DNA from: a bacterium
Lineage (GTDB): Archaea > Thermoplasmatota > E2 > JACPAO01 > JAHFTW01
NCBI GenBank assembly: GCA_040390065.1
Contig: JAZJZE010000009.1
Span: forward strand, 314,930-378,929
Reading direction: 5' to 3'
DNA: 64,000 nucleotides
Shown: positions 1 to 64,000 of the stretch, in pieces
Position numbering within the stretch: position 1 is the first letter of the stretch
How the letters are laid out: each line of letters opens with the position of its first letter
Position numbers and translations under genes: made by a program
The notes under the pieces: model-generated
The model's database searches: none
What the model saw: only the letters and a program-made list of their open reading frames with translations
What the model was told of the DNA's origin: nothing

Positions 1-190
1 GCGCCTTCGGCATGCAAGGAACGTCGTCGCACTCGCTACGCTCGTTCGCTCCTCCAAGATCAGGGCCCCGAGCCTACGCCGACCGCCATCGCTTCGCTCG
101 GCGGGCGCAGGCATTCCTCGGCGCCGCGCTTCGCGCGCGCCTTCGGCATGCAAGGAACGTCGTCGCACTCGCTACGCTCGTTCGCTCCTC
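1..190. repeat. 54-bp direct repeat (1-54 and 137-190) within a REP-like hairpin-rich region 3' of tRNA-Pro
   Basis: GCGCCTTCGGCATGCAAGGAACGTCGTCGCACTCGCTACGCTCGTTCGCTCCTC occurs twice. The spacer contains CCATCGCTTCGCTCGGC, also found at ~14911. The first copy may extend past the window edge. Confidence 0.9.
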
Positions 191-202
191 CTTTTCCTTG
201 CA

Positions 203-275
203 TGGGGTTGCGCGGATTTGAACCGCGGTCTATAGGTCCCGAACCTACAAGTATACCAAGCTAGCCCACAACCCC
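203..275 (-). tRNA. tRNA-Pro (anticodon CGG), intronless, CCA not encoded
   Basis: Reverse complement folds as a cloverleaf: acceptor GGGGTTG/CAACCCC, anticodon arm GTAGG-TTCGGGA-CCTAT, T arm CGCGG-TTCAAAT-CCGCG. Confidence 0.95.
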
Positions 276-365
276 GGATTGTGCGGCGCCAGGACGGCGC
301 CACTCGGGCTCAGCGAACGCTCGAAACCGGGGTCGTATGTAAGCGCTTTGAAGCCAGGGACCGCA

Positions 366-1475
366 TCACCCGGCGCGCACGAGGATGTCATCGAGCCAGA
401 TGCCGCCGCCGTCGTAGCCGGCGCCGCACACCGTGAAGCCCAGAACGGGCACGGACGGGTTCACTGGCGGCTTCGTTTCGGTGCTGCAACTCGGGTCGGC
501 GTCGAAGCGGAACTCGATCTTCTGCGCGCCAGCCGGCAGTTTGGCCACTTTCAGCGTCCAGGCGGAAATGGTGCCGGACGTGTAGTTCAGCAGCGTCGCG
601 GCACCGCTTGCGGGCACGGAGTAAACGTGCAGGCCGTCGACGCCGTTGGATTCGGCGCCGCCCTTGACCCAGAAACTCAACGTCGCTCCCCCGGCCGGCA
701 CGGTGATGGACACGGTCGTGAGGCGGGTGCGGTAGTTGTCCGGGTACATGGACCACCAGGCCTTGGCCCCGCCGTGGAAGCTCGCGGTGTCCTGGCGCCA
801 CTTGGGCGTGTCCTGGCTCGGCGGGTTCTGCACCATGGGCGGTGGCGCCTGCTGCATCTCCTGGACGGTGGGCGTGCACTGGAGCGGGTCGACCGGTGCA
901 CCGCACGCCGGGTCGAGGATGAACACAAGCTCGTTGCTCGTGATGGTGAACTGGCTCGCGTCGGTCTCGGCGCCGTCGGAGAAGATGGGCGGAACCGGGG
1001 CGGCGGCTTTCGCGACGATGGTCATCGTGCCCGTCCCATCAGTGTAGCCGTCGGCCTTGACCGTCGCCGTTGCGGTGTACGTGCCCGGCGTCGTGAAGGA
1101 CACGGTTGCGGTCCCGGGCACGGCGTTCCCGGATGGCGGGGAGCCGACGGCCGGGTCGAGCTTGATGCTCCACGTCGCGGCGCTTGGAGGGTCGACTGGC
1201 TTGCCCGAGTTGTCCTTGAATTGGGCCGCGACGCGCATCGGAACCGAGAGGGGCACGGCGCCGTCGGCTACGGTCCTCGTGAAGTCGACGGCGATGGATC
1301 CCGGCCCGGTCGGGGGCGGCGGCGGGGGGGTCGTGGTCGGTGGGGGAGTCGTGGTCGGGGGGCGGGTCGTCGTGGGAGGCGAGGCACCGCCATCGTTTCC
1401 GGACGATTTGCCACCGCAACCGGCCAACAGGAGGCCGACGGTCAGCAGGCAAGCCAAGAGGGGCGCGTTGCGCAT
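366..1475 (-). CDS. Lipoprotein with Pro/Thr linker, PKD/Ig-like domain and C-terminal beta-sandwich
   Basis: Lipobox LLLAGC; PPTTT repeats; FTTPGTYTATATV PKD-like motif; C-terminal FRFDAD...GIWLDDI motif. Start set at MRNAP. Confidence 0.75.
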   Translation of the reverse strand: MRNAPLLACLLTVGLLLAGCGGKSSGNDGGASPPTTTRPPTTTPPPTTTPPPPPPTGPGSIAVDFTRTVADGAVPLSVPMRVAAQFKDNSGKPVDPPSAATWSIKLDPAVGSPPSGNAVPGTATVSFTTPGTYTATATVKADGYTDGTGTMTIVAKAAAPVPPIFSDGAETDASQFTITSNELVFILDPACGAPVDPLQCTPTVQEMQQAPPPMVQNPPSQDTPKWRQDTASFHGGAKAWWSMYPDNYRTRLTTVSITVPAGGATLSFWVKGGAESNGVDGLHVYSVPASGAATLLNYTSGTISAWTLKVAKLPAGAQKIEFRFDADPSCSTETKPPVNPSVPVLGFTVCGAGYDGGGIWLDDILVRAG

Positions 1476-1528
1476 GGGGTTAAGCACTCGGCGACGATAT
1501 TAGGGGAACGTGGTCGTCTCGCTGAAAC

Positions 1529-1680
1529 TTCCGCAGATGTTTCAGCGGTGGCGTGCGAGTGCCGCGCAGCGGCAGAGCACGTCGAGCCCGGTTCCGCAGA
1601 AGTTTCAGCGGTGGCGTGCGAGTGCCGCGAAGCGGCAGAGCACGTCGAGCCCCGTTGCGCAGAAGTTTCAGCGGTGGCGC
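1529..1680. repeat. 63-bp tandem repeat (~2.4 copies) with TGCCGC-GMA-GCGGCA hairpin
   Basis: Units start at 1529, 1592 and 1655. The third unit overlaps the stop codon of the 1668-2795 gene. Confidence 0.9.
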
Positions 1681-2795
1681 CGGGCGATGATTGCGCCGAC
1701 CAGGAGGACCACGAGGAGGGCCGCGACTTCGAGGTGCGGCACCACCAGCTGGCGGCTGGAGAGGTCGCCGGGGACGCCGGCTTCGTGGCTGCCTGCGTCG
1801 ACGGTCACGTCCACCGAGTACGTGGTGGGCAGCACGATGCGGCCGCCGGGGATGGAGTGCGCGCCTTCGAAGTGGTTGAGGAACTGGGCCTCGACGGTGA
1901 AGTTGTTGACGCCGCGCGACCAGCCCTTGGAGTTGGCGTCGGTCTTCCAGTCGCCGGGGCGTTCGCCGTCGGCGTCCATGGCGACGACATTGCCGTTTGC
2001 CAGGTGGAGTCCCACTGTCCGCAGGCAGGGGTGCCGGCCGTAGTTGGCGCCGTCGCACGGGGGGAAGGCGCCCACGTGGACGCGGATGCTGGAGGTCGCG
2101 CTGAGGACGGCTGGCTGCGGCAGTTCGATGCGGAAGTCGCCGCCAGGCGTTGTGACGTTGAAGTGGACCTTCGTCGTCGTCGTGTGGCCGTGGCCGTCCG
2201 TTGCGATGCCTGCGGCGATGTAGTGGCCGTTGGGCAGCGTCACGTTCGTCCATTGGACACCGCCGGATCCGCCGCTGACGGGCGCCGCGATGAGATTGGA
2301 GTCCCCCGCCCGGGTGATCTCGAGGTGGTGCTCCGCGACGCGGTCGTTGTCGATGGCCAGCATGGATAGGCTGACCGTGCCGTTCGTGAGCTGGATGGGT
2401 GGGTCGGCCCCGAGGATGACCTGCGGCCCGGCGAAGTCGGAGATGGGCGGGTTGATGGCCACCATGAAGAAGGCGAGCCAGGTGAAGAAGAACATGAAGC
2501 CCGTGCCCGTCCATTCGCGGCGCTTGAAGTGCGAGATGTCGGCGCCGAACTTGGGGAACAGCCACTTGAGGGCGAAGCCGGAGACGGCGCAGATGATGAG
2601 CCCGAGCAGCCAGCCGGTGTTGGCGTCGCCGCCGCGCATCGAGTAGGCGGCCCAGCTGACCGCCGCCGCGACGATGCCCCAGACGAACAGGATGGACGTC
2701 GTCTTGAAGGACACCATCTCGCGGTGGATGAATTGGTCCTCGTCGAAGTCGGGCAACTTGAACTCGTACTCGCCCGCTGGTTCGTCCTTGGCCAC
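1668..2795 (-). CDS. Membrane protein: 3 N-terminal TM helices, extracellular Ig-like region, C-terminal TM anchor with basic tail
   Basis: Hydrophobic helices after YEFKLPDFDEDQFIHREM; C-terminus VPHLEVAALLVVLLVGAIIARRHR. GTG at 2795 lies ~23 nt from the TATA box. Confidence 0.75.
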   Translation of the reverse strand: MAKDEPAGEYEFKLPDFDEDQFIHREMVSFKTTSILFVWGIVAAAVSWAAYSMRGGDANTGWLLGLIICAVSGFALKWLFPKFGADISHFKRREWTGTGFMFFFTWLAFFMVAINPPISDFAGPQVILGADPPIQLTNGTVSLSMLAIDNDRVAEHHLEITRAGDSNLIAAPVSGGSGGVQWTNVTLPNGHYIAAGIATDGHGHTTTTKVHFNVTTPGGDFRIELPQPAVLSATSSIRVHVGAFPPCDGANYGRHPCLRTVGLHLANGNVVAMDADGERPGDWKTDANSKGWSRGVNNFTVEAQFLNHFEGAHSIPGGRIVLPTTYSVDVTVDAGSHEAGVPGDLSSRQLVVPHLEVAALLVVLLVGAIIARRHR

Positions 2796-2817
2796 GGACG
2801 CGGCGACGGAAGGTCCA

Positions 2818-2826
2818 TTTAAAAAA
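2818..2826. promoter_or_regulatory. Shared archaeal TATA box between divergent genes
   Basis: TTTAAAAAA is the only AT tract between starts at 2795(-) and 2857(+). Confidence 0.65.
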
Positions 2827-2856
2827 GGCGGGGCGCCGTGAACCGGCTTGCCCAGC

Positions 2857-4929
2857 ATGAAGAGCGGCATGACGAACGTCGACGTGGCAGCCCTGGCGGC
2901 CGAGCTGGCGCCACGCGTCGTCGGCGCCCGCCTGGACCGCGCCTACCAGCCGGCCAAGGAGCAGATCCTCCTCCGCCTGCGCCGCAAGGGCACGGGCCGG
3001 GTGGACCTCCTGTTCGAACTCGGCAAGTTCCTCACCGCCACGACGCGGCCGCCGGACAACCCGGACAAGCCCAGCATGGTGGCGCAGATCCTGCGCACGG
3101 AACTCGAGAACAGCCGCGTCATCGGCTTCGCCCAGATCGGCTTCGACCGCTTGGTGCGCATGGACCTCGAGCGCGGCGACGGCAAGCGCGCCCTCGTCTT
3201 CGAGCTGTTCGGGGATGGCAACCTGCTGCTCCTCGATGCGGCGGGCGTCATCACGCTGCCCATGAAGGGCGGCGACTTCGGCTCCCGGCGACTGCGCAAA
3301 GGCGAGACGTACGCCCCTCCGCCCGGCGCCTCGCTTCCCTTCGGGCTGCCCTTGGCGGAACTCCGGCAGGCCGCGACCGGCAAACGGGACGTCGTGCGCT
3401 TCCTGGCCCTTGACCTCGGATTCGGGCCGCTGTGGGGCGAGGAGTTGTGCCTGCGCTCCGGGGTCGCCAAGAACCAGGCCGTCGCGGATACGAGCGACGC
3501 CCAATGGACGGCCCTCCACGAGGCCATCGCCCGCCTCGGCAACGACATCCAACGCCGCGACCTCGCTCCGGCGCTCGTGCACGAAGTCAAGGCGGAAGGC
3601 CCGGAACTGGTCGATGCCGTGCCATTCCCGATGTTGCGCTATCCCTCCCCGGCGTACAGTCTCGAGGAGGCCCCGACCTTCCATGAGGCCTTGGAATCCA
3701 TCTTCGTTGGCGGCTCCTCGTCGGCGTCCGAGGACGAAGTCGACGACCCACGGACGGCGCGCTTCGAGGAGGCGAAGGCGAAGATCATGCGTCAAGTGGA
3801 CCAAGTCGCAAAGGCCATGGACGCCTTTCGCGCCGAGGAGGCCGAAGCGCGCGCGGACGGCGAAGCGCTGTACGCGGCCTTCCCGCAGGTCCAAGGCATC
3901 CTCGACGCCCTGCAGAAGGCGCGGGAGGACCGTTCGTGGGCCGCCGTTGCCGACACGCTCTCTCAGGGCCGGGCAGAACGCAACCCGTTCGCGCTGCAGG
4001 TCCCCGAGCTTCGGCCGCACGACGGGACGGCCGTCATCGCCGTCAAGGCCTTGGACGGCTCGGTGCGCAACGTGGCCGTCGACCTGCGTCGCAGCGTGCA
4101 GGAGAATGCCGATTCGTGCTTTGCCGCCGCCAAGCGCGCACGCGCCCGCCGCGACGGGGCCGAGCACGCCGCGAAAGACGCCCAGCAGAAACTGCGCGAC
4201 CTTGCCGCCAAGGGACTGGATGCATTCGGGGCCGCGTCGCAGCGCGCCGAGCGCGTCAGCCGCCACTTCTGGTTCGAGTCGTACCGCTGGACCCTGACAC
4301 CCTCAGGCCTCGTCGCGGTCGGGGGGCGCAACGCGGCGCAGAACGATGCCGTCGTGAAGAAGTACCTGCGTGACGGCGACCGCTACGTGCACGCCGAGAT
4401 CCACGGCGCGCCCAGCATCGTCGTGCGCCCGGCCGAAGGTGTGGCCAAGGACATCTCCAACGACGACTTGCGCGCCGCGTGCCAATTCGCCGTTTGCGCA
4501 AGCCGCGCCTGGCGCCAACTCGGGCCGGCGACGGCGTACTGGGTCAACGCCAACCAGGTATCCAAGACGCCGGCGAGTGGCGAATACGTGCCGCGCGGCG
4601 CCTGGATGGTGCATGGCAAGCGCAACGTCGAACCGGGCCTTCCCATGGATTGGTGGATCGCCAAGGTTGTGCTGCGCCCCGACGGCACGCCGCTGCGCCG
4701 GGACGAAGCGCCCGGGCCGCGCGTCTTCGACAAACTCGTGGGCGGGCCCCGCGCCGCGCTTGCGCCGTTTGCCAAACGCATGCTGCACGTCGTCCCGGGC
4801 CCGGTCGAGCCGAGCGATGCGGCCCAAGACCTCGTCGAGCGCTTCGGCGTGACCAACGAGGAGGCCGCTGCCGTCCTTCCGGCCGGTCCGGTCGCGTTCC
4901 TGGACGAGGTCGAAGGGGGCTCCCCGTGA
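2857..4929 (+). CDS. rqcH: Ribosome quality-control factor Rqc2/NEMF (NFACT family)
   Basis: MKSGMTNVDV start; FDR and ELFGDGN NFACT-N motifs; coiled coil; WFESYRW, GGRNAAQND, HAEIHGAP and QVSKTPASGEYVPRGAW NFACT-R motifs. Confidence 0.92.
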   Translation: MKSGMTNVDVAALAAELAPRVVGARLDRAYQPAKEQILLRLRRKGTGRVDLLFELGKFLTATTRPPDNPDKPSMVAQILRTELENSRVIGFAQIGFDRLVRMDLERGDGKRALVFELFGDGNLLLLDAAGVITLPMKGGDFGSRRLRKGETYAPPPGASLPFGLPLAELRQAATGKRDVVRFLALDLGFGPLWGEELCLRSGVAKNQAVADTSDAQWTALHEAIARLGNDIQRRDLAPALVHEVKAEGPELVDAVPFPMLRYPSPAYSLEEAPTFHEALESIFVGGSSSASEDEVDDPRTARFEEAKAKIMRQVDQVAKAMDAFRAEEAEARADGEALYAAFPQVQGILDALQKAREDRSWAAVADTLSQGRAERNPFALQVPELRPHDGTAVIAVKALDGSVRNVAVDLRRSVQENADSCFAAAKRARARRDGAEHAAKDAQQKLRDLAAKGLDAFGAASQRAERVSRHFWFESYRWTLTPSGLVAVGGRNAAQNDAVVKKYLRDGDRYVHAEIHGAPSIVVRPAEGVAKDISNDDLRAACQFAVCASRAWRQLGPATAYWVNANQVSKTPASGEYVPRGAWMVHGKRNVEPGLPMDWWIAKVVLRPDGTPLRRDEAPGPRVFDKLVGGPRAALAPFAKRMLHVVPGPVEPSDAAQDLVERFGVTNEEAAAVLPAGPVAFLDEVEGGSP

Positions 4930-5972
4930 GGCTGCTCAAGAAGGACGTCGCGGAGGGCTTCCTGCACCTGCGCCTCGACACGCTCGACGACTTGTGGACC
5001 CTGCGCAACCTCGTGCAGGACGGTGACCGCGTGACGGCCGACACCGTGCGCACGGCGGAGGCGACCGGCGACAAGCTGCGTGACGGCAAGATGGAGAAGC
5101 GGCCCGTGCGCCTTGGCGTGCGCGCGACGAGCGTCGAGTGGCACGACTTCGACGACCACCTGCGCGTCCTAGGCCCCATCGAGACGGGCACTGACATTGG
5201 GCGGCACCACACGCTGGCGCTGCGCCCCGGCGACGAGGTGATGGTGCAGAAGCGCCATGCCTTGGCGGGATGGCAGTTGCGTCTCGTCGACGAAGCCGTG
5301 GCCGCAACGCAACGCCCCCAAGTCCTCCTGCTGGCCATCGACGACTCGGAGGCCCAGTTTGCCCTCCTCAAGTCCTATGGCCTGCAGCTTCTCGGCAGCC
5401 TGCCGTCGGCCGGGCAGGGCAAGCGCCACCCCGGCGCGGCTGCGGCCAAGCTTGCCTTCTACCAGGAAGCTGCGCGCAGCCTCAAGCTCTTCCGCGTCCC
5501 ACCGGACATCCCCTTCGTCATCGTGGGACCCGGCTGGTGGCGCGACGAGTTCGTCGCCTTCGTGAAGGACAAGGAACCGGCACTTGCGCAGGGCGCCATC
5601 AGCGAAGGCACGTCGCAGGGCGGCCGGGCGGGCCTGCAGGAGGCCATCCGGCGCGGCGTCGTCGAACGCGTCGCCGCGGGCCACCGGGTGCAGCGCGAAG
5701 CGGAACTCGTCGACGAGATGCTTGCGCGCATCGCCAAGGGCGACGGCGCCGTCGCGTACGGGCCGGCGGAGGTCGAAGCCGCAGTCGCAGCCGGCGCCGT
5801 CGACGACCTCATCGTGTCCGACATGCAGGTCCGCAGCGGCAAATGGGTCGACCTCATGCGCCGCGCTGAATCGGAACGCGCCCGCATCCACGTCATCGCG
5901 ACGAGCCACGAGTCAGGCTCGCGGCTGCAGCAGATGGGCGGACTTGCCGCGCTTCTGCGGTTTGCCCCTTAG
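4926..5972 (+). CDS. pelA: mRNA surveillance protein pelota
   Basis: TLDDLWTLRNLV..GD, LRVLGPI, GRHHTL, YGPAEV, LQQMGGLAALLRF; GTGA overlap with the rqcH stop. Confidence 0.93.
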   Translation: MRLLKKDVAEGFLHLRLDTLDDLWTLRNLVQDGDRVTADTVRTAEATGDKLRDGKMEKRPVRLGVRATSVEWHDFDDHLRVLGPIETGTDIGRHHTLALRPGDEVMVQKRHALAGWQLRLVDEAVAATQRPQVLLLAIDDSEAQFALLKSYGLQLLGSLPSAGQGKRHPGAAAAKLAFYQEAARSLKLFRVPPDIPFVIVGPGWWRDEFVAFVKDKEPALAQGAISEGTSQGGRAGLQEAIRRGVVERVAAGHRVQREAELVDEMLARIAKGDGAVAYGPAEVEAAVAAGAVDDLIVSDMQVRSGKWVDLMRRAESERARIHVIATSHESGSRLQQMGGLAALLRFAP

Positions 5973-6631
5973 ACCGTCGCCACGTGCGGCTTGGCCGCGC
6001 CGTAGGACAGGATGAACACGGCGTTGAACGAGGTCGCCTGCGTCGGCACCGCGCTGGCCTCGGTCACGGTGAAGGTTGCGTTGCCCGACATGAAGCCCTT
6101 CTCGGATGAAAACGACCAACTCGCGGCCATCGAGCCGGGCGCCATCATCGCCGGCGCTCCCGTCGTCGTGTCGTCTGGGCCCGCGCCCTTCAGCACGCCC
6201 TGGAGAGCCGGATTGGAGGCCGGCGCCGGGGTCGCGGTCGTGTAGTTGAGGAAGCCACGGATGCCGGAGTTGCCGTGGCCGATCATGACTTGGAGCATGG
6301 CCGTGGACGTGGTCGCCGGCGGAGTGGCACCAATCACCGAGCCGGACTTGACGACGTGCACGACGAGGTCGCCGGTCTGGTTTGCGTCGGGTCCGCCGAA
6401 ATTGTCCATGTCGGCGTCGAGGTAGTTGGCGATGCCGTCGCCGTCGAGGTCGTCCGTCGCGTTGAGCGTCCTGTAGGCCGCGTTGAAGGCTGCGAGCTTC
6501 GCGGTTTCCGACGTGCCGCCTCCCGGGGCGGCCGCCGGGGCATTGTTGTACTCGTAGACGAAGACGCCGACCATCACAAGGGCGAGCACGACGGCGCCTG
6601 CGACGCCGACCACCGTATCAGTTGCAACCAT
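5969..6631 (-). CDS. Membrane-anchored hypothetical protein with DxDGDG Ca-binding-like motif
   Basis: N-terminal TM helix; DDLDGDGIANYLDADMD; typical codon usage. Confidence 0.7.
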   Translation of the reverse strand: MVATDTVVGVAGAVVLALVMVGVFVYEYNNAPAAAPGGGTSETAKLAAFNAAYRTLNATDDLDGDGIANYLDADMDNFGGPDANQTGDLVVHVVKSGSVIGATPPATTSTAMLQVMIGHGNSGIRGFLNYTTATPAPASNPALQGVLKGAGPDDTTTGAPAMMAPGSMAASWSFSSEKGFMSGNATFTVTEASAVPTQATSFNAVFILSYGAAKPHVATV

Positions 6632-7496
6632 CCGGGAAACACTCCGCATTGACAACAAAGCGGGTGTAGGAGAAAACCCCGACGGTGAAGCTGTTGCCGG
6701 TGTCCTCCTTGCCGGCGTTGCCGGCTGTGCCGTGCGCCTGCGCGTCCTGTTGGCAGGCAGAGATGCGCTTGAGGTCGTCGTCCGTCGGGGGCGACGGCGG
6801 CACGGTCGGTGGCGGGACGGAGGGGCAATCCCCGGCGGAGTCGAGGGTCACGTGCACCTTCCACGTCCCCTTCGTCAACAGGTGGTTCTTCTTCTCCAGC
6901 GCCTGCACCACGTCCGAGGCCGTTGCGCCCTGGATGGCCTTGACGATGGCGTCCTGCGGTTTGGGCGTCATGGTGACGCTATGGAAGCCCGATGCCGGCG
7001 TCGACTCGTATTCGGTATTGGACCCGGCCTTGAGTTGCGCCAACCCGTTGACCAGGATGCCACCGCGGGTTTCGGCCGGCTCACCGTCGGGGCGACGGAT
7101 CTCGTAGCGGAACTTGTCCGGCAGGCTGGCCTTGAGGTCGTCGGTGAAATTCACCATGAGGTCGACTTGGTACACGTCGTCCTCAGTCACCTCGAAGGAG
7201 AAATCGTAGTTCTGCTCCGTCTCGCTCAGGCGGTGCGACTGGGCGGTGAGGTTCGTCGTGGCGGTCGTGAAACTGACCTTGAACTGGTTGGGCGGGTAAT
7301 CCGTCTTCGGAAGAGCGTCGACGAGGACGACGGCGCCGACGATGAGCATGACGCCGACGAGGCCGGTCGCGATGTCGACCAGGAGGCCCTTGCGGCGCGA
7401 CGGACCGGCCCGCAGCACGACCGTCGGCTTCGGCGCCGAGGCGGCGGGGCTGGCCGGCGCACTTTGCGGGCGTTCCGGAGCCTTGACGCGGGCCAC
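6618..7496 (-). CDS. Membrane-anchored hypothetical extracellular protein
   Basis: Single N-terminal TM helix; overlaps the next gene; TTTAAA ~24 nt upstream. Confidence 0.75.
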   Translation of the reverse strand: MARVKAPERPQSAPASPAASAPKPTVVLRAGPSRRKGLLVDIATGLVGVMLIVGAVVLVDALPKTDYPPNQFKVSFTTATTNLTAQSHRLSETEQNYDFSFEVTEDDVYQVDLMVNFTDDLKASLPDKFRYEIRRPDGEPAETRGGILVNGLAQLKAGSNTEYESTPASGFHSVTMTPKPQDAIVKAIQGATASDVVQALEKKNHLLTKGTWKVHVTLDSAGDCPSVPPPTVPPSPPTDDDLKRISACQQDAQAHGTAGNAGKEDTGNSFTVGVFSYTRFVVNAECFPDGCN

Positions 7497-7519
7497 GGCT
7501 GCAAACGACCCGCTCCGGG

Positions 7520-7525
7520 TTTAAA
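7520..7525 (-). promoter_or_regulatory. TATA box for the 7496 operon (probably leaderless)
   Basis: TTTAAA ~24 nt upstream of the GTG start. Confidence 0.55.
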
Positions 7526-7570
7526 GCGTCTGTGAACAGCGAGTGGAAACGACACCCGGTCGCGACCGGC

Positions 7571-8509
7571 TTAGCCGACGCGGCGCACCCGGTATTGCCT
7601 GTTGCCGCTGCGGCCCACGGCCTCGACTGCGAACTCTGGAAGGCGGGCAAAGACGCGACTCAGGCTGGTGCGGCCCCCGAGGCCGTACTTGGCCGGCGTG
7701 AAGGCCGGGTCGACGCTGCGGGCAAGCTGCCCGAGGCGATCGACGGCGACCCACCCTGCCGCGTCGACTTCACCGTCGGTGCGCGCGACCTCGTACGCGT
7801 CGAGAAGCAGACTGCGCAGCGCCGGCAGGACCGCTCCGTCCGTGGTGCGCCCCGGGCGCTCTTGCGGGCGGCTTGCCGCACTGCGCGTCGGCCTGGGCGC
7901 GGGCGCCGGTTTGGGGCGTCCCTGCGGGCGGCCACCGCGCGGCGGCGCCGTGTGCGGCGTCGGGCGCGGGGCGGGATGGGCTGGGGCGCGCGGCGCCTGG
8001 CGCGCATGCGTGGCAGGCGCCCGCGGCGGCGTTCGGCTCTGACGCGGGGCGCGCGGCGACGCCGGCGTGTGACGGCCACCCGGCATCAACGACTTCCAGT
8101 CCAGGTACAAGTCGGAGATTTCGGAAAGGAGTCCGCCGTCCATCTTGTGGCCGACGATGGTGACGTGGGCGCCGCCGCGGCGCAGGCGCTCGACGAGCGA
8201 GGCGAAGTCGGTGTCTCCGGAGGCGATGCAGAAGCGGCGGACCCCCGCATGCAGGAGGTCCATGGCGGCGACGGCGACGGCGATGTCGGAACCGTTCTTG
8301 CCCTCCGTCGTCTTGTAGCGATCGACGCGTTCGAAGGCGAGGCGCTTGGACTGCTCGTCCCAGTTCTTGGAGTCCTTGGTGCTGCGCCAGTTGCGGAAGA
8401 TCTGCCGGTGCGGGACGGGGCCGTCCTTGAGCATGTGGTCGAGGAGCACCGGCAGAGTCTCCGGGGGCACGTTGTCGCCGTCGACGATGAGGGCTCCTTC
8501 CTGGGGCAC
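7571..8509 (-). CDS. NYN (LabA/DUF88 PIN-like) RNase domain protein with C-terminal OST-HTH/LOTUS-like domain
   Basis: LIVDGDNV, GKNGSDIAVAVAAMDLL, IASGDTDFASLVERLR; Pro/Arg-rich linker; GWV..LGQ...DPAFTPAKYG LOTUS-like motif. Confidence 0.85.
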   Translation of the reverse strand: MPQEGALIVDGDNVPPETLPVLLDHMLKDGPVPHRQIFRNWRSTKDSKNWDEQSKRLAFERVDRYKTTEGKNGSDIAVAVAAMDLLHAGVRRFCIASGDTDFASLVERLRRGGAHVTIVGHKMDGGLLSEISDLYLDWKSLMPGGRHTPASPRAPRQSRTPPRAPATHARQAPRAPAHPAPRPTPHTAPPRGGRPQGRPKPAPAPRPTRSAASRPQERPGRTTDGAVLPALRSLLLDAYEVARTDGEVDAAGWVAVDRLGQLARSVDPAFTPAKYGLGGRTSLSRVFARLPEFAVEAVGRSGNRQYRVRRVG

Positions 8510-8619
8510 GCTGCCTGGGATGGCGGCGGCGGATAAGGACGGGCGGTTCCGCTGCGACGCGCCGCAGGTCAAGCCGGGGTTCCATAACGCTCAAACCCTC
8601 CAGGGACTCGCCGGACGCT

Positions 8620-10197
8620 ATGCAGAACGCCAAGCTCCTGACTTTCGCCGGCCTCCTCGTGGCCACCGCCTTCGCCGGATGCGCGGGCACGACCGACACC
8701 AGCACGACGACGACGCAGCCGCCGGCACCGGCCATGCCCTACGTGCTGGACTGTGCCATCGCCAACTGGAACGAGACGTGCCTGGCCCTCGCCAGCAACA
8801 ACCCGTCCATCTCCAAGGCCGAGATCGATCTCGCCGTCAACCCGAAGGACTCCATGAACGTCGTCGTGGCCTCGAAGGACCGCGACGCCCTCGCCTCCAG
8901 TCGCAACGGCCAGCCCTGCGTGTGGGCCGTCGCGCAATACACCAAGGACGGCGGCAAGCACTGGAACACGACGTACGTGGGCAAGAAGCTCGCCGACCGC
9001 ATGCCGGGCGACGCGCTCTACGGCTGGCAATGCATCACGGACCCCATCCTGGCCTTCGAGCCGGATGGCACGCTGCATTACTCGCTGCAGGCGTACGCGT
9101 ACCGCCCGCTCCCTGGCGGCGACCCGACCTGCGCCTCCCCCGCCGGCTGCGCCCTGCCCGAGGGCGGCTTCATGTACCAGGCGATCAGCCACGACGGCGG
9201 TGCCACGTTCCCGCAGATCCTTCTCATGCACGTCGGCGACGAGACCGCCATCTTCCACGACTTCATGCGCATGGGCGTCAACCCGGTGACGGGCACGACG
9301 TTCACGCTGTGGGACCAGCTCACGGGCGGCGTCTCCAGCCAAGTGGTCATGGTCGGGGTCGACCACGCGCAGACCCAGGTCTCGCGCCCACCAGTCTACT
9401 TCCCCAACCAGATCTCGCCCCTCGGCCTCGGCGCCGGCGCGGTCTTTGGCGTCGCGGACGGCTCGGCCAAGGGCATCACGTACGCCTGGCTTGCCGGCTT
9501 CAACTCCGGCGGACTGGCCGTCCTCGCCAAGTCCACGGACGACGGCATGACCTTCGGCACCCCCAAACAGGTCTTCACCTGGACCGGCATGGACGGCCTC
9601 GAGAAGCACGGCGACTACACGCCCAAGTACCGCACCGGCACCCTCGTCGAGCTCGCCGCCGACCAGACGACAACCAGCGCCCACAAGGGTTGCCTGTACG
9701 CGGTCTGGGGCGGCAAGGAGACCGTCGACGGCAACGCGACGGTCGGCCCGAGCGACATCTACGTGCGCCGCTCCTGCGACAAGGGCGACACCTGGAGCGC
9801 CCCCGTGCTCGTCAACACGCTGCACCGCGAAGACGGCCAATGGATGCCCCGCGTCAGCGTCGACGGCCAGGGCACGGTCCACGTCGTCTACCTCTCGCGC
9901 GCCTACGACCCCGACCACAACCTCATCGACGCCGAACACGCGTACTCCATGGATGGCGGCATGAACTGGACGACCGAGCGCGTGACGTCGATGAGCTTCG
10001 ACGGCAACCTCGGCATCCACCAAGACGGCTTCCCGTTCATCGGCGACTACATCGGCATCGGCTCCGCCGGCGACCACACGTACATGGGCTTCCCCGACAC
10101 CATCTCCGGCAAGGCCGAGATCGCGGTCGCGCATTCGATGTTCCAGGAAGACCGCATGTCGGTCACGGTCGCGGCGTCGGCCGGGCCCCACCTCTGA
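8620..10197 (+). CDS. Lipoprotein with BNR/Asp-box repeats (sialidase-like beta-propeller)
   Basis: Lipobox FAGC; TKDGGKHW, SHDGGATF, STDDGMTF, SCDKGDTW, SMDGGMNW; FIGDY near the C-terminus. Confidence 0.85.
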   Translation: MQNAKLLTFAGLLVATAFAGCAGTTDTSTTTTQPPAPAMPYVLDCAIANWNETCLALASNNPSISKAEIDLAVNPKDSMNVVVASKDRDALASSRNGQPCVWAVAQYTKDGGKHWNTTYVGKKLADRMPGDALYGWQCITDPILAFEPDGTLHYSLQAYAYRPLPGGDPTCASPAGCALPEGGFMYQAISHDGGATFPQILLMHVGDETAIFHDFMRMGVNPVTGTTFTLWDQLTGGVSSQVVMVGVDHAQTQVSRPPVYFPNQISPLGLGAGAVFGVADGSAKGITYAWLAGFNSGGLAVLAKSTDDGMTFGTPKQVFTWTGMDGLEKHGDYTPKYRTGTLVELAADQTTTSAHKGCLYAVWGGKETVDGNATVGPSDIYVRRSCDKGDTWSAPVLVNTLHREDGQWMPRVSVDGQGTVHVVYLSRAYDPDHNLIDAEHAYSMDGGMNWTTERVTSMSFDGNLGIHQDGFPFIGDYIGIGSAGDHTYMGFPDTISGKAEIAVAHSMFQEDRMSVTVAASAGPHL

Positions 10198-10256
10198 CCT
10201 CGGATGCGACAGGCCGAACGGGCAGCATTAGGACGGAGGGGGGCGGTCGCAGCCCC

Positions 10257-11555
10257 ATGAACTGGTTGCGCGTCGTCGTCACGTTCGGCTTGGTTGCATT
10301 TATGGTCCAAGTCAGCCATCCAGACACCGTGGCCACGCCGAACGGCATGGACCACGGCGGCCTGACGATGGCGTCGGTCGGCTCCACCACCACAGGACCC
10401 TATGTTCCCTCGTACGAATTTATCCGCAACACGACGGCAACGGTGGCCGCCCTGGGCCTGGCCGGAACCCTTTCGCTGCCAGGCGACGCCAACACCACCG
10501 AATCCTTCGCCCTGACTACGACGGACCTGTTCGTCCCCGGCGGAAACGTCATCCGCTACTGGGACGCAAACGGGACTTTCACCACCCAAACCTTCGACGC
10601 GCACACCTACAAGGGGAGTGTCAGCGGCATCGATGGCAGCTGGGCCCGATTCCTCGTTTCGCCCGATGGCATCTACGGGATGGCGGAGGGCGTCGTCGTG
10701 ACGCCAGCGGGAACGCCTGATTTGCATTGCACGTGGAGCTACGAAAGGTCGGCGGACCAAAGCGGCATTTCCGCTCCCGACCGGCGCATGACCGTCGAAA
10801 AAGTGTGCCAGCCAACGTCGTGTCCTGAGATTGCGGCCAACGTTGCTTTCGCGCCGTCCCTACCGTGCCGCAAGGGGCCGTCGCCGGGTGGGATTCCACC
10901 CCTTCCGGCCGGTCTGAAGACCGACCCAAAGTACAAACTTGTCCTTGAGACGTGGGCGGACCACAACTACCCGACCTATGCAGGCGATTTCGCGTCAAGA
11001 ATTGCAAGCGCGGTCAACGCAGGCGAATCAATGTGGGAGGATGAAACGCTGATTACCGTCGTGATTGACGGAATCAACGTGTCCCCATACACGTATTGGG
11101 AATACGAGTGCGGAGGCGCGGGTTCTGGACTTGGTGATAGCGGACTGAAAACCTTTACCGGGTGGGTTCCGTATCGACCGGGACCGAACGCCTACGTCCT
11201 GTTTCAAACCTGGAACGCGCCGGGAGGTGGCGTTTCTGGTTGCGCCCCCGGTCCGGACCTTGCAACCCATGGCACGGCAGACAATCACGAGGCCGCCCTA
11301 GCCGTCACAGCCAAGGACTTCTATTGGTCCGATTCCTATGCCCCGGACAAGACCAGCCACCTGGCCTTGGCCGTGCACCACGAACTGACGCACAATACCG
11401 GGGAACCCAGCCATCCCTCGAACAACTATGGCTGCGGAGGACACGACAACCTCATGAACAATGGGGCCGCGTACTACTACAAGATTCTATGCCGGGTGGG
11501 TTCCACCGAGTGCGTCTTAGAGAACTATTCCTACACCAAGTTGTATCCGATTTGA
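10257..11555 (+). CDS. Secreted metzincin (reprolysin/M12B-like) zinc metalloprotease
   Basis: Signal peptide MNWLRVVVTFGLVAFMV; prodomain YKGSV.G...SWAR; HELTHNTGEPSH (HExxHxxGxxH); NLM Met-turn; visibly lower GC. Confidence 0.8.
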   Translation: MNWLRVVVTFGLVAFMVQVSHPDTVATPNGMDHGGLTMASVGSTTTGPYVPSYEFIRNTTATVAALGLAGTLSLPGDANTTESFALTTTDLFVPGGNVIRYWDANGTFTTQTFDAHTYKGSVSGIDGSWARFLVSPDGIYGMAEGVVVTPAGTPDLHCTWSYERSADQSGISAPDRRMTVEKVCQPTSCPEIAANVAFAPSLPCRKGPSPGGIPPLPAGLKTDPKYKLVLETWADHNYPTYAGDFASRIASAVNAGESMWEDETLITVVIDGINVSPYTYWEYECGGAGSGLGDSGLKTFTGWVPYRPGPNAYVLFQTWNAPGGGVSGCAPGPDLATHGTADNHEAALAVTAKDFYWSDSYAPDKTSHLALAVHHELTHNTGEPSHPSNNYGCGGHDNLMNNGAAYYYKILCRVGSTECVLENYSYTKLYPI

Positions 11556-11557
11556 CC

Positions 11558-11908
11558 ATGGCGGATCGAACGTGGATTTGGCTGGGGGTCGGGCTTTCGC
11601 TCGCTGTGGCAGGCGTCGCGGCGTATGTTATTGCTCACGAAATCCTTGATTCGCCCGCTCACCATTTCACCATGGAATTCACGCTGACGGACCAACCGAT
11701 GCCGGCGCTGAACCTTACCCGGGAGGCCGCGGCCGAGATTAGTCCTGACCTGCCGGCCGTCCTCCAGACGGCCATTGATTCTGGCACCGCCTCGTTTCAG
11801 GTGCGGGACGGAGACGAGGCGCGCGTAATCCAAGCGCTTCACTACGAGACAGTCCACGCCATTCGATATCAGGGGAAAGTACTCGCAATGCGCGGCATCG
11901 AACCGTGA
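11558..11908 (+). CDS. Small membrane-anchored hypothetical protein coupled to the protease
   Basis: ATG 2 nt after the protease stop; N-terminal TM WIWLGVGLSLAVAGVAAYVIA. Confidence 0.65.
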   Translation: MADRTWIWLGVGLSLAVAGVAAYVIAHEILDSPAHHFTMEFTLTDQPMPALNLTREAAAEISPDLPAVLQTAIDSGTASFQVRDGDEARVIQALHYETVHAIRYQGKVLAMRGIEP

Positions 11909-11973
11909 CCCCCCCGGCCCGCGGCCGGTTTCGCTTGTCCAACCTTTATCTCGGGGAGGCGCGTGGCATCCGC

Positions 11974-12648
11974 ATGGCCCCGCTTCGCGCCATGACCGTC
12001 CTGGCCGTTCTGGCCTTCGTCGCACCCGCGGCGACCGCGCACTCGATCCAGTACAACACGGGCATCCCCGAGGGGTACCAGGCGAAGTTCTCCTTCGGCT
12101 TCCTGTATGAGCCCGTGTCGACGTTCCAGAAGACCGGCCTCGACCTCGGCGTCATGGACGCAAAGGGCCACGCCATCACGGGCCTGGACGGCGTCGACTC
12201 GACAGGCAAGCCGTTGGCCAACCCGCCCATGCACGTCCTCCTGACGTTCGGCGACCGCACCCTCGACTTGACGGGCGGCCTCATCCAGCAGACCGACCGC
12301 CCCGGCTGGTACACGTACCCACTCACGCTCACGAAGGCCGGCACCTACAAGATCCACATCACGGGCATGGTCAACCACACGAGCGTCGACTTCCTCATGA
12401 GCACGCACGACGGCCCGGCCCACGACGTCACCGAAGGCGGCGCGACGATGTGGCCCAACGCCGTCTCGACCGAGGACACGCAGGCCAAGGACATCTCCGA
12501 CCTGAAATCCCAGGTTGCAACCCTGCAGGGACAAGTCCAGGAGTTGCAAGGCAGCAAGAAGAGTCCAGGCTTCGACGGCTCCGGCCTTTTCCTTGGATTC
12601 CTCGGCCTTGCTGGCCTAGCCGCCGTCCGCCGCCGACGCGCCGCGTAG
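11974..12648 (+). CDS. Secreted protein with PGF-CTERM archaeosortase sorting signal
   Basis: Signal peptide ending ATA-H; PGWYTYPL...GTY YtkA/FixH-like motif; short coiled coil; KSPGF-TM-RRRR tail. Confidence 0.8.
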   Translation: MAPLRAMTVLAVLAFVAPAATAHSIQYNTGIPEGYQAKFSFGFLYEPVSTFQKTGLDLGVMDAKGHAITGLDGVDSTGKPLANPPMHVLLTFGDRTLDLTGGLIQQTDRPGWYTYPLTLTKAGTYKIHITGMVNHTSVDFLMSTHDGPAHDVTEGGATMWPNAVSTEDTQAKDISDLKSQVATLQGQVQELQGSKKSPGFDGSGLFLGFLGLAGLAAVRRRRAA

Positions 12649-12692
12649 CCACCGTCGGCAGCGCAAAGACCCCCGCCGGCCTGCGACGAGCC

Positions 12693-13430
12693 ATGGCCCG
12701 AGCATCTGACCCTGCACGGGCCGACACGCTCGACCTGGATTTCCTGGACAAGATCCTGCCGTACATCCGGGCTCTGCGCGGCTACACGCGCCTCAAGGTC
12801 GACGGCCTCGAGCACGTGCCGCAGGAAGGACCCGCCATCCTGGCCGCAAACCACACGGGCTGGCTTGGCCTGGACTACGCGCTTGCGGCCCTCATCCTGC
12901 ATGACGAAGTGCACCGCATCCCCCGCGGTCTCGTCCACCAGGCGTGGTTCGTTGCGCCGCAGACGGCCCAGTTTGCCGCCAAGGTCGGACTCACGAAGGT
13001 CAGCAAGGACGCGATGGCCGACGAGTTGCGGGCGGGAAACCTCGTCGTCGTCTTCCCCGAGGGCGAGAAAGGCGCCTTCCGACCGGGTTCCAACTACCAG
13101 CTTTCCGAATTCGCCCGCGGTTTCGTGCGCGTCGCCATGGCCGAGAAGGTGCCCATCGTCCCCGTCGCGATCCTGGGTGGCGAAGAGTCGAACCCGGTCG
13201 ACCGGACCATCGACTCCTACGAGCAGTTGCTGAAGATGCCGATCCCGGTACCGCGCAACCTCATGCCGAAGCCCGTGAAGTGGCGCATCCGCTTCCTGCC
13301 GCCCGTGGACGTTGCCGGCCAGGACCCGGGCGACCATGACGCCGTGCATGGCGCCGCACAAGGCATCCAGTCGACGGTGCAAGAGGCGCTGGACCAGCTC
13401 AAGGTCGAACGCGGCAATCCCTACTTCTGA
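12693..13430 (+). CDS. Lysophospholipid/glycerol acyltransferase (PlsC/LPLAT family)
   Basis: GLEHVP..GPAILAANHTGWLGLD, VVFPEG, RGFVRVA, VPIVPVAILG. Confidence 0.88.
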   Translation: MARASDPARADTLDLDFLDKILPYIRALRGYTRLKVDGLEHVPQEGPAILAANHTGWLGLDYALAALILHDEVHRIPRGLVHQAWFVAPQTAQFAAKVGLTKVSKDAMADELRAGNLVVVFPEGEKGAFRPGSNYQLSEFARGFVRVAMAEKVPIVPVAILGGEESNPVDRTIDSYEQLLKMPIPVPRNLMPKPVKWRIRFLPPVDVAGQDPGDHDAVHGAAQGIQSTVQEALDQLKVERGNPYF

Positions 13431-14026
13431 TCCAAGAGGGCGTTGCGCACCTTCGTGTAGATGCCCCGGCTGAAGAGGTAGCCCCAGTGATGGCTCATCA
13501 CCTTGACGTTGCGCACCCCTTCCTGCTCGAAGCGCGAGTTGCGGCCCGGCACGATGATGCCATCGACGGGGCTCCAGAAATTGGTGACACGGACACCGCC
13601 GGGGATGCCGCGGCGCTCCAGTTCGGACAGCACCGCCGAGCCCGGGCTCGCCTGCCGCGCGACGGGCGCCGCGACGGAGAGCAGGGCGGCCAACTGCGTT
13701 CCGCGGTGCGGCGTCCCGAGCATGACGAGATGGCCGACCTTGCCCCGGGAGGCGCGGCTCTGCAGGTAATGACGCGCCACGAGACCGCCGACACTGTGAC
13801 ACACGAGGTCCAGATGCGCCGCGCCCTCCTTCGCAAGGACCGTGTCGATGTCCTTGGCCAATTCACGTGACGCAAGGCGCAAGTCACCGAACATGTAGCG
13901 CGGCGCGCGGAACTCGTGCACGGCGAAGCCGTCCTCCCCGAGGCGATGCCGAAACAGGTTCCAGTACAGGTGCTGCTGGCCGAGGATGCCGTGGACCAGC
14001 AGGACGGGCGGGCGCTTCGCAGCCAA
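13421..14026 (-). CDS. Small alpha/beta-hydrolase (lipase class 2/PGAP1-like)
   Basis: PVLLVHG, LVCHSVGGLVAR nucleophile elbow, LGTPHRGT, SPVDGIIVP, terminal His. Start uncertain. Confidence 0.85.
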   Translation of the reverse strand: MAAKRPPVLLVHGILGQQHLYWNLFRHRLGEDGFAVHEFRAPRYMFGDLRLASRELAKDIDTVLAKEGAAHLDLVCHSVGGLVARHYLQSRASRGKVGHLVMLGTPHRGTQLAALLSVAAPVARQASPGSAVLSELERRGIPGGVRVTNFWSPVDGIIVPGRNSRFEQEGVRNVKVMSHHWGYLFSRGIYTKVRNALLDQK

Positions 14027-14109
14027 CGGCAGCCGCCAGGCGACGGCGCGGCTTGAACACTTGGCTTTGGCAGCAGAGGCTAAAGCGGGGCCTTGCGTCG
14101 GCGCCCACA

Positions 14110-14556
14110 ATGAGCGATGCGGAGGCCGGAGCACCCGAGAAGCCGGCCATCCTGCGCGAATCGCGCTTCACCGTCGAGGAGGGCGTTGCGTACCGGGCCT
14201 GCCGGACGGGCGCCATCTGGATGAACAAACTGTTCTTCTCCAGCCTCATCCTGCTTTGCGTCTGGCTCGTCTACGGCGGATTGGGCGGCCAGACGGGTTG
14301 CGGGCAATACCCCGTCCCCACGCTCACGACGGGCCCGTACGCCCCCGTCGTCGAGGCCAACCGGACCGTGGACGCCGGCACGCACGCATCATGCAACATC
14401 TTCCTCACGCCGACGTCCGAATTCCTCGCCGCGATGGCCGTCATCACGTTCCTTCTGTCCATCCTGTTTGGTGTGCTCGGCCTCGTGGTCGGCAAGCGCG
14501 TCCTCGAAGCGGCACGCGCGGAAGACGAAGTCGGGGCGGGTACGAAGAAGCCTTAG
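14110..14556 (+). CDS. Two-TM hypothetical membrane protein
   Basis: Two hydrophobic helices around a Cys-containing loop; typical codon usage. Confidence 0.7.
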   Translation: MSDAEAGAPEKPAILRESRFTVEEGVAYRACRTGAIWMNKLFFSSLILLCVWLVYGGLGGQTGCGQYPVPTLTTGPYAPVVEANRTVDAGTHASCNIFLTPTSEFLAAMAVITFLLSILFGVLGLVVGKRVLEAARAEDEVGAGTKKP

Positions 14557-14637
14557 CAGGACGCCTTGGACGGCTCGCCCGCATGGGCCTGATCGCTTGG
14601 TAGACCGTACGGGCTCGGCCGCTTCGGCCCGGGGTAG

Positions 14638-14995
14638 AACACGGATGACACCGATGACGCCGACACCGCCGATGGGACCGCTTCGGGTTGAAGCACTTCT
14701 TGTGGGGTTCGCGACGGTGGCTGGTTGTGGGAGGCCTTGGAGAACAGGAATCAAGTGGAGAGAAGGGGAATGGGTTCCTGTTTTCCCGTAGTCTCCGGTT
14801 CTCCAAGGCCGCCCATGCCTGAAAGACAGCGAAGTCGCCGAAGACTGGAAAGGTCGTTTTCCGCGTTTTTCCGTGGCTTCCTGGTCTTTCAGGCCACCCG
14901 GCGGCCCCAGCCATCGCTTCGCTCGGCTTGCCACGCCCTCGCTCTGCGCGCTTCGCGGCGCATTCGCTTGCCCCGACCGGGGGCCCTTGATGCAT
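14638..14995. repeat. Cluster of REP/MITE-like hairpin elements in a convergent intergenic region
   Basis: 9-nt periodic arm 14638-14673; IR GGCCTTGGAGAAC/GTTCTCCAAGGCC 14733-14810; IR GCCTGAAAGAC/GTCTTTCAGGC 14817-14894; GCTTCGC hairpins 14911-14970. Confidence 0.75.
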
Positions 14996-15077
14996 CCTTC
15001 GATTTCCTCGGGGACGTCGCCGCCGTCGGAGGCTGTGGAAATCGCGCGGCGACCTGGCTTCGGGGGCCTCTGGCGGG

Positions 15078-15383
15078 CTAGCGCGATTCGTTTGCGGCCT
15101 GCATCTCGTGCAGTTTCGCCGCGACGAGGCGGATGACGGCTTCCTTGGAGCCTTGCTTGGAGACGACGACGCGGCCTGAGCGCTCGTAGGGCACGGAGGG
15201 GTGCGCCGCCTTGTCCTCGATGCGCGGGTCGAGTTTCAGGCGCTTGGCTGCAGTCTCGATCCACGCTGCGTCGGGGCCTTTCACGGCGACGGCTTCACTG
15301 ACGCGCCTGCCTTGCCTGCGCGTAAGGGCTGCGTCGAAGTAGTGGGGCCATAGGACGAAGCCCGCTTCGCCCTTCGAGACCAT
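15078..15383 (-). CDS. srp19: Signal recognition particle protein SRP19
   Basis: VLWPHYFDAALTRRQGRRV, AAKRL, HPS...SGRVVV. Confidence 0.92.
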   Translation of the reverse strand: MVSKGEAGFVLWPHYFDAALTRRQGRRVSEAVAVKGPDAAWIETAAKRLKLDPRIEDKAAHPSVPYERSGRVVVSKQGSKEAVIRLVAAKLHEMQAANESR

Positions 15384-15393
15384 CGGGGACCGC

Positions 15394-15774
15394 CTAGGCG
15401 ACCTTGATGCCGGACAGCGCGCCCGATTGGCCCGGTCGGCTCGTGACCTTGACCTTTCCTGCGCTCGTGTCGAGGATGGCGCCCTTCGTGAGGATGTTGC
15501 GGCGCACGTAGTGGATGTTGGCGGGGTTCTCGGTCACCGTCTTGATGGTGGCCTTGGAGGCCTTGCCCGTCTTGGGGTCCATGACATTGATGGAGTCCGT
15601 CGCGAGCAGCTTGACCTTCTGGTGGGCGCCCTTCGTGCGGACGAGCTTCTGGCTGTGCTTGCCGAGCTTCGTCTCGGCGTCTTCGGGGGCGACCTCGAAG
15701 CGGCGCTTGCCGCGGGCTTGGATGAGACGGCCGCCGGAGGGCTTGCGGATGGAGTTGCCTTGCCAGAGGGACAT
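15394..15774 (-). CDS. rps8e: 30S ribosomal protein S8e (eS8)
   Basis: MSLWQGNSIRKPSGG, ENPANIHYVRRNILTKGA, VTSRPGQSG. Confidence 0.96.
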   Translation of the reverse strand: MSLWQGNSIRKPSGGRLIQARGKRRFEVAPEDAETKLGKHSQKLVRTKGAHQKVKLLATDSINVMDPKTGKASKATIKTVTENPANIHYVRRNILTKGAILDTSAGKVKVTSRPGQSGALSGIKVA

Positions 15775-15810
15775 CAGGACACCTGGATGGCTTGGGCGAC
15801 TTGGAGGGGG

Positions 15811-15817
15811 TATAAAT
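15811..15817. promoter_or_regulatory. TATA box between divergent rps8e and MFS genes
   Basis: TATAAAT in a 60-nt intergenic gap. Confidence 0.65.
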
Positions 15818-15834
15818 GCGTGGCGGCTTGCCCG

Positions 15835-17133
15835 ATGCTGATGGCGCAGAGCGGGCGCGTCGCGTCGCGGTTGGTGGTCGTCTGCGCCCTCGGGTACTTC
15901 GTCGACATCTACGACTTGATTCTCTTCTCCATCGTGCGCGTCCAGAGCCTCAAGGACCTCGGCGTCACCGACCCAGTCCAGATCCAATCCGTCGGGGCGC
16001 AGCTGCTGAGTTGGCAGATGGGCGGCATGCTCCTCGGCGGCATCCTTTGGGGCGTGATTGGCGACCGGCGGGGCCGGCGCGCCATCCTGTACGGCTCCAT
16101 CGCCCTGTACTCGGCGGCAAACCTGGCCAACGCGTGGGTCTGGAACGTGCCGTCCTACGCGGCGCTGCGCTTCATCGCGGGCCTCGGGCTTGCCGGCGAA
16201 CTCGGCGCCGCCGTGACCCTCGTGTCCGAAGCGATGCCGGCGGCGCGTCGCGGGTACGGCACCATGGTGGTCTCGGCCGTTGGCATCCTTGGCGCCGCGG
16301 CCGGCTTCGCCGTTGCCAAGGCCTTCGACTGGCGCATCGCGTACGTGGTGGGCGGGCTCATGGGCATCACGTTGCTCGTCGCACGACTGCGCATCGCCGA
16401 ATCGTCGCTCTTTGCCCGCATCGCCCCCAACGCCCGGCGCGGCGACCTGCGCATGTTCCTTGGTACGCCGCGCGCCGGCGGGTGGGACTGGCTGCGCGGC
16501 AACGGCGACCGCCTTCGCCGCCTCGTGCTCACGGCCGTCATCGGCGTCCCCTTGTGGTGCGTCGTCGGCATCCTCGTCACGTTCAGTCCGGAGATCTCGA
16601 CGGACTTGGGCATCCGCGGCGCGGTCGATGCCCCGACGGCCGTGCTCCTGTGCTACGTGGCCGCGTCCGTCGGCAGCCTGGCCAGCGGCACGCTAAGCCA
16701 ATTTGCGCGCAGCCGGAGGACGGCGGTGCTGGCCTTCCTCGCATTCACCATCGCGGCTGGGGGGTCAATCCTGCTGCTGCGCGGCGGCGAGGCCTGGATG
16801 TTCTACGCGGCGGTGACGGCGATGGGCTTTGGTGCAGGATACTGGGCCGTCTTCGTGCAGATGGGCGCCGAACAATTCGGCACCGACTTGCGCGCGACCG
16901 TCGCGACCGCCGTGCCAAACCTGGCGCGCGGTTCGGTCGTCGTGCTCGCCCCCGCCTATGCACTGCTGACCGGGGCGCTGCATCCTGCCGGCGCCGCCGT
17001 CGCCCTCCTTGCCGCCACGGTGCTCGTCGCCAACGTCGGGGCATGGGGTCTTCCGGAGACCTTTGGCCGCGACCTCGACCACGTCGAACCGCTTGCCGGG
17101 CCGTCCATTCGGCCATCCCCGGCGGCATCGTAG
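15835..17133 (+). CDS. MFS transporter
   Basis: ALGYFVDIYDL, GDRRGRR motif A, RFIAGLGLAGELG, EQFGTDLRAT, LPET; ~12 TM. Confidence 0.92.
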   Translation: MLMAQSGRVASRLVVVCALGYFVDIYDLILFSIVRVQSLKDLGVTDPVQIQSVGAQLLSWQMGGMLLGGILWGVIGDRRGRRAILYGSIALYSAANLANAWVWNVPSYAALRFIAGLGLAGELGAAVTLVSEAMPAARRGYGTMVVSAVGILGAAAGFAVAKAFDWRIAYVVGGLMGITLLVARLRIAESSLFARIAPNARRGDLRMFLGTPRAGGWDWLRGNGDRLRRLVLTAVIGVPLWCVVGILVTFSPEISTDLGIRGAVDAPTAVLLCYVAASVGSLASGTLSQFARSRRTAVLAFLAFTIAAGGSILLLRGGEAWMFYAAVTAMGFGAGYWAVFVQMGAEQFGTDLRATVATAVPNLARGSVVVLAPAYALLTGALHPAGAAVALLAATVLVANVGAWGLPETFGRDLDHVEPLAGPSIRPSPAAS

Positions 17134-17183
17134 TCACCCCGGGCACAGAGTCGGCTCACGCCTGGCGGCTTCGCGCGTCTCGC

Positions 17184-17864
17184 CTAGACGGCAGGTGGCG
17201 TGCTGGGCACGGTCTCGTTGAGGCCGATGAAGCGCACGTTCGAGTCCCAGTCGGGGCCGCCCAGGATGTAGCAGGTCGGCGCGAAGCCGGCGTTCTCCAG
17301 TTGCAGCGTGACCTGCACCACCACACCATCGCCGGGACCGACGAGTTGCGGCGTGGCAAACGCGTCGGGCGGAGCCGCGAAGCGGAGTTCCCGATCGCCG
17401 GGCGTCACGGTGCCGAGGCCGAGCGAGCCGCAGCCGCCCACGAAGCCGCGTTGCGTGGCGTTGTGCGTGAAGTAGTACGTCGCCGTGGCCGTGCATCCCG
17501 GATCCTGCCCGCCCGCCTGGACTTGGGTTCCCGTGATGCGCAGGAACAGGTCGATCTCGGCCCCCGTCACGAGGCCCTTGCCGTGCAGGGTCGCGTTCCA
17601 GGTGAACGTCTGCGCTTGGTACGTCGCTCCCTTGGGCGTGAGGATCGTGTGGTTTGCCGGCCCCAGCCCAAGAAGCGGCGGTACGAGGAAGTGAAATCCA
17701 TCCGTCGTCACGTTGGCAATGCCCAGGGTTGCGTTGGTGGCCGGCGGCATCGGCCCGGTCGGTGCGTTCGCAGCTGGGGAGGTGCTCGCATCCTCGGCGT
17801 GACCGGCACAGCCGGCGGCGGCGAGGGCCAAGCCCATGGCGATGACGGCGATGGCGTTGCCCAC
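17184..17864 (-). CDS. Hypothetical lipoprotein
   Basis: Lipobox LAAAGC followed by a beta-rich domain. Confidence 0.7.
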   Translation of the reverse strand: MGNAIAVIAMGLALAAAGCAGHAEDASTSPAANAPTGPMPPATNATLGIANVTTDGFHFLVPPLLGLGPANHTILTPKGATYQAQTFTWNATLHGKGLVTGAEIDLFLRITGTQVQAGGQDPGCTATATYYFTHNATQRGFVGGCGSLGLGTVTPGDRELRFAAPPDAFATPQLVGPGDGVVVQVTLQLENAGFAPTCYILGGPDWDSNVRFIGLNETVPSTPPAV

Positions 17865-17992
17865 GCGGGGCCGAGGCACCAAGGCCTTGAAGGATTTCGT
17901 TCCCTTGCCGAGGCCCGGCGGCCCTTGCCCAACATTGCGTATTAGAGGGTTGCGGGGGCGCTTTAACTAAGTCCAGGGGGCAAGCGCGGGGC

Positions 17993-18391
17993 ATGGATGC
18001 AGCGGCGGCCAAACCCCCGGCCGTCCTCTTGGTGGAGGACGACCCCGTGCAGAGGGGACTTGTTCAGAGGATGCTGGGCCGCCTTGGATGGACGTCCGAC
18101 GTTGCGATCGACGGCGACCAGGCGGTGGCCGCGGCCTGCAAGACGCCCTACGACTTCGTCTTCATGGACATCGAGATGCCGACTTGCAACGGTTGGGATG
18201 CGACGCGACGCATCCACGCGGCCTTGGGCCCGCAGAGTCCGTACATCGTCGCTCTGACGTCGCACAACCGCGCCGCCGACCGGCGCGCCTGCGCCGATGC
18301 GGGCATGGACGATTTCCTCGTGAAACCCGTGCGCCTCACGACGCTTGCCAACCTGCTGGGGCCGGGGACGGGCCGGCACGCTGCGGCCTGA
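17993..18391 (+). CDS. Single-domain response regulator (receiver)
   Basis: LLVEDD, FMDIEMP, IVALT, DDFLVKP. Confidence 0.92.
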   Translation: MDAAAAKPPAVLLVEDDPVQRGLVQRMLGRLGWTSDVAIDGDQAVAAACKTPYDFVFMDIEMPTCNGWDATRRIHAALGPQSPYIVALTSHNRAADRRACADAGMDDFLVKPVRLTTLANLLGPGTGRHAAA

Positions 18392-18398
18392 TTGCGCC

Positions 18399-19094
18399 TC
18401 ACGGCCCGAGATGCGCAGCCACGAGCTTGCCGACGGCGCGTCGCAGCCGATAGCTTGCCGTCGACGGCGACACGCCACCCCGCTTGGCGACGTCACGCAC
18501 GTCGACACGGCCGGGGACCTGGAAGTAGCCCGCCTGCCAGGCATCGCGCACGGTCTCCTCCTCGCTTGGCGTGAGCGCCGCGACGTCGGCTTCGCGCGGC
18601 GCGCCCAAGTACAGCAGTTCGAAGCCGTGGCCTGCGGCGGCGCGTTCGGCCAAACGCAGGAACTCGGCCACGCGGCCACGGTTGCGCGCAAGGACGCGGA
18701 TGGTGAGCATGCCGGCCCGCGTCACATCCGTGACGACGGTGTCGCGCCCGAGAAGGCGGAAGGCCAGGGCGGTCTGCGAGGCCGCGGCGGCGCCCGTGGC
18801 CTTGTACTTGTACCACAGGATGAGGCGTCGTGCGCTTGCGCCGAAGATCTCCTTCTCGACGACGTGCGCCGGGCGGTACGATTCGAAGGCGGTGCGGGCG
18901 GCGGCGACCTCGGCCTGGGGCCCGTGCACGTTGAGGATGCGCCAGACGCGGCCATCGTCGTCCAGGTGGGCAACGCTCGTCTCGATCGAAAGGTGCCGGC
19001 CGACCGCGGACAGAAGCAATGGCAGCTGCGTCGGCCTGCCCGACCCCGCATGCAGGCGGTAGACGATCTCGCGGGCCTCGTTGCGCTGGGCCAC
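18399..19094 (-). CDS. HTH-10 (bacterio-opsin activator-type HTH) transcription regulator
   Basis: LTPSEEETVRDAWQAGYFQVPGRVDVRDVA...STASYRLRRA. Confidence 0.85.
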   Translation of the reverse strand: MAQRNEAREIVYRLHAGSGRPTQLPLLLSAVGRHLSIETSVAHLDDDGRVWRILNVHGPQAEVAAARTAFESYRPAHVVEKEIFGASARRLILWYKYKATGAAAASQTALAFRLLGRDTVVTDVTRAGMLTIRVLARNRGRVAEFLRLAERAAAGHGFELLYLGAPREADVAALTPSEEETVRDAWQAGYFQVPGRVDVRDVAKRGGVSPSTASYRLRRAVGKLVAAHLGP

Positions 19095-19198
19095 GTCGGC
19101 CTGGAGGGCGCGGGCACGCTTGGAGCCTCCGGTTGGGTTTGCACCTGTGCAAAGCAACCGATATACGGTGCCCCCCGGTGCGCGGCCCGAGGCACGTC

Positions 19199-19441
19199 AT
19201 GGTCACGGCACAAGTCACGGTCCATCTCAAACCCGGCATCTCCGACCCAGAAGGCAAGAACACCGAGAAGGCGCTGCACTTGCTGGGCTTTGCCGGCGTG
19301 ACGGGCGTGCACACGACGCGCATCTGGAGCATCGAACTCAAGACCACCTCGAAGGACAAGGCGAAGGAGGAGGCCGACCGCATGTGCCGGCGGCTTCTCA
19401 CGAACCCGGTCATCCACGACTACTCCATCAAGGTCCTGTAG
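19199..19441 (+). CDS. purS: FGAM synthase subunit PurS
   Basis: VHLKPGISDPEG, MCRRLLTNPVIHDY. Confidence 0.95.
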   Translation: MVTAQVTVHLKPGISDPEGKNTEKALHLLGFAGVTGVHTTRIWSIELKTTSKDKAKEEADRMCRRLLTNPVIHDYSIKVL

Positions 19442-19449
19442 GTGCGTCC

Positions 19450-22155
19450 GTGCACTCCGCTTCCAAGAGCCGCGAGCGCAACGCCAAGCACCAGAAACGC
19501 GCCCGCCGCGACCTCGGCGCCGGCGTCATGAAAGTCATCGCGAAGGGCCGCGACCGCGCAGGGGGGCTCGCTGGCGCGCGACCGGGCAAACCCGTCCGCT
19601 TGCCGAAGTCCAAGGCAGGCGCTGGACTGCGCGTGCCCGGGACCGTGCATGAGAGCCCGACCAATCCCGGATACGCCGACGGGCCTGCCCGCAAGCCGGA
19701 CGTCAACCCAGCCGAGCGCATCGTGAACCGGCTCATCCTCGAAGGCCAGACCTCGGCAAGCCCGGCCCTGTCCTGGGAGCGCCACGTGGTGCGGCGGCGC
19801 TCAGGCGTCAAGGAGTTCGACCTTGCGTCCATGGACGACGCCGCGCTCGCAGCGTGCAGCAAGGCCCTGGGCATCCGCCTCAGCGTGCAGGAGATGCGCG
19901 CTGCCCGCGACTACTTCGTGCGCAAGGGGCGCAAGGCCACCGACGTCGAGATGGAGGCACTCGGCCAGGCGTGGTCGGAGCACTGCTGCTACAAGTCGTC
20001 CAAGCCCGTCCTCAAGCGCCACGTCTACGGCATCGCCGAAGACAAGATCATCTGCCGCGAGGACGCGGGCGTGCTGCCCTTCGACGGCGACTGGTACTAT
20101 TCGCCCAAGTTGGAGTCGCACAACCACCCGTCCGCCATCGAGCCGTACGGCGGTGCCGCGACGGGCATCGGCGGCGTCATCCGCGACGTCGTGTGCATGG
20201 GCGCCCAGCCCGTCGCACTCATCGACCCCCTCTTCTTCGGGCCGCTCGACACCCCCATCGATTCCTTGCCCGCAGGCGTGAAGCATCCCCGCTTCCTGCT
20301 CTCCGGCGTCGTCTCCGGCATCCGCGATTACGGCAACCGCGTCGGCATCCCAACGGTGGCCGGCGGCATCACCTTCCATCCCGGCTACACGGGCAACTGC
20401 CTCGTCAACGTCGGGTGCGTGGGAATCCTGCACAAGTCGCAATTGACGCACAGCCGCGCTGGCGGACCCGGCGACGTCTTCGTGTATCTCGGCAACCCGA
20501 CCGGCCGCGACGGCATCCACGGTGTCGCATTCGCATCGGAGGAACTGTCGGAAGCGTCCGAGGAGGCCTCGCGCTCCGCGGTCCAAGTCGGCGACGCCAT
20601 CCTCAAGGAACCCCTCATCCACGTCACGCTCGAACTCATCGCCAAGGGCCTCGTCACGGGCTGCAAGGACTTCGGCGGCGGCGGCTTGTCGTGCGTTGCA
20701 GGCGAACTCGCCTACGATGCGGGCTTCGGCTGCGAGATCGACCTCGGCAAGGTCCCCACCAAACTTCCCAACATGGCGGCGTGGGAGATCTGGGTCTCCG
20801 AGTCGCAGGAACGCATGATGGTGACGGCCAAGCCCAAAAACGTCGCAGCCATCCTGCACGTGGCCAAGCTTTGGGACGTGCCGGCGGCCGTCGTCGGCAC
20901 CGTCATCCCTCAACCAGTCAACCGCGCCCTGCACAACGGCGAGGTCGTGCTCGAGTTCGACCTCGAATTCTCGACCGGCGGCCCCGTGTACGACCGACCC
21001 GTCAGCGCACGCACGATCGACCGCACCAAGTGGCGGCAGTTCACGGCGCCGACCGACTTCAACAAGGTCCTCCTGTGGATGATGGCACATCCCAACGTCA
21101 TGTCGAAGGAGTGGGTCATCCGCCAGTACGACCACGAAGTGCGCGCCAACACGGTGCTGAAGCCGCTGCAGGGCGTCCTTGGCCACGAGGGCCCCGGCGA
21201 TGCCGCGGTGCTGAAGCCCGTGCACGACTCCGACAAGGGGCTTGCCATCTCGTGCGACGTCAACCCGAATTACACGAGCCGCGACCCGTTCTGGGGCGCC
21301 GCCGCAGCCGTCGACGAGACGGTGCGCAACCTTGCCGCGGTCGGAGCACGCATCTCGTCGATGTGCGACAACCTCAACTTCGGCAACCCCGAGAAGCCGG
21401 AACGCATGTGGGAACTCGACGAATCGGCGCGCGGCCTTGGCATGATGGCGCGCGTCCTCGACGTGCCGTACTCCTCAGGCAACGTGAGCCTCTACAACGA
21501 AGGCCCGCAAGGCCCAATCCCGCCCACACCGACCGTGATGGGCATCGGCATCCTGGAGAACTTCGCCAAGGCCACCAGCATGGACCTGAAGCGCGCTGGC
21601 GACAAACTGTACCTCATCGGGCACACGTACCGCGACCTCGGCGGCAGCTTGTACATGGAGAAGTTGGGCCTCGAGGGCGAACGCGTCCCGCAGACGGACC
21701 CGGAGATCCTCAGGGTGTCCGCCGCCCTTCTCGTGGACGCCATCGAGGCCAGCCTCGTCGTCGCGGCGCACGACTGCTCCGAGGGCGGCATCGGCGTCGC
21801 CCTTGCCGAGATGGCATTCTCGGGCCGCCTCGGCGCCAACGTGGACCTCGCAAAGATCGGCGCCTTCGGCGACGAACGCGACCTGAATCCTGGCCCGATG
21901 CGCAGCGACCACAAACTGTGGAGCGAATCGAACTCGCGCTGGATCGTCGAGGTGCCCGCCGCGAAGGACAAGGCCTTCCGCGCACTCTTCGACAAGCCGA
22001 CGGTCGACAAGCTCCTGTACCCGTTGGGCACGGTCATCGGCCGCGACCGCGTCATCGTCACCGACGGCAAACACGAACTCCTCAGCGTCTCCGCCGAGAA
22101 GTGCCGCGAGGCCTGGCGGACCGCACTGCCCAAACTCATGGGGGTCGCAGCGTGA
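19450..22155 (+). CDS. purL: FGAM synthase subunit PurL (with probable long basic N-terminal extension)
   Basis: WSEHCCYKS, ESHNHPSAIEPYGGAATGIGG, SESQERM, DNLNFGNP, GNVSLYN, AHDCSEGG. Start uncertain; GTG 19450 follows AGGTG. Confidence 0.95.
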   Translation: MHSASKSRERNAKHQKRARRDLGAGVMKVIAKGRDRAGGLAGARPGKPVRLPKSKAGAGLRVPGTVHESPTNPGYADGPARKPDVNPAERIVNRLILEGQTSASPALSWERHVVRRRSGVKEFDLASMDDAALAACSKALGIRLSVQEMRAARDYFVRKGRKATDVEMEALGQAWSEHCCYKSSKPVLKRHVYGIAEDKIICREDAGVLPFDGDWYYSPKLESHNHPSAIEPYGGAATGIGGVIRDVVCMGAQPVALIDPLFFGPLDTPIDSLPAGVKHPRFLLSGVVSGIRDYGNRVGIPTVAGGITFHPGYTGNCLVNVGCVGILHKSQLTHSRAGGPGDVFVYLGNPTGRDGIHGVAFASEELSEASEEASRSAVQVGDAILKEPLIHVTLELIAKGLVTGCKDFGGGGLSCVAGELAYDAGFGCEIDLGKVPTKLPNMAAWEIWVSESQERMMVTAKPKNVAAILHVAKLWDVPAAVVGTVIPQPVNRALHNGEVVLEFDLEFSTGGPVYDRPVSARTIDRTKWRQFTAPTDFNKVLLWMMAHPNVMSKEWVIRQYDHEVRANTVLKPLQGVLGHEGPGDAAVLKPVHDSDKGLAISCDVNPNYTSRDPFWGAAAAVDETVRNLAAVGARISSMCDNLNFGNPEKPERMWELDESARGLGMMARVLDVPYSSGNVSLYNEGPQGPIPPTPTVMGIGILENFAKATSMDLKRAGDKLYLIGHTYRDLGGSLYMEKLGLEGERVPQTDPEILRVSAALLVDAIEASLVVAAHDCSEGGIGVALAEMAFSGRLGANVDLAKIGAFGDERDLNPGPMRSDHKLWSESNSRWIVEVPAAKDKAFRALFDKPTVDKLLYPLGTVIGRDRVIVTDGKHELLSVSAEKCREAWRTALPKLMGVAA

Positions 22156-22997
22156 GGAAATCCGACATCAAGTGGGCCGTCCTGCGCATCGAGGGCACCA
22201 ACTCCGAGGACGAGTCGGCGCAATGCATGCGCGACGTCGGCGTCGAGGCCGAGATCGTCCACCTCAAGCAACTGACGGGCGACGACGTCAGCCGGGACGA
22301 GCGCCGCAAGTTGACCGACTATGACGGCTTGTGGATCGCGGGAGGCTTCTCCGCAGGCGACTCGATCCGCGCTGGCGCCATCCTGGCGGCGCGCATGAAA
22401 TCCAAACTCGCACCCGACTTGAAGGAGTTCGTCAAGGCCTGCAAACCCATGCTGGGCATCTGCAACGGCTTCCAGATCATGGTGGAACTCGGCGTCCTGC
22501 CCGCGCTGGACGGCAAGGCGATGACGGACGTGCCGACGGCCGTGCTGCACCTGAACGACTCGGGCCACTACGAATGCCGGCCCAGCCTGCTGCGCCACGT
22601 CAACAAAGGGAACTGCAAGTTCACGGCACGCATCCCGCACAACCAGGTGCGAACCGTCATCACGAGCCACGCCGAAGGCAAGTTCCTGCTCGCCTCCGAG
22701 AAGGATTACAAGCGCCTTGCCGACCAGGACCAGATCGTCTTCACCTACACGGACCCAGAAGGCTCCAAGGCGCCGGCGTACCCGTGGCTCCCCAATGGCG
22801 CACCGCACGCCATCGCAGGCATCTGCAATCCCGACGGCACGGTCTTCGGCATGATGCCGCACCCGGAACGCGTCTTCTGGCGCCACGGTCACCCCGACTG
22901 GACGCGCACAGGGCTCGACGCAGGCCTCGGCTACGACGTCGGCGACGGCCGTGCGGTCTTCGAGAGCATCGTCGAGTACCAAGTCAAGAAGATGTAA
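22152..22997 (+). CDS. purQ: FGAM synthase glutaminase subunit PurQ
   Basis: GTN, GGFSAGD, GICNGFQ, HAEG, GMMPHPER; GTGA overlap with purL. Confidence 0.95.
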   Translation: MRKSDIKWAVLRIEGTNSEDESAQCMRDVGVEAEIVHLKQLTGDDVSRDERRKLTDYDGLWIAGGFSAGDSIRAGAILAARMKSKLAPDLKEFVKACKPMLGICNGFQIMVELGVLPALDGKAMTDVPTAVLHLNDSGHYECRPSLLRHVNKGNCKFTARIPHNQVRTVITSHAEGKFLLASEKDYKRLADQDQIVFTYTDPEGSKAPAYPWLPNGAPHAIAGICNPDGTVFGMMPHPERVFWRHGHPDWTRTGLDAGLGYDVGDGRAVFESIVEYQVKKM

Positions 22998-23070
22998 CGC
23001 ACCGCGGGCCCTGTAGGAACAGCCTTTTGAGTCTGCGTGGGAATGGCGCGTCGGTCGGGTCGAGCCAGGC

Positions 23071-25128
23071 ATGCACATCCAAGTCGTTTGCATCGCCATT
23101 GTGACTCTTGCCACGCTGGCGGGAGTGGTCCAGCCCGCCGCGGCGGCCGGGCCCTACACGCTCACCGTCATGACGGCGACGTTGCCGACGGCGCGGGCGT
23201 GCGCGATGGCGGGATGGGACGGCGTGCATGCCTATGTGTTCGGGGGCAGCAATAACGCGCAACAGGTGGTGCGCTACGATCCCGTCGCGGACGCAGTGGC
23301 CGTGATGGGGGGAACCGTGCCGAACGGTTGGTACTGTAGCGACCCTGTCTGGATGCCCGGCCGCTTCTACGTCTTCGGCGGCTACTCCCCCGCCAGCTCG
23401 GCCACGCGCATCGTGCGCTACAACCCGGGGACCGACACCGCGACCGTGCTGGGGGCCGTCTTGCCCTTCAACGCCGCCTACCCGACAGCCCAGGTGGTCG
23501 GGAACGTCGCCTACGTGGCGGGCGTGAACCAGATCGCCATGTTCGACGGAAACACCGAGAGCGCGACGCTCCTACCAGTGACCCTTCCCAACCCGACGAG
23601 CGACCCGACGTCCGTCTGGGACGGGACGTACATGGACATCTTCTCCTCGTGTTTCGCGCTTTGTCCCAGCGCAAACTTTTACGTGCAGCGCTTCGACCCA
23701 GTGGCAAACACAGTCACGTCCGTGACGCTGACGGCCCCGCCAGGCACGTCGCTCGTCGATGCAGCCGCCATCTACGACGGGACGGACGCCTACATCTTCG
23801 GCGGCGACCCGCTGAACGACAAGATCCTGAAATGGACGCCGGGAACGACGACGTTGACGGCGGTCGGCAACCTGCCCGCGCCGCGCGACGAGATCGGTCA
23901 CGTCTTCACCGGCTGCGACGCGTACCTTTTTGGTGGCGGCGACACGTCCCAGTCGGCACAGATCCTGCGCTGGGCTCCCGCCTCCTGCCAAGTCACGCCC
24001 ATCGCGAAGAAGGCCGCCTTCGGCGCCAGTCTCACCGAGAAGGGCTGCGACTCCGAGACGTTCACGTTCAAGGACGCAAGCACGCCGGTCGGCTCGTTCG
24101 TGAGTTGGTCCTGGGACTTCGGCGACAGTTCCAGCGGGACGGGCCAGACCGTCAGCCACACCTACACCGTGCCAGGATCCAAGACCGTCACCCTCACGGT
24201 CGTGGACACCGACGGACTCCCGCACACGACGAGCGACAGCGTCTTCGTGGCGTTCAACCCCTGCCCGCCGACCATCCAGCCGTTTGCCCCCATCACCGTC
24301 CTACAGGGCGACGCCATCCACGTCTGCGCCACGGGATCCGCCGGGAAGGGCGGCCTCTTGTCGTTCACCATCGACCACGTGCCGGGTTCCGCCACGTTCG
24401 TGGATGCCTGCTTCGACTGGACACCCCAACCACAGGACGTCGGCACGTACGCCTGCCAACGCGTGACGGTCCACGAAGCCGGCTCGACGGACACGGCGTC
24501 GACCTGCTTGTACGTCCGCGTGCGAGCGCCCCCGACGGAGCCCGAGAAGGACACCGACCTCGACGGCATCGCCGACTCCTCCGACAACTGTCCGTCGTGG
24601 CCCAACCATGAACAGGGGGACGCCGACCTCGACGGGGTCGGCGACGCCTGCGACGACGCGTGCGACGCCCCAGCAACGGCCTGCGGCGCGGCCGCAGACG
24701 ACCATGGTGCCCCTGGGTCGGCTGCCCATCCGCGCGACACGGACCTCGATGGCGTGGCGGACGTGTCCGACAACTGCCCAGAGATGCCGAACCGCGACCA
24801 GGCGGATGGCGACCGCGACCATCTCGGCGACGCCTGCGACACGGACCTCGATGGCGACGGCGTTGCGGACACCGCCGAATCTGGCGCATTCCTGGACAAC
24901 TGCCCCAGCAGGGCCAACGCGGACCAAGCGGACGCGAACCGCGACGGCGTGGGCGATGCTTGCCAAGTGCCGGGCGCAACGGCAGCAGGCTCCGGTGCCG
25001 GGGCCGCCGGACCCGTCGAGCGCGTCCGCTCCATCCTGGACGGGGCAGGCCCTTGGCTTCTTGCCGCCCTTGGCCTCGCTCTGGTCCTGGCGGCCGTGGT
25101 GGGCGCAGCTGGCTTGCGGCGACGGTAG
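23071..25128 (+). CDS. Surface protein: Kelch propeller + PKD + Ig-like + thrombospondin type-3 repeats + C-terminal TM
   Basis: Signal peptide; YVFGG...RYDP Kelch repeats; WSWDFGD...HTY PKD; DGVGDACD/DNCP TSP3; GPW-TM-LRRR. Confidence 0.88.
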   Translation: MHIQVVCIAIVTLATLAGVVQPAAAAGPYTLTVMTATLPTARACAMAGWDGVHAYVFGGSNNAQQVVRYDPVADAVAVMGGTVPNGWYCSDPVWMPGRFYVFGGYSPASSATRIVRYNPGTDTATVLGAVLPFNAAYPTAQVVGNVAYVAGVNQIAMFDGNTESATLLPVTLPNPTSDPTSVWDGTYMDIFSSCFALCPSANFYVQRFDPVANTVTSVTLTAPPGTSLVDAAAIYDGTDAYIFGGDPLNDKILKWTPGTTTLTAVGNLPAPRDEIGHVFTGCDAYLFGGGDTSQSAQILRWAPASCQVTPIAKKAAFGASLTEKGCDSETFTFKDASTPVGSFVSWSWDFGDSSSGTGQTVSHTYTVPGSKTVTLTVVDTDGLPHTTSDSVFVAFNPCPPTIQPFAPITVLQGDAIHVCATGSAGKGGLLSFTIDHVPGSATFVDACFDWTPQPQDVGTYACQRVTVHEAGSTDTASTCLYVRVRAPPTEPEKDTDLDGIADSSDNCPSWPNHEQGDADLDGVGDACDDACDAPATACGAAADDHGAPGSAAHPRDTDLDGVADVSDNCPEMPNRDQADGDRDHLGDACDTDLDGDGVADTAESGAFLDNCPSRANADQADANRDGVGDACQVPGATAAGSGAGAAGPVERVRSILDGAGPWLLAALGLALVLAAVVGAAGLRRR

Positions 25129-25208
25129 CCCGTTCGATCCGACATCGTGTGCACGAACAACCTTTTGTGCCGCCGCACGGCTTGTCCATCAAGCCAGGTC
25201 AGACACGA

Positions 25209-27263
25209 ATGCGAATCCACACCATTTGCGTCACCGTCGTCATCGCTGCGGGGCTTGCCGGCCTGGCGCCATCGAGTGACGCCGCCGGGCCCTACGCCCT
25301 CACAATCATGACGGCAACGATGCCGAACGCGCAGACGTGCGGCATGGCAACGTGGGCGGGGACGGCGGCCTACGCCTTCGGCGGCTCGGCAGCGCCGACA
25401 CGCATCGTGCGGTACGACCCCGTGAGCAACGTCGCCACGACCATGACTGCAACCACCGCAAGCGGCTGGCACTGCACGACGGCCGTCGGCGTCGGGGACC
25501 TCGCCTACACCTTCGGCGGCTCCAATCTCAACCCGGACGACCGCATCGTGCGCTACAACACGGTCACGGACACGGCAACCATCTTGCCCGCGGTGCTGCC
25601 TTTCCCCGCCCTGTACGGGACGGCCGTGCTGGCCAACGGCATGGTCTACGTCGCGGCCGGAACCCAGATTGCGCAGTTCGACCCGGCGACCGAGACCGCG
25701 ACCCTGCTGGCGACGACGCTGCCCACGTCCACCCTCGACCCAACCTCGGTTTGGGACGGGACGTACATGGACATCTTCAACTCCTGCTACTTCCCCTGCG
25801 CCGCGCCGGGCTACTTCGTCGAACGCTTCGACCCCGCCGCCGGCACGGTCACGACGGTCGCCTTGACGGGGCCAGCCATCGGTTCCCTCGTCGACTCGGC
25901 CTCGGTGTTCGATGGCACGGACGCGTACCTGTTTGGCGGCGATCCCCTCAGCGACATGATTCTCAAGTGGACGCCCGGCACGACGACCCTCACGCAGGTC
26001 GGAGCGCTCCCGGACAAGCGGGACGAGATGGGCATCGCTTGGGATGGCTGCGCCGCCTGGATCCTGGCCGGCGGCGACCAGACCGCGTCCAACCAAATCC
26101 TGCGCTGGGGCCCGCAAACGTGCCCGCCGCCGCCCAAGACGTACAAGGCGACCTTCGCCTCCAGCCTGGACGAGAAGGGCTGCGACTCGGAATCCTTCAT
26201 GTTCGCGGACGCAAGCACGCCCGGCGGCTCGTTCGTGAGCTGGTCCTGGAACTTCGGCGACGGCGGCACCGGCTCGGGGCAAACCGTCACGCACACCTAC
26301 ATGGTGCCGGGCTCGTACACGGTCATCCTCACGGCCGTCGACGACGTCGGCAATCCGCACCAGGCGACGGACAAGGTGTTCGTGGCGTTCAACTCCTGCC
26401 CGCCCGCCATTCGTCCCTTCACACCGATGACCGTGCTCCCCGGCGACACCATCCACGCCTGCGCCATGGGGACGGCGGGCCGCGGCGGGGCATTGAGCTT
26501 CAGCATCGACCGCCTGCCCGGGACCGCCACCTTCGCAGATCCCTGCTTCGACTGGGTGCCGGGGCCCCAGGAAGTCGGCAACTATGGGTGCATGCGCGTC
26601 ACCGTGGCCGAGACCGGGTCGACCGAGACGGCCTCGACATGCCTGTCCATCCGAGTGCGGGCCCCCGATTCGCTGCCCGAGCAGGATGCGGACCTGGACG
26701 GCATCGCCGATTCGTCCGACAACTGTCCGTCGTGGCCCAACCATGAGCAAGCCGACATCGACCAGGACGGCGTGGGCGACGCCTGCGACGAGTCCTGCGA
26801 CGCGTCGGCATCCGTCTGCGGCGTGGATACGGGCGATGCGGGCACGGGGCCAGGCAAGGCTGCTCTGCAGGACGCCGACCTCGACGGCGTCCCCGACGGG
26901 ACGGACGATTGCCCGGCCATGCCGAACCGCGACCAGGCCGACCGCGACCGCGACCACCTCGGCGACGCGTGCGACACGGACGCTGACGGCGACGGTGTTG
27001 CGCAACAGGCTGACGCCGGATCATTCCTCGACAACTGCCCGGCGAAGGCGAATGCCGACCAGAAGGACGCCAACGGCGACGGCGTGGGTGATGCCTGCCA
27101 GGCCAGTGACGCAGTGGCGCAAGGAAACGACCTGCCTGGTCCGGGCAAGGCGCCGAGGGCATGGTCCATCTGGGACGGCGCAGGCCCGTGGATGCTTGGC
27201 GCTCTCGCCGCAGCCCTGCTGGTCGGTGCGCTGCTCGTTGCAGCCGGACTGCGTCGCCGCTAG
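25209..27263 (+). CDS. Tandem paralogue: Kelch + PKD + TSP3 surface protein
   Basis: Same architecture, with long identical stretches (DPTSVWDGTYMDIF, DGIADSSDNCPSWPNHEQ). Start MRIHTIC. Confidence 0.88.
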   Translation: MRIHTICVTVVIAAGLAGLAPSSDAAGPYALTIMTATMPNAQTCGMATWAGTAAYAFGGSAAPTRIVRYDPVSNVATTMTATTASGWHCTTAVGVGDLAYTFGGSNLNPDDRIVRYNTVTDTATILPAVLPFPALYGTAVLANGMVYVAAGTQIAQFDPATETATLLATTLPTSTLDPTSVWDGTYMDIFNSCYFPCAAPGYFVERFDPAAGTVTTVALTGPAIGSLVDSASVFDGTDAYLFGGDPLSDMILKWTPGTTTLTQVGALPDKRDEMGIAWDGCAAWILAGGDQTASNQILRWGPQTCPPPPKTYKATFASSLDEKGCDSESFMFADASTPGGSFVSWSWNFGDGGTGSGQTVTHTYMVPGSYTVILTAVDDVGNPHQATDKVFVAFNSCPPAIRPFTPMTVLPGDTIHACAMGTAGRGGALSFSIDRLPGTATFADPCFDWVPGPQEVGNYGCMRVTVAETGSTETASTCLSIRVRAPDSLPEQDADLDGIADSSDNCPSWPNHEQADIDQDGVGDACDESCDASASVCGVDTGDAGTGPGKAALQDADLDGVPDGTDDCPAMPNRDQADRDRDHLGDACDTDADGDGVAQQADAGSFLDNCPAKANADQKDANGDGVGDACQASDAVAQGNDLPGPGKAPRAWSIWDGAGPWMLGALAAALLVGALLVAAGLRRR

Positions 27264-27313
27264 CGTCCCGATGCCTGCACAAGGCTTATCGGACCACCGA
27301 CCCACGACGCGAC

Positions 27314-27892
27314 ATGGATTTCCGCGGCTTTTCGGTCTTGCTCCTGGTTATGGCGTCGGTCGCTCCTGGCTGCCTGCAATCGGACACGATAGACGAGGGA
27401 TGCATGCGGCGGACACCCGCAGACGAACCGGGCCAGGACTGGTCGACCGAGACGATCGCCTGGTCGATCAGGGCCCAGGGCGCCTTCGTCGTTGCTGTTC
27501 CGCTGCATGGGGGGCCGCGGGCGACAACGCCCGGCGACTGGCTTGCCAACCTGACCATGCCCGCCGGTTGGAGCGCCTCCCTCGAGAACACCTCGTACGG
27601 CCAAGTCCTGGAAATCCACGGCATGGGGAACGGCCGCGTCACGTCCTGCTCGGTCCGGCCAGCAAGCGGCGGCAACGGCTGCTGTGCGGAGGCCTACATG
27701 GGCGCCTCATGGACGACGGACGAGGCGCGGGGCCAATCGTTCTGGGTCGATGCACCGCAGGGGGCGCCTGCCCTGGAAATGCACTACGTCGGAACCTCGC
27801 GGTGGGGGAAGTTGACGGCGGACGTGGCTCCGATGGAGCTGTCGCCGGGTTGGCAGGTCGTGGCATGGGTCCGAGGCGGGTACATCCAGTAG
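27314..27892 (+). CDS. Hypothetical lipoprotein
   Basis: MDFRGFSVLLLVMASVAPGC lipobox-like signal. Confidence 0.6.
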   Translation: MDFRGFSVLLLVMASVAPGCLQSDTIDEGCMRRTPADEPGQDWSTETIAWSIRAQGAFVVAVPLHGGPRATTPGDWLANLTMPAGWSASLENTSYGQVLEIHGMGNGRVTSCSVRPASGGNGCCAEAYMGASWTTDEARGQSFWVDAPQGAPALEMHYVGTSRWGKLTADVAPMELSPGWQVVAWVRGGYIQ

Positions 27893-27900
27893 GGCGTGGG

Positions 27901-29637
27901 CTACATCTCGTCCAGGGCCGGGATGCCCAACGCCTGAAGCGCAGCCCGCATGGCTTCCTGCGCGGCCGCCACCGTGGCAAGGCGTACGCCCTGCACTTTC
28001 GCGTCCTCGCATTCGATGACGCGGTGGTCGCGGTAGTACTCGTTGAAGGCCCCCGCCAACTCGAGGGCATATGCGGCAAAGCGCTGCGGGGCAACCCGGG
28101 ACACAGATTCCTCAGCGGCCGTGGCAAAGCGTGCGACCACGGCGAGCAAGCGGTCTTCACCTGGCCCCGTCGCGGCATCGCGAATGCGCGGCACGAAGAT
28201 GTGGGCGGCCTCGGCCTTGCGCATGAGGCTCGCGGCCCGCGCGTAGGCGTACATGAGGTAGGGCGCGGAGTCGCCGTCGAAGCTCAAGGCTTCCTCCCAG
28301 CGGAACTCGATGGGCTTCTCCGGCTGGATGCGCGCGATGTTGAAGCGCACGGCGGCGACGCCGACCGCCTCGGCAATCGCCCGCAAGGACTCTTCGGGCA
28401 GGTCGTCGCCGCGGCGCTTGTGCACTTCTTCGTAGGCGCGGTCGGCGGCCTCGTCCAGCAGGTCGTCGACGAAGACGACCCGGTTGGCGCGCGTCGACAT
28501 CTTCCCCTCGGGGAGGCTGACGAACGAGTAGAACACGACGGTGGGCCGCTTCACGCCGAGCGCGTCGAGGGCGGCGCCGACCTGGAGGCTCTGCAAACGG
28601 TGGTCCTCGCCGAGGACATCGACGAGGATGCCGTCGCCCACGTGGCGCGCCTTCCACGCGTGGTACGCGATGTCGCGCGTCGCGTAGACCGAGGTGCCGT
28701 CGCCCCGGGTGAAGAAGAACCTGTCCTTCTGCCCCTTGAGGAGGGTGGAGAGGTCGAGGAAGTTCGCGCCGTTGTCGTCGACGCCCGCGATGGGGAGCCG
28801 TTTGAGGCGCGCGATGGTGTCGGCGACGGAGCCATCCAGGACGACGTCGGATTCGTCCTTGATGGAGTCGTAGTGCGCCCCGAGGCGGTCGAGGGATTCG
28901 CGCATGCCGTCGAAGCAGGCCGTGTAGACCATGCGGACCTTGTCGAGCACCTTGGGGTCGGCCGACTCGAGCCGCTCGACGAGGACCTTGACTTGGGCTG
29001 CGACGTCCGGATCCTGTTTGGCCATTTCGTGGGCGGCCTGGTAGTACCGCACGAGGTCGTGGTCGATCTTGTCGCGACCTGCGGGCGGCAGGGTGGCGGG
29101 GTCGAGTGCCCAGCGGCCCCATGACAACGTCGCAACTTGGCGGCCGAGGTTGTCCATGTAGTACTGCACTTCGACGTCGTAACCGGCGGCGCGGTACAGT
29201 CGGGCAAGCGTGTCGCCGACGATGGGGTTGCGGGCCCGACCGACGTGCAGCGGGCCGTTCGGGTTGGCGCTGGTGTGCTCGAGGAGGACCTTCTGCCGCT
29301 TGGGCGCGGGGCGCAGCGCTCCGGCCGGGTCCGAGAGGACGAGGTCCGCGAGGCGGCCTGCGTGCACATGGAAGTTGACGTACGGCCCCTGCGCTTCGAC
29401 CTTCGCCACCCACGTCCGGCCTTCGTTCGGGACGGCGCTGGCCAAGTCGAGGGCGATGACGTCGGGGGCCTTGCGCAGCGCCCTGGCCAACGTGAAGCAG
29501 GGAAGGCCGAGGTCGCCCATGCCCCGCTCTGGCGGGACCTCGAGCGCCGGCATCGGCACCGTGACCCCGAGCGCGGCCGCCGCCCCGAGGACGAGGCGTT
29601 GCACCTCGGCGCGGAAGGCTGCAAGCGGATCGGCCAC
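27901..29637 (-). CDS. argS: Arginyl-tRNA synthetase
   Basis: GDLGLPCF, GPYVNF, EHTSANPNGPLHVGRARN, GKMSTR, APYLMYAYARAAS, FNEYY DALR domain. Confidence 0.96.
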   Translation of the reverse strand: MADPLAAFRAEVQRLVLGAAAALGVTVPMPALEVPPERGMGDLGLPCFTLARALRKAPDVIALDLASAVPNEGRTWVAKVEAQGPYVNFHVHAGRLADLVLSDPAGALRPAPKRQKVLLEHTSANPNGPLHVGRARNPIVGDTLARLYRAAGYDVEVQYYMDNLGRQVATLSWGRWALDPATLPPAGRDKIDHDLVRYYQAAHEMAKQDPDVAAQVKVLVERLESADPKVLDKVRMVYTACFDGMRESLDRLGAHYDSIKDESDVVLDGSVADTIARLKRLPIAGVDDNGANFLDLSTLLKGQKDRFFFTRGDGTSVYATRDIAYHAWKARHVGDGILVDVLGEDHRLQSLQVGAALDALGVKRPTVVFYSFVSLPEGKMSTRANRVVFVDDLLDEAADRAYEEVHKRRGDDLPEESLRAIAEAVGVAAVRFNIARIQPEKPIEFRWEEALSFDGDSAPYLMYAYARAASLMRKAEAAHIFVPRIRDAATGPGEDRLLAVVARFATAAEESVSRVAPQRFAAYALELAGAFNEYYRDHRVIECEDAKVQGVRLATVAAAQEAMRAALQALGIPALDEM

Positions 29638-29709
29638 GGCGCGGCGACCGTGGCGGCGGGAAAAAGGGTTGGGACGCCAACTTGATAGGTCCGACGGCAT
29701 GGCCAATGC

Positions 29710-30549
29710 GTGCAAGCCATCCGCTTCAGCGTCGGAGGCCAGGCGCTGCACGGCGAGTTGCATGAAGCCGAGGGGGGCGCGAAGGGGGGCGTCGTCCTCG
29801 TGCACGGATTCAATTCGTCGTTGGGCGAATTCGGCGGGCTCGCGCCCCGACTGGCACGGGCGGGCTACGACGTCTTGGCCTTCGACCAGCGCGGTTACGG
29901 AAGCTCGGAGGGCGAGCGCGGCCGGACCTCCGTCGAGGCAGCAGTCCAGGACATCGAAGCAGCAGCGGCCGTGCTGCGCAACCGCCTCGGACGAAAGCCC
30001 ATCGGCATCGTCGGCCACAGCCTCGGTGGCGCCTACGCCATCGCCGCCATGGCTCGCACCGACCTGTTTCAGGCTGGCGTTGCCGCACATCCGCTTGATC
30101 GGCTGTTTGACGAACTGAAGTGGTTCGAGAAGATGGGCTACCACGTCATCGGCAAGCGCGCCGAACGCAAGATGGCAAAGGGCAAGGCGGCCGGGACGAT
30201 TCCCTACAAACTCAGCTACGAGAAGCTCTTCGTGTCCAAGGAGGCTGCACGCGCGGCACGCGCCGACGCGTTCCTGCTCGGCCGCGTGAGCCTCGCCAAC
30301 TACCGTCCCGCCCTCACGATGTCGGCCTCCACGTGGGCGCGCGAGGTACGCAAGCCCGTGCTTGTCGTGAGCAGCCCCCATGACCGCGCCGTCCGCCCCG
30401 CCCACACGCGGGCCGTCTTCGGCGCGTTGGCAGGTCCCAAGGAGTTCATCGAACATGGCGGCGGGCACTCCTGCTTCCGCGACGTCGACGGAGAGCGCTT
30501 GGCCAACGAGACGGCGGCCTGGCTGGACCGTTGGATGGTGCCGTCGTGA
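29710..30549 (+). CDS. Alpha/beta hydrolase (lysophospholipase/monoglyceride lipase-like)
   Basis: VVLVHGF, DQRGYGSSEG, VGHSLGG, HDRAV, GGHS. Confidence 0.88.
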   Translation: MQAIRFSVGGQALHGELHEAEGGAKGGVVLVHGFNSSLGEFGGLAPRLARAGYDVLAFDQRGYGSSEGERGRTSVEAAVQDIEAAAAVLRNRLGRKPIGIVGHSLGGAYAIAAMARTDLFQAGVAAHPLDRLFDELKWFEKMGYHVIGKRAERKMAKGKAAGTIPYKLSYEKLFVSKEAARAARADAFLLGRVSLANYRPALTMSASTWAREVRKPVLVVSSPHDRAVRPAHTRAVFGALAGPKEFIEHGGGHSCFRDVDGERLANETAAWLDRWMVPS

Positions 30550-31289
30550 CCGACGCGCCGGGAAACGGCATCGCCTTCTTCGACTTCGACAACACGCTCA
30601 TCGACGGCGACGCCGGCCCCCTGTTCGGCTGGTACCTGTTCTTGTGGCGGCGCCACGAATTGGAAGGCCACCGCTGGAAACGCCTGCGCCTGTGGCTACG
30701 CTACGTCCCGTTTGCAACGTGGATGGGCATCGAGGCCGCATTCTACAAACTGGGCGCCGTGCGGCGCAGCACGCTGGTTCGGGCATCGTACAAGGGCCTG
30801 CGCGGCGTGCCGAGCAAAGACTTCTACCCGCTCATGCACGATTTTGCCTCCGAAATCCTCGTCCCGCGCCTGTACCCGGACATGGCTGGCGTCGTACGCA
30901 CCCACCTGGCGGCGGGTCGCCGCGTCGTCGTCGTCACGACGGGGATGGAAGCGCTCGTGCGCCACGTCATCGACGCCATCGACCCGCGCATCGAACTCAT
31001 CGGCTGCCGGCTGCGCGAACGCAACGGCAAGCTGTCGGGGCGCGTCGACGGCCCGCTCTTCGGCCTTGACAAAGCCAACATCCTGCACGCCTTCGCGCGC
31101 GCCGCGGGACAGCGCTCGGGGGATTGCTGGGCGTACTCGGACCACTGGTCGGACAAGCACATGCTGGAAGCCGTGGGCCACCCCGTGGCAGTGAATCCAC
31201 GCGGCAAGTTCCGCCGCCGTGCCCGCAAGGCCGGCTGGCAGGTCCTCGAAGTCTCGATGCCGCCTACTTCGCAGCCGGCTTCGGCTTGA
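30546..31289 (+). CDS. HAD-IB family hydrolase
   Basis: AFFDFDNTL, VVVTT, K motif, AYSDHWSD, VGHPVAVNP. Confidence 0.88.
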   Translation: MTDAPGNGIAFFDFDNTLIDGDAGPLFGWYLFLWRRHELEGHRWKRLRLWLRYVPFATWMGIEAAFYKLGAVRRSTLVRASYKGLRGVPSKDFYPLMHDFASEILVPRLYPDMAGVVRTHLAAGRRVVVVTTGMEALVRHVIDAIDPRIELIGCRLRERNGKLSGRVDGPLFGLDKANILHAFARAAGQRSGDCWAYSDHWSDKHMLEAVGHPVAVNPRGKFRRRARKAGWQVLEVSMPPTSQPASA

Positions 31290-31980
31290 CCGTCGCGTAC
31301 ATCCACATCAGGATGAGCACAAGGCCGAGCACGGCCAGTGGCGAGTACCAGTCCTTGAAGGTGTTGCCGCGGGAGTAGCCGTGGGCGCCGAAGACCATGC
31401 CCCAAAGCATCGGAATGGAGAACCACGTGTTCAGGCGGCTGGCCAGGACGGCGGTCTTGACCAGGGGCGCGTTCTCGTCGCCGAGGCGCTTCTTCTCGGC
31501 GTCGTCCGTGGAGGCGGCGATGGCCTTGTTGTTGAGGAGAATCTTCTTTTGGCGCGGCCAGATGACGAACCAGACGTTGAAGGCCATGACGAGCGCCAGG
31601 ACAATGCCCATCGAGATGGCGTATCCAGTCATGCCGTTGTGCAAGAAGTAGCAGGCCAAACCGGAACCGGCGGTGCCGTCCGGGCACTGCGTGATGGCCG
31701 TGCCATCCGGAAGGCTCGACATGTGCATCTGCTCGACGCCGAGGAGCAGCAGGCCGAAGAGCACGGTGAAGGCGGCGCCCCAGCGGAACCAGAACAGCGT
31801 CTTCACCGTGATTGGGCCCGTGACCTTCTCGGCCATGTTCGCCTCGTACGGCTTCTTCATCTGGAACTTCAGGAGGGGCAAGTTCACGAGGTTGAAGAAA
31901 TACAACATGCCAATCCAGGTGATGCCCGACAGGATGTGCAGGAACCGGATGACGGTCTCGTTGTCCGCAAGGGAGGCCAT
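31264..31980 (-). CDS. PuuD-like (urate hydroxylase N-terminal domain) membrane protein
   Basis: RFLHILSGITWIGMLYFFN, LFWFRWGA, MAFNVWFVIWPRQKK, ASRLNTWFSIPML; no cytochrome c domain. Confidence 0.75.
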   Translation of the reverse strand: MASLADNETVIRFLHILSGITWIGMLYFFNLVNLPLLKFQMKKPYEANMAEKVTGPITVKTLFWFRWGAAFTVLFGLLLLGVEQMHMSSLPDGTAITQCPDGTAGSGLACYFLHNGMTGYAISMGIVLALVMAFNVWFVIWPRQKKILLNNKAIAASTDDAEKKRLGDENAPLVKTAVLASRLNTWFSIPMLWGMVFGAHGYSRGNTFKDWYSPLAVLGLVLILMWMYATVKPKPAAK

Positions 31981-32077
31981 GGCTTGGCCAACCCCCTTGG
32001 ATATTTCAACCTGATTTTAGCGTCGCAAGGCGGGGGGCGACCGAAAAGCCCATCACGGGCGCCTCCGACTCGGCGGC

Positions 32078-32185
32078 GTGGACAAGGAAGCCCGGCGCAC
32101 CCTGCGCAACCGCATCATCCTCCTGGCCATCGTCGCCATCTTCGTCATCTCCGGCCTCGCCGTCGTCCTGACTTCGCAGAAGTGA
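32078..32185 (+). CDS. 35-aa single-TM microprotein (absent from ORF track)
   Basis: GTG..TGA encodes MDKEARRTLRNRIILLAIVAIFVISGLAVVLTSQK, with nearly all codons ending in G/C. Confidence 0.65.
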   Translation: MDKEARRTLRNRIILLAIVAIFVISGLAVVLTSQK

Positions 32186-32186
32186 T

Positions 32187-32582
32187 TCAGGCGAAGACCG
32201 ATTGCAGGGTGCCGGTCCAGACGGGGCCGATCTGGTGGTGGAACACGGGGTACCTCTCTTCGACGCGGCGCTCGAGTTCCTTGGCGGCGCGGTACAACGC
32301 CTCCACGAATGGCCCGGGGTCCTCGACGGCCTCGACCACGAAGGCGCGCGGCAGGAAACCAATCTGCAGACCCTCGTAAGGGCCCAAGGCGTCCTCCAGC
32401 ATGCCGGAGAGCGCGCGGCCCAGGTCACCCTGGAGCCACGCGGAGTACCGCACAGGCATGACGACTTTGGACGTCGCCGAGCGCGGAAGGCGCCGCGAGG
32501 CGAGGCGGGCGTTGACGGTCGCGGAGGTCGAGGGGACAGAGGGCTGCGGTTGCAGGGGTTCGAGTTGTAGGGTCAAGCCCAT
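32187..32582 (-). CDS. Hypothetical protein
   Basis: Globular-looking C-terminal part (YSAWLQGDLGRAL...PVFHHQIGPVW) with normal codon bias. Start uncertain. Confidence 0.55.
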   Translation of the reverse strand: MGLTLQLEPLQPQPSVPSTSATVNARLASRRLPRSATSKVVMPVRYSAWLQGDLGRALSGMLEDALGPYEGLQIGFLPRAFVVEAVEDPGPFVEALYRAAKELERRVEERYPVFHHQIGPVWTGTLQSVFA

Positions 32583-32695
32583 GCGACGACCATGGGCATG
32601 CCAGGGACTTGACCATGCCCGGGGGCCGCGCGAAATCGGACAGACGCGGGTGTCGTGGCGGGATGGTCGGGTCGCCCGGCGACGGGGCCCGACGA

Positions 32696-33571
32696 CTACG
32701 GATACGGGTCGATTGGAGCCTTGCATTGGTCGTCGTTGAAGCGGTACAGGTGGCCTTCGACTTCGGTGTCGTCGGTGAAGCCGTCGAACCCGCCGCGGCC
32801 CCCAATGTAAGGGTCTCCCATTTTCGACTGGAGCATAGGGGGGCGCATATGGCCGGTGGCGGGTACTACGCCAGGCTGGGCGGTTTGACTTGCCGCCGTC
32901 CAATCCAGGAGAGAAACGTGTCCGTGGGTTTCCCAGGCGACCCGCCGGATGATGCTTTCGGGGGAGTCGTAGGCGTGCAGTCGCTGATCTTGGACCTCGG
33001 AAACCTCTCCGCCTTCGGGTCTCCAACTGGCTGCCATCTTGTCGCCCTGGAAGGTCACGTTGATGGCCGTGTTCAAGGCGGGGAAGCCCAGTTCATCGCG
33101 CAGGAATCGGGTGACGTTCGCGTCGTCGACATAGATTGCATTCAGGATGTAGAAATTGTCGAACTGACCTCGGCGGCAGGCGGCAGGCGTGGTCATGTTG
33201 GTGTGCAACTCAAGGATGAACTGCAGCGGTCGCTCGTAGGGGCCCCACTGCACGCGCGCGCAATCGAAGAGTGCGACCCCGAGTTCGCTGCCAGGGCCCG
33301 AGGTTCCACTCCAGTTCGCAGGCGGTCCGCCCGGGTTTGTGGAGCCCGGCCAGGTCTCCGATGTCTCGAACATGCGGCAAGCGTTCCAAGTCGTGAAGAG
33401 AGGATCGGTGGCGTTTTCGAAACCGATCGGCACGGAGGGTGGCGTCGCGGTCGTCGCATCTGTCGATGGTGAAGAGGAAGACAGGATTGTTTTGGAAGTC
33501 GTCATGCACCCGGACGCAAGGAGCAGTAGAGTGAAACCAAGCGCCCGCAACGGTGGTTGCATGGTCAACAC
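32696..33571 (-). CDS. Cassette A lipoprotein (paralogue of 39408-40295)
   Basis: Lipobox LASGC; TTWNAC, TNPGGPPANWS, ERPLQFILELHTN and EGHLYRFNDDQCK shared with copy B. Confidence 0.8.
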   Translation of the reverse strand: MLTMQPPLRALGFTLLLLASGCMTTSKTILSSSSPSTDATTATPPSVPIGFENATDPLFTTWNACRMFETSETWPGSTNPGGPPANWSGTSGPGSELGVALFDCARVQWGPYERPLQFILELHTNMTTPAACRRGQFDNFYILNAIYVDDANVTRFLRDELGFPALNTAINVTFQGDKMAASWRPEGGEVSEVQDQRLHAYDSPESIIRRVAWETHGHVSLLDWTAASQTAQPGVVPATGHMRPPMLQSKMGDPYIGGRGGFDGFTDDTEVEGHLYRFNDDQCKAPIDPYP

Positions 33572-34092
33572 TCCGTGCTATCGGGAGACGTGCCGAGGCC
33601 GAGCCGGTATTGGCCGGGGGTCGGCAACTTCGTAAGCGAGGGGGGTTCATCGTTCGGGCCTGCCGGAAAATGAACTAGGAACGGGTTGCCCTTCATCTGA
33701 CCGCCAGTGTGAATGGAAACAGGGAAGAAAGGGGAAAGACCCGGCAGGACGCCGCCCGTGTTGGCTTTGAATTGGAGGCACAACACGCCGACGCGTGGTG
33801 TGCACTTGGTCAGGTCGCCGACCGGATTGGCTGGCGTTGCGGGCAGGATTTCGGCCCAATTGCGGACCACGTCGCGCAGGCAGTCCCACGTCGCCGCCGC
33901 GTCGGCCGTCAAGCCGCACGCGTCGCCGGGTGGCGGGGCCGGCGGATTGCATGCGGTCGCGTTGATTGCGTTGATGGCAGCCGTGACGACGTCCACGACG
34001 GCCTGGTCAAGGGTCTCGGGGTCGTCCGCGACGGCGGCGGGCAGGACGAAGAGCATGATGGTGGCGGTTGCGGCGAGTCGGCTGGCATTCAT
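33565..34092 (-). CDS. Cassette A small secreted Cys-containing protein (paralogue of 38917-39414)
   Basis: Signal peptide ending AVA; VVRNWA, GVLCLQF, TGGQMKG, GQYRL, terminal Cys. Confidence 0.75.
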   Translation of the reverse strand: MNASRLAATATIMLFVLPAAVADDPETLDQAVVDVVTAAINAINATACNPPAPPPGDACGLTADAAATWDCLRDVVRNWAEILPATPANPVGDLTKCTPRVGVLCLQFKANTGGVLPGLSPFFPVSIHTGGQMKGNPFLVHFPAGPNDEPPSLTKLPTPGQYRLGLGTSPDSTEC

Positions 34093-34260
34093 GGCGGGCC
34101 CGGAGGTGAGATTGCTGCACCGTACTTAGATGGCGTCGGACAACCATTGGTGTCGACTCCGCCAACAGGAGGCGCAGGCGGGGACCGACTTGCCTTGCAA
34201 CTACATGAAACCGATGGAAGGTTTCCGTCCCGCTGATAGCGATTTTCCGGAAATCGCTAG
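34093..34260 (-). promoter_or_regulatory. Conserved upstream region of cassette A with perfect palindrome at 34237-34259
   Basis: TAGCGATTT-TCCGG-AAATCGCTA; colinear blocks shared with 38750-38916. Confidence 0.7.
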
Positions 34261-34301
34261 GCATGGCTCCCGGCGCTGGCCAAAGAGGGGTCAGCGAGGC
34301 T

Positions 34302-35795
34302 TCAACCCGCCACGGGCGTCCGGCGCAACATCGTTCCGCCCATCTGCACGCCGACCGCGCCGCGGCTCGTGATCGTGTCCTTCGCCGTGCCGGTCGGCGT
34401 GGCGCAGGTGTCGTTGCACAGGTCGACGAGGGACACCCACACTTGGCCCGTCTTGGGGTGGATCTGGATGTCGAAGAAGTCGAACATGCCGCTGCAACGG
34501 CCGGCACACGCGCCGCGCTTCAACGGATCCACGACGGGGTTGGCAGTGACCGAAGCGAAGACGGGGTCCGGCTTGTCGGCGTCGAGGCTGAAGCCCAGGT
34601 AGCCGTTCCACGTCGCATTGGCCAGCGCCGCGTCCTTGGCGGTGAATCCGCCCGGCACGGTGCTGCCGACGTAAAGGAAGGCGATGCGGCCGCCGTCGCC
34701 CGCCGTCACGGCCGGGAACTTGGCCGCCGTGACGCCGGGGGCGGTGACGTTCATGCTGGCCTCGAACGTCTGGCCGTCGTCGTGGCTCACGGCGAGGCGA
34801 GGGAAGCCTTGGCCGTCGAGCCAGAAGTAATAGACCGTGCCGTTGGCGTCCGCGGCGACGGAGCCGTCGTGGCCGGAAATGCCGGCCGTACCGTCGACCA
34901 CGACCTGCGTCCACGTCGTGCCCATGTCGGTGCTGCGCGCGACTTCGGGGAAGCCGCACTGGCCCTTGGGAAGGAACACGGTGCCCGTCTTCTGCGAAGC
35001 GTAGACGTGCCCCGACAGGCCGCCGCAGAAGTCGGGTTGGCCGCCTTCGCCCTGGCCGGAGGTCGCGCCGGGGTACGGCGGCGCGCCGGCAACCCAGTCG
35101 AGGCCGCCGTCGAGACTGCGCGAGCAACTCGTGGCCGCGATCTGGTTGACGCAGTAGTACAGGACACGAGGGTAGACCGGGTTGGGAACGGCGGGTGCCA
35201 CGACGGGACCGGCCGCGATGCTCTGGTGGTCGTCGACGGGGATGCCGCAGGCGATCGGGTTGGTGGTCCACGTGACACCGTCGTCGTCGGTGTAGCTGAG
35301 GTCTGCGCAGCCGACGTACAGGTCGATGGTGAACAGGCGGCCCGTTGCCGGGTCGGCGTAGACGAACGGGTCGAGGCTGACCGGGTTCCCGGCCACGGCG
35401 CCGGCGTTGCCGATGGTCGGCGTGCGGTCGGTCCAGGTCGTGCCGTTGTCGGTGGAGATGTAGATGAGCGTCCGAGGTGCTGCGCCGGGCATGGCGGCCA
35501 CGGCGTCGAACTCGATGCTGGGGTAGATGGCGGCGCCGCGTGCGTTGACGCCGATGGTCGGCTCGCCCGAACCGCGCTTGGCGACGTAGTGCTCGGCCAT
35601 GACCGGGATGTCGCCGGGGTATTGGCTGGCATCCACGATGACGCCATCGGCGCGGTGCACGACGGGGACCTGGCCCGGCGCAGGCAGCGGGGGCGTCGTG
35701 TCCGTGCTGGAAGTCGAGGTGTTGCCGTTGTTGCCGGAACAGCCGGCGACGACGAGGGCGGCGATGGAGAGGGCCGCAAACAGGATGGCGCGCAT
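34302..35795 (-). CDS. Lipoprotein with BNR/Asp-box repeats (sialidase-like)
   Basis: Lipobox VAGC; STDNGTTW, TDDDGVTW, SLDGGLDW, STDMGTTW, SHDDGQTF. Confidence 0.85.
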   Translation of the reverse strand: MRAILFAALSIAALVVAGCSGNNGNTSTSSTDTTPPLPAPGQVPVVHRADGVIVDASQYPGDIPVMAEHYVAKRGSGEPTIGVNARGAAIYPSIEFDAVAAMPGAAPRTLIYISTDNGTTWTDRTPTIGNAGAVAGNPVSLDPFVYADPATGRLFTIDLYVGCADLSYTDDDGVTWTTNPIACGIPVDDHQSIAAGPVVAPAVPNPVYPRVLYYCVNQIAATSCSRSLDGGLDWVAGAPPYPGATSGQGEGGQPDFCGGLSGHVYASQKTGTVFLPKGQCGFPEVARSTDMGTTWTQVVVDGTAGISGHDGSVAADANGTVYYFWLDGQGFPRLAVSHDDGQTFEASMNVTAPGVTAAKFPAVTAGDGGRIAFLYVGSTVPGGFTAKDAALANATWNGYLGFSLDADKPDPVFASVTANPVVDPLKRGACAGRCSGMFDFFDIQIHPKTGQVWVSLVDLCNDTCATPTGTAKDTITSRGAVGVQMGGTMLRRTPVAG

Positions 35796-35821
35796 CACAC
35801 GGCGACGAGGGGTGGGGGATT

Positions 35822-36511
35822 TCACGTTTGTTGCAGCCGCCGCTCCGTCGGCCTGTGCGGGTGCAACGCCACGGGGCGCTCCAGGACGGGCTCAGGCTCG
35901 GCGTAGTCGAGGAGTGTCGTGCGGTGGGCAAGCATCGGGTCGAGGGCCACGCCGATCTCGGGCGTGACGCGCCAGCGCCCTGCCGTCGCGGCGACGCTCC
36001 AGCGCACGTCGGCGGCGTCGTACGTAAGCTGTGCGAGGACGGGGTGCGACTTCCACCAGCGCGCCATGTCGAGGCCGAGCATGATGGGGATGCGGTGGCG
36101 GCGCGCAACGTTCCGGAGGTGCCGCACGGCGTAGCGCGTGTAGTCCTCGGCTTCCCAGTCGGCCAGTTCGTCCGTGGAGAACAGGCGGTCGAAGGGCACG
36201 ACGAGGGCGAGGCTGGCCTCCGTCTGGGCGAGTTTTTCCGGCAAGTGTTTCGTGAGCACGGTGTCCCATTGGAACGGCGTCATGCAGCGTTTGATGAGCA
36301 TGCGTTGGGCGCCGTCGTCGGCGGCAAGGCCTCGCGTCAGGTTCAGTTCGGCAAAATCGTAGGGGTCGAAGCCGTGGTCGCCGTCGCACCAGAGCACGTG
36401 GCCCGGATGCGTCCGCAGCGCGAAGTGGGCAAGTTCCTGGCTGAAGCCGCGCACGTCGCGGCCGGAGCCGTGCAGCAAGGCAAGGCCGGGCTGCAGGAGA
36501 GGGGCCCACAC
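35822..36511 (-). CDS. Inactivated RecA/RadA-fold protein (iRadA/ImuA-like)
   Basis: VLWCDGDHGFDPY...RMLIKRCMTPFQ resembles the RadA-like D...FDPY..I.R.FT.YQ signature; no Walker A GKT/S. Confidence 0.6.
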   Translation of the reverse strand: MWAPLLQPGLALLHGSGRDVRGFSQELAHFALRTHPGHVLWCDGDHGFDPYDFAELNLTRGLAADDGAQRMLIKRCMTPFQWDTVLTKHLPEKLAQTEASLALVVPFDRLFSTDELADWEAEDYTRYAVRHLRNVARRHRIPIMLGLDMARWWKSHPVLAQLTYDAADVRWSVAATAGRWRVTPEIGVALDPMLAHRTTLLDYAEPEPVLERPVALHPHRPTERRLQQT

Positions 36512-36687
36512 ATGTCCAGGTACGAGGGCAACGAACGAAGGCTTGGTGATGAGGTAAGTGAAAGCCGCGCGCCCCTTGACAGGCCCAAACCCTTGTTGCA
36601 CATATCGGCCGGAAACTCTTTACGGACTCCAAGGGGATGGCCTGCCGTTCCAGCATGCGACGGGGCTCAGGCAGGTCGGCTCGCACC

Positions 36688-38676
36688 ATGGCGGCGTTCT
36701 CCGCATTGTGCGCCATGGCCATCCTGCTGCAGGCCGTGCCCGCCTCGGCGACCATCACGACATACTCCAGCAGCGTGGCCGGGGGCGCCCTCGCCGTCGC
36801 CACGGCCATGACGCGTGGCGAAGGCGCCAATGCCTTGGTCACAAGCGCCTCGTGGACAGTCTACCCGGCCCCTGGCGGCGTGCCGGCCGTCGGCTGCACC
36901 GCCGTCGCCGCCAACCCGACCCCGGCCGGCACCTCGGACGCCGCCATCACGACGGGCTTCGGGGTGCCAGACGGGGCCGCCTTCGGCCTGCTCACGACGG
37001 GCGACGCGGCCGACGCCAACACTCCCTCCGCCGGCGCCAACACTTGCAGCGGCACCACCGAGCGCGGCGCCAACGACGTGGTCGTGCAGCGCATCAACGT
37101 GCAGGTGCCCCCGGGCGACAACTGCCTGACGTTCACCTTCCAGTTCCTGAGCGAAGAGTTCCCAGAATACGTCAATTCGTAGTTCAACGACGCCTTCCTG
37201 GCGGAGGTCGACGCGGACACGTGGATCGTCTCGGGCGGCAGCATCAATGCCCCCGACAACTTCGCCTACGTCTCTCCCGGCGTGGCCGTCACGATCAACT
37301 CGCTGGGCTTCACGTACATGAGCGCCAGCAAGGCTGCCGGGACGCCGTACGGTGGCGGCTCCGACACCTTCTCCGCCAGCAAGGCCGTGACGCCGGGGCC
37401 GCATGCGCTCTTCCTCTCGATCTTCGACGCGAGCGACATGAAGCTGGACTCCGCCGTCTTCGTTGACGACATCCACACCCACGCCGTCGTGGACCCGGCC
37501 TCCAACTGCGCCTCCGGCATCCAGCCGAACCCGACGCAGCCGCCCAAGCCGCAGTACTCGTTCTCCGCCTCGCTCGTCGACAAGTCGTGCAACTCGGCGA
37601 CGTACCAATTCAGCGACACGAGCACACCGGCCAGCCCGTTCGTTTCCTGGGCCTGGGACTTCGGCGACGGGGGCACCGCCTCCGGATCGTCCGTCAGCCA
37701 CACCTACACGACGGAGGGTGCCAAGGTCGTGACCCTGGTGGCCAGCGACGGCAGCGGCGGGAGCTTCACGGTGACACAGCAGGTCATCGTGTCGTTCGTC
37801 TCCTGCCCGCCTACCATCGATGCCATCGCCCCTGGAACGGTGCTCCCCGGCGACGACGTCGAGGTGTGCGCCGTCGGCCACCCAGGCCTCGGCGGTGCGT
37901 TGTCGTACACCGTCGAGCGTCTCCCCGAGGGCGCCAGCTTCACGGGCCCTTGCTTCTCCTGGATCCCGACGGACTCGCAGCGCGGCACCTATCCGTGCAT
38001 CTCCATCACGGTGCACGAGGCGGGATCGACGCTGACGGCGACGACGTGCCTCAGCATCCGGGTGGCTGCGCCCTCGACCGAGCCTGCCCCCGACGCGGAC
38101 CTCGACGGCATCCCCGACTCGGCCGACAACTGCAGCGCCACGTCCAACCACGACCAAGCGGACACCGACCGGGACGGTGTCGGCGACGCGTGCGACCCAG
38201 AGTGCGGGCCTGACCCCGCCTGCCCGGCTACGCGCATCGCCGACGGTGCTCGCGGCCGCCGCACCTTCGCTCCCGACGGCGACCAGGACGGCACGCCTGA
38301 CACGACCGACGATTGCCCGACCGTCGCCAATCCGGACCAGTCGGACCGCGATCGCGACCAGATCGGTGACGCCTGCGACGCGGACATCGACGGCGACGGC
38401 ATCGCGGACGTCGGCGACGCGGGGGCGTTCCTGGACAACTGCCCGCTCAAGCCCAACGCGGACCAGAAGGACGCAGACGGCGACGGCGTCGGCGACGCCT
38501 GCCAGCCTGCGGCCGCAGGCCCGGCGTCGGCGACCACTGGAAGGATGGCCAGCCAAGCGCCTGTGCGCTCGACGTTCGAGGACCTTGGCATGACCCTCGT
38601 CATCGCGGCTGGTGTGGCGGCGGCCCTGACGGCAGGCCTCATCGCCATGGCGCTGCGCCGCGGCCGCCACGGTTAG
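36688..38676 (+). pseudogene. Choice-of-anchor-L-like + PKD + TSP3 surface protein interrupted by a single in-frame TAG (37180-37182)
   Basis: ORFs 36637-37182 and 37282-38676 are in one frame; the motif FLSEEFPEYVNS*FNDAF spans the stop; the C-terminal half is paralogous to the Kelch proteins. Confidence 0.75.
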
Positions 38677-38749
38677 TTTCGCGCGAGGCGGCGTCGCGTC
38701 TGTTTGTAGCCGAGGCGCAAAGGATGCGCGAGGAGCGGGTGAAGCCAGT

Positions 38750-38916
38750 CTAGCGATTTCCCGCAAATCGGCATCGGCAGACACGCCATGCCGCGCTAGC
38801 CTCAAGTACCGGCACGCCAAGCCGGATTCGCCCTTTCCTCCCGTTGCACGGGCCAAGGCCAACGCTTGTCCGACGCAGGCTAAGAAGGAGCGCCAACTCG
38901 ACCATTACGTGAACCC
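38750..38916 (+). promoter_or_regulatory. Conserved upstream region of cassette B with imperfect palindrome at 38751-38773
   Basis: CTAGCGATTT-CCCGC-AAATCG and CCAA..TTGTCCGACGC...CTAAG at the same offsets from ATG as in cassette A. Confidence 0.7.
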
Positions 38917-39414
38917 ATGCGTTCCCTCGCCCTCCCCATCACCGCCTTCCTGCTCACCTTCGTGCCCATCGGGCCCGCCCACGCCGACCCCATCGCGACA
39001 CCAGCGGCTGATGACTTCGTCGACGCCATCATCACGATCACGGAACTCCTCGACGACGCCCCATGCCTCGCCCCGACCGTGCCGCAAGTCGGCGACTGCC
39101 CAGGGCAGACGGGCAACACGACGGTTGGCTGGCTTCTCGGAGTCGTCGACAAATGGGCCAGCCGCACACCAGGACCGGACGAGGCCCGCGAGGACGTGGC
39201 GAATTGTCTTGATGGGGTCTACTGCGTGGAGTTTTGGCTTGGGTCCAATGAACCCATCCAAGCCTGGGCCAGCCCGCTGATTGTTTCGACGGGCGGCGGG
39301 ATGCTCGGCAAGGACTTCATGGTAAGCAGTGACGGCCGTCACCGCCTCCCCGGGCTGGCGGGACTTGGCGCGTATCGGCTTCTGGAAGATTCCGGGGGCG
39401 GCACACATTGCTGA
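38917..39414 (+). CDS. Cassette B small secreted Cys-containing protein
   Basis: Signal peptide ending AHA; VVDKWA, GVYCVEF, TGGGMLG, GAYRL, terminal Cys. Confidence 0.75.
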   Translation: MRSLALPITAFLLTFVPIGPAHADPIATPAADDFVDAIITITELLDDAPCLAPTVPQVGDCPGQTGNTTVGWLLGVVDKWASRTPGPDEAREDVANCLDGVYCVEFWLGSNEPIQAWASPLIVSTGGGMLGKDFMVSSDGRHRLPGLAGLGAYRLLEDSGGGTHC

Positions 39415-40295
39415 CCCGCGCGGCCCGGCAGCTGACTGCCCTCTGTGTTGTGCTTGCAGCCGTCGTTGCCGGTTGTAGCCAACCGCATCCCACTTCATCA
39501 CAGTCTGAATCCGCCCCCCGTCCCGAACCCGAACCCGCGCCAGCGCCATCCCCGAACGCGACCTCGCCTACCTGGGACGACCTCAACTTCACGACGTGGA
39601 ACGGATGCCACCAACTGACCTCCGGCGTCACGTGGCCGGCGGATACGAACCCCGGGCGCCCACCCGCGAATTGGTCCAGTGCATCCAGCGGCCTCGGAAG
39701 TGACGTCCGAATGTCCTTCTTCTCGTGCCAGCGGTTCCACCTCGGACCTTTCGAACGCCCGCTCAACTTCGTCCTCGAACTGCATACCAACGCCACGCTG
39801 CCGGTCACTTGCAAAAAGGGAAGTTGGGAACTTTTCCAGTACGTGAACGGCCTATGGACCGATGATGCCGACGTCGTGACGTTCTTGGCTACCCAACTCG
39901 GGCTGCCTGCTCACATGGCGACCGTCGCTGTCGAAACTGGGGGCGTGGCAGGCGTGTCCTTCAACGCCACATGGACCTGGACGCCGGAAAGCGGTCAGAC
40001 GTCCGACGTCTCGACGGGCCAGATTCTCGCGAAGCAGGCCGGAAGCACGGACACGGAGCGGCTTGCATGGGTCACAGCAGGAAAGGTTTCGCTCCTCGAC
40101 CTCAAGATTACTCGAGCCAACTACCTGCCCCAGGAAATCGCGACCCCGGGCCACATTCGACCCCCCATGCTGGCATCGGCCCTGGGAGACCCATATCCGG
40201 GAATTGGGGGCATCGCGGGCTCCGGTGACGTCGAGGGCCACCTGTACCGTTTCAACGACGACCAATGCAAGCAGCCCATCGACCCTTACCCGTAG
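39408..40295 (+). CDS. Cassette B lipoprotein
   Basis: Lipobox VAGC; motifs shared with 32696-33571; ends PIDPYP. Confidence 0.8.
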   Translation: MLTRAARQLTALCVVLAAVVAGCSQPHPTSSQSESAPRPEPEPAPAPSPNATSPTWDDLNFTTWNGCHQLTSGVTWPADTNPGRPPANWSSASSGLGSDVRMSFFSCQRFHLGPFERPLNFVLELHTNATLPVTCKKGSWELFQYVNGLWTDDADVVTFLATQLGLPAHMATVAVETGGVAGVSFNATWTWTPESGQTSDVSTGQILAKQAGSTDTERLAWVTAGKVSLLDLKITRANYLPQEIATPGHIRPPMLASALGDPYPGIGGIAGSGDVEGHLYRFNDDQCKQPIDPYP

Positions 40296-40304
40296 TCGCG
40301 TCTC

Positions 40305-41153
40305 TCAAGGGTTTGGCGCGTTGCCCATCCGTTTCCTCGTCTGGTCATAGCCAAGAGCGTACAGGCGTCGCGCATCCTCGGGGTCGAAGCGCAGGATGAG
40401 GCTCGACAGCGGCGGCTCCGGCGCGTGCACTTGCAACTCGAACGGTTCGATGTGCATCGGGTCTTCCGGGACGAGGCGGGTGCGTATCTGCAGGGCCTCC
40501 ATGGCGTGGGCCTGTTGGCTGTGCCACGTGACGTCGCTGGCCCGGCGGAGAAGGTCCACAAGGCCATGGGGGGCCGGCTCCGGATGGGGTTGCCACGGGT
40601 CGTGCAGGAGCGCGACGATGTGCCGGTGGCCGCGTTCGACGGCGTGGCGAAGCGGGAAAGCGTTCCAGTGCCCGCCGTCGGCATGGAGGCGGCCGGCAAC
40701 GCGTACCGGCGGCAGGCCCGGCATGAGTGCTGCGCTCGCAAGAAGGTGGTCCGGCGTGAGTTCGGTGTGCTTGAACTCGACTTCAGCGCCGGCTTCGACG
40801 TCGGTGGCCGTGACCAGGAGGGGAGTTGGCGCCTTGCGCAAGGCGGCGAAGTCGATGTTGCCCTCCAGCAGGCGCCGCAGCCGCGCCGCGTCGTGGAAGC
40901 CGAGCCATCCCCGCCACCGCCAGACATCGCGCCGTACGCGCATCAAGTCCTTGGTGCGCAGCTTCGTCCACCAGCGCTCCATCTCGGCGGGCGGCGTCTC
41001 GAGCACGATCATTGCAGCGTTGATGGCGCCAGCGCTCGTGCCCACGACGAGGCCCGGCTTGACTCCCGCTTCGTGCAACGCCTTCCAACAGCCGGCTTGG
41101 TATGCGCCCCGCGAACCGGCGCCGGAGAGGACCAGGGCGGGTTCGTTGGGCAC
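40305..41153 (-). CDS. Patatin-like phospholipase
   Basis: LVLSGAGSRGAYQAG, GTSAG, ADGG. Confidence 0.9.
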   Translation of the reverse strand: MPNEPALVLSGAGSRGAYQAGCWKALHEAGVKPGLVVGTSAGAINAAMIVLETPPAEMERWWTKLRTKDLMRVRRDVWRWRGWLGFHDAARLRRLLEGNIDFAALRKAPTPLLVTATDVEAGAEVEFKHTELTPDHLLASAALMPGLPPVRVAGRLHADGGHWNAFPLRHAVERGHRHIVALLHDPWQPHPEPAPHGLVDLLRRASDVTWHSQQAHAMEALQIRTRLVPEDPMHIEPFELQVHAPEPPLSSLILRFDPEDARRLYALGYDQTRKRMGNAPNP

Positions 41154-41202
41154 GCGGCGGCGAGGGGGTGGTCCTTCATTGCCTTGCGCTGCCCGCCGAC
41201 GG

Positions 41203-41269
41203 GTCAACAGACACCACAGATGCAACCGATGAATGACCTCTATCTGTTTCATCTGTTCCATCTGTTGAC
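41203..41269. repeat. 67-bp hairpin element with 9-nt periodic arms
   Basis: Terminal IR GTCAACAGA/TCTGTTGAC; left arm CAACAGACA-CCACAGATG-CAACCGATG, right arm TATCTGTTT-CATCTGTTC-CATCTGTTG. Confidence 0.8.
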
Positions 41270-41322
41270 AAGCGGCCGCAGTCGGGTCATTCGGCTCACG
41301 ACGACCGCAGACTCGGACACTC

Positions 41323-42846
41323 CTACGGCCCGGTGTACTGCAGGATGTAGAGGCCCGTCGCTTCGTCGCTCACGTACAGCAATCCCTGGTTCTGCACGAC
41401 GCCCCAGACATCCGGCTGCATGGTCGGCGACGCGGCCCGCGGCTTCGCGGTCATGTAGAAGCCGACCTCGACGGGATCCTTCATGTGTTCGGGGCTGGAC
41501 GCATCGATGACCCATACGCCGGCGTGGTAGTGCCCGAGGGCGACCTTGCCGTCCCACAAGTCGAAGTTGTGCGGGCTGAAGTTCAGGCCCGAGACGCCAA
41601 GCGGCGGGTTCTGCGGCGGCAGCGTCCAGTGCCCAACGGCGGACGGGTGGCTCGGGTCGGACGTGTCGATGAAGGTGATCTGGCCGGTCTCGTCGGGCGC
41701 CGAGATGATCTCCGGCTCGGCAACCGTGACTTGCGCCGTGTGCAAGCGGCCGTCGGGACTGGCGACTTGCATCGGCGTCGCAAACGCCTTGGCGAAGTGG
41801 ATGTTGTTGAAGGCGCTCGGCGCGAAGTCCGTGAAGGCGCCGACCTCGGCCAGCATGGGCAGCGCGTCGGGCGCGGCGGCGCTTGGTGGCGGCGGGTTGG
41901 AGAAGTCCAGGATGCGCAGCCCCTCGTCCCAGTACGCTAGGTCGATGAGCGTCCGGCCTTCCTGGAAGGGGTGGACCTGCACCGACGTGTCGTGCGGGAA
42001 ATACAGTTTGCCGGCCGGAGGCGACTGGACGATCTGGAACTGGGCCACGGGGAACAGGCCGACCTTGGGGACCGGGGCGCCTGGCACCGGCGACGGCGGA
42101 CTCGACTGGATGAGGTACACGATGAGGCGTTGCGTCACGGGGACGGCGCTCGCGATGCCGCCGGTCACGGGATCTGCAACCAGGTCGTATGTGCAGACGA
42201 GGAGGTAGTCGTTGCCGTTGGCGTGGCGGAAGAACGTGATGGTGTGCGGGCCGTTGTACGGCAGGGGAACGAACGAGTCGAGTTTCGGGGCGCCCTTGTC
42301 CGCGATGTCGACGACGTAGATGCCGCGACCGACGCCGGCCGCGGGCGTGCCTTGCGCGGCGAGGCCTCCGGCGAGTTGCTGCACGCTATTGCGCTGCGTG
42401 GACAGGAACGCGAGCGTCTCTTCGGGGTTGACCTCGACGTCGGCGCCGCCCTGCGCGGAGAAGTGCGACACGACGTGGGGCTGGCTCGGGTCCGTGTGGT
42501 CGATGATGCTGAAGCCGCCGTACGAGCCGTCCGACGATTGCGCCACGAGGTACGCGTACTGCTGCGTCACGGCAATCTCCGTGTACGTGGCGTGCGGCGG
42601 GATGCGATCGGGGTCGCCGGAGTCGTCGATGGCGTTCGAGTAGCCGACGAGGGCCATGTTGGCCGAGCCTTGATGCAGGTGCGCGTTTGTGTGGCCGGCG
42701 GGGTCGTCGTGGTCGACGCGCAGCACCGGCGCTGCGCTGGCATCGACGAAGCCCTTCACCGCAGTGTAGTCTGGACCGTTTTCGTCCTGCTGCAGGCAAC
42801 CAGCGGCAGCCAGCACCACAAACAATGTCGCCGCGACGGTCTTCAT
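41323..42846 (-). CDS. LVIVD-repeat beta-propeller lipoprotein
   Basis: Lipobox AAGC; FSIID..DP, IYVVDI, AYWDEGLRILDFSNP, FSPHNF, HYHAGVWVID, DVWGV. Confidence 0.85.
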   Translation of the reverse strand: MKTVAATLFVVLAAAGCLQQDENGPDYTAVKGFVDASAAPVLRVDHDDPAGHTNAHLHQGSANMALVGYSNAIDDSGDPDRIPPHATYTEIAVTQQYAYLVAQSSDGSYGGFSIIDHTDPSQPHVVSHFSAQGGADVEVNPEETLAFLSTQRNSVQQLAGGLAAQGTPAAGVGRGIYVVDIADKGAPKLDSFVPLPYNGPHTITFFRHANGNDYLLVCTYDLVADPVTGGIASAVPVTQRLIVYLIQSSPPSPVPGAPVPKVGLFPVAQFQIVQSPPAGKLYFPHDTSVQVHPFQEGRTLIDLAYWDEGLRILDFSNPPPPSAAAPDALPMLAEVGAFTDFAPSAFNNIHFAKAFATPMQVASPDGRLHTAQVTVAEPEIISAPDETGQITFIDTSDPSHPSAVGHWTLPPQNPPLGVSGLNFSPHNFDLWDGKVALGHYHAGVWVIDASSPEHMKDPVEVGFYMTAKPRAASPTMQPDVWGVVQNQGLLYVSDEATGLYILQYTGP

Positions 42847-43484
42847 CGGTTGGGCGACCCGGACGGAGACTCAAAGGGGTTGTGGTCCCGCAGCCACGCC
42901 TCGTCGGGTGGGTCGCGCGTCGTGATGCCGTTGCGGCGCAGCAGGTCACGCGTGGCCGCGAGGGGGAGGCCGACGACGTTGCTCCACGGGCCAGCCTGGA
43001 TGCGGACGTAGGGCTGAAGCATCGTGTCCTGGATGCCGTAGCCGCCGGCCTTGCCCTGCCACAACCCGGAGTCGGCGTACGCGTCCACGACGGCGGCGGG
43101 CATGCGCTCCATCAAGACGGCTGTGACCGCATGCGATGCGTCGACGGCACGGCCATCCCACGCCAGAGCGAGTCCGGTCCACACTTGATGCGTCGTGCCC
43201 GAAAGGAACGCGAGCTTCTGCCGCATCTCCTCGGGCGTCACGGCCTTGTCCACGAGTTCATCGCGGCAGGCAACGACGGTGTCGGCGGCGAGCACGAAGG
43301 CGCCGCGGTCCTTCTCACTCGTCGCAAGCGCCTTCTTGCGCGCGATGACTGACACCGCTTCCGCGATGGAAAGCGCCCGCGGCGCGACCTCTTCGACCGG
43401 TGTGGGCGCCACCGCGAAGTCGTCGACCAGGAACTTGAGCAGGATGGAACGACGAGGCGACTGCGAAGCGAGGACGAGACGCAT
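42843..43484 (-). CDS. maf: Maf-family nucleotide pyrophosphatase
   Basis: LVLASQSPRR, ADTVV, LSGTTHQVWTG, KAGGYGIQ, NVVGLP. Confidence 0.93.
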   Translation of the reverse strand: MRLVLASQSPRRSILLKFLVDDFAVAPTPVEEVAPRALSIAEAVSVIARKKALATSEKDRGAFVLAADTVVACRDELVDKAVTPEEMRQKLAFLSGTTHQVWTGLALAWDGRAVDASHAVTAVLMERMPAAVVDAYADSGLWQGKAGGYGIQDTMLQPYVRIQAGPWSNVVGLPLAATRDLLRRNGITTRDPPDEAWLRDHNPFESPSGSPNR

Positions 43485-43529
43485 CGGGGAAACAGCCGAA
43501 GGGGGACGGCGTCTTAGCCGTTGGCCGCG

Positions 43530-45053
43530 CTACTCCGCAGCGACGTACGCCACCGAGCGCCCCTGGCGTTCGCCGTGGACGAGGCCGCCCTTGGCCAAAC
43601 GGTTGAGGCGATGCTGCGCCGTCGTGCGCTTCCAGCCATGCTGCTCCACCATGACTTCGAGGATGTCCTTCTGGGTCAGCCCGGGGGAAGCGGCGACGAC
43701 GGAGTGCAGCAGGCTGAGTTCTGGCTCGCGAAGGTAGACCGTTCGCTCCCAACCCTGCTTCGCCGCCGCCTTGGGGAAGAACCTGCGGGTGGAACCGTGC
43801 AAGTGCTCCACGGCCATGCCGTTGCGCACCAGGATGCCGAGGTGGTGATTGGCTTGGCTCGGCGACGACTTCGTGATGCGCGCCACTTCGCGCAGCGTCG
43901 CCCCCGGATTCGCCGCCAGCACGGCCCAGATGGCATTGCGCACGGGATGGGAAAGTGGGTCGCGCAGGCGACGCGTGAAGAACCCAGCTAGGAGTCCCTT
44001 CACGACGAGGACGCCTGCGACGACGGCGCCCACGACGGCGACCGAGACAGAGGCGCCAAGAAGCAGCCCGGGGGCAATCGCGGCTTCATCGTACTTGGCG
44101 GTCCGAACGGTGCCCGAGAAGCCGGCGCTGGCCCGGCCAGACCCGGCTTGATGGATCCCGTCCAGACGCAGGGTGCCCGTCGCTTGCAGCGTTTGGTTCT
44201 CTGGCAACTCGCAGGTGTCGCAGTCGGTCGAACCCTTTGCGAGCGGGAGCCGGACCCAGCCGTCGACGTCCAGCGTCAGAGACGGGCCGCCGAGCAGGGC
44301 GAGGCCGACGACGCCGGCAGCGTGAAGCGAACCGCCGGTCGTTGCCAGTTCCTCGTAGTTGTACGAAAGAAGTTGCACCAGTTGGTCGGGTGGCAGCCGC
44401 ACGTCCTGCCTCTGCAGGCCGCCGCCATCGGGACAAGGCGACGCGTCGCAGGCAACGGTGGCGTTGAACCATTCCACGGTCCGGACTCCGGTCGCCTGCA
44501 CCTCATAGGCGAATCCCGTAGCTCCAAAGAAGTCGTAGCGGCCGACCACGTCACCGTCCTGCCCGGCGCGGCCACGGAAAAGGCGGTCGTAAGGGCCGCT
44601 TTCTGGTACAAGTTGCGAAAACGGCCGTCCCTTTGCCTTCGCGGCGAGTTCGGCGGCGCCGCCGGCCACGTGAATCGATATGGATTTCGCCTCCACGTAC
44701 AACGAGGACCGACCGCCGAGACGCAGAGTTTCGCCGGTGCCCGCCACCGTCAGGTTCGTGTCGCCACCCTGGCCCGGCAGGTCGACACCGCCCGATGTCG
44801 GACTGTAATACGAATTGATCTGGACGGTGTGGTTTGTCACGACGGCGCCGGCTGCTTGGTGGACGTCCACAACGGACGGCGCAGCCGCCGCGTCCGTGAA
44901 CAGCAGCAGGCGCGCACCGCCGGAAAGCGTCGCGTTGCCCGAAAAGGCCGCGGGAAGCGCGAAGTCAAGCGAGGCCTGCGGCTCCCCGGCGGCAAGAAGC
45001 GGCGCGGTGGCCAAGAGAATGGCGAGGACTACGGCGCAATGGGGTGCTTGCAT
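43530..45053 (-). CDS. Membrane-spanning transcription regulator: extracellular domain + TM + two winged HTH domains
   Basis: Signal peptide; TM LLLGASVSVAVVGAVVAGVLVV; HPVRNAIW..NPGATLREVAR...HHLGILVRNG and SPGLTQKDI...HRLNRLAKGGLV. Confidence 0.8.
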   Translation of the reverse strand: MQAPHCAVVLAILLATAPLLAAGEPQASLDFALPAAFSGNATLSGGARLLLFTDAAAAPSVVDVHQAAGAVVTNHTVQINSYYSPTSGGVDLPGQGGDTNLTVAGTGETLRLGGRSSLYVEAKSISIHVAGGAAELAAKAKGRPFSQLVPESGPYDRLFRGRAGQDGDVVGRYDFFGATGFAYEVQATGVRTVEWFNATVACDASPCPDGGGLQRQDVRLPPDQLVQLLSYNYEELATTGGSLHAAGVVGLALLGGPSLTLDVDGWVRLPLAKGSTDCDTCELPENQTLQATGTLRLDGIHQAGSGRASAGFSGTVRTAKYDEAAIAPGLLLGASVSVAVVGAVVAGVLVVKGLLAGFFTRRLRDPLSHPVRNAIWAVLAANPGATLREVARITKSSPSQANHHLGILVRNGMAVEHLHGSTRRFFPKAAAKQGWERTVYLREPELSLLHSVVAASPGLTQKDILEVMVEQHGWKRTTAQHRLNRLAKGGLVHGERQGRSVAYVAAE

Positions 45054-45490
45054 TCGAGGTCACTGAATCTGTGGAACGTGCCGGTCAGGCGGTAGCTTGG
45101 CTGCACGAGTCCACGCCCTTCGTACGCGGTCTGGCCGAGCCGGCTGTACAGCATGGGCGGGTTCATTGTGCCCGTCACGACATAGGGTTGGAGCCCGAAG
45201 GTCGATTCTTCCCGAAGGTCGAGCAGCGTGACGTTCGTTCCGGCGATCCACACGACGCGGATGATGTCGTGGCTTGGCTTGGGGTTCAACTCCGGGTCGT
45301 CCGCACTCATGGAGGACTGCATGCCCGCCGGGGTCCGCCACGTGGCTGCCATGCGGGGGACCGGGGAGGCGGGAGTCCAGTCAAAACCGATGTCCGCCGG
45401 TCGGGCCGGGAACGCGTACGCGGTCGAGACCATCGCGGAGACGTTGCCATCGCTGACGTGCCACACTCCGGGATCCGGCAGGCCGTGATC
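45029..45490 (-). pseudogene. 5'-truncated third copy of the cassette lipoprotein
   Basis: RVVWIAGTNVTLLDL, GTMNPPMLYSRLG and GTFHRFSDLECKHPIAP match copies A/B; N-terminal half and lipobox missing. Confidence 0.7.
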
Positions 45491-45825
45491 AACCACAAGG
45501 CGACTGCTCATACCTGGGGCCGCCCAGCAACACCTGCGATACCCAGCTGCCCGCTCAACAGAAGCCAATTACCGCCGGAATCAGCGGACACGGCTACGAG
45601 GACCTGACCGATGGGGACGAAAATACAGCCCCCGAAACCGTCACCGCTCACCTCATCGATGGCTGGGCCTCGTGGGGGTTCAATGATCCTCTGACTGTCA
45701 TCGGGTCGCCTGCCGCGCGCCAAGGAGCCGACTATCCAGGTTCATCTGGAATCTCATGGAAGACCATCGACCCGCAGGGAGCGGTGTGCGCGGCGCCGGG
45801 CCTCGGCCTTGCCTGCGCCCTCTAG
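45481..45825 (+). pseudogene. Start-less C-terminal fragment of a probable secreted protein
   Basis: Open frame QPQGDCSYLGPPSNTCDTQ...AVCAAPGLGLACAL* bounded upstream by TGA 45454-45456, with no usable start; ends 10 nt before the next ATG. Confidence 0.5.
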
Positions 45826-45835
45826 GAGCCGCCTC

Positions 45836-47293
45836 ATGGATGCCCTTTTCCCCTCTCTCCAACCTGCTGCGGCTGTGGCGAGGCCGGCACTAGCGCAGAT
45901 TGCGGTGCTCGTCTTCTGCGTGGTCGCCGGCTGCGCCGGCCCCGGGGGCTACGGAGGCGAGGACCATGGCTGCACCGCTTTCCCCGGAATCCCGTGCGAG
46001 GAAGGACTGGGACGAATCCGCCTCCATGACTTCGAGATCCACGGCCAGCCCGCCGATTCCGGTTTGACGCTCGGCCCCCAAGCGGCTATGATTGTCGTGG
46101 AGAACGCGTCGATTGTTGGTCTTCGCTGGGGAATTTGGATTCACATGACGGATTGCGACGCCTGCCATGTCGTGCTGCGAAACGTCAAAGTGGACACGGT
46201 CCTCCAAGGTATTGGCATCGATGCTGACTCCGGAACCATCGTTTTGGCGAATGTGACTGTTACGACGGCCGGCGGAAATCCGGAGATATTGGAACCTGAG
46301 GGGGACAGGTCAATTCATTTCGGCGGGACGGATGGCGTCCGCCTCTATTCGCCTCATGATTCGCCATTTGTCAGCGACGCCGACAAACCTAATCCATGCG
46401 CGACGGGCCCTGGGCTCGGCTTGCCTTCCTGTTGCCATGCCAACCCAAGGGCGACTATTGAAATTGCAAACCTTCGAATAACGAGCCACACGGCCAGCGA
46501 TGGAACGGGGCTAGGCGGAGGCATATGCCCCGAGTTGAAGCGCCTTGACCTGTCCGCCGTGTCAATCTCTTCCTACGCTTATGGAATTGAGGCCTGGCCC
46601 GAAAGCGGGACAATCGACCGCGTCAGCATCGATTGCCTCCGCGCCGGCATCATCCTGTGGGCTGGTCGCGGAGAATCGGCCCTAACCGCCAGCGGGACCA
46701 GGATATCGGGGTGCCGCGGGGACCGGCCAGGTGAAGGAATTGGATTTCTTGTCGGGCTTCCAGCCCGCATTTCGGACCTGGCGATTTCCGATTGCCGCAT
46801 CGGAATCCAAGACGATAGCCTGGACCTCGACCTCGACGATTTCTCCCTGTTGGACAACGGCATCGGCCTGAACTCCAGCCTGGTGGGAAGTGGGCGAAAG
46901 TCATTTTCGAACGGCGAGGTCATCAATTCCTCGTATGCCGGCCTTCGGGCTACCGGCCCCGTGGTCCGTATCAATCGTGTTGCCTTCATGCACAATGGTT
47001 TCATGGCGTCAAATCCCGCGACCCCCCCATCAACGGTTCCGGCCGTCGGAGGGCTAGTGTTTGGAGCCACCGGCGCCCTTGACCCGAACGCGGGGATTTC
47101 CCTTCGAAGCGTCCGTAACGCGTCCTTCGAAGGGAACGAACCGTTTGCAATAAGCGCCTCCGACCCGGTAGACGCGTCCTTGAATTGGTGGGGCAGTCCG
47201 CTCGGGCCTTCGCCTCTGGGTCGCGTTCCCGGGTTTGGCGACGTAGTCGCAGGGCCGGTACTGACCGAGCCACCACTGACGGCGCCGCCCTAG
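45836..47293 (+). CDS. Lipoprotein with right-handed parallel beta-helix repeats
   Basis: Lipobox VAGC; repeated GI.I/N-ladder strands; VDASLNWWGSPLGP C-terminal motif; lower GC. Confidence 0.7.
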   Translation: MDALFPSLQPAAAVARPALAQIAVLVFCVVAGCAGPGGYGGEDHGCTAFPGIPCEEGLGRIRLHDFEIHGQPADSGLTLGPQAAMIVVENASIVGLRWGIWIHMTDCDACHVVLRNVKVDTVLQGIGIDADSGTIVLANVTVTTAGGNPEILEPEGDRSIHFGGTDGVRLYSPHDSPFVSDADKPNPCATGPGLGLPSCCHANPRATIEIANLRITSHTASDGTGLGGGICPELKRLDLSAVSISSYAYGIEAWPESGTIDRVSIDCLRAGIILWAGRGESALTASGTRISGCRGDRPGEGIGFLVGLPARISDLAISDCRIGIQDDSLDLDLDDFSLLDNGIGLNSSLVGSGRKSFSNGEVINSSYAGLRATGPVVRINRVAFMHNGFMASNPATPPSTVPAVGGLVFGATGALDPNAGISLRSVRNASFEGNEPFAISASDPVDASLNWWGSPLGPSPLGRVPGFGDVVAGPVLTEPPLTAPP

Positions 47294-47317
47294 CCGCGCC
47301 GTGGTCTCCGCTTCGGG

Positions 47318-49243
47318 CTAGTGCGCCACCTTCTCCAGCGCCGCCTTCAACCTCGCGGAGATCAACTGCCCGTCCGCCTTGCCGCGCAACTCGGCCATGA
47401 CGGGGCCCATGAGCGGACCGATGGCGGCCATTCCCTTTGCCTTCACGAAGTCGACGCGCTCGGCGATCACTTTGGCGATGACGGCGTCCACGGCGGCCGC
47501 GTCGAGCGATCCTGCTCCAGCCTTGGCCATGGCGGCATCGAGGCTCTTCTCCCCGGCGTCGAGGGCCTTGAGGATGTCCGGGATGGCTTCCTTGGCGAAC
47601 TTGCCTGCGCGAAGGGCGGCAAACATCCCCGGCAGATGCGCGAGCACCGCGTCGGGCGTCTTGAGTTCCGGAAGGTACTGCAGCAGGACGCGCGCCGCCA
47701 GAGGGCCCTCGGCTCCGGCTTGCACGAGTTCCTGGAATTCCGCCTCCATGCCGTCGGCCACGAGTTGCTGCGCGATGTCCTTGCTGACGCCGTTTGCCTT
47801 GACGAACAGGGCGACCTTTTCCTCGGGCTTCGGCGGGAGGCGGCCCTTCACGTCCTTCCACGTCGCCGCGGAGACGAGAATTGGTGGCACGTCCGTCTCC
47901 GGATACATGCGGGCCGCTCCCGGCATGGGCCGCATGAAGCGCGTCGAATCGTCCGGCTGCACCGCGCGGACTTCCTGCTGGAATGCACTCGCCGCCTGAA
48001 CGTACCTTGCGGCTGCGGCGGCCACTGCCATCCTGGCGATGGCAGGCTTCTCGACGCACAACGCGAACGCGTCGGCGGCACCGCACCCGAGAAGCTGGCG
48101 CACGGCGTCGACTTCGGCCTGGGTGATGCCGTAGCCTGGCAACTCGTCACTGTGGAAGATACCCTTGACGCCGGCCGAGACCTTGGCGTGGTCGGCCAGT
48201 TCGCGGCCGAGGCGGGGCCCGTCCTTCGTCGCCCCCTTGAGGAGTCCCGCGCCGTGCTGGAGGCGTACTCCCATGACCACGGCGCCGCGCTGCAACGACT
48301 CCCGCACGACCTTCGCCGTCGTCGCCGCCAGCGCGGCCGTGACATCGTGAGGCACGTCGGCCTTCGCGCCGCCGAGCCGCTTCAACTCCTCCCGCACGTG
48401 GTGCATCCACAATTGCCGACGGCACTCCGCCTCGATGATGCGGGGAATCGCGCGCAGGTCCTGGCAGCCCTTGATCTCGACGCGGGCACCGACGCCGACG
48501 GAGACGTTGAGGTCCTGCCGGATGGTGCCGAGGCCACGCTTGACGCGCCCCGTCGCCCGAAGCAGGGCACCGATGCGGGCCGCGGCCCGTTGCGCGTGCT
48601 GCGGGTCCACGATGTCCGGCGCCGTCGCCACTTCCAGAAGAGGAATGCCGAGGCGGTCGAGAGTGTACGTCACGACGTCGGCTTCGCCTTCCAGCTTGCG
48701 CGCCGAATCCTCCTCCAACGCCATCGTCCAGATGCCCACGTCACCACCCTCCACGTCGAGCTTGCCACCGGTCGCGATGAGGGCCGTGCGTTGGAAGCCC
48801 GACGTGTTGGAGCCGTCGATGACGGTCTTGCGCATGACGTGCACTTCGTCGACGGGTCGGCCGGCTACGAGGCCCGCGAAGGTGAGTGCCACGTCGAGAG
48901 CATCGGTCGACATTGGGTGAGGCGGCTCTTCGTCCAATTCGACAAGGCTCGACAGGCCGTCCATCACGAGGTAACGGAAGCGACGGTTGCGCCTCGCCTC
49001 GGCCGCTGCCGCTGCGTCGACTTCGCCCAGCTCGGAGCCGGTCGCGCGAAGCACCCGCTCCACGGTCGCAACGGTGCGCCTGGCAACGTCGTCGGGTTCG
49101 ACCACGTCACTGGGGCAGGGGCTGAACAGCTTGCGCGTCGCCAGCTGCTGATGGATCTCCAGGCCACATCGGAAGCCGATGGCCTTGTAATCGAGCTTCG
49201 CCGCCTGGCTCGCGCGTGCCGCGTCGTCTCCTAACGTCGTCAT
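47318..49243 (-). CDS. gatE: Glu-tRNA(Gln) amidotransferase subunit E
   Basis: GLEIHQQL, DEEPPH, MRKTVIDGSNTSGFQRT, RGLGTIRQDLNVS, HSDELPGYGI, RPMPGAARMYPETD. Confidence 0.97.
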   Translation of the reverse strand: MTTLGDDAARASQAAKLDYKAIGFRCGLEIHQQLATRKLFSPCPSDVVEPDDVARRTVATVERVLRATGSELGEVDAAAAAEARRNRRFRYLVMDGLSSLVELDEEPPHPMSTDALDVALTFAGLVAGRPVDEVHVMRKTVIDGSNTSGFQRTALIATGGKLDVEGGDVGIWTMALEEDSARKLEGEADVVTYTLDRLGIPLLEVATAPDIVDPQHAQRAAARIGALLRATGRVKRGLGTIRQDLNVSVGVGARVEIKGCQDLRAIPRIIEAECRRQLWMHHVREELKRLGGAKADVPHDVTAALAATTAKVVRESLQRGAVVMGVRLQHGAGLLKGATKDGPRLGRELADHAKVSAGVKGIFHSDELPGYGITQAEVDAVRQLLGCGAADAFALCVEKPAIARMAVAAAAARYVQAASAFQQEVRAVQPDDSTRFMRPMPGAARMYPETDVPPILVSAATWKDVKGRLPPKPEEKVALFVKANGVSKDIAQQLVADGMEAEFQELVQAGAEGPLAARVLLQYLPELKTPDAVLAHLPGMFAALRAGKFAKEAIPDILKALDAGEKSLDAAMAKAGAGSLDAAAVDAVIAKVIAERVDFVKAKGMAAIGPLMGPVMAELRGKADGQLISARLKAALEKVAH

Positions 49244-50538
49244 GCCTTGGCCCCTGGCGCCGCGTGCGCTTCACCGAAGGCCCGCACGTCGATAGGCGCA
49301 TCCATCTCGCCAGCAACTGGGGACAAGAAGCGACGCCGCACCTCGTCGCGCGACTTGGCCCACTCGGGGTGGCCGAGGATCCACATCATCTTGATGTACG
49401 CCACCTCGGGCAACATGTCCTGTGCCGGGATGACACCCATCTGCAACAGGTCACGGCCAGTCGAGTAGACGTTCATGTTCACGGCGCCGCTCACGCATTG
49501 ACTCGCCATGACGACGTGTGCCCCCCTGTCGATGACCGCCTTGATGCCGGGGAGGCAGCGCCGCGCGATGTGCCCAAGCCCCGTGCCGACGATGACGGTG
49601 GCGTCGATCACGACGTCCTCGATGTGCTGCGGCCACAACCCCGGATAACTCAGGATCATGCTCACCTTCTCGTCGAAGCGCGCATCGCATGACGTCGACC
49701 CCTTCCCTGCCTTGACGTAGGGCCGATCCAGCCGCACGGCGCCCGCCTCGACGCGGCCGATCGGGGGCACGTTGATGGATTGGAAAGCGTCGCGCCGACT
49801 CGTATGCATCTTGCGCACGCGCGTCGCCCGGTGGACGAGGCAGACATCGTCCGACGACGAACCGTGCAGCACCGCCACGACTTCGCCAAGGTCCGTGGTC
49901 GCTGCCACCCGCGCCGCAGCCAGGAGATTCATGGAGGCATCCGACGACGGCCGGTCGCTGGAACGCTGCGAGCCCACGAGGACCACGGGACCGGACAAAT
50001 CGCGCAAAGCGAAGGCCAGGGCTGCCGCCGTGTAGGCAAGCGTGTCGGTGCCATGCGGAATCACGACGCCACGCGCCCCGTGATTGAGGTGCCACGCCGC
50101 CCGCTCCGCAATCTTCGCCCAATGCTCCGGCTGCATGTCCTCCGAGAACATGTTGAAGACCACCTCGGCGCGGATGTTGCAGAAGCCGAACAACTCCGGC
50201 GCCGCAGCCGCCAACTCCTCCGGCCGCGTCGCCGGGTGAACACCGCCCGTCCGGTAGTCGATGAAAGACGCAATCGTGCCGCCCGTACCCAGGATTGCAA
50301 TCGTCGGCTTCGACGGGTCATCCACGACCGGCTTGCTCTCGACCTGCCGCGGCTTGCCCTTCTCCACCAACTCGACCTTTGCACCCGCACGCGCCAAGCC
50401 GACGTTGTAACCATTATCCAACTTGAGCGTCAAGATGCCCTCCCCACTGAACGAATGCCGCGGCATGAGAAGACCATCGAACGTCGCCCCATCCGCCGTC
50501 GTGATGCGAATGCGGTCCCCCGGCTGCGGCTCGGACAC
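49240..50538 (-). CDS. gatD: Glu-tRNA(Gln) amidotransferase subunit D
   Basis: LKLDNGYNVG, GTGGTIAS, HGTDT, GSQRSSDRPSSD, RKMHTSRRDAF. Confidence 0.97.
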   Translation of the reverse strand: MSEPQPGDRIRITTADGATFDGLLMPRHSFSGEGILTLKLDNGYNVGLARAGAKVELVEKGKPRQVESKPVVDDPSKPTIAILGTGGTIASFIDYRTGGVHPATRPEELAAAAPELFGFCNIRAEVVFNMFSEDMQPEHWAKIAERAAWHLNHGARGVVIPHGTDTLAYTAAALAFALRDLSGPVVLVGSQRSSDRPSSDASMNLLAAARVAATTDLGEVVAVLHGSSSDDVCLVHRATRVRKMHTSRRDAFQSINVPPIGRVEAGAVRLDRPYVKAGKGSTSCDARFDEKVSMILSYPGLWPQHIEDVVIDATVIVGTGLGHIARRCLPGIKAVIDRGAHVVMASQCVSGAVNMNVYSTGRDLLQMGVIPAQDMLPEVAYIKMMWILGHPEWAKSRDEVRRRFLSPVAGEMDAPIDVRAFGEAHAAPGAKA

Positions 50539-50605
50539 GATGGGGCGACGGTGCGAGGGGTTATGGGTTGTGCTGGTGGCGTTTCACTTGCCCCTTCGAC
50601 GCGGA

Positions 50606-50657
50606 CTTGGCCTTTCGCGGACGTCCATGGCCGGCCAAGCACGTCCACGGACGTCCA
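50606..50657. promoter_or_regulatory. 34-bp dyad plus phased ACGTCCA repeats upstream of RHH gene (putative operator)
   Basis: CTTGGCC-N6-GGACGTCC-N6-GGCCAAG at 50606-50639; ACGTCCA at 50621, 50641 and 50651. Confidence 0.5.
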
Positions 50658-50669
50658 GGCGGAGCCCGC

Positions 50670-50843
50670 ATGCCCAACCGAATCGACTACGCCTCCATCG
50701 AAATCCCCCGCATCCTGCACGACCGCCTGCGCATGGCGAAGGAGCATCATCGGCAATCGTATTGGGAACTGGTCGAGGCGATGCTGGATTATTGGGAGGA
50801 TATGGGCGGGTGGGACTACGGGAGGAGGCCGCCCGTGCCATGA
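50670..50843 (+). CDS. Small ribbon-helix-helix-like DNA-binding protein (57 aa)
   Basis: ASIEIPRILHDRLRMAK....SYWELVEAML strand-helix-helix pattern; GGAG upstream. Confidence 0.65.
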   Translation: MPNRIDYASIEIPRILHDRLRMAKEHHRQSYWELVEAMLDYWEDMGGWDYGRRPPVP

Positions 50844-50856
50844 TGCGGCCGGGCCG

Positions 50857-51543
50857 TCAAATGGCCGGCCCGCTGGCTTCGGTGGCGAGGCGTTCGAATT
50901 CCGTTCGGATTCCCGGGCCGAAATCGTGCCGGCCTGCGATGGCGGCGGCGACGACGTAGGCCGCCAGACTGGCTCCGACGACGAGGGCGACGCGCCCCCA
51001 TGCATGCATCATGTCAGCGACATCCCCCCACGCGTCGCACATCACCGGGCGCACGGCCGCGTTGGGACAGGCCTTCCCGTTGGAGCTCATGTTGAAGCCG
51101 CCGATGACGAGCAAGAACGCTGCGGCGCTGCCGAGGCTCCATGCGCCGATTGCCCGGGGCGAGGGGGCGCCTGGCAGCGCCTGCTTGAAGGCCATCCAGC
51201 GGGACTTCGTGATGCGCCCGTTTGCAAGCCAACCTGTCGCGGCGCGTTCCATGCCACGGCAGGTCCAGGCCCGTCGAAGGCGCCATGCGAGAAGGCCGAC
51301 GAGGCCTCCCAGCCATCCTGCAGCAAGCGTGGCCGGGATGGCCTTGACCAGGTTTAGCCAGCCTTCCCACCGTTCGCGTACCGCCCATTCGGTGTCGGTC
51401 TGACCGCCGGGTGCGAAGCGCTCCGCGAAGGTGTCGAGCGAGATGACGACGGCGACCGCGATGGCGGCGGCGACGACGACCAGACGCAGGCGCGGCCGGA
51501 CAAGCCGCCCGCCAACCCAGTCGACCGGGGCCGCCCAGTTCAC
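50857..51543 (-). CDS. Hypothetical multi-TM membrane protein
   Basis: GTGA overlap with the thioesterase stop; ~4 hydrophobic segments. Confidence 0.55.
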   Translation of the reverse strand: MNWAAPVDWVGGRLVRPRLRLVVVAAAIAVAVVISLDTFAERFAPGGQTDTEWAVRERWEGWLNLVKAIPATLAAGWLGGLVGLLAWRLRRAWTCRGMERAATGWLANGRITKSRWMAFKQALPGAPSPRAIGAWSLGSAAAFLLVIGGFNMSSNGKACPNAAVRPVMCDAWGDVADMMHAWGRVALVVGASLAAYVVAAAIAGRHDFGPGIRTEFERLATEASGPAI

Positions 51544-51941
51544 GGTTTCAGCCCCTTCACCAACTCCAGCAGCTTGCCTTCGAGCATGTCGGATTTCTCC
51601 AACTTGTAGTCGTAGGCGACTTGCACGGTCTTGCCAGTGGCGTAGATGATGGAGGTTTTCTTGTCTTTGATCTCGTAGTCGAAGTCCCAGCTCTTGCCGC
51701 CAATGCGGCTGGTCCACATCTTGACTTGGGGTTGGGCGTTCATCTTCATGGGGTTCTTGTAGTCCAGGGCGGCGTGGGCGAGGATGAAGGGGAAGTCGCG
51801 TTCCGAGGTGGAGCCGGCGATTTCGGTGAAGAAGCGCATGCGGCAGTGTTCGAGGTAGGTGAGGAAGAGGGCGTTGTTGACGTGGCCCATGCCGTCGACG
51901 TCGTTGAAGCGCACGTCGACCGTGCAGCTGAAGGCGGCCAT
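51540..51941 (-). CDS. Acyl-CoA thioesterase (4HBT/YbgC hot-dog family)
   Basis: VRFNDVDGMGHVNNALFLTYLEHCR, IGGKS. Confidence 0.9.
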   Translation of the reverse strand: MAAFSCTVDVRFNDVDGMGHVNNALFLTYLEHCRMRFFTEIAGSTSERDFPFILAHAALDYKNPMKMNAQPQVKMWTSRIGGKSWDFDYEIKDKKTSIIYATGKTVQVAYDYKLEKSDMLEGKLLELVKGLKP

Positions 51942-52372
51942 CAGTTGCCTCCGACGATGCGTTGGACTTTGATGGCGAGGTCGTGCAGGTCTTCGGAGGC
52001 GGCGGTGGTGGTGCCCTTGAATGCGGCGTGGATGGGGCCGCCGCCGTCGCCCTTCGTGCGCGGGACGATGTGCATGTGCAGGTGCTGGACTTCTTGGCCG
52101 GCGGCGGGGCCGTTGTGGATGGCGAGTGTCGCGTCGGTGGCTCCAGTCGCTTTGCCCAGGGCTTTGGTGAGTCTGCGTGCGGCTGCAATCAGTGCGGCTG
52201 CGTCCTCGGGGCTGGCGTCTTCGAGTTTGGCGGTGTGCCGCTTGGGGACGAGGAGGGTGTGACCTGGCCGTAGCGGGTGGATGTCGAGGAAGGCGAAGAC
52301 GCGTTCGTCTTGGTAGAGTTCGGCGCTGGGGAGGTTGCCGGCGGCGATGCGGCAGAAGAGGCAGTCATCCAT
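51941..52372 (-). CDS. HIT family nucleotide hydrolase
   Basis: DCLFCRI, FLDIHP, GHTLLVPKRH, GQEVQHLHMHIVPR. Confidence 0.93.
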   Translation of the reverse strand: MDDCLFCRIAAGNLPSAELYQDERVFAFLDIHPLRPGHTLLVPKRHTAKLEDASPEDAAALIAAARRLTKALGKATGATDATLAIHNGPAAGQEVQHLHMHIVPRTKGDGGGPIHAAFKGTTTAASEDLHDLAIKVQRIVGGN

Positions 52373-52421
52373 CTTGCGTCGCGCAGGCTGGTGTCGGGCT
52401 TTAGCGATGCCGCCAGGGGGG

Positions 52422-52949
52422 TTACGCCTTGGCGGGCAGCGGCTCGAGGCTGCGCACGGTCACGGACTTGACGCCGCGTACGCGCTGCAGGGTCGGGATG
52501 AGGGTGCCGGGAATTGCCGTCGCGGTGACGACGAAGAGGACGGGCTCGTCGGTGAAGTCGGGGTCCTCGACGATGGCTTGCTTGATGCTGAGGCCGGCTT
52601 CGGCGATGGCGTGGCTGACGGCGGCGAGGATGCCGGGTTGGTTGGCGTCGGAGGCGACAATCTGCAGCACGCCGGCTCCCATGATTGGCCCGACGTCCTT
52701 GAGGTGGAGTGTGGGGGCGAAGCGGCTGAAGACGCGTGACAACTGCGGGTTGGCTGCGATGGTCTCGACGGTGGAGCGCACGATGCGGCGGTCGACGCCG
52801 GCTGCGCGGGCGAGCGCGGTGTCGGTGACTTCGATGGTGCCTGCAAGGACGCGGTCGCCGTCGATGCGCAGGCCGTTTTGGATCATGAGCCGGACGACTT
52901 TTTCCTGGGCTGGGAAGCGCCGGAAATGGTCGATGAGGACTTGCCACAT
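52422..52949 (-). CDS. Archaeal HTH-ACT domain regulator of amino-acid metabolism (COG2150-like)
   Basis: MW....F..FPAQEKV, ALARAAGVDRRIVRSTV, PGILA, ISIKQA-like motif, EDPDF; divergent from the aro operon. Confidence 0.8.
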   Translation of the reverse strand: MWQVLIDHFRRFPAQEKVVRLMIQNGLRIDGDRVLAGTIEVTDTALARAAGVDRRIVRSTVETIAANPQLSRVFSRFAPTLHLKDVGPIMGAGVLQIVASDANQPGILAAVSHAIAEAGLSIKQAIVEDPDFTDEPVLFVVTATAIPGTLIPTLQRVRGVKSVTVRSLEPLPAKA

Positions 52950-53053
52950 GTGGTGACCATTGCTCAAAAATGCACTTAACCGTTTGTTCGCGAGCATCTT
53001 GTGCCGAGTCGGGCACCCAGGCCCGGTGGCCCGGCGGAGGCGCGGCAAATCCA

Positions 53054-53061
53054 GATATAAG
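53054..53061 (+). promoter_or_regulatory. TATA box of the chorismate operon
   Basis: GATATAAG ~20 nt upstream of GTG 53082. Confidence 0.55.
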
Positions 53062-53081
53062 ATGCCCCGCTGGGCGGCCGC

Positions 53082-53816
53082 GTGGCGGGACGTACGCTTC
53101 GCATGGGCCGCTTGACGACGCCGTCGGGCGCCTGGCTCATGGTGGCCCTCGACCACGGCGTCTCCATGGGCCCCATCGCGGGCCTCGTGAATCCCGGCAA
53201 GGCGGTCGCGGCCGCCGCAAAGGGAGGCGCTTCGTGCGCGACGATGCACAAGGGCCTCATCCCGCTCGCCGAACCCTTTGCCGACCGCCTTGGCATCCTC
53301 CTGCACCTCTCGGCGAGCACGGCATGGGCGCCTGACCCCGACGACAAACGCCTCGTGGCACGTGTCGAGGAGGCGGTGCGCCTCGGCTGCGACGGTGTGT
53401 CGATCCACGTCAACGTCGGCAGCGCCACGGAGGCGAGGCAGTTGCAGGATGCCGGGTCGGTGAGCGGCGCCTGCGCGGAGTGGGGCATGCCGCTCGTCGC
53501 GATGATGTACCCGCGCGGCCCAAATGTCCAGCAGCCACCGTCGCCCGCGCTGGTCGCCCACGCGGCGCGCCTTGGCGCGGAGCTTGGGGCCGACGCCGTG
53601 AAGGTGCCCCTCTGCCCGGATTTCGCCGACGTCGTGGCGGGCTGCCCCGTGCCCGTCCTCGTGGCCGGCGGCGCGCAACGCCCCATGCCGGGCCTCCTGT
53701 CCGACCTGCGCGCGGCGCGCAAGGCCGGGGCCCGCGGCGTATCCATCGGGCGCAACGCCTTCCAGCAGAAGGACCCGGCGGCTGCGGTGGCCGCCATCGC
53801 GAAGGTGTTCGCCTGA
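53082..53816 (+). CDS. aroA': 2-amino-3,7-dideoxy-D-threo-hept-6-ulosonate synthase (class I aldolase)
   Basis: ALDHGVSMGP, HKG, HLSAST, AMMYPRG, AELGADAVK, GRNAFQ; operon context. Confidence 0.85.
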   Translation: MAGRTLRMGRLTTPSGAWLMVALDHGVSMGPIAGLVNPGKAVAAAAKGGASCATMHKGLIPLAEPFADRLGILLHLSASTAWAPDPDDKRLVARVEEAVRLGCDGVSIHVNVGSATEARQLQDAGSVSGACAEWGMPLVAMMYPRGPNVQQPPSPALVAHAARLGAELGADAVKVPLCPDFADVVAGCPVPVLVAGGAQRPMPGLLSDLRAARKAGARGVSIGRNAFQQKDPAAAVAAIAKVFA

Positions 53817-54931
53817 GTCGCATCCCCCTCTGGATCGACCTGCGCGACGTGCCCCTCAACAAGCGGCTGCCGTACTTGCACGCCATCCGCGACGTCGGCG
53901 CCGAACGCGTCCTGTTGGCCAAGGACGATGCGCACCACGAACGCGCAGGCCTGGCAACGTTCGCCGTGGACGGCAAGAACCGGCTCCTCGACGGCAAGCG
54001 GCAGGTCGGCCGCATTGCCAACGTGAGCGACGCAAAGACGCAGGCGAAGGCGGCCACGGCTCCCGGCGTCATCGTCGTCGACGAAGGGCCCGACCGCATC
54101 ATCCCACTCGAGAACCTGATCGCGGCGCGCCAGGACCGGCCCGGGACGCTGTTTGCCCGCACCCGGTCGGCGCGAGACGCCGCGTTGTGCGCCGTCGTGC
54201 TGGAGCGCGGCGTGCACGGCATCGTCCTCGTCCCGTCCTCGCCGCAGGAAGTGCTCGCGACGGACCTTCTGCTGCGCGAAGCGCGGGCCAGCCAAGCACC
54301 GACCCCCGCCCCGCAACCCCGCGAACGCGAACCATCTCCTGCAAGCCCTGCCTCCGCACCTGCCCCCCAGGGCTCACCCACCCTGACGTCAGGACTCGCG
54401 GCGGCGCGCATCTCCAAGGTCGACGATGGCGGCGTCGGCGACCGGGTCTGCGTCGATACGACGAGCCTCCTGCAGGAAGGCGAAGGGCTCCTTGTCGGGT
54501 CGACCGCGCGCAGCTTCGCCTTGGTGCATGCCGAGACCGCCACCAACGGCCTCATCGCCGCCCGGCCGTTTCGGGTCAACGCCGGCGCCGTGCATAGCTA
54601 CCTCCTCGGCCCTGACGGCACCACACGCTACCTGTCGGAACTCGCCGCCGGCCAGACCGTTCTCGCCGTGCACCGCAACGGCACGAGCCGCCAGGTCACC
54701 GTGGGCCGCGTCAAGATCGAGCGCCGCCCGCACCTCATCGTGCACTGGGACACGCCCGGCGGCCCCGCAAGTGTCGCCCTGCAGAATGCTGAGACCGTGT
54801 GCCTGGTTCGCCCGGACGGAACGACCTTGCCGGTCACGCGCGTCCAGCCAGGCGATGCAATCCTCGTGCAAGCCGGTGCCCCCGCCCGCCACGCCGGAAT
54901 CGCCGTCGACGAGAACGTGGAGGAGCGTTGA
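53813..54931 (+). CDS. aroB': 3-dehydroquinate synthase II
   Basis: IIPLENLIA, LERGVHG, GDRVCVDT, GEGLLVGS, RPFRVNAGAVHSY, GRVKIERRP, LQNAET. Start probably CTG 53813. Confidence 0.9.
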   Translation: MSRIPLWIDLRDVPLNKRLPYLHAIRDVGAERVLLAKDDAHHERAGLATFAVDGKNRLLDGKRQVGRIANVSDAKTQAKAATAPGVIVVDEGPDRIIPLENLIAARQDRPGTLFARTRSARDAALCAVVLERGVHGIVLVPSSPQEVLATDLLLREARASQAPTPAPQPREREPSPASPASAPAPQGSPTLTSGLAAARISKVDDGGVGDRVCVDTTSLLQEGEGLLVGSTARSFALVHAETATNGLIAARPFRVNAGAVHSYLLGPDGTTRYLSELAAGQTVLAVHRNGTSRQVTVGRVKIERRPHLIVHWDTPGGPASVALQNAETVCLVRPDGTTLPVTRVQPGDAILVQAGAPARHAGIAVDENVEER

Positions 54932-56469
54932 TGCACCGCCTCGTGGCCTCGATCGCGACCCCACTCCTGGACGACGCCGTGCGGGCCCTGCGACGCCTAC
55001 CGGCTTGCGTCGACGCGGCCGAGATCCGGCTCGACGCCCTCTGGCCTGGGCCTCCCGATGCCGACGCGGCCACCGACGCCCTCCTCGCCTTGACCGAGGC
55101 CGCGACAGTCCCCCTCGTTGCGACCCTCCGACCCCTGCGCCAAGGCGGCGCGTTCTCGGGCGACGAACAAGTGCGCGTGGGACTGCTCGCCTCGGCGTTG
55201 GCTGCCGGCTTTGCGCATGCCGACATCGAGGCGGACGTGGCAACGCCGCCGCTGTCTGCCGAACTCGCGCGGACCGGGGGCTCCATCATCGTGAGTTCGC
55301 ACGTGGTCGGCCCAACGCCCTGCCGGGACGACGGCCTCAAGGCACTCACTGCAGCCCAGGACGCAGGCGGCATCCTCGACAAGTTCGCCTTCGCGGGCCA
55401 CAGCTACACCGACACGCTGCGCGCCCTCGAACTGGCAAGCGGCCACGCGGCCCGCGGCGGTCACCCGATCGTCTCGACCACGGGCCACGGCGGCGCACCG
55501 CTGCGAGCCCTTCTCGCCATCGTCGGCAACCAGGCAACGTACGGCCACGCTCCAGACAGCCCGCCCGCGGCACAGGGCCAACCCGACGTCCGCGATGTTG
55601 CGGCCCTCTGGGACGACTGGGGCCTCACGAAGCCGGACCTGGACCCGACGGGCGGGCCGCGCTCCTGGCTTGCCGTCCTCGGCCACCCCATCGACGGCAG
55701 CCTCAGCCCGCGCATCCACAACGCCGCGCTGCGCGCCGCGGGGCGCCCGGAGCGGTTCGGCGCCCTGGATGTCCCAGCAAGCCCCGGCGCCTTGCTGCTG
55801 ACGCTGCACGCCGCTACCCGCATCGGCCTGTGCGCCGCGTCGATCACGATGCCGCACAAGGCGGATGCTGCGCGGGCCGCGGCGCCCGACTCCGTAGCGC
55901 AAGCCGTCGGCGCCGCGAACTGCGTCCGCATGACGCCGCAGGGGGCGCAGTCGACGAACAGCGATGCAACGGCGCTGCGGCGCCTCCTCGAGCCGCACGT
56001 CGACGCGGGTGCGCCGGCCGTCGTGTTGGGTGCCGGCGGTTTTGCGAGCGCGGCGGCGTGGGCCCTGCGCGACCTCGGCGCGGCCGTCCGGTTTGCCAGC
56101 CGCGATGCGACGCGGGCCGCCGCCATGGCGAAGCGGTACGGCGCAAAGTGGACCGCCTGGGAGCAGCGCCATGAGCTGCGTGCGCCCGTGTGGATCCAGG
56201 CCACTCCCATCGGCCGCGTCGTGCGCGAGGAGAGCCCGGTTCCGGCGGCGCAACTCCGGGGCGCCACTTTGGCCATTGAGGCGAACTACACCGCCGGCCC
56301 GACGGCGTTCCAACGCCATGCCGCCGCCGCGGGCGCCACCGTCGTCGATGGGCGCACCGTCCTCCTGGAACAGGGCGTCGACGCCTTCCGCTTCTGGTTC
56401 GGCAAGGAGCCGGACCGCGCTGCCATGGCGGAGGCTCTGCGTCCGCGCACGCTGGAGGCCGTGGCGTGA
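54931..56469 (+). CDS. aroDE: Fused type I 3-dehydroquinate dehydratase / shikimate dehydrogenase
   Basis: EIRLD, ATLRP..QGG, VSSH, DKFA (AroD); GHPIDGSLSPRIHN, TMPHK, GAAN, NSD, LGAGG (AroE). Confidence 0.88.
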   Translation: MHRLVASIATPLLDDAVRALRRLPACVDAAEIRLDALWPGPPDADAATDALLALTEAATVPLVATLRPLRQGGAFSGDEQVRVGLLASALAAGFAHADIEADVATPPLSAELARTGGSIIVSSHVVGPTPCRDDGLKALTAAQDAGGILDKFAFAGHSYTDTLRALELASGHAARGGHPIVSTTGHGGAPLRALLAIVGNQATYGHAPDSPPAAQGQPDVRDVAALWDDWGLTKPDLDPTGGPRSWLAVLGHPIDGSLSPRIHNAALRAAGRPERFGALDVPASPGALLLTLHAATRIGLCAASITMPHKADAARAAAPDSVAQAVGAANCVRMTPQGAQSTNSDATALRRLLEPHVDAGAPAVVLGAGGFASAAAWALRDLGAAVRFASRDATRAAAMAKRYGAKWTAWEQRHELRAPVWIQATPIGRVVREESPVPAAQLRGATLAIEANYTAGPTAFQRHAAAAGATVVDGRTVLLEQGVDAFRFWFGKEPDRAAMAEALRPRTLEAVA

Positions 56470-57302
56470 ACCTGGCCGTGCACCGCTTGGGCCATGCGCG
56501 CGTCTTCGGCGCCGTCTCGGTCCTGAACGCGACCGCGACGGGCATCGGTTGCTCGCTGGGCATCGATGCCATGACCGAGGCCGAGTGGGCCGCCGGCCCG
56601 TCCCCCCCGCTTGGCATCGACGCGCGCCTCGTGCAGGCCGTCGAGGCCCAAATGAACCGCGTGCCGGGATGGCCCACGGGCCTCGCCCCGCGCATCCGGG
56701 CGGCGTTTCCTCCGGCGCGGGGACTCAAGACCTCGTCCAGCGTTGCCGCGGCGTTGCTGCAATCGGCACACGAGGCGCTCGGCCAGCCCTTGCCAGACGG
56801 CGAGCTCGAGCACGCCGCGGTGGATGCATGCCTGGCCGCCGGCGTGACCATCACGGGTGCGTACGATGACCAGGTCGCAGTCGTGCGCGGCGGCGCCCAC
56901 ATCACGGACAATGCCCGGCGCTTGGTCCTGCGCAGCCTGAGCATCCGCCCCTGGCACGTCGCCGTCTGGGTACCCGACGCCGCGTTGCCGAAGGCGGCAC
57001 TGGCAGGCGCCGCCGCCACCACGCTCGCCTCGCAATTGCAGGACGCCGTCGCCTTGGCCGCGGCAGGGGACATCCCCGGCGCGATGACGGAGAACGGCAA
57101 CGTCTTCACTGCCTTCTACCAGCGCCTCGGCCTCCCCGTGGACCGCCGACCCGCGCAGGCGGCGCTACGCCATGGCGCTCTCGGCGCCGGGCTGTCCGGC
57201 ACTGGTCCCGCGGTCGCAGCCCTGTTCGACGCGCCGACCAGCCTCCCCGAGGTGCCGGGCGGAACCTGGCGTTGGGCGCGCGCGGTGGAGGCCGACGCGT
57301 GA
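56466..57302 (+). CDS. aroK: Archaeal shikimate kinase (GHMP family)
   Basis: GAVSVLNATATGIG, PPARGLKTSSS, TITGAYDD, GLSGTGP. Confidence 0.9.
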   Translation: MNLAVHRLGHARVFGAVSVLNATATGIGCSLGIDAMTEAEWAAGPSPPLGIDARLVQAVEAQMNRVPGWPTGLAPRIRAAFPPARGLKTSSSVAAALLQSAHEALGQPLPDGELEHAAVDACLAAGVTITGAYDDQVAVVRGGAHITDNARRLVLRSLSIRPWHVAVWVPDAALPKAALAGAAATTLASQLQDAVALAAAGDIPGAMTENGNVFTAFYQRLGLPVDRRPAQAALRHGALGAGLSGTGPAVAALFDAPTSLPEVPGGTWRWARAVEADA

Positions 57303-58600
57303 ACCCTCCGACGGACGCCGTGCAAGTCCTGCCAGGCCGTGTCGATGGCCGGCTGCCCGCCCCGCCCAGCAAGTCGGTGACCCACCGTGCCTTCCTCTTG
57401 GCGGCGCAGGCCCGCGATGGTTGCACGGTGACGACGCCTCTTCTGTCGCACGACACGATGGCCACCCTGCACGGCCTGGAAGCCCTGGGACTCCGGCCGT
57501 CCTTCGAGGGCAGCGTGGTGCGCTTCTTGCCCGCGACGCTGCGGCCTTCCCGAGCCGCAATCGACTGCGGCAATTCCGGCACGACCCTGCGCCTGCTTGC
57601 TGCGACGGCGGCGCGCCTGCCTTTCGCGACGACGCTGACTGGGGACACGTCACTGCGCCGCCGACCTAACGACGCCCTCGTCGACGCCTTGCACCAAGCA
57701 GGCGCCACCTGTCGAAGCGACGCCGGCCGCGCGCCCCTCGTGGTGACCGGACCTCTGCGGCCCGGGCCGCTGCGCATCGACGGCGCGGCAGGCTCCCAGG
57801 CCGTCTCGGCGATGCTCCTTGCCACGCCCTTCCTGCAAGGGCCGTCGCGCATCGCTGTGACGGCGCCGGTGGCGTCGCGGCCGTACCTCGACCTGACCAT
57901 CGACGTCGCGCGCCAAGCGGGCCTGGCCTTCCGGCAAGACGCGGCGGGCCTACCGACGTACGACGTCCCCGGCGGGCAGGAGGTTCGCGCCACGAACCTG
58001 AAGGTTCCAGGCGACTGGTCGAGCGCTGCCTTTGTCCTCGCCGCCGCGGCCATCACCGGCGGGACCGTGACGGTGCACGGACTCGACGCGCAGAGCCGGC
58101 AAGGCGACCGGCGCATCGTCGACCATCTGCGGTCCTTTGGGGCCCACGTGACGACGGCGGCGGATGCCACGACGTGCCATGGGGGGCCGCTTTCCAGCCC
58201 GGGCGCCATGGACGTGCGCGAGACGCCGGACCTGTTCCCCGTCCTGGCGGTGCTTGCGGCGTGCGCGCGGGGGACCACGACGCTGGCTGGCGCCGCCCAT
58301 CTGCGGGGCAAGGAATCCGACCGCATCGAGGCGATGACCTTGGGTCTTCGAGCAATGGGCGCAAGGGCAACCGCGCAGCCGGACGGCCTCGTCGTCACCG
58401 GCGGCGCGCTGCACGGCGCCGTCGTCGACGCCGCGGGCGACCACCGCATCCACATGGCCTTCGCGATCGCAGCCTTGGCCGCCAATGGCGCGAGCTGGAT
58501 TGGCGGCGCCGCGACGGCGGCAGTCAGTTTCCCCGCATTCCACGACGCCCTACGCGCCCTGGGGGCCCGCGTCGCCGCGGGCGTCGAGGTGCCGGCATGA
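57299..58600 (+). CDS. aroA: EPSP synthase
   Basis: PPSKSVTHRA, DCGNSGTTLR, GDTSLRRRP, SRPYLDLT, PGDWSSA, LRGKESDRI, DHRIHMA. Confidence 0.93.
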   Translation: MNPPTDAVQVLPGRVDGRLPAPPSKSVTHRAFLLAAQARDGCTVTTPLLSHDTMATLHGLEALGLRPSFEGSVVRFLPATLRPSRAAIDCGNSGTTLRLLAATAARLPFATTLTGDTSLRRRPNDALVDALHQAGATCRSDAGRAPLVVTGPLRPGPLRIDGAAGSQAVSAMLLATPFLQGPSRIAVTAPVASRPYLDLTIDVARQAGLAFRQDAAGLPTYDVPGGQEVRATNLKVPGDWSSAAFVLAAAAITGGTVTVHGLDAQSRQGDRRIVDHLRSFGAHVTTAADATTCHGGPLSSPGAMDVRETPDLFPVLAVLAACARGTTTLAGAAHLRGKESDRIEAMTLGLRAMGARATAQPDGLVVTGGALHGAVVDAAGDHRIHMAFAIAALAANGASWIGGAATAAVSFPAFHDALRALGARVAAGVEVPA

Positions 58601-59721
58601 ACTCCTTCGGCAAACGCCTGCGCCTCACGATCTTCGGGGAATCGCACGGCCCAGGCGTCGGCGTCGTGCTGGACGGCGTCCCCCCCGGCCTCGCCATCGA
58701 TGCCCCAGCCCTGCAGCGCGACCTCGACCTGCGCCGCCCAGGCAAGCCCTTGACCAGTGCCCGGCGTGAACGCGACATCCCGGAGATCTTGTCGGGAACG
58801 TTCAACGGGCACACGACTGGCGCCCCGCTTTGCATCTTCATCCGCAACGAGGACGCCGACTCGCGGCCGTACGAGGCGACGGCGCGGATGCCCCGCCCAG
58901 GCCACGCCGACTATACGGCGCACGTGGCGGCGCGCGGCCATAACGATCCACGCGGCGGCGGCCACACCTCGGGACGACTGACGGCGCCCTTGGTCGCTGC
59001 AGGGACGATTGCTTCCCAGATCCTGGCCCCGCATGGCATCCGCTGCGCCGCCCACCTGCAGCAAGTGCATGACCTTGCAGGACCGGCCGGAACAACGAAC
59101 GTCACGACCATGCTGAAGCGGGTCCCGCGCTCGACCGTCATGACGGCGCACACGGACCTGGAGGACGCGTTCGCCGCGCGCATCCGGGAGGCCCGCAAGG
59201 CAGGCGATTCACTGGGCGGCGCCGTCGAGTTCGCAGCCGACGACCTGCCAGCGGGGCTTGGGGAGCCGTTCTTCGACTCCATCGAGTCCCACCTGGCCCA
59301 TCTCCTCTTTGCCGTTCCAGCCGTCAAGGGCGTGGAGTTCGGCGCCGGATTTGCGGCTGCGGCCATGCGTGGCAGTGAGCACAACGACCCCTTCCTCGCC
59401 GTGGCGGGAAAGGTCGCGACCGCGACGAACCACGCAGGCGGCATCCTCGGCGGCCGCAGTTCAGGGATGCCAATCTGGGGCCGCGTCGCCATCAAGCCCA
59501 CCAGCACCCTGCCCGGCCGCGACCAGGCGACGGTCGACCTCGAGACCATGGAAGGCGCGACGTTGCGTGCAACCGGGCGGCACGATCCCTGCATCGCCGT
59601 GCGAGCCGTGCCGGTCGTGCAAGCGTGTCTGCGCATCGCGCTGGCGGAGTTCGCCCTGGGAGCCGAAGAAGCAGGCCTTCTCCCCCGGCGACCGCAAGCC
59701 ACCTCTAGGCCTTCCCGCTAA
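58597..59721 (+). CDS. aroC: Chorismate synthase
   Basis: FGESHG, PRPGHADY, RGGGHTSGR, NHAGGILGG, GRHDPC. Confidence 0.95.
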   Translation: MNSFGKRLRLTIFGESHGPGVGVVLDGVPPGLAIDAPALQRDLDLRRPGKPLTSARRERDIPEILSGTFNGHTTGAPLCIFIRNEDADSRPYEATARMPRPGHADYTAHVAARGHNDPRGGGHTSGRLTAPLVAAGTIASQILAPHGIRCAAHLQQVHDLAGPAGTTNVTTMLKRVPRSTVMTAHTDLEDAFAARIREARKAGDSLGGAVEFAADDLPAGLGEPFFDSIESHLAHLLFAVPAVKGVEFGAGFAAAAMRGSEHNDPFLAVAGKVATATNHAGGILGGRSSGMPIWGRVAIKPTSTLPGRDQATVDLETMEGATLRATGRHDPCIAVRAVPVVQACLRIALAEFALGAEEAGLLPRRPQATSRPSR

Positions 59722-59729
59722 CCAGGTCC

Positions 59730-60524
59730 GTGAGCGGCAAGATGGTTCTGTACCCGGCCATCGACCTGCGGCACGGCCACGTCGTGCAACTGGAGGGCGG
59801 CGACCCGCACCGCGTCGCCCTGGAGCGCCCAAGCCCCGAGGCGCAGGCACGTGCCTTCGAGGAGGCAGGGTCGCGTTGGCTGCACGTCGTCGACCTCGAC
59901 GCGGCCCTTGGTGAACGCAACCAGTGGGGCCACCTCGGCAAGCTCTTGTCGGACCGCCGCAGTCGCGTGCAGTTCGGGGGCGGCATCCGGCACATGACCG
60001 ACGTCCAGCAGCTCCTCGACCTCGGCGTCGAGCGCGTCATCGTCGGCACGCAGGCGGTGCGCAACCCGCTGTGGCTGCGCGAACTTGCCCGCATCTTCCC
60101 CAAGCGCATCGTCCTCGCCCTCGACGCGCGGGCCGGCCACCTCGTCGTCGACGGTTGGACGACGGATACCGGAATCGAGGCCGTCACCTTCGCCGCGGGG
60201 CTCGACGACGCCGGACTGGCGGCCGTCATCTTCACGCCGGTCGGCGGCAAGGCCGACGACGGCATCCTGGCTGGCCTGCGCAGCGCCCTCAAAGTGACGC
60301 CGCTCGTCGTGGCCGCCCCTGACGCCTCGCTGGCTGACCTAGACATGATGGCTGCCGCCGGCATCGATGGCGCCGTCCTCGGCCTCAGCGTCTACGAGGG
60401 CCGCCTCGATCTGGAGGAGGCGCTGGCCCGTTACCCGTCACCTCCGCGTTGGCCCGTCCTTCTGGCCGCGGCCGCAGACGAGGGTCTGCCCGAGCCAGGC
60501 TTCGGAGCCGACCCGGACGAGTGA
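59730..60524 (+). CDS. HisA-like TIM-barrel protein with degenerate C-terminal half
   Basis: YPAIDL, LHVVDLDAA, QFGGGIR, LALDA and DGW present; T-D/N-x-x-x-D/E-G loop and SGG phosphate motif replaced. Confidence 0.8.
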   Translation: MSGKMVLYPAIDLRHGHVVQLEGGDPHRVALERPSPEAQARAFEEAGSRWLHVVDLDAALGERNQWGHLGKLLSDRRSRVQFGGGIRHMTDVQQLLDLGVERVIVGTQAVRNPLWLRELARIFPKRIVLALDARAGHLVVDGWTTDTGIEAVTFAAGLDDAGLAAVIFTPVGGKADDGILAGLRSALKVTPLVVAAPDASLADLDMMAAAGIDGAVLGLSVYEGRLDLEEALARYPSPPRWPVLLAAAADEGLPEPGFGADPDE

Positions 60525-60581
60525 ATCGAAGGGGAACCCTCTAAGACCGAGCACGGCTCATCCAGGCGCCGGGGTGAAGAT

Positions 60582-61739
60582 GTGACGAAGCGGCGGGTGA
60601 AGGCGAAAGCGAAGGGCCGCAGCCCCAAGGCCCCCGCCATCCACAAGTTCGCAGGCAAGCGCAAGCTGCGACCGGAACCCCGCGAAGAGCCGCTCGAGCC
60701 CAGGCGCGCGGCCGTCCACAAGTTCGCCGGGCGGAAAGCCGACGGCGCACCGGCGGCAAGCGCGCCGCCCGATGCCAAGCCCATGAACGCGCGACTCGCC
60801 GCCATGGCCGCAGCGAGCGCCGAAGTATCCGACGAGCCGGAGGTCAAGTCCAAGACGTCCCCGTCGGCCGCAAAGGGCGGCGTCGACTGGAAGGACCTGG
60901 AGGACGATGCCCCGGCCGCCAAGCCGCTGCAGAAGACGCTGCCGGTGGACGATGGCGAGCCCGTTCTCGTCAAGCCCAAGGCGGTGCAGACGGCGGAGGT
61001 CGACCCAGGCGTCCAGGTCGTGGCCAAGGGCGCAAGCAAGTTCAGCGCCGCCGACCTCGAGATGCTGCGCGCCAGCATCAAGGTGAAGGGCTCCGGGGCC
61101 GTCATCGAGGGCGTCAACCTCGACGAACTGAAATGGGATGGCGAAGGCCTGCTGCCCGTCGTCGCCCAGGACCGCCGCACGGGTGCCGTGCTGACGCTGG
61201 GCCACACGAACCGCGAGACGCTCGAGGCGACACTGCGCTCCAAGCAGATGACGTACTGGAACCGCAACACGGGCAAGCCCGTGACGCAAGGCCAGGAGTC
61301 GGGCCATCCCCAGCGCCTCGTCAAGCTCATGGTCGACTGCGACAAGGATTCCGTCCTGGCCCTCGTCGAACAGGACGGCCCCGCATGCCACCGCGACACG
61401 GGGACCTGCTGGACCGACGACCGCGCCGTGCCTCCCGCTGGCTTCCTCGGCGAGCTCGACCGCATCGTGAAGGAGCGTGCCAAGACGCCCGAAAAGGGCA
61501 GCAAGACGTCGGCGCTCCTGGCCGAACCCATCGAGGCGTTGCGGGCCTTCGTCGAGCAGGCAAACGAGCTCACGAAGATCGTGCAAGGCAAGTCCAAGGG
61601 CAGCATCGAGACCGGCGCGGCCGACCTCCTCTACAACCTGCTCGTGACGCTGCGCACGAAGGGCGTCGGCCTCGGCGAGGTGCTGACGGAACTGCAGGCG
61701 CAGCACATGGCATTGGAACTCAAGAAGCAGAAGGAATAG
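60582..61739 (+). CDS. HisI-HisE-like fusion with ~170-aa low-complexity N-terminal extension
   Basis: GLLPVVAQD, DCDKDSVL, GPACH..TGTCW (HisI); ADLLYNLLV (HisE-like, acidic residues substituted). Confidence 0.8.
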   Translation: MTKRRVKAKAKGRSPKAPAIHKFAGKRKLRPEPREEPLEPRRAAVHKFAGRKADGAPAASAPPDAKPMNARLAAMAAASAEVSDEPEVKSKTSPSAAKGGVDWKDLEDDAPAAKPLQKTLPVDDGEPVLVKPKAVQTAEVDPGVQVVAKGASKFSAADLEMLRASIKVKGSGAVIEGVNLDELKWDGEGLLPVVAQDRRTGAVLTLGHTNRETLEATLRSKQMTYWNRNTGKPVTQGQESGHPQRLVKLMVDCDKDSVLALVEQDGPACHRDTGTCWTDDRAVPPAGFLGELDRIVKERAKTPEKGSKTSALLAEPIEALRAFVEQANELTKIVQGKSKGSIETGAADLLYNLLVTLRTKGVGLGEVLTELQAQHMALELKKQKE

Positions 61740-61811
61740 GCGGGCGCAACGCAGGCGAGAACCTTCACCCCGCAAGGGCCGTTTCATAAGAGAGGGCGGA
61801 CTCGCCGACGC

Positions 61812-63941
61812 GTGGCTGCGTACTGCCCTCGCTGCAAAGGCCTCATGCGGCCACAGCAGGGCGCTCTCGTCTGCATCCGCTGCAGCGCGCAGGCACGCGC
61901 GCAGGCGGGTGGTCAGTCCACGCTCGCAGAAGGCGCTGGACTCGGCGGCCAGGCGCAGCGTGCCAGCCGCTTCGACCCGCCGATGACGCCGCAGGCAAGT
62001 TCGTGGACGCCGCACACCACCGGCCAGATGCATCCCCAGCTCGGCTTGTTCCCGCACGACGCCATCCGCGACTCGCAGTTGCGCCTGACGCGTGACGTCG
62101 CCTTGGCCGTGCAAGGGGGGCGTCACTTGGTCGCACAGGCGCCGACGGGGATCGGCAAGACCGCCGCCAGCCTCGCCCCCGCAATCCAGGAAGCCATCGC
62201 GGCCAAGAAGACGGTGCTTTTCCTGACAAGCCGGCAGAGCCAACACCGCATCGCCGTTGAGACGGTTCGCCTGATTCGCGACCGGCGCGGCGCAGCACTC
62301 AGCCTCGTCGACCTCGTCGCCAAACGCGACATGTGCCTGCGCCCTGAAGCCCGCGACATGCATCCCGGACGGTTCCCCGACTTCTGCGGCGCGGAGACGC
62401 GCAACAAGTCGTGCTCGTACCTCGGCGAGGTCGGCGATGACGTGCTGCGGCGTGTGCGCGACGGCGTCCTGCATGTCGAGGAACTCATGCACGTCTCCAA
62501 GCAGGCGCACCTCTGCCCCCACCTCGTCGCCCTGGAAGCCGCCAAGACCGCCCACGTCGTCGTCGCCGACTACAACCATTTGTTCTCCGACATCCGCGAA
62601 CAGTCCCTGCAGCGCCTTGGCTTGAAGCTGTCCGATTGCGTCGTCATCGTCGACGAGGCGCACAACCTCCCCGACCGCATCCGCCAAGGCCATAGCCACC
62701 GCGTGTCGCCGTTCCTGCTCGACCAGGTCGCTTCCGAGGCGCGCGACCAGAAAGCCCGCGACGTGGAGCGCGACATCGACGCCCTGCGGGAAGGACTCGC
62801 CGACCTTGCCGCACGAGCCGTGGCCGCCGGCACTGACGAGGCCGCCAAGCTCGGCTCCGACGAGCGCCGCGTCGCCCGCCTCGAGGTGGCGCAGTTGGGT
62901 GCGGCCTTCGAGGCGGCGCGCGGTCGCGGCCTACTCTCGACGCAGCGCGCCCTTGCCGACATGGCCACGGACCTTGGGCGGCTAGCGGCGAAGGTGCGCA
63001 AGGGAACCGATTCCGTGGTGCACGCCGAGGAATTGCAGGAGGCCCTAGAGGACTGGGCTCGCTTTGGCGGCGGCGCGTTGCGCTTCGTCGAATGGGATGG
63101 GGGCGGGCCGCCCACGCTGCAGCTGCGTCTGCTGGATCCAGGCATCCCCGCCCGCATGGTCTTCCAAGGCGTGCACTCGGCGATCCTGATGAGCGGCACG
63201 CTACGGCCACCAGAGATGGTGCGCGACCTGTTGGGCCTCGACGCGGCCCGCACGACCGTGCGTTCGTATGCAAGCCCGTTCCCGCCAGAGCACCGCCTCG
63301 TCGTCGTGGCGCAGGGCGTCACCACACGCTTTGCCGACCGCGGGCCGGACCTGTGGCGGCGCATCGGCGACATGATCGCGCAAACGGCGCAGGCCGCGCG
63401 CGGCAACCTTGCGGTCTTCTGCCCGAGCTACGCGGTGCTGCGCGACGTGCGTGACGCCGTGGATGCCGTCGGCACCGACAAGGAGGCAGTCGTGGAGGAC
63501 CCCGACTGGGGCAAGGGCGACCGCGACCGCGTCCTCGATACGCTAGAGGGGGCCCGGCGCCGCAAGGGCGCCATCCTCTTCGGCGTGCTTGGCGGTTCAC
63601 TTGCCGAGGGCATCGACTTCCGCGACAACCTGCTGTCCGCCGTCGTCGTGGTGGGGCTGCCCCTGGCACCGCCCGACCTCGAGGTCGATGCTACAATCCG
63701 GTACTTGGAGGGCCGCTTCCCGGGCCGCGGCCGAGCCTACGGCTACACCTATCCGGCCGTGAACAAGGTCCTGCAGGCGATGGGGCGCCCCATCCGCAGC
63801 GCCACGGACAAGTGCGCCGTCCTGCTGCTCGACGAGCGCTTCCTCGGGCCGCCCTACCGCGACTTGTTGCCCGACGGCATCGTTGCGACGGCCAATCCGG
63901 CGGGGACCGTCAAACCGTTCCTTGCGGCCCACGGCCTCTGA
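61812..63941 (+). CDS. xpd: XPD/Rad3-family Fe-S DNA helicase with N-terminal Zn ribbon
   Basis: Q motif, APTGIGKT, four Fe-S Cys (MC..., FC, SC, LCP), DEAHNL, MSGTL, EGIDF, QAMGRPIRS; N-terminal CPRC..CIRC. Confidence 0.9.
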   Translation: MAAYCPRCKGLMRPQQGALVCIRCSAQARAQAGGQSTLAEGAGLGGQAQRASRFDPPMTPQASSWTPHTTGQMHPQLGLFPHDAIRDSQLRLTRDVALAVQGGRHLVAQAPTGIGKTAASLAPAIQEAIAAKKTVLFLTSRQSQHRIAVETVRLIRDRRGAALSLVDLVAKRDMCLRPEARDMHPGRFPDFCGAETRNKSCSYLGEVGDDVLRRVRDGVLHVEELMHVSKQAHLCPHLVALEAAKTAHVVVADYNHLFSDIREQSLQRLGLKLSDCVVIVDEAHNLPDRIRQGHSHRVSPFLLDQVASEARDQKARDVERDIDALREGLADLAARAVAAGTDEAAKLGSDERRVARLEVAQLGAAFEAARGRGLLSTQRALADMATDLGRLAAKVRKGTDSVVHAEELQEALEDWARFGGGALRFVEWDGGGPPTLQLRLLDPGIPARMVFQGVHSAILMSGTLRPPEMVRDLLGLDAARTTVRSYASPFPPEHRLVVVAQGVTTRFADRGPDLWRRIGDMIAQTAQAARGNLAVFCPSYAVLRDVRDAVDAVGTDKEAVVEDPDWGKGDRDRVLDTLEGARRRKGAILFGVLGGSLAEGIDFRDNLLSAVVVVGLPLAPPDLEVDATIRYLEGRFPGRGRAYGYTYPAVNKVLQAMGRPIRSATDKCAVLLLDERFLGPPYRDLLPDGIVATANPAGTVKPFLAAHGL

Positions 63942-64000
63942 GCGGACGGCACAGGACAAGCCAGGCCACGGCGGCAACGAGCATGAGCGCGACGGACTCG

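Follow-up and report, generated by a model that had tools for sequence, protein, structure and literature searches.

Transmembrane signal transduction in archaea is poorly understood. Archaeal transmembrane transcription regulators (TTRs) have been counted, and we know of no mechanistic study of any of them. The window analyzed here, the whole 64,000-nt stretch of an archaeal genome, raises a question that touches on this gap. It carries two two-gene cassettes in inverted layout, each encoding a small secreted protein followed by a lipoprotein. What do these cassettes do, and to which part of the cell are they wired? The answer developed below is that they are probably part of a cell-surface sensing system; their family is as a rule coupled to a gene switch anchored in the membrane.

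The initial annotation described the cassettes as paralogous two-gene operons, and the four ORFs were found as follows.

32696..33571, minus strand: lipoprotein A, 291 aa, with a lipobox-like ASGC, a Ser/Thr/Pro linker, a predicted ADC-like beta-cone domain and a C-terminal FNDDQCKAPIDPYP
33565..34092, minus strand: small secreted protein A, 175 aa, an ORF whose N-terminal hydrophobic segment is read as a signal peptide, with 6 Cys and a C-terminal Cys
38917..39414, plus strand: small secreted protein B, 165 aa, an ORF with a signal peptide, 5 Cys and a C-terminal Cys
39408..40295, plus strand: lipoprotein B, 295 aa, with the lipobox VAGC, a linker and a predicted ADC-like beta-cone at residues ~50-290

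Paralogy was confirmed by pairwise alignment. Of 239 aligned columns, 47% are identical between the two lipoproteins (E 4e-75); for the small proteins the figure is 29% of 178 columns (E 4e-9). The lipoproteins are the better conserved partners, as first proposed. The small-protein motifs singled out at that time (VV..WA, GV.C..F, TGG.M.G, G.YRL and the terminal Cys) are visible in the A/B alignment, and C50, C97, C103 and C165 are invariant in the alignment of small-protein paralogs; in lipoprotein B, four further Cys are invariant besides that of the lipobox. Both junctions (GAGTGTTGACCATG and CATTGCTGACCCGC) read Cys codon-TGA-CC, with the lipoprotein ORF overlapping the small-protein ORF by 7 nt, in line with the earlier reading.

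Neither family had been recognized from the sequence, and all four cassette proteins likewise matched no family in PADLOC, PHROGs, Pfam and NCBIfam, the lipoprotein being without a match in the latter two. No account of the module was found in the literature under ADC-like lipoproteins, HVO_0163, or archaeal transmembrane regulators with a lipoprotein. The genome itself holds eight full cassettes and three variant loci. When it was searched with profiles of both genes, all eight small-protein matches lay immediately upstream of a lipoprotein gene, so the pairing is not due to chance. Word-index homolog searches with the lipoprotein and small-protein profiles returned only proteins of the same genome, and a C-terminal motif search of genome contigs found no relative. 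Metagenomes, by comparison, hold ~485 cluster representatives of the lipoprotein family. It occurs almost exclusively in a single family of uncultured Thermoplasmatota and is present in 10 of 301 genomes of the phylum (E<=1e-8), one genome of 4.2 Mb having 33 matches. In a quick tree, the eight own cassettes form a single genome-specific clade (SH-aLRT 98) nested among three-gene modules. The two window cassettes belong to an undescribed, lineage-restricted family of archaeal modules.

The third gene of these modules encodes a membrane regulator. Among relatives, it lies directly downstream of 47 of the 57 lipoprotein ORFs (closed and open-ended reading frames combined); for the 36 cases with closed ORFs, the gap ranges from -27 to +48 nt. 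Of the 11 lipoprotein ORFs in the own genome only 3 are followed by it, and it is absent in cis from the two window cassettes and their genome-specific clade. Its product consists of a signal peptide, an ectodomain, one TM helix and two winged-helix (wHTH) domains, the first of which matches PF24266 HTH_HVO_0163_N above the gathering score, and is a single-pass TTR. A copy of the regulator gene is also present in the window, next to a partial lipoprotein gene.

43530..45053, minus strand: regulator of the module family, 507 aa, with a signal peptide, an ectodomain of ~330 aa, one TM helix and two cytoplasmic winged-helix domains
45029..45568, minus strand: lipoprotein homolog, C-terminal half only, a 179-aa ORF matching the profile from position 148 to its end (E 3.7e-29)

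This regulator, which was aligned with its paralogs, matches HTH_20, HTH_HVO_0163_N and MarR_2 in Pfam and an ArsR/SmtB-type HTH in NCBIfam. The partial lipoprotein ORF overlaps it by 25 nt and has neither signal peptide nor lipobox nor an upstream small gene. Elsewhere in the genome, one regulator paralog stands alone (G000 C9:272603-274207). To our knowledge, DNA binding by the tandem wHTH tail of such archaeal membrane proteins has never been demonstrated.

The upstream regions suggest which regulator may serve the cassettes. Aligned over their whole length, those of the cassettes contain four conserved blocks, and the following elements were located in the window.

34134..34150, minus strand: promoter-proximal block CCAAT-N3-TGTCCGACG, followed by a TATA-like CTAAGTA, upstream of cassette A
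34238..34258, no strand: palindrome AGCGATTTTCCGGAAATCGCT, candidate operator preceding the start of small gene A by 146 nt
38752..38772, no strand: palindrome AGCGATTTCCCGCAAATCGGC, candidate operator preceding the start of small gene B by 145 nt
38859..38875, plus strand: promoter-proximal block CCAAC-N3-TGTCCGACG, followed by a TATA-like CTAAGAA, upstream of cassette B

With up to two substitutions, AGCGATTT-N5-AAATCGCT has seven sites in 2.68 Mb, five of them 145-147 nt upstream of cassette starts and one ahead of the stand-alone regulator, at 145 nt. For the core GATTT-N5-AAATC there are 12 sites in the genome, eight of which are found at seven cassettes and the stand-alone regulator; the core lies 139-153 nt upstream of seven of the eight cassettes and 148 nt upstream of the regulator. 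Since the same promoter and palindrome precede the stand-alone regulator gene, the cassettes most likely form one regulon under that regulator, although the shared promoter could also have been simply inherited through duplications. At the modules of relatives the specific palindrome was not found (three unrelated sites in 236 kb), and when palindromes were scored generically, module upstream regions (31/42) could not be told apart from random windows (296/400).

We consider the cassettes to derive from an archaeal surface-sensing module of the 'co-component' kind and to be regulated in trans, a reading to which we assign a probability of roughly 50%. The usual module comprises three tightly packed genes, for a fast-evolving, disulfide-rich, secreted small protein, for a lipid-anchored surface protein with an ADC-like beta-cone lacking the Schiff-base lysine, and for a single-pass membrane regulator with a large ectodomain presumably outside the cell and two probable DNA-binding winged-helix domains inside. 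At the cell surface, the lipoprotein, perhaps together with the small protein, would capture some ligand or partner and pass the signal to the regulator ectodomain, and the regulator would then alter transcription from the membrane. Gene content, synteny, the fold, the lack of a conserved Lys, the relative rates of divergence and the common promoter are observed; both the ligand sensing and the binding between these parts are what we infer by analogy with the bacterial co-component regulators VtrA/VtrC and ToxR/ToxS. In the own genome, one module clade appears to have lost the cis regulator gene and expanded to eight two-gene cassettes, which would have retained an ancestral promoter of ~170 nt including the palindrome that precedes the start codon by ~145 nt. 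The protein that binds this palindrome would be the stand-alone regulator, which most likely controls the cassettes in trans and autoregulates.

The nature of the lipoprotein is central to this reading. Its signal peptide and its lipobox, with C23 invariant and G22 near-invariant in 98 sequences and a lipobox-like motif in 106 of 126 full-length representatives, place it in the prokaryotic lipoprotein class, with predicted lipid anchoring. The structure model of lipoprotein B indicates an ADC-like beta-cone (double-barrel) fold over the whole domain, and the fold of lipoprotein A is assigned from this model of its paralog. Known members of the ADC-like superfamily are soluble cytoplasmic enzymes, and their active-site lysine forms a Schiff base. 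The lipoprotein family, unlike these, is predicted to be exported, lipid-anchored and disulfide-bonded. Identity to superfamily members (ADC 3bgt/3bh2/3cmb/3c8w, MppR 4jm3, Sbi00515 4zbo, Swit_4259 5upb) is 6-10%; a Pfam scan of 98 lipoprotein members at E<=1 gave no ADC family, and the lipoprotein profile found only lipobox/signal and chance matches among PDB sequences at E<=10. ADC-like enzymes act through the Schiff-base lysine (entry titles 4zbt, 6eej), whereas in the alignment of 98 lipoproteins no invariant or near-invariant column is Lys and the highest Lys column reaches 22%; the catalytic lysine is thus apparently missing from the family. An ADC-like fold without catalytic Lys had been suggested by the initial annotation, and this part of its interpretation agrees with the model and the alignment.

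The same domain has near-invariant polar residues (R109, E116, R117, D153, S199, R218 and D284), which could mean that the lipoprotein is an enzyme of another chemistry and the output of the operon rather than its sensor. In such a regulated surface enzyme or uptake module, the lipoprotein, as an enzyme or binding protein outside the cell, would act on a small, probably hydrophobic substrate via non-lysine residues, the small protein would be a helper or substrate presenter, and the membrane regulator's only task would be to turn the operon on upon detection of the substrate by its own ectodomain. We regard this alternative as possible but doubtful. The lysine that defines ADC-like chemistry is missing, no transporter or catabolic genes are consistently linked to the loci inspected, and the faster divergence of the extracellular than of the cytoplasmic parts fits recognition better than conserved catalysis. 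Of all parts, the small protein has diverged most and the cytoplasmic wHTH part least, with the regulator ectodomain and the lipoprotein about level in between. The small protein ranks first in divergence in 7 of 9 pairs, and in all nine its lipoprotein is better conserved.

The fast-evolving small protein nevertheless has recurrent features. For 50 of 68 lipoprotein ORFs (11 from the own genome and 57 from relatives), a same-strand upstream ORF ends beside the start of the lipoprotein and carries Cys among its 11 C-terminal residues, against a baseline of 26% of all ORFs of 100-260 aa. An N-terminal hydrophobic segment is present in 47 of 51 such upstream ORFs, the Cys count after it is even in 46 of these 47, and 22 of the 51 have Cys as their final residue. 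Structure prediction was of little help: the AF2 model of small protein B, made from 8 sequences, is unreliable (pLDDT 44.8), and an ESM Atlas search with the small protein and the regulator ectodomain gave no usable matches, with poor Atlas models (pLDDT 0.33 and 0.39). Comparisons by hhalign among the lipoprotein, small-protein and regulator-ectodomain profiles detected no relationship (probabilities 0.9-2.8%). Complex prediction for lipoprotein B 50-295 with small protein B 24-165 scored 0.00 against a mark of 0.32, the partner's fold itself being uncertain, a result that weighs on neither side of the binding question.

Beyond the eight own copies and one in a congener, the small-protein HMM did not grow when iterated over the loci of relatives; by BLAST, 32 of the 50 upstream ORFs are singletons. 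Such extreme divergence, together with the high copy number (the 33 matches in one genome), speaks for polymorphic recognition or conflict, in which the small protein would be a diffusible pheromone or toxin-like effector, the lipoprotein its cognate receptor or immunity protein, and the paralogs variants that differ in specificity and serve kin recognition or an archaeocin-like system. Signal, receptor and regulator genes would then share one operon, as they do in Gram-positive pheromone cassettes. This is unlikely, however, given that PADLOC, PHROGs, Pfam and NCBIfam revealed no toxin, protease or pore-forming domain and no immunity or defence domain in the four cassette proteins, and that export or processing genes are not linked. 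A beta-cone lipoprotein would be atypical among immunity proteins, which as a rule reside in the cytoplasm or are integral to the membrane, and the even Cys counts point to a stably folded extracellular protein, not a processed peptide. It is quite improbable, too, that the module serves archaea as a circuit for protein pheromones or kin recognition, made of a secreted signal, an ADC-fold lipoprotein receptor and a tandem-wHTH membrane protein that would turn binding directly into transcription, with the paralogs, eight of which would share one operator in this genome, as 'pherotypes' converging on one regulator; if true, such a circuit would be the first proposal of protein-based signalling between archaeal cells.

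A purely structural role, as envelope or S-layer-associated components or as filament subunit and anchor with only incidental regulator linkage, is highly improbable: both proteins appear to be exported and disulfide-bonded and the Ser/Thr/Pro stalk of the lipoprotein is typical of surface display, but three-gene linkage this tight in relatives is not incidental, the compact beta-cone lipoprotein has no repeat or polymerisation feature, and a family missing from most genomes of the phylum is no core envelope part. The filament subunit and anchor pair, offered in the initial annotation, was dropped, as no feature supports it.

How does the proposed sensing module compare with known systems? ArnR/ArnR1 of Sulfolobus acidocaldarius are archaeal membrane-bound one-component transcription factors (PMC6396743), a description that likens them to the module regulator. 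In ArnR the HTH is N-terminal and the TM helices are C-terminal, and it is not known to have a lipoprotein partner. TTRs were surveyed and counted by Demey et al. 2023 (PMC10269533), whose main text has no mention of lipoproteins, accessory partners or Thermoplasmatota; nor does it describe a lipoprotein and a small protein as dedicated partners, or cassettes that lack a regulator and share a candidate operator. The closest likeness is to the bacterial co-component transmembrane systems VtrA/VtrC and ToxR/ToxS, outlined in Kinch et al. 2022 (PMC9214523) as a membrane-tethered transcription factor beside a fast-evolving beta-barrel co-sensor. As in that outline, the archaeal family pairs the gene of a membrane regulator having cytoplasmic wHTH domains with an adjacent or overlapping gene for a membrane-anchored, extracytoplasmic beta-barrel-type protein, its cassettes are fast-evolving, and a small, hydrophobic ligand is predicted. 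The lipoprotein is, however, no homolog of the lipocalin-like co-sensors VtrC and ToxS, and the regulator-next-to-co-sensor arrangement, common in relatives, is rare in the own genome and wanting in cis at the window cassettes. If confirmed, the sensing module would be an archaeal counterpart of these sensors built from unrelated parts. What is new is the uncatalogued lipoprotein family with its exported and apparently lysine-less use of the ADC fold, the lipoprotein and a hypervariable small secreted protein as dedicated partners of one large TTR subfamily, and a testable prediction of regulator, operator and regulon in the palindrome at a fixed distance before seven cassettes and one regulator gene.

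The arrangement of the two window copies deserves a last comment. Near-identical DNA at the 3' ends of the lipoprotein genes had been pointed out, and 61 of 75 nt are indeed the same; these ends form a 72-nt inverted repeat that is 88% complementary. The description of the cassettes as mirror-image copies holds for their inverted layout, but A and B are not each other's nearest paralogs in the tree, so the 'mirror image' did not arise by a recent inverted duplication. The PIDPYP tail of the own cassettes is, among the 150 best metagenome representatives, confined to proteins of this genome.

The initial annotation had proposed two small-protein/lipoprotein cassettes in the window, and all four of their ORFs were found precisely where it placed them. 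The genes of the family in the window are as follows.

Small-protein, lipoprotein and regulator genes in the window
32696-33571 (-), lipoprotein gene of cassette A
33565-34092 (-), small gene of cassette A, encoding a short secreted Cys-rich protein
38917-39414 (+), small gene of cassette B
39408-40295 (+), lipoprotein gene of cassette B
43530-45053 (-), regulator gene, adjoining a truncated lipoprotein copy
45029-45568 (-), truncated lipoprotein gene, C-terminal half only

The two lipoproteins are indeed paralogs (47% identity, E 4e-75), and the small proteins are divergent (29% identity, E 4e-9) yet share the motifs and terminal Cys listed for them. At both junctions the sequence is Cys codon-TGA-CC, and the predicted lipoprotein start codon lies 7 nt before the small gene ends. 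The 3' ends of the lipoprotein genes are nearly identical as described (61/75 over the last 75 nt), and make up a 72-nt inverted repeat (88%). That the host is archaeal follows from GatE (TIGR00134), which scores above cut-off at 47318-49243.

As had been stated, neither family is recognizable: Pfam, NCBIfam, PADLOC and PHROGs gave no match for any of the four cassette proteins. The window's own genome (2.68 Mb, 50 contigs, 89% complete) carries 11 lipoprotein-family loci, comprising 8 full two-gene cassettes, 2 distant variants and the truncated copy. Each full cassette has a small gene with a Cys end and a lipoprotein with the tail FNDDQCKxPIDPYP or a near variant. When the co-occurrence check suggested earlier was applied to this genome, all 8 small-protein profile matches lay immediately 5' of a lipoprotein gene. 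Among 1.84 billion proteins, the lipoprotein paralog profile matched 485 cluster representatives at E<=1e-3 and 236 at E<=1e-30. In a set of 41 related genomes, 20 had matches (17/24 within the same taxonomic family), the sister family gave weak N-terminal matches only, and 12 genomes from other families gave none; one 4.2-Mb related genome held 33. In an even sample of the phylum, 10/301 genomes matched at E<=1e-8, and nine of these belong to the window's own order: the window's genome, 7 of 9 other members of its family and 1 sister-family genome. By these searches, both proteins are uncatalogued and the lipoprotein family is lineage-restricted. The small-protein profile found the 8 own copies and one congener copy, nothing more, and the large protein index returned own-genome proteins alone; by sequence, the small protein is an orphan.

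An AlphaFold2 model of the lipoprotein, built on a 98-sequence alignment (pLDDT 91.2, pTM 0.81), runs from a signal peptide and lipobox through a disordered Ser/Thr/Pro linker to an all-beta domain at residues ~50-290. Foldseek against the PDB gave 24 matches at E<=1e-3, and the 17 listed are all acetoacetate decarboxylase (ADC)-like enzymes: MppR, Sbi00515, Swit_4259 and ADCs. The earlier guess of an ADC-like fold devoid of the catalytic Lys is thus borne out by the model and by the alignment, which contains no conserved Lys, the richest Lys column reaching 22%. A sequence-level link to ADC-like proteins was sought and not found. The lipobox Cys and four further Cys are invariant in the 98 sequences, the latter presumably forming two disulfides, and W89, R109, E116, R117, P118, D153, S199, R218, W221 and D284 are near-invariant. 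The lipoprotein is therefore modeled as an ADC fold that would lack ADC chemistry.

In relatives, the flanking DNA of 57 lipoprotein homologs was extracted. For 50/68 lipoprotein ORFs, own genome included, a same-strand ORF ends at the lipoprotein start with a Cys within its last 11 residues, against a baseline of 26% among all similar-length ORFs. These upstream ORFs mostly go without BLAST recognition of one another. An N-terminal hydrophobic segment occurs in 47/51, followed by a median of 120 aa, and 46 of those 47 have an even Cys count; 22/51 end on a Cys, and in 41/51 the last Cys lies <=3 residues from the end.

Directly 3' of the lipoprotein gene, 47/57 relatives' homologs have a gene of ~500 codons. 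Its product has a signal peptide, a ~330-residue ectodomain in which a C-x4-C motif is conserved, a single TM helix and a pair of cytoplasmic winged-helix (wHTH) domains matching HTH_20, HTH_HVO_0163_N, MarR_2 and ArsR/SmtB-type HTH, and is by architecture a single-pass transmembrane transcription regulator as Demey et al. 2023 use the term (PMC10269533). Relatives' modules also occur in tandem arrays (L049 = G022 C56:4800-14464, L043, L034, L054, L064), for example three lipoprotein genes and two regulators in 9.7 kb, and paired adjacent lipoprotein genes are seen. Of the 11 loci in the window's genome, only the truncated one and the pair of distant variants retain the regulator gene. At 43530-45568 (-), the regulator is preceded solely by the lipoprotein C-terminal half, without signal peptide, lipobox or small gene, and the locus resembles a three-gene module in decay. 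Over 25 additional ORFs of this genome match just the TM and tandem-wHTH portion of the regulator profile; their N-terminal regions are different and often very large (e.g. G000 C11:61442-63496, C5:371985-374291, C12:12061-15477); the genome holds a large family of predicted membrane-anchored tandem-wHTH proteins.

In a quick maximum-likelihood tree, the 8 own cassettes group as a single clade (SH-aLRT 98) that falls within a set of three-gene modules, and their C-terminal tail is restricted to own-genome proteins among the 150 best metagenome representatives. As placed by this tree, the window cassettes are a derived clade without a regulator gene. The description of A and B as mirror-image copies holds for their head-to-head layout, but the closest relatives of A in the tree are the C21 and C9:430k copies, and B pairs with the one on C17; therefore the layout is not a recent inverted duplication.

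The cassette upstream regions have four blocks in common.

Blocks shared by cassette upstream regions
Block 1, palindrome AGCGATTT-N5-AAATCGCT
Block 2, TTCATGTAG
Block 3, CCTCCTGTTGG
Block 4, CACCAAC-N3-TGTCCGACGC, then TATA-like CTAAGTA, ~35-40 nt 5' of the predicted ATG

With <=2 substitutions, the palindrome has 7 sites genome-wide. Five precede predicted cassette start codons by 145-147 nt, those of both window cassettes among them, and one is 145 nt upstream of G000 C9:272603-274207. This gene encodes a stand-alone, full-length paralog of the module regulator (E 8e-111; Pfam matches), 33-41% identical to the listed cis regulators, and its upstream region aligns in full with the cassette ones. 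For the core GATTT-N5-AAATC there are 12 sites genome-wide, 8 of them at 7/8 cassettes and the stand-alone regulator. The simplest history is that an ancestral three-gene operon split in two: one locus retained promoter and regulator, and a two-gene unit, which also kept that promoter, multiplied. Retention of the palindrome while flanks diverge suggests an operator of one common regulon, to which the stand-alone regulator may bind. Within L054, paralogous modules have a palindrome of their own in common, CCAGGTGCTCTTGCACCTGG, and its distance upstream is similar.

When nine pairs of related modules were compared, conservation was lower in the small protein than in the lipoprotein in 9/9, and the wHTH tail was the best-conserved part wherever the regulator is present; divergence is thus faster in the extracellular parts than in the cytoplasmic DNA-binding one. 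In bacterial co-component systems (PMC9214523), bile salts are bound by VtrC or ToxS, and the signal is passed on through VtrA or ToxR; there too, a fast-evolving, membrane-anchored extracytoplasmic partner (here a lipid-anchored beta-cone) stands beside a membrane-tethered winged-helix regulator. Because the beta-cone lipoprotein, tethered regulator and fast evolution match this logic, we favor a surface co-sensor system, at a probability of about 0.5, in which the lipoprotein would act as co-sensor for the regulator. The lipoprotein might instead be the operon's output, a regulated surface enzyme or binding protein; this is a tentative alternative, and functional membership in the ADC enzyme superfamily fails because the defining Lys is absent. 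That the fast-diverging small protein and the lipoprotein form a polymorphic signal/receptor or toxin/immunity pair is unlikely, and structural envelope proteins are a very improbable reading of the cassette products. As a co-sensor system, the archaeal module would differ from VtrA/VtrC and ToxR/ToxS in its host, in the opposite polarity of its regulator and in its additional small secreted partner. Targeted literature searches found no description of this module.

Several further features were seen in the same genome. The promoter-proximal motif CCAAC-N3-TG[TG][CG]CGACG also occurs ~30-70 nt 5' of other candidate genes (G000 C1:76995, C9:500889, C21:2114, C9:381041, C1:152133, C5:446180). 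The products of three of these are a secreted protein of 578 aa, a lipoprotein of 474 aa and a membrane protein of 155 aa, and the motif may mark a class of promoters for exported proteins. Of the four additional core palindromes, two (G000 C1:367440 and C9:155690) have suggestive contexts: one is flanked by a soluble tandem-wHTH gene and a divergent gene for a secreted protein, and the other sits 57 nt 5' of a 200-aa secreted protein ending ...VGCV. A tRNA-like sequence, identified by eye, lies immediately 5' of the stand-alone regulator's promoter region (L066, G000 C9:272300-274700). In the window, 36637-38676 (+) encodes a secreted protein with choice-of-anchor L, PKD and thrombospondin type-3 repeats and a C-terminal TM; the choice-of-anchor L domain is broken by a single in-frame TAG at 37180-37182 (...EYVNS*FNDAF...), for which a nonsense mutation, read-through or an error in the assembly may account.
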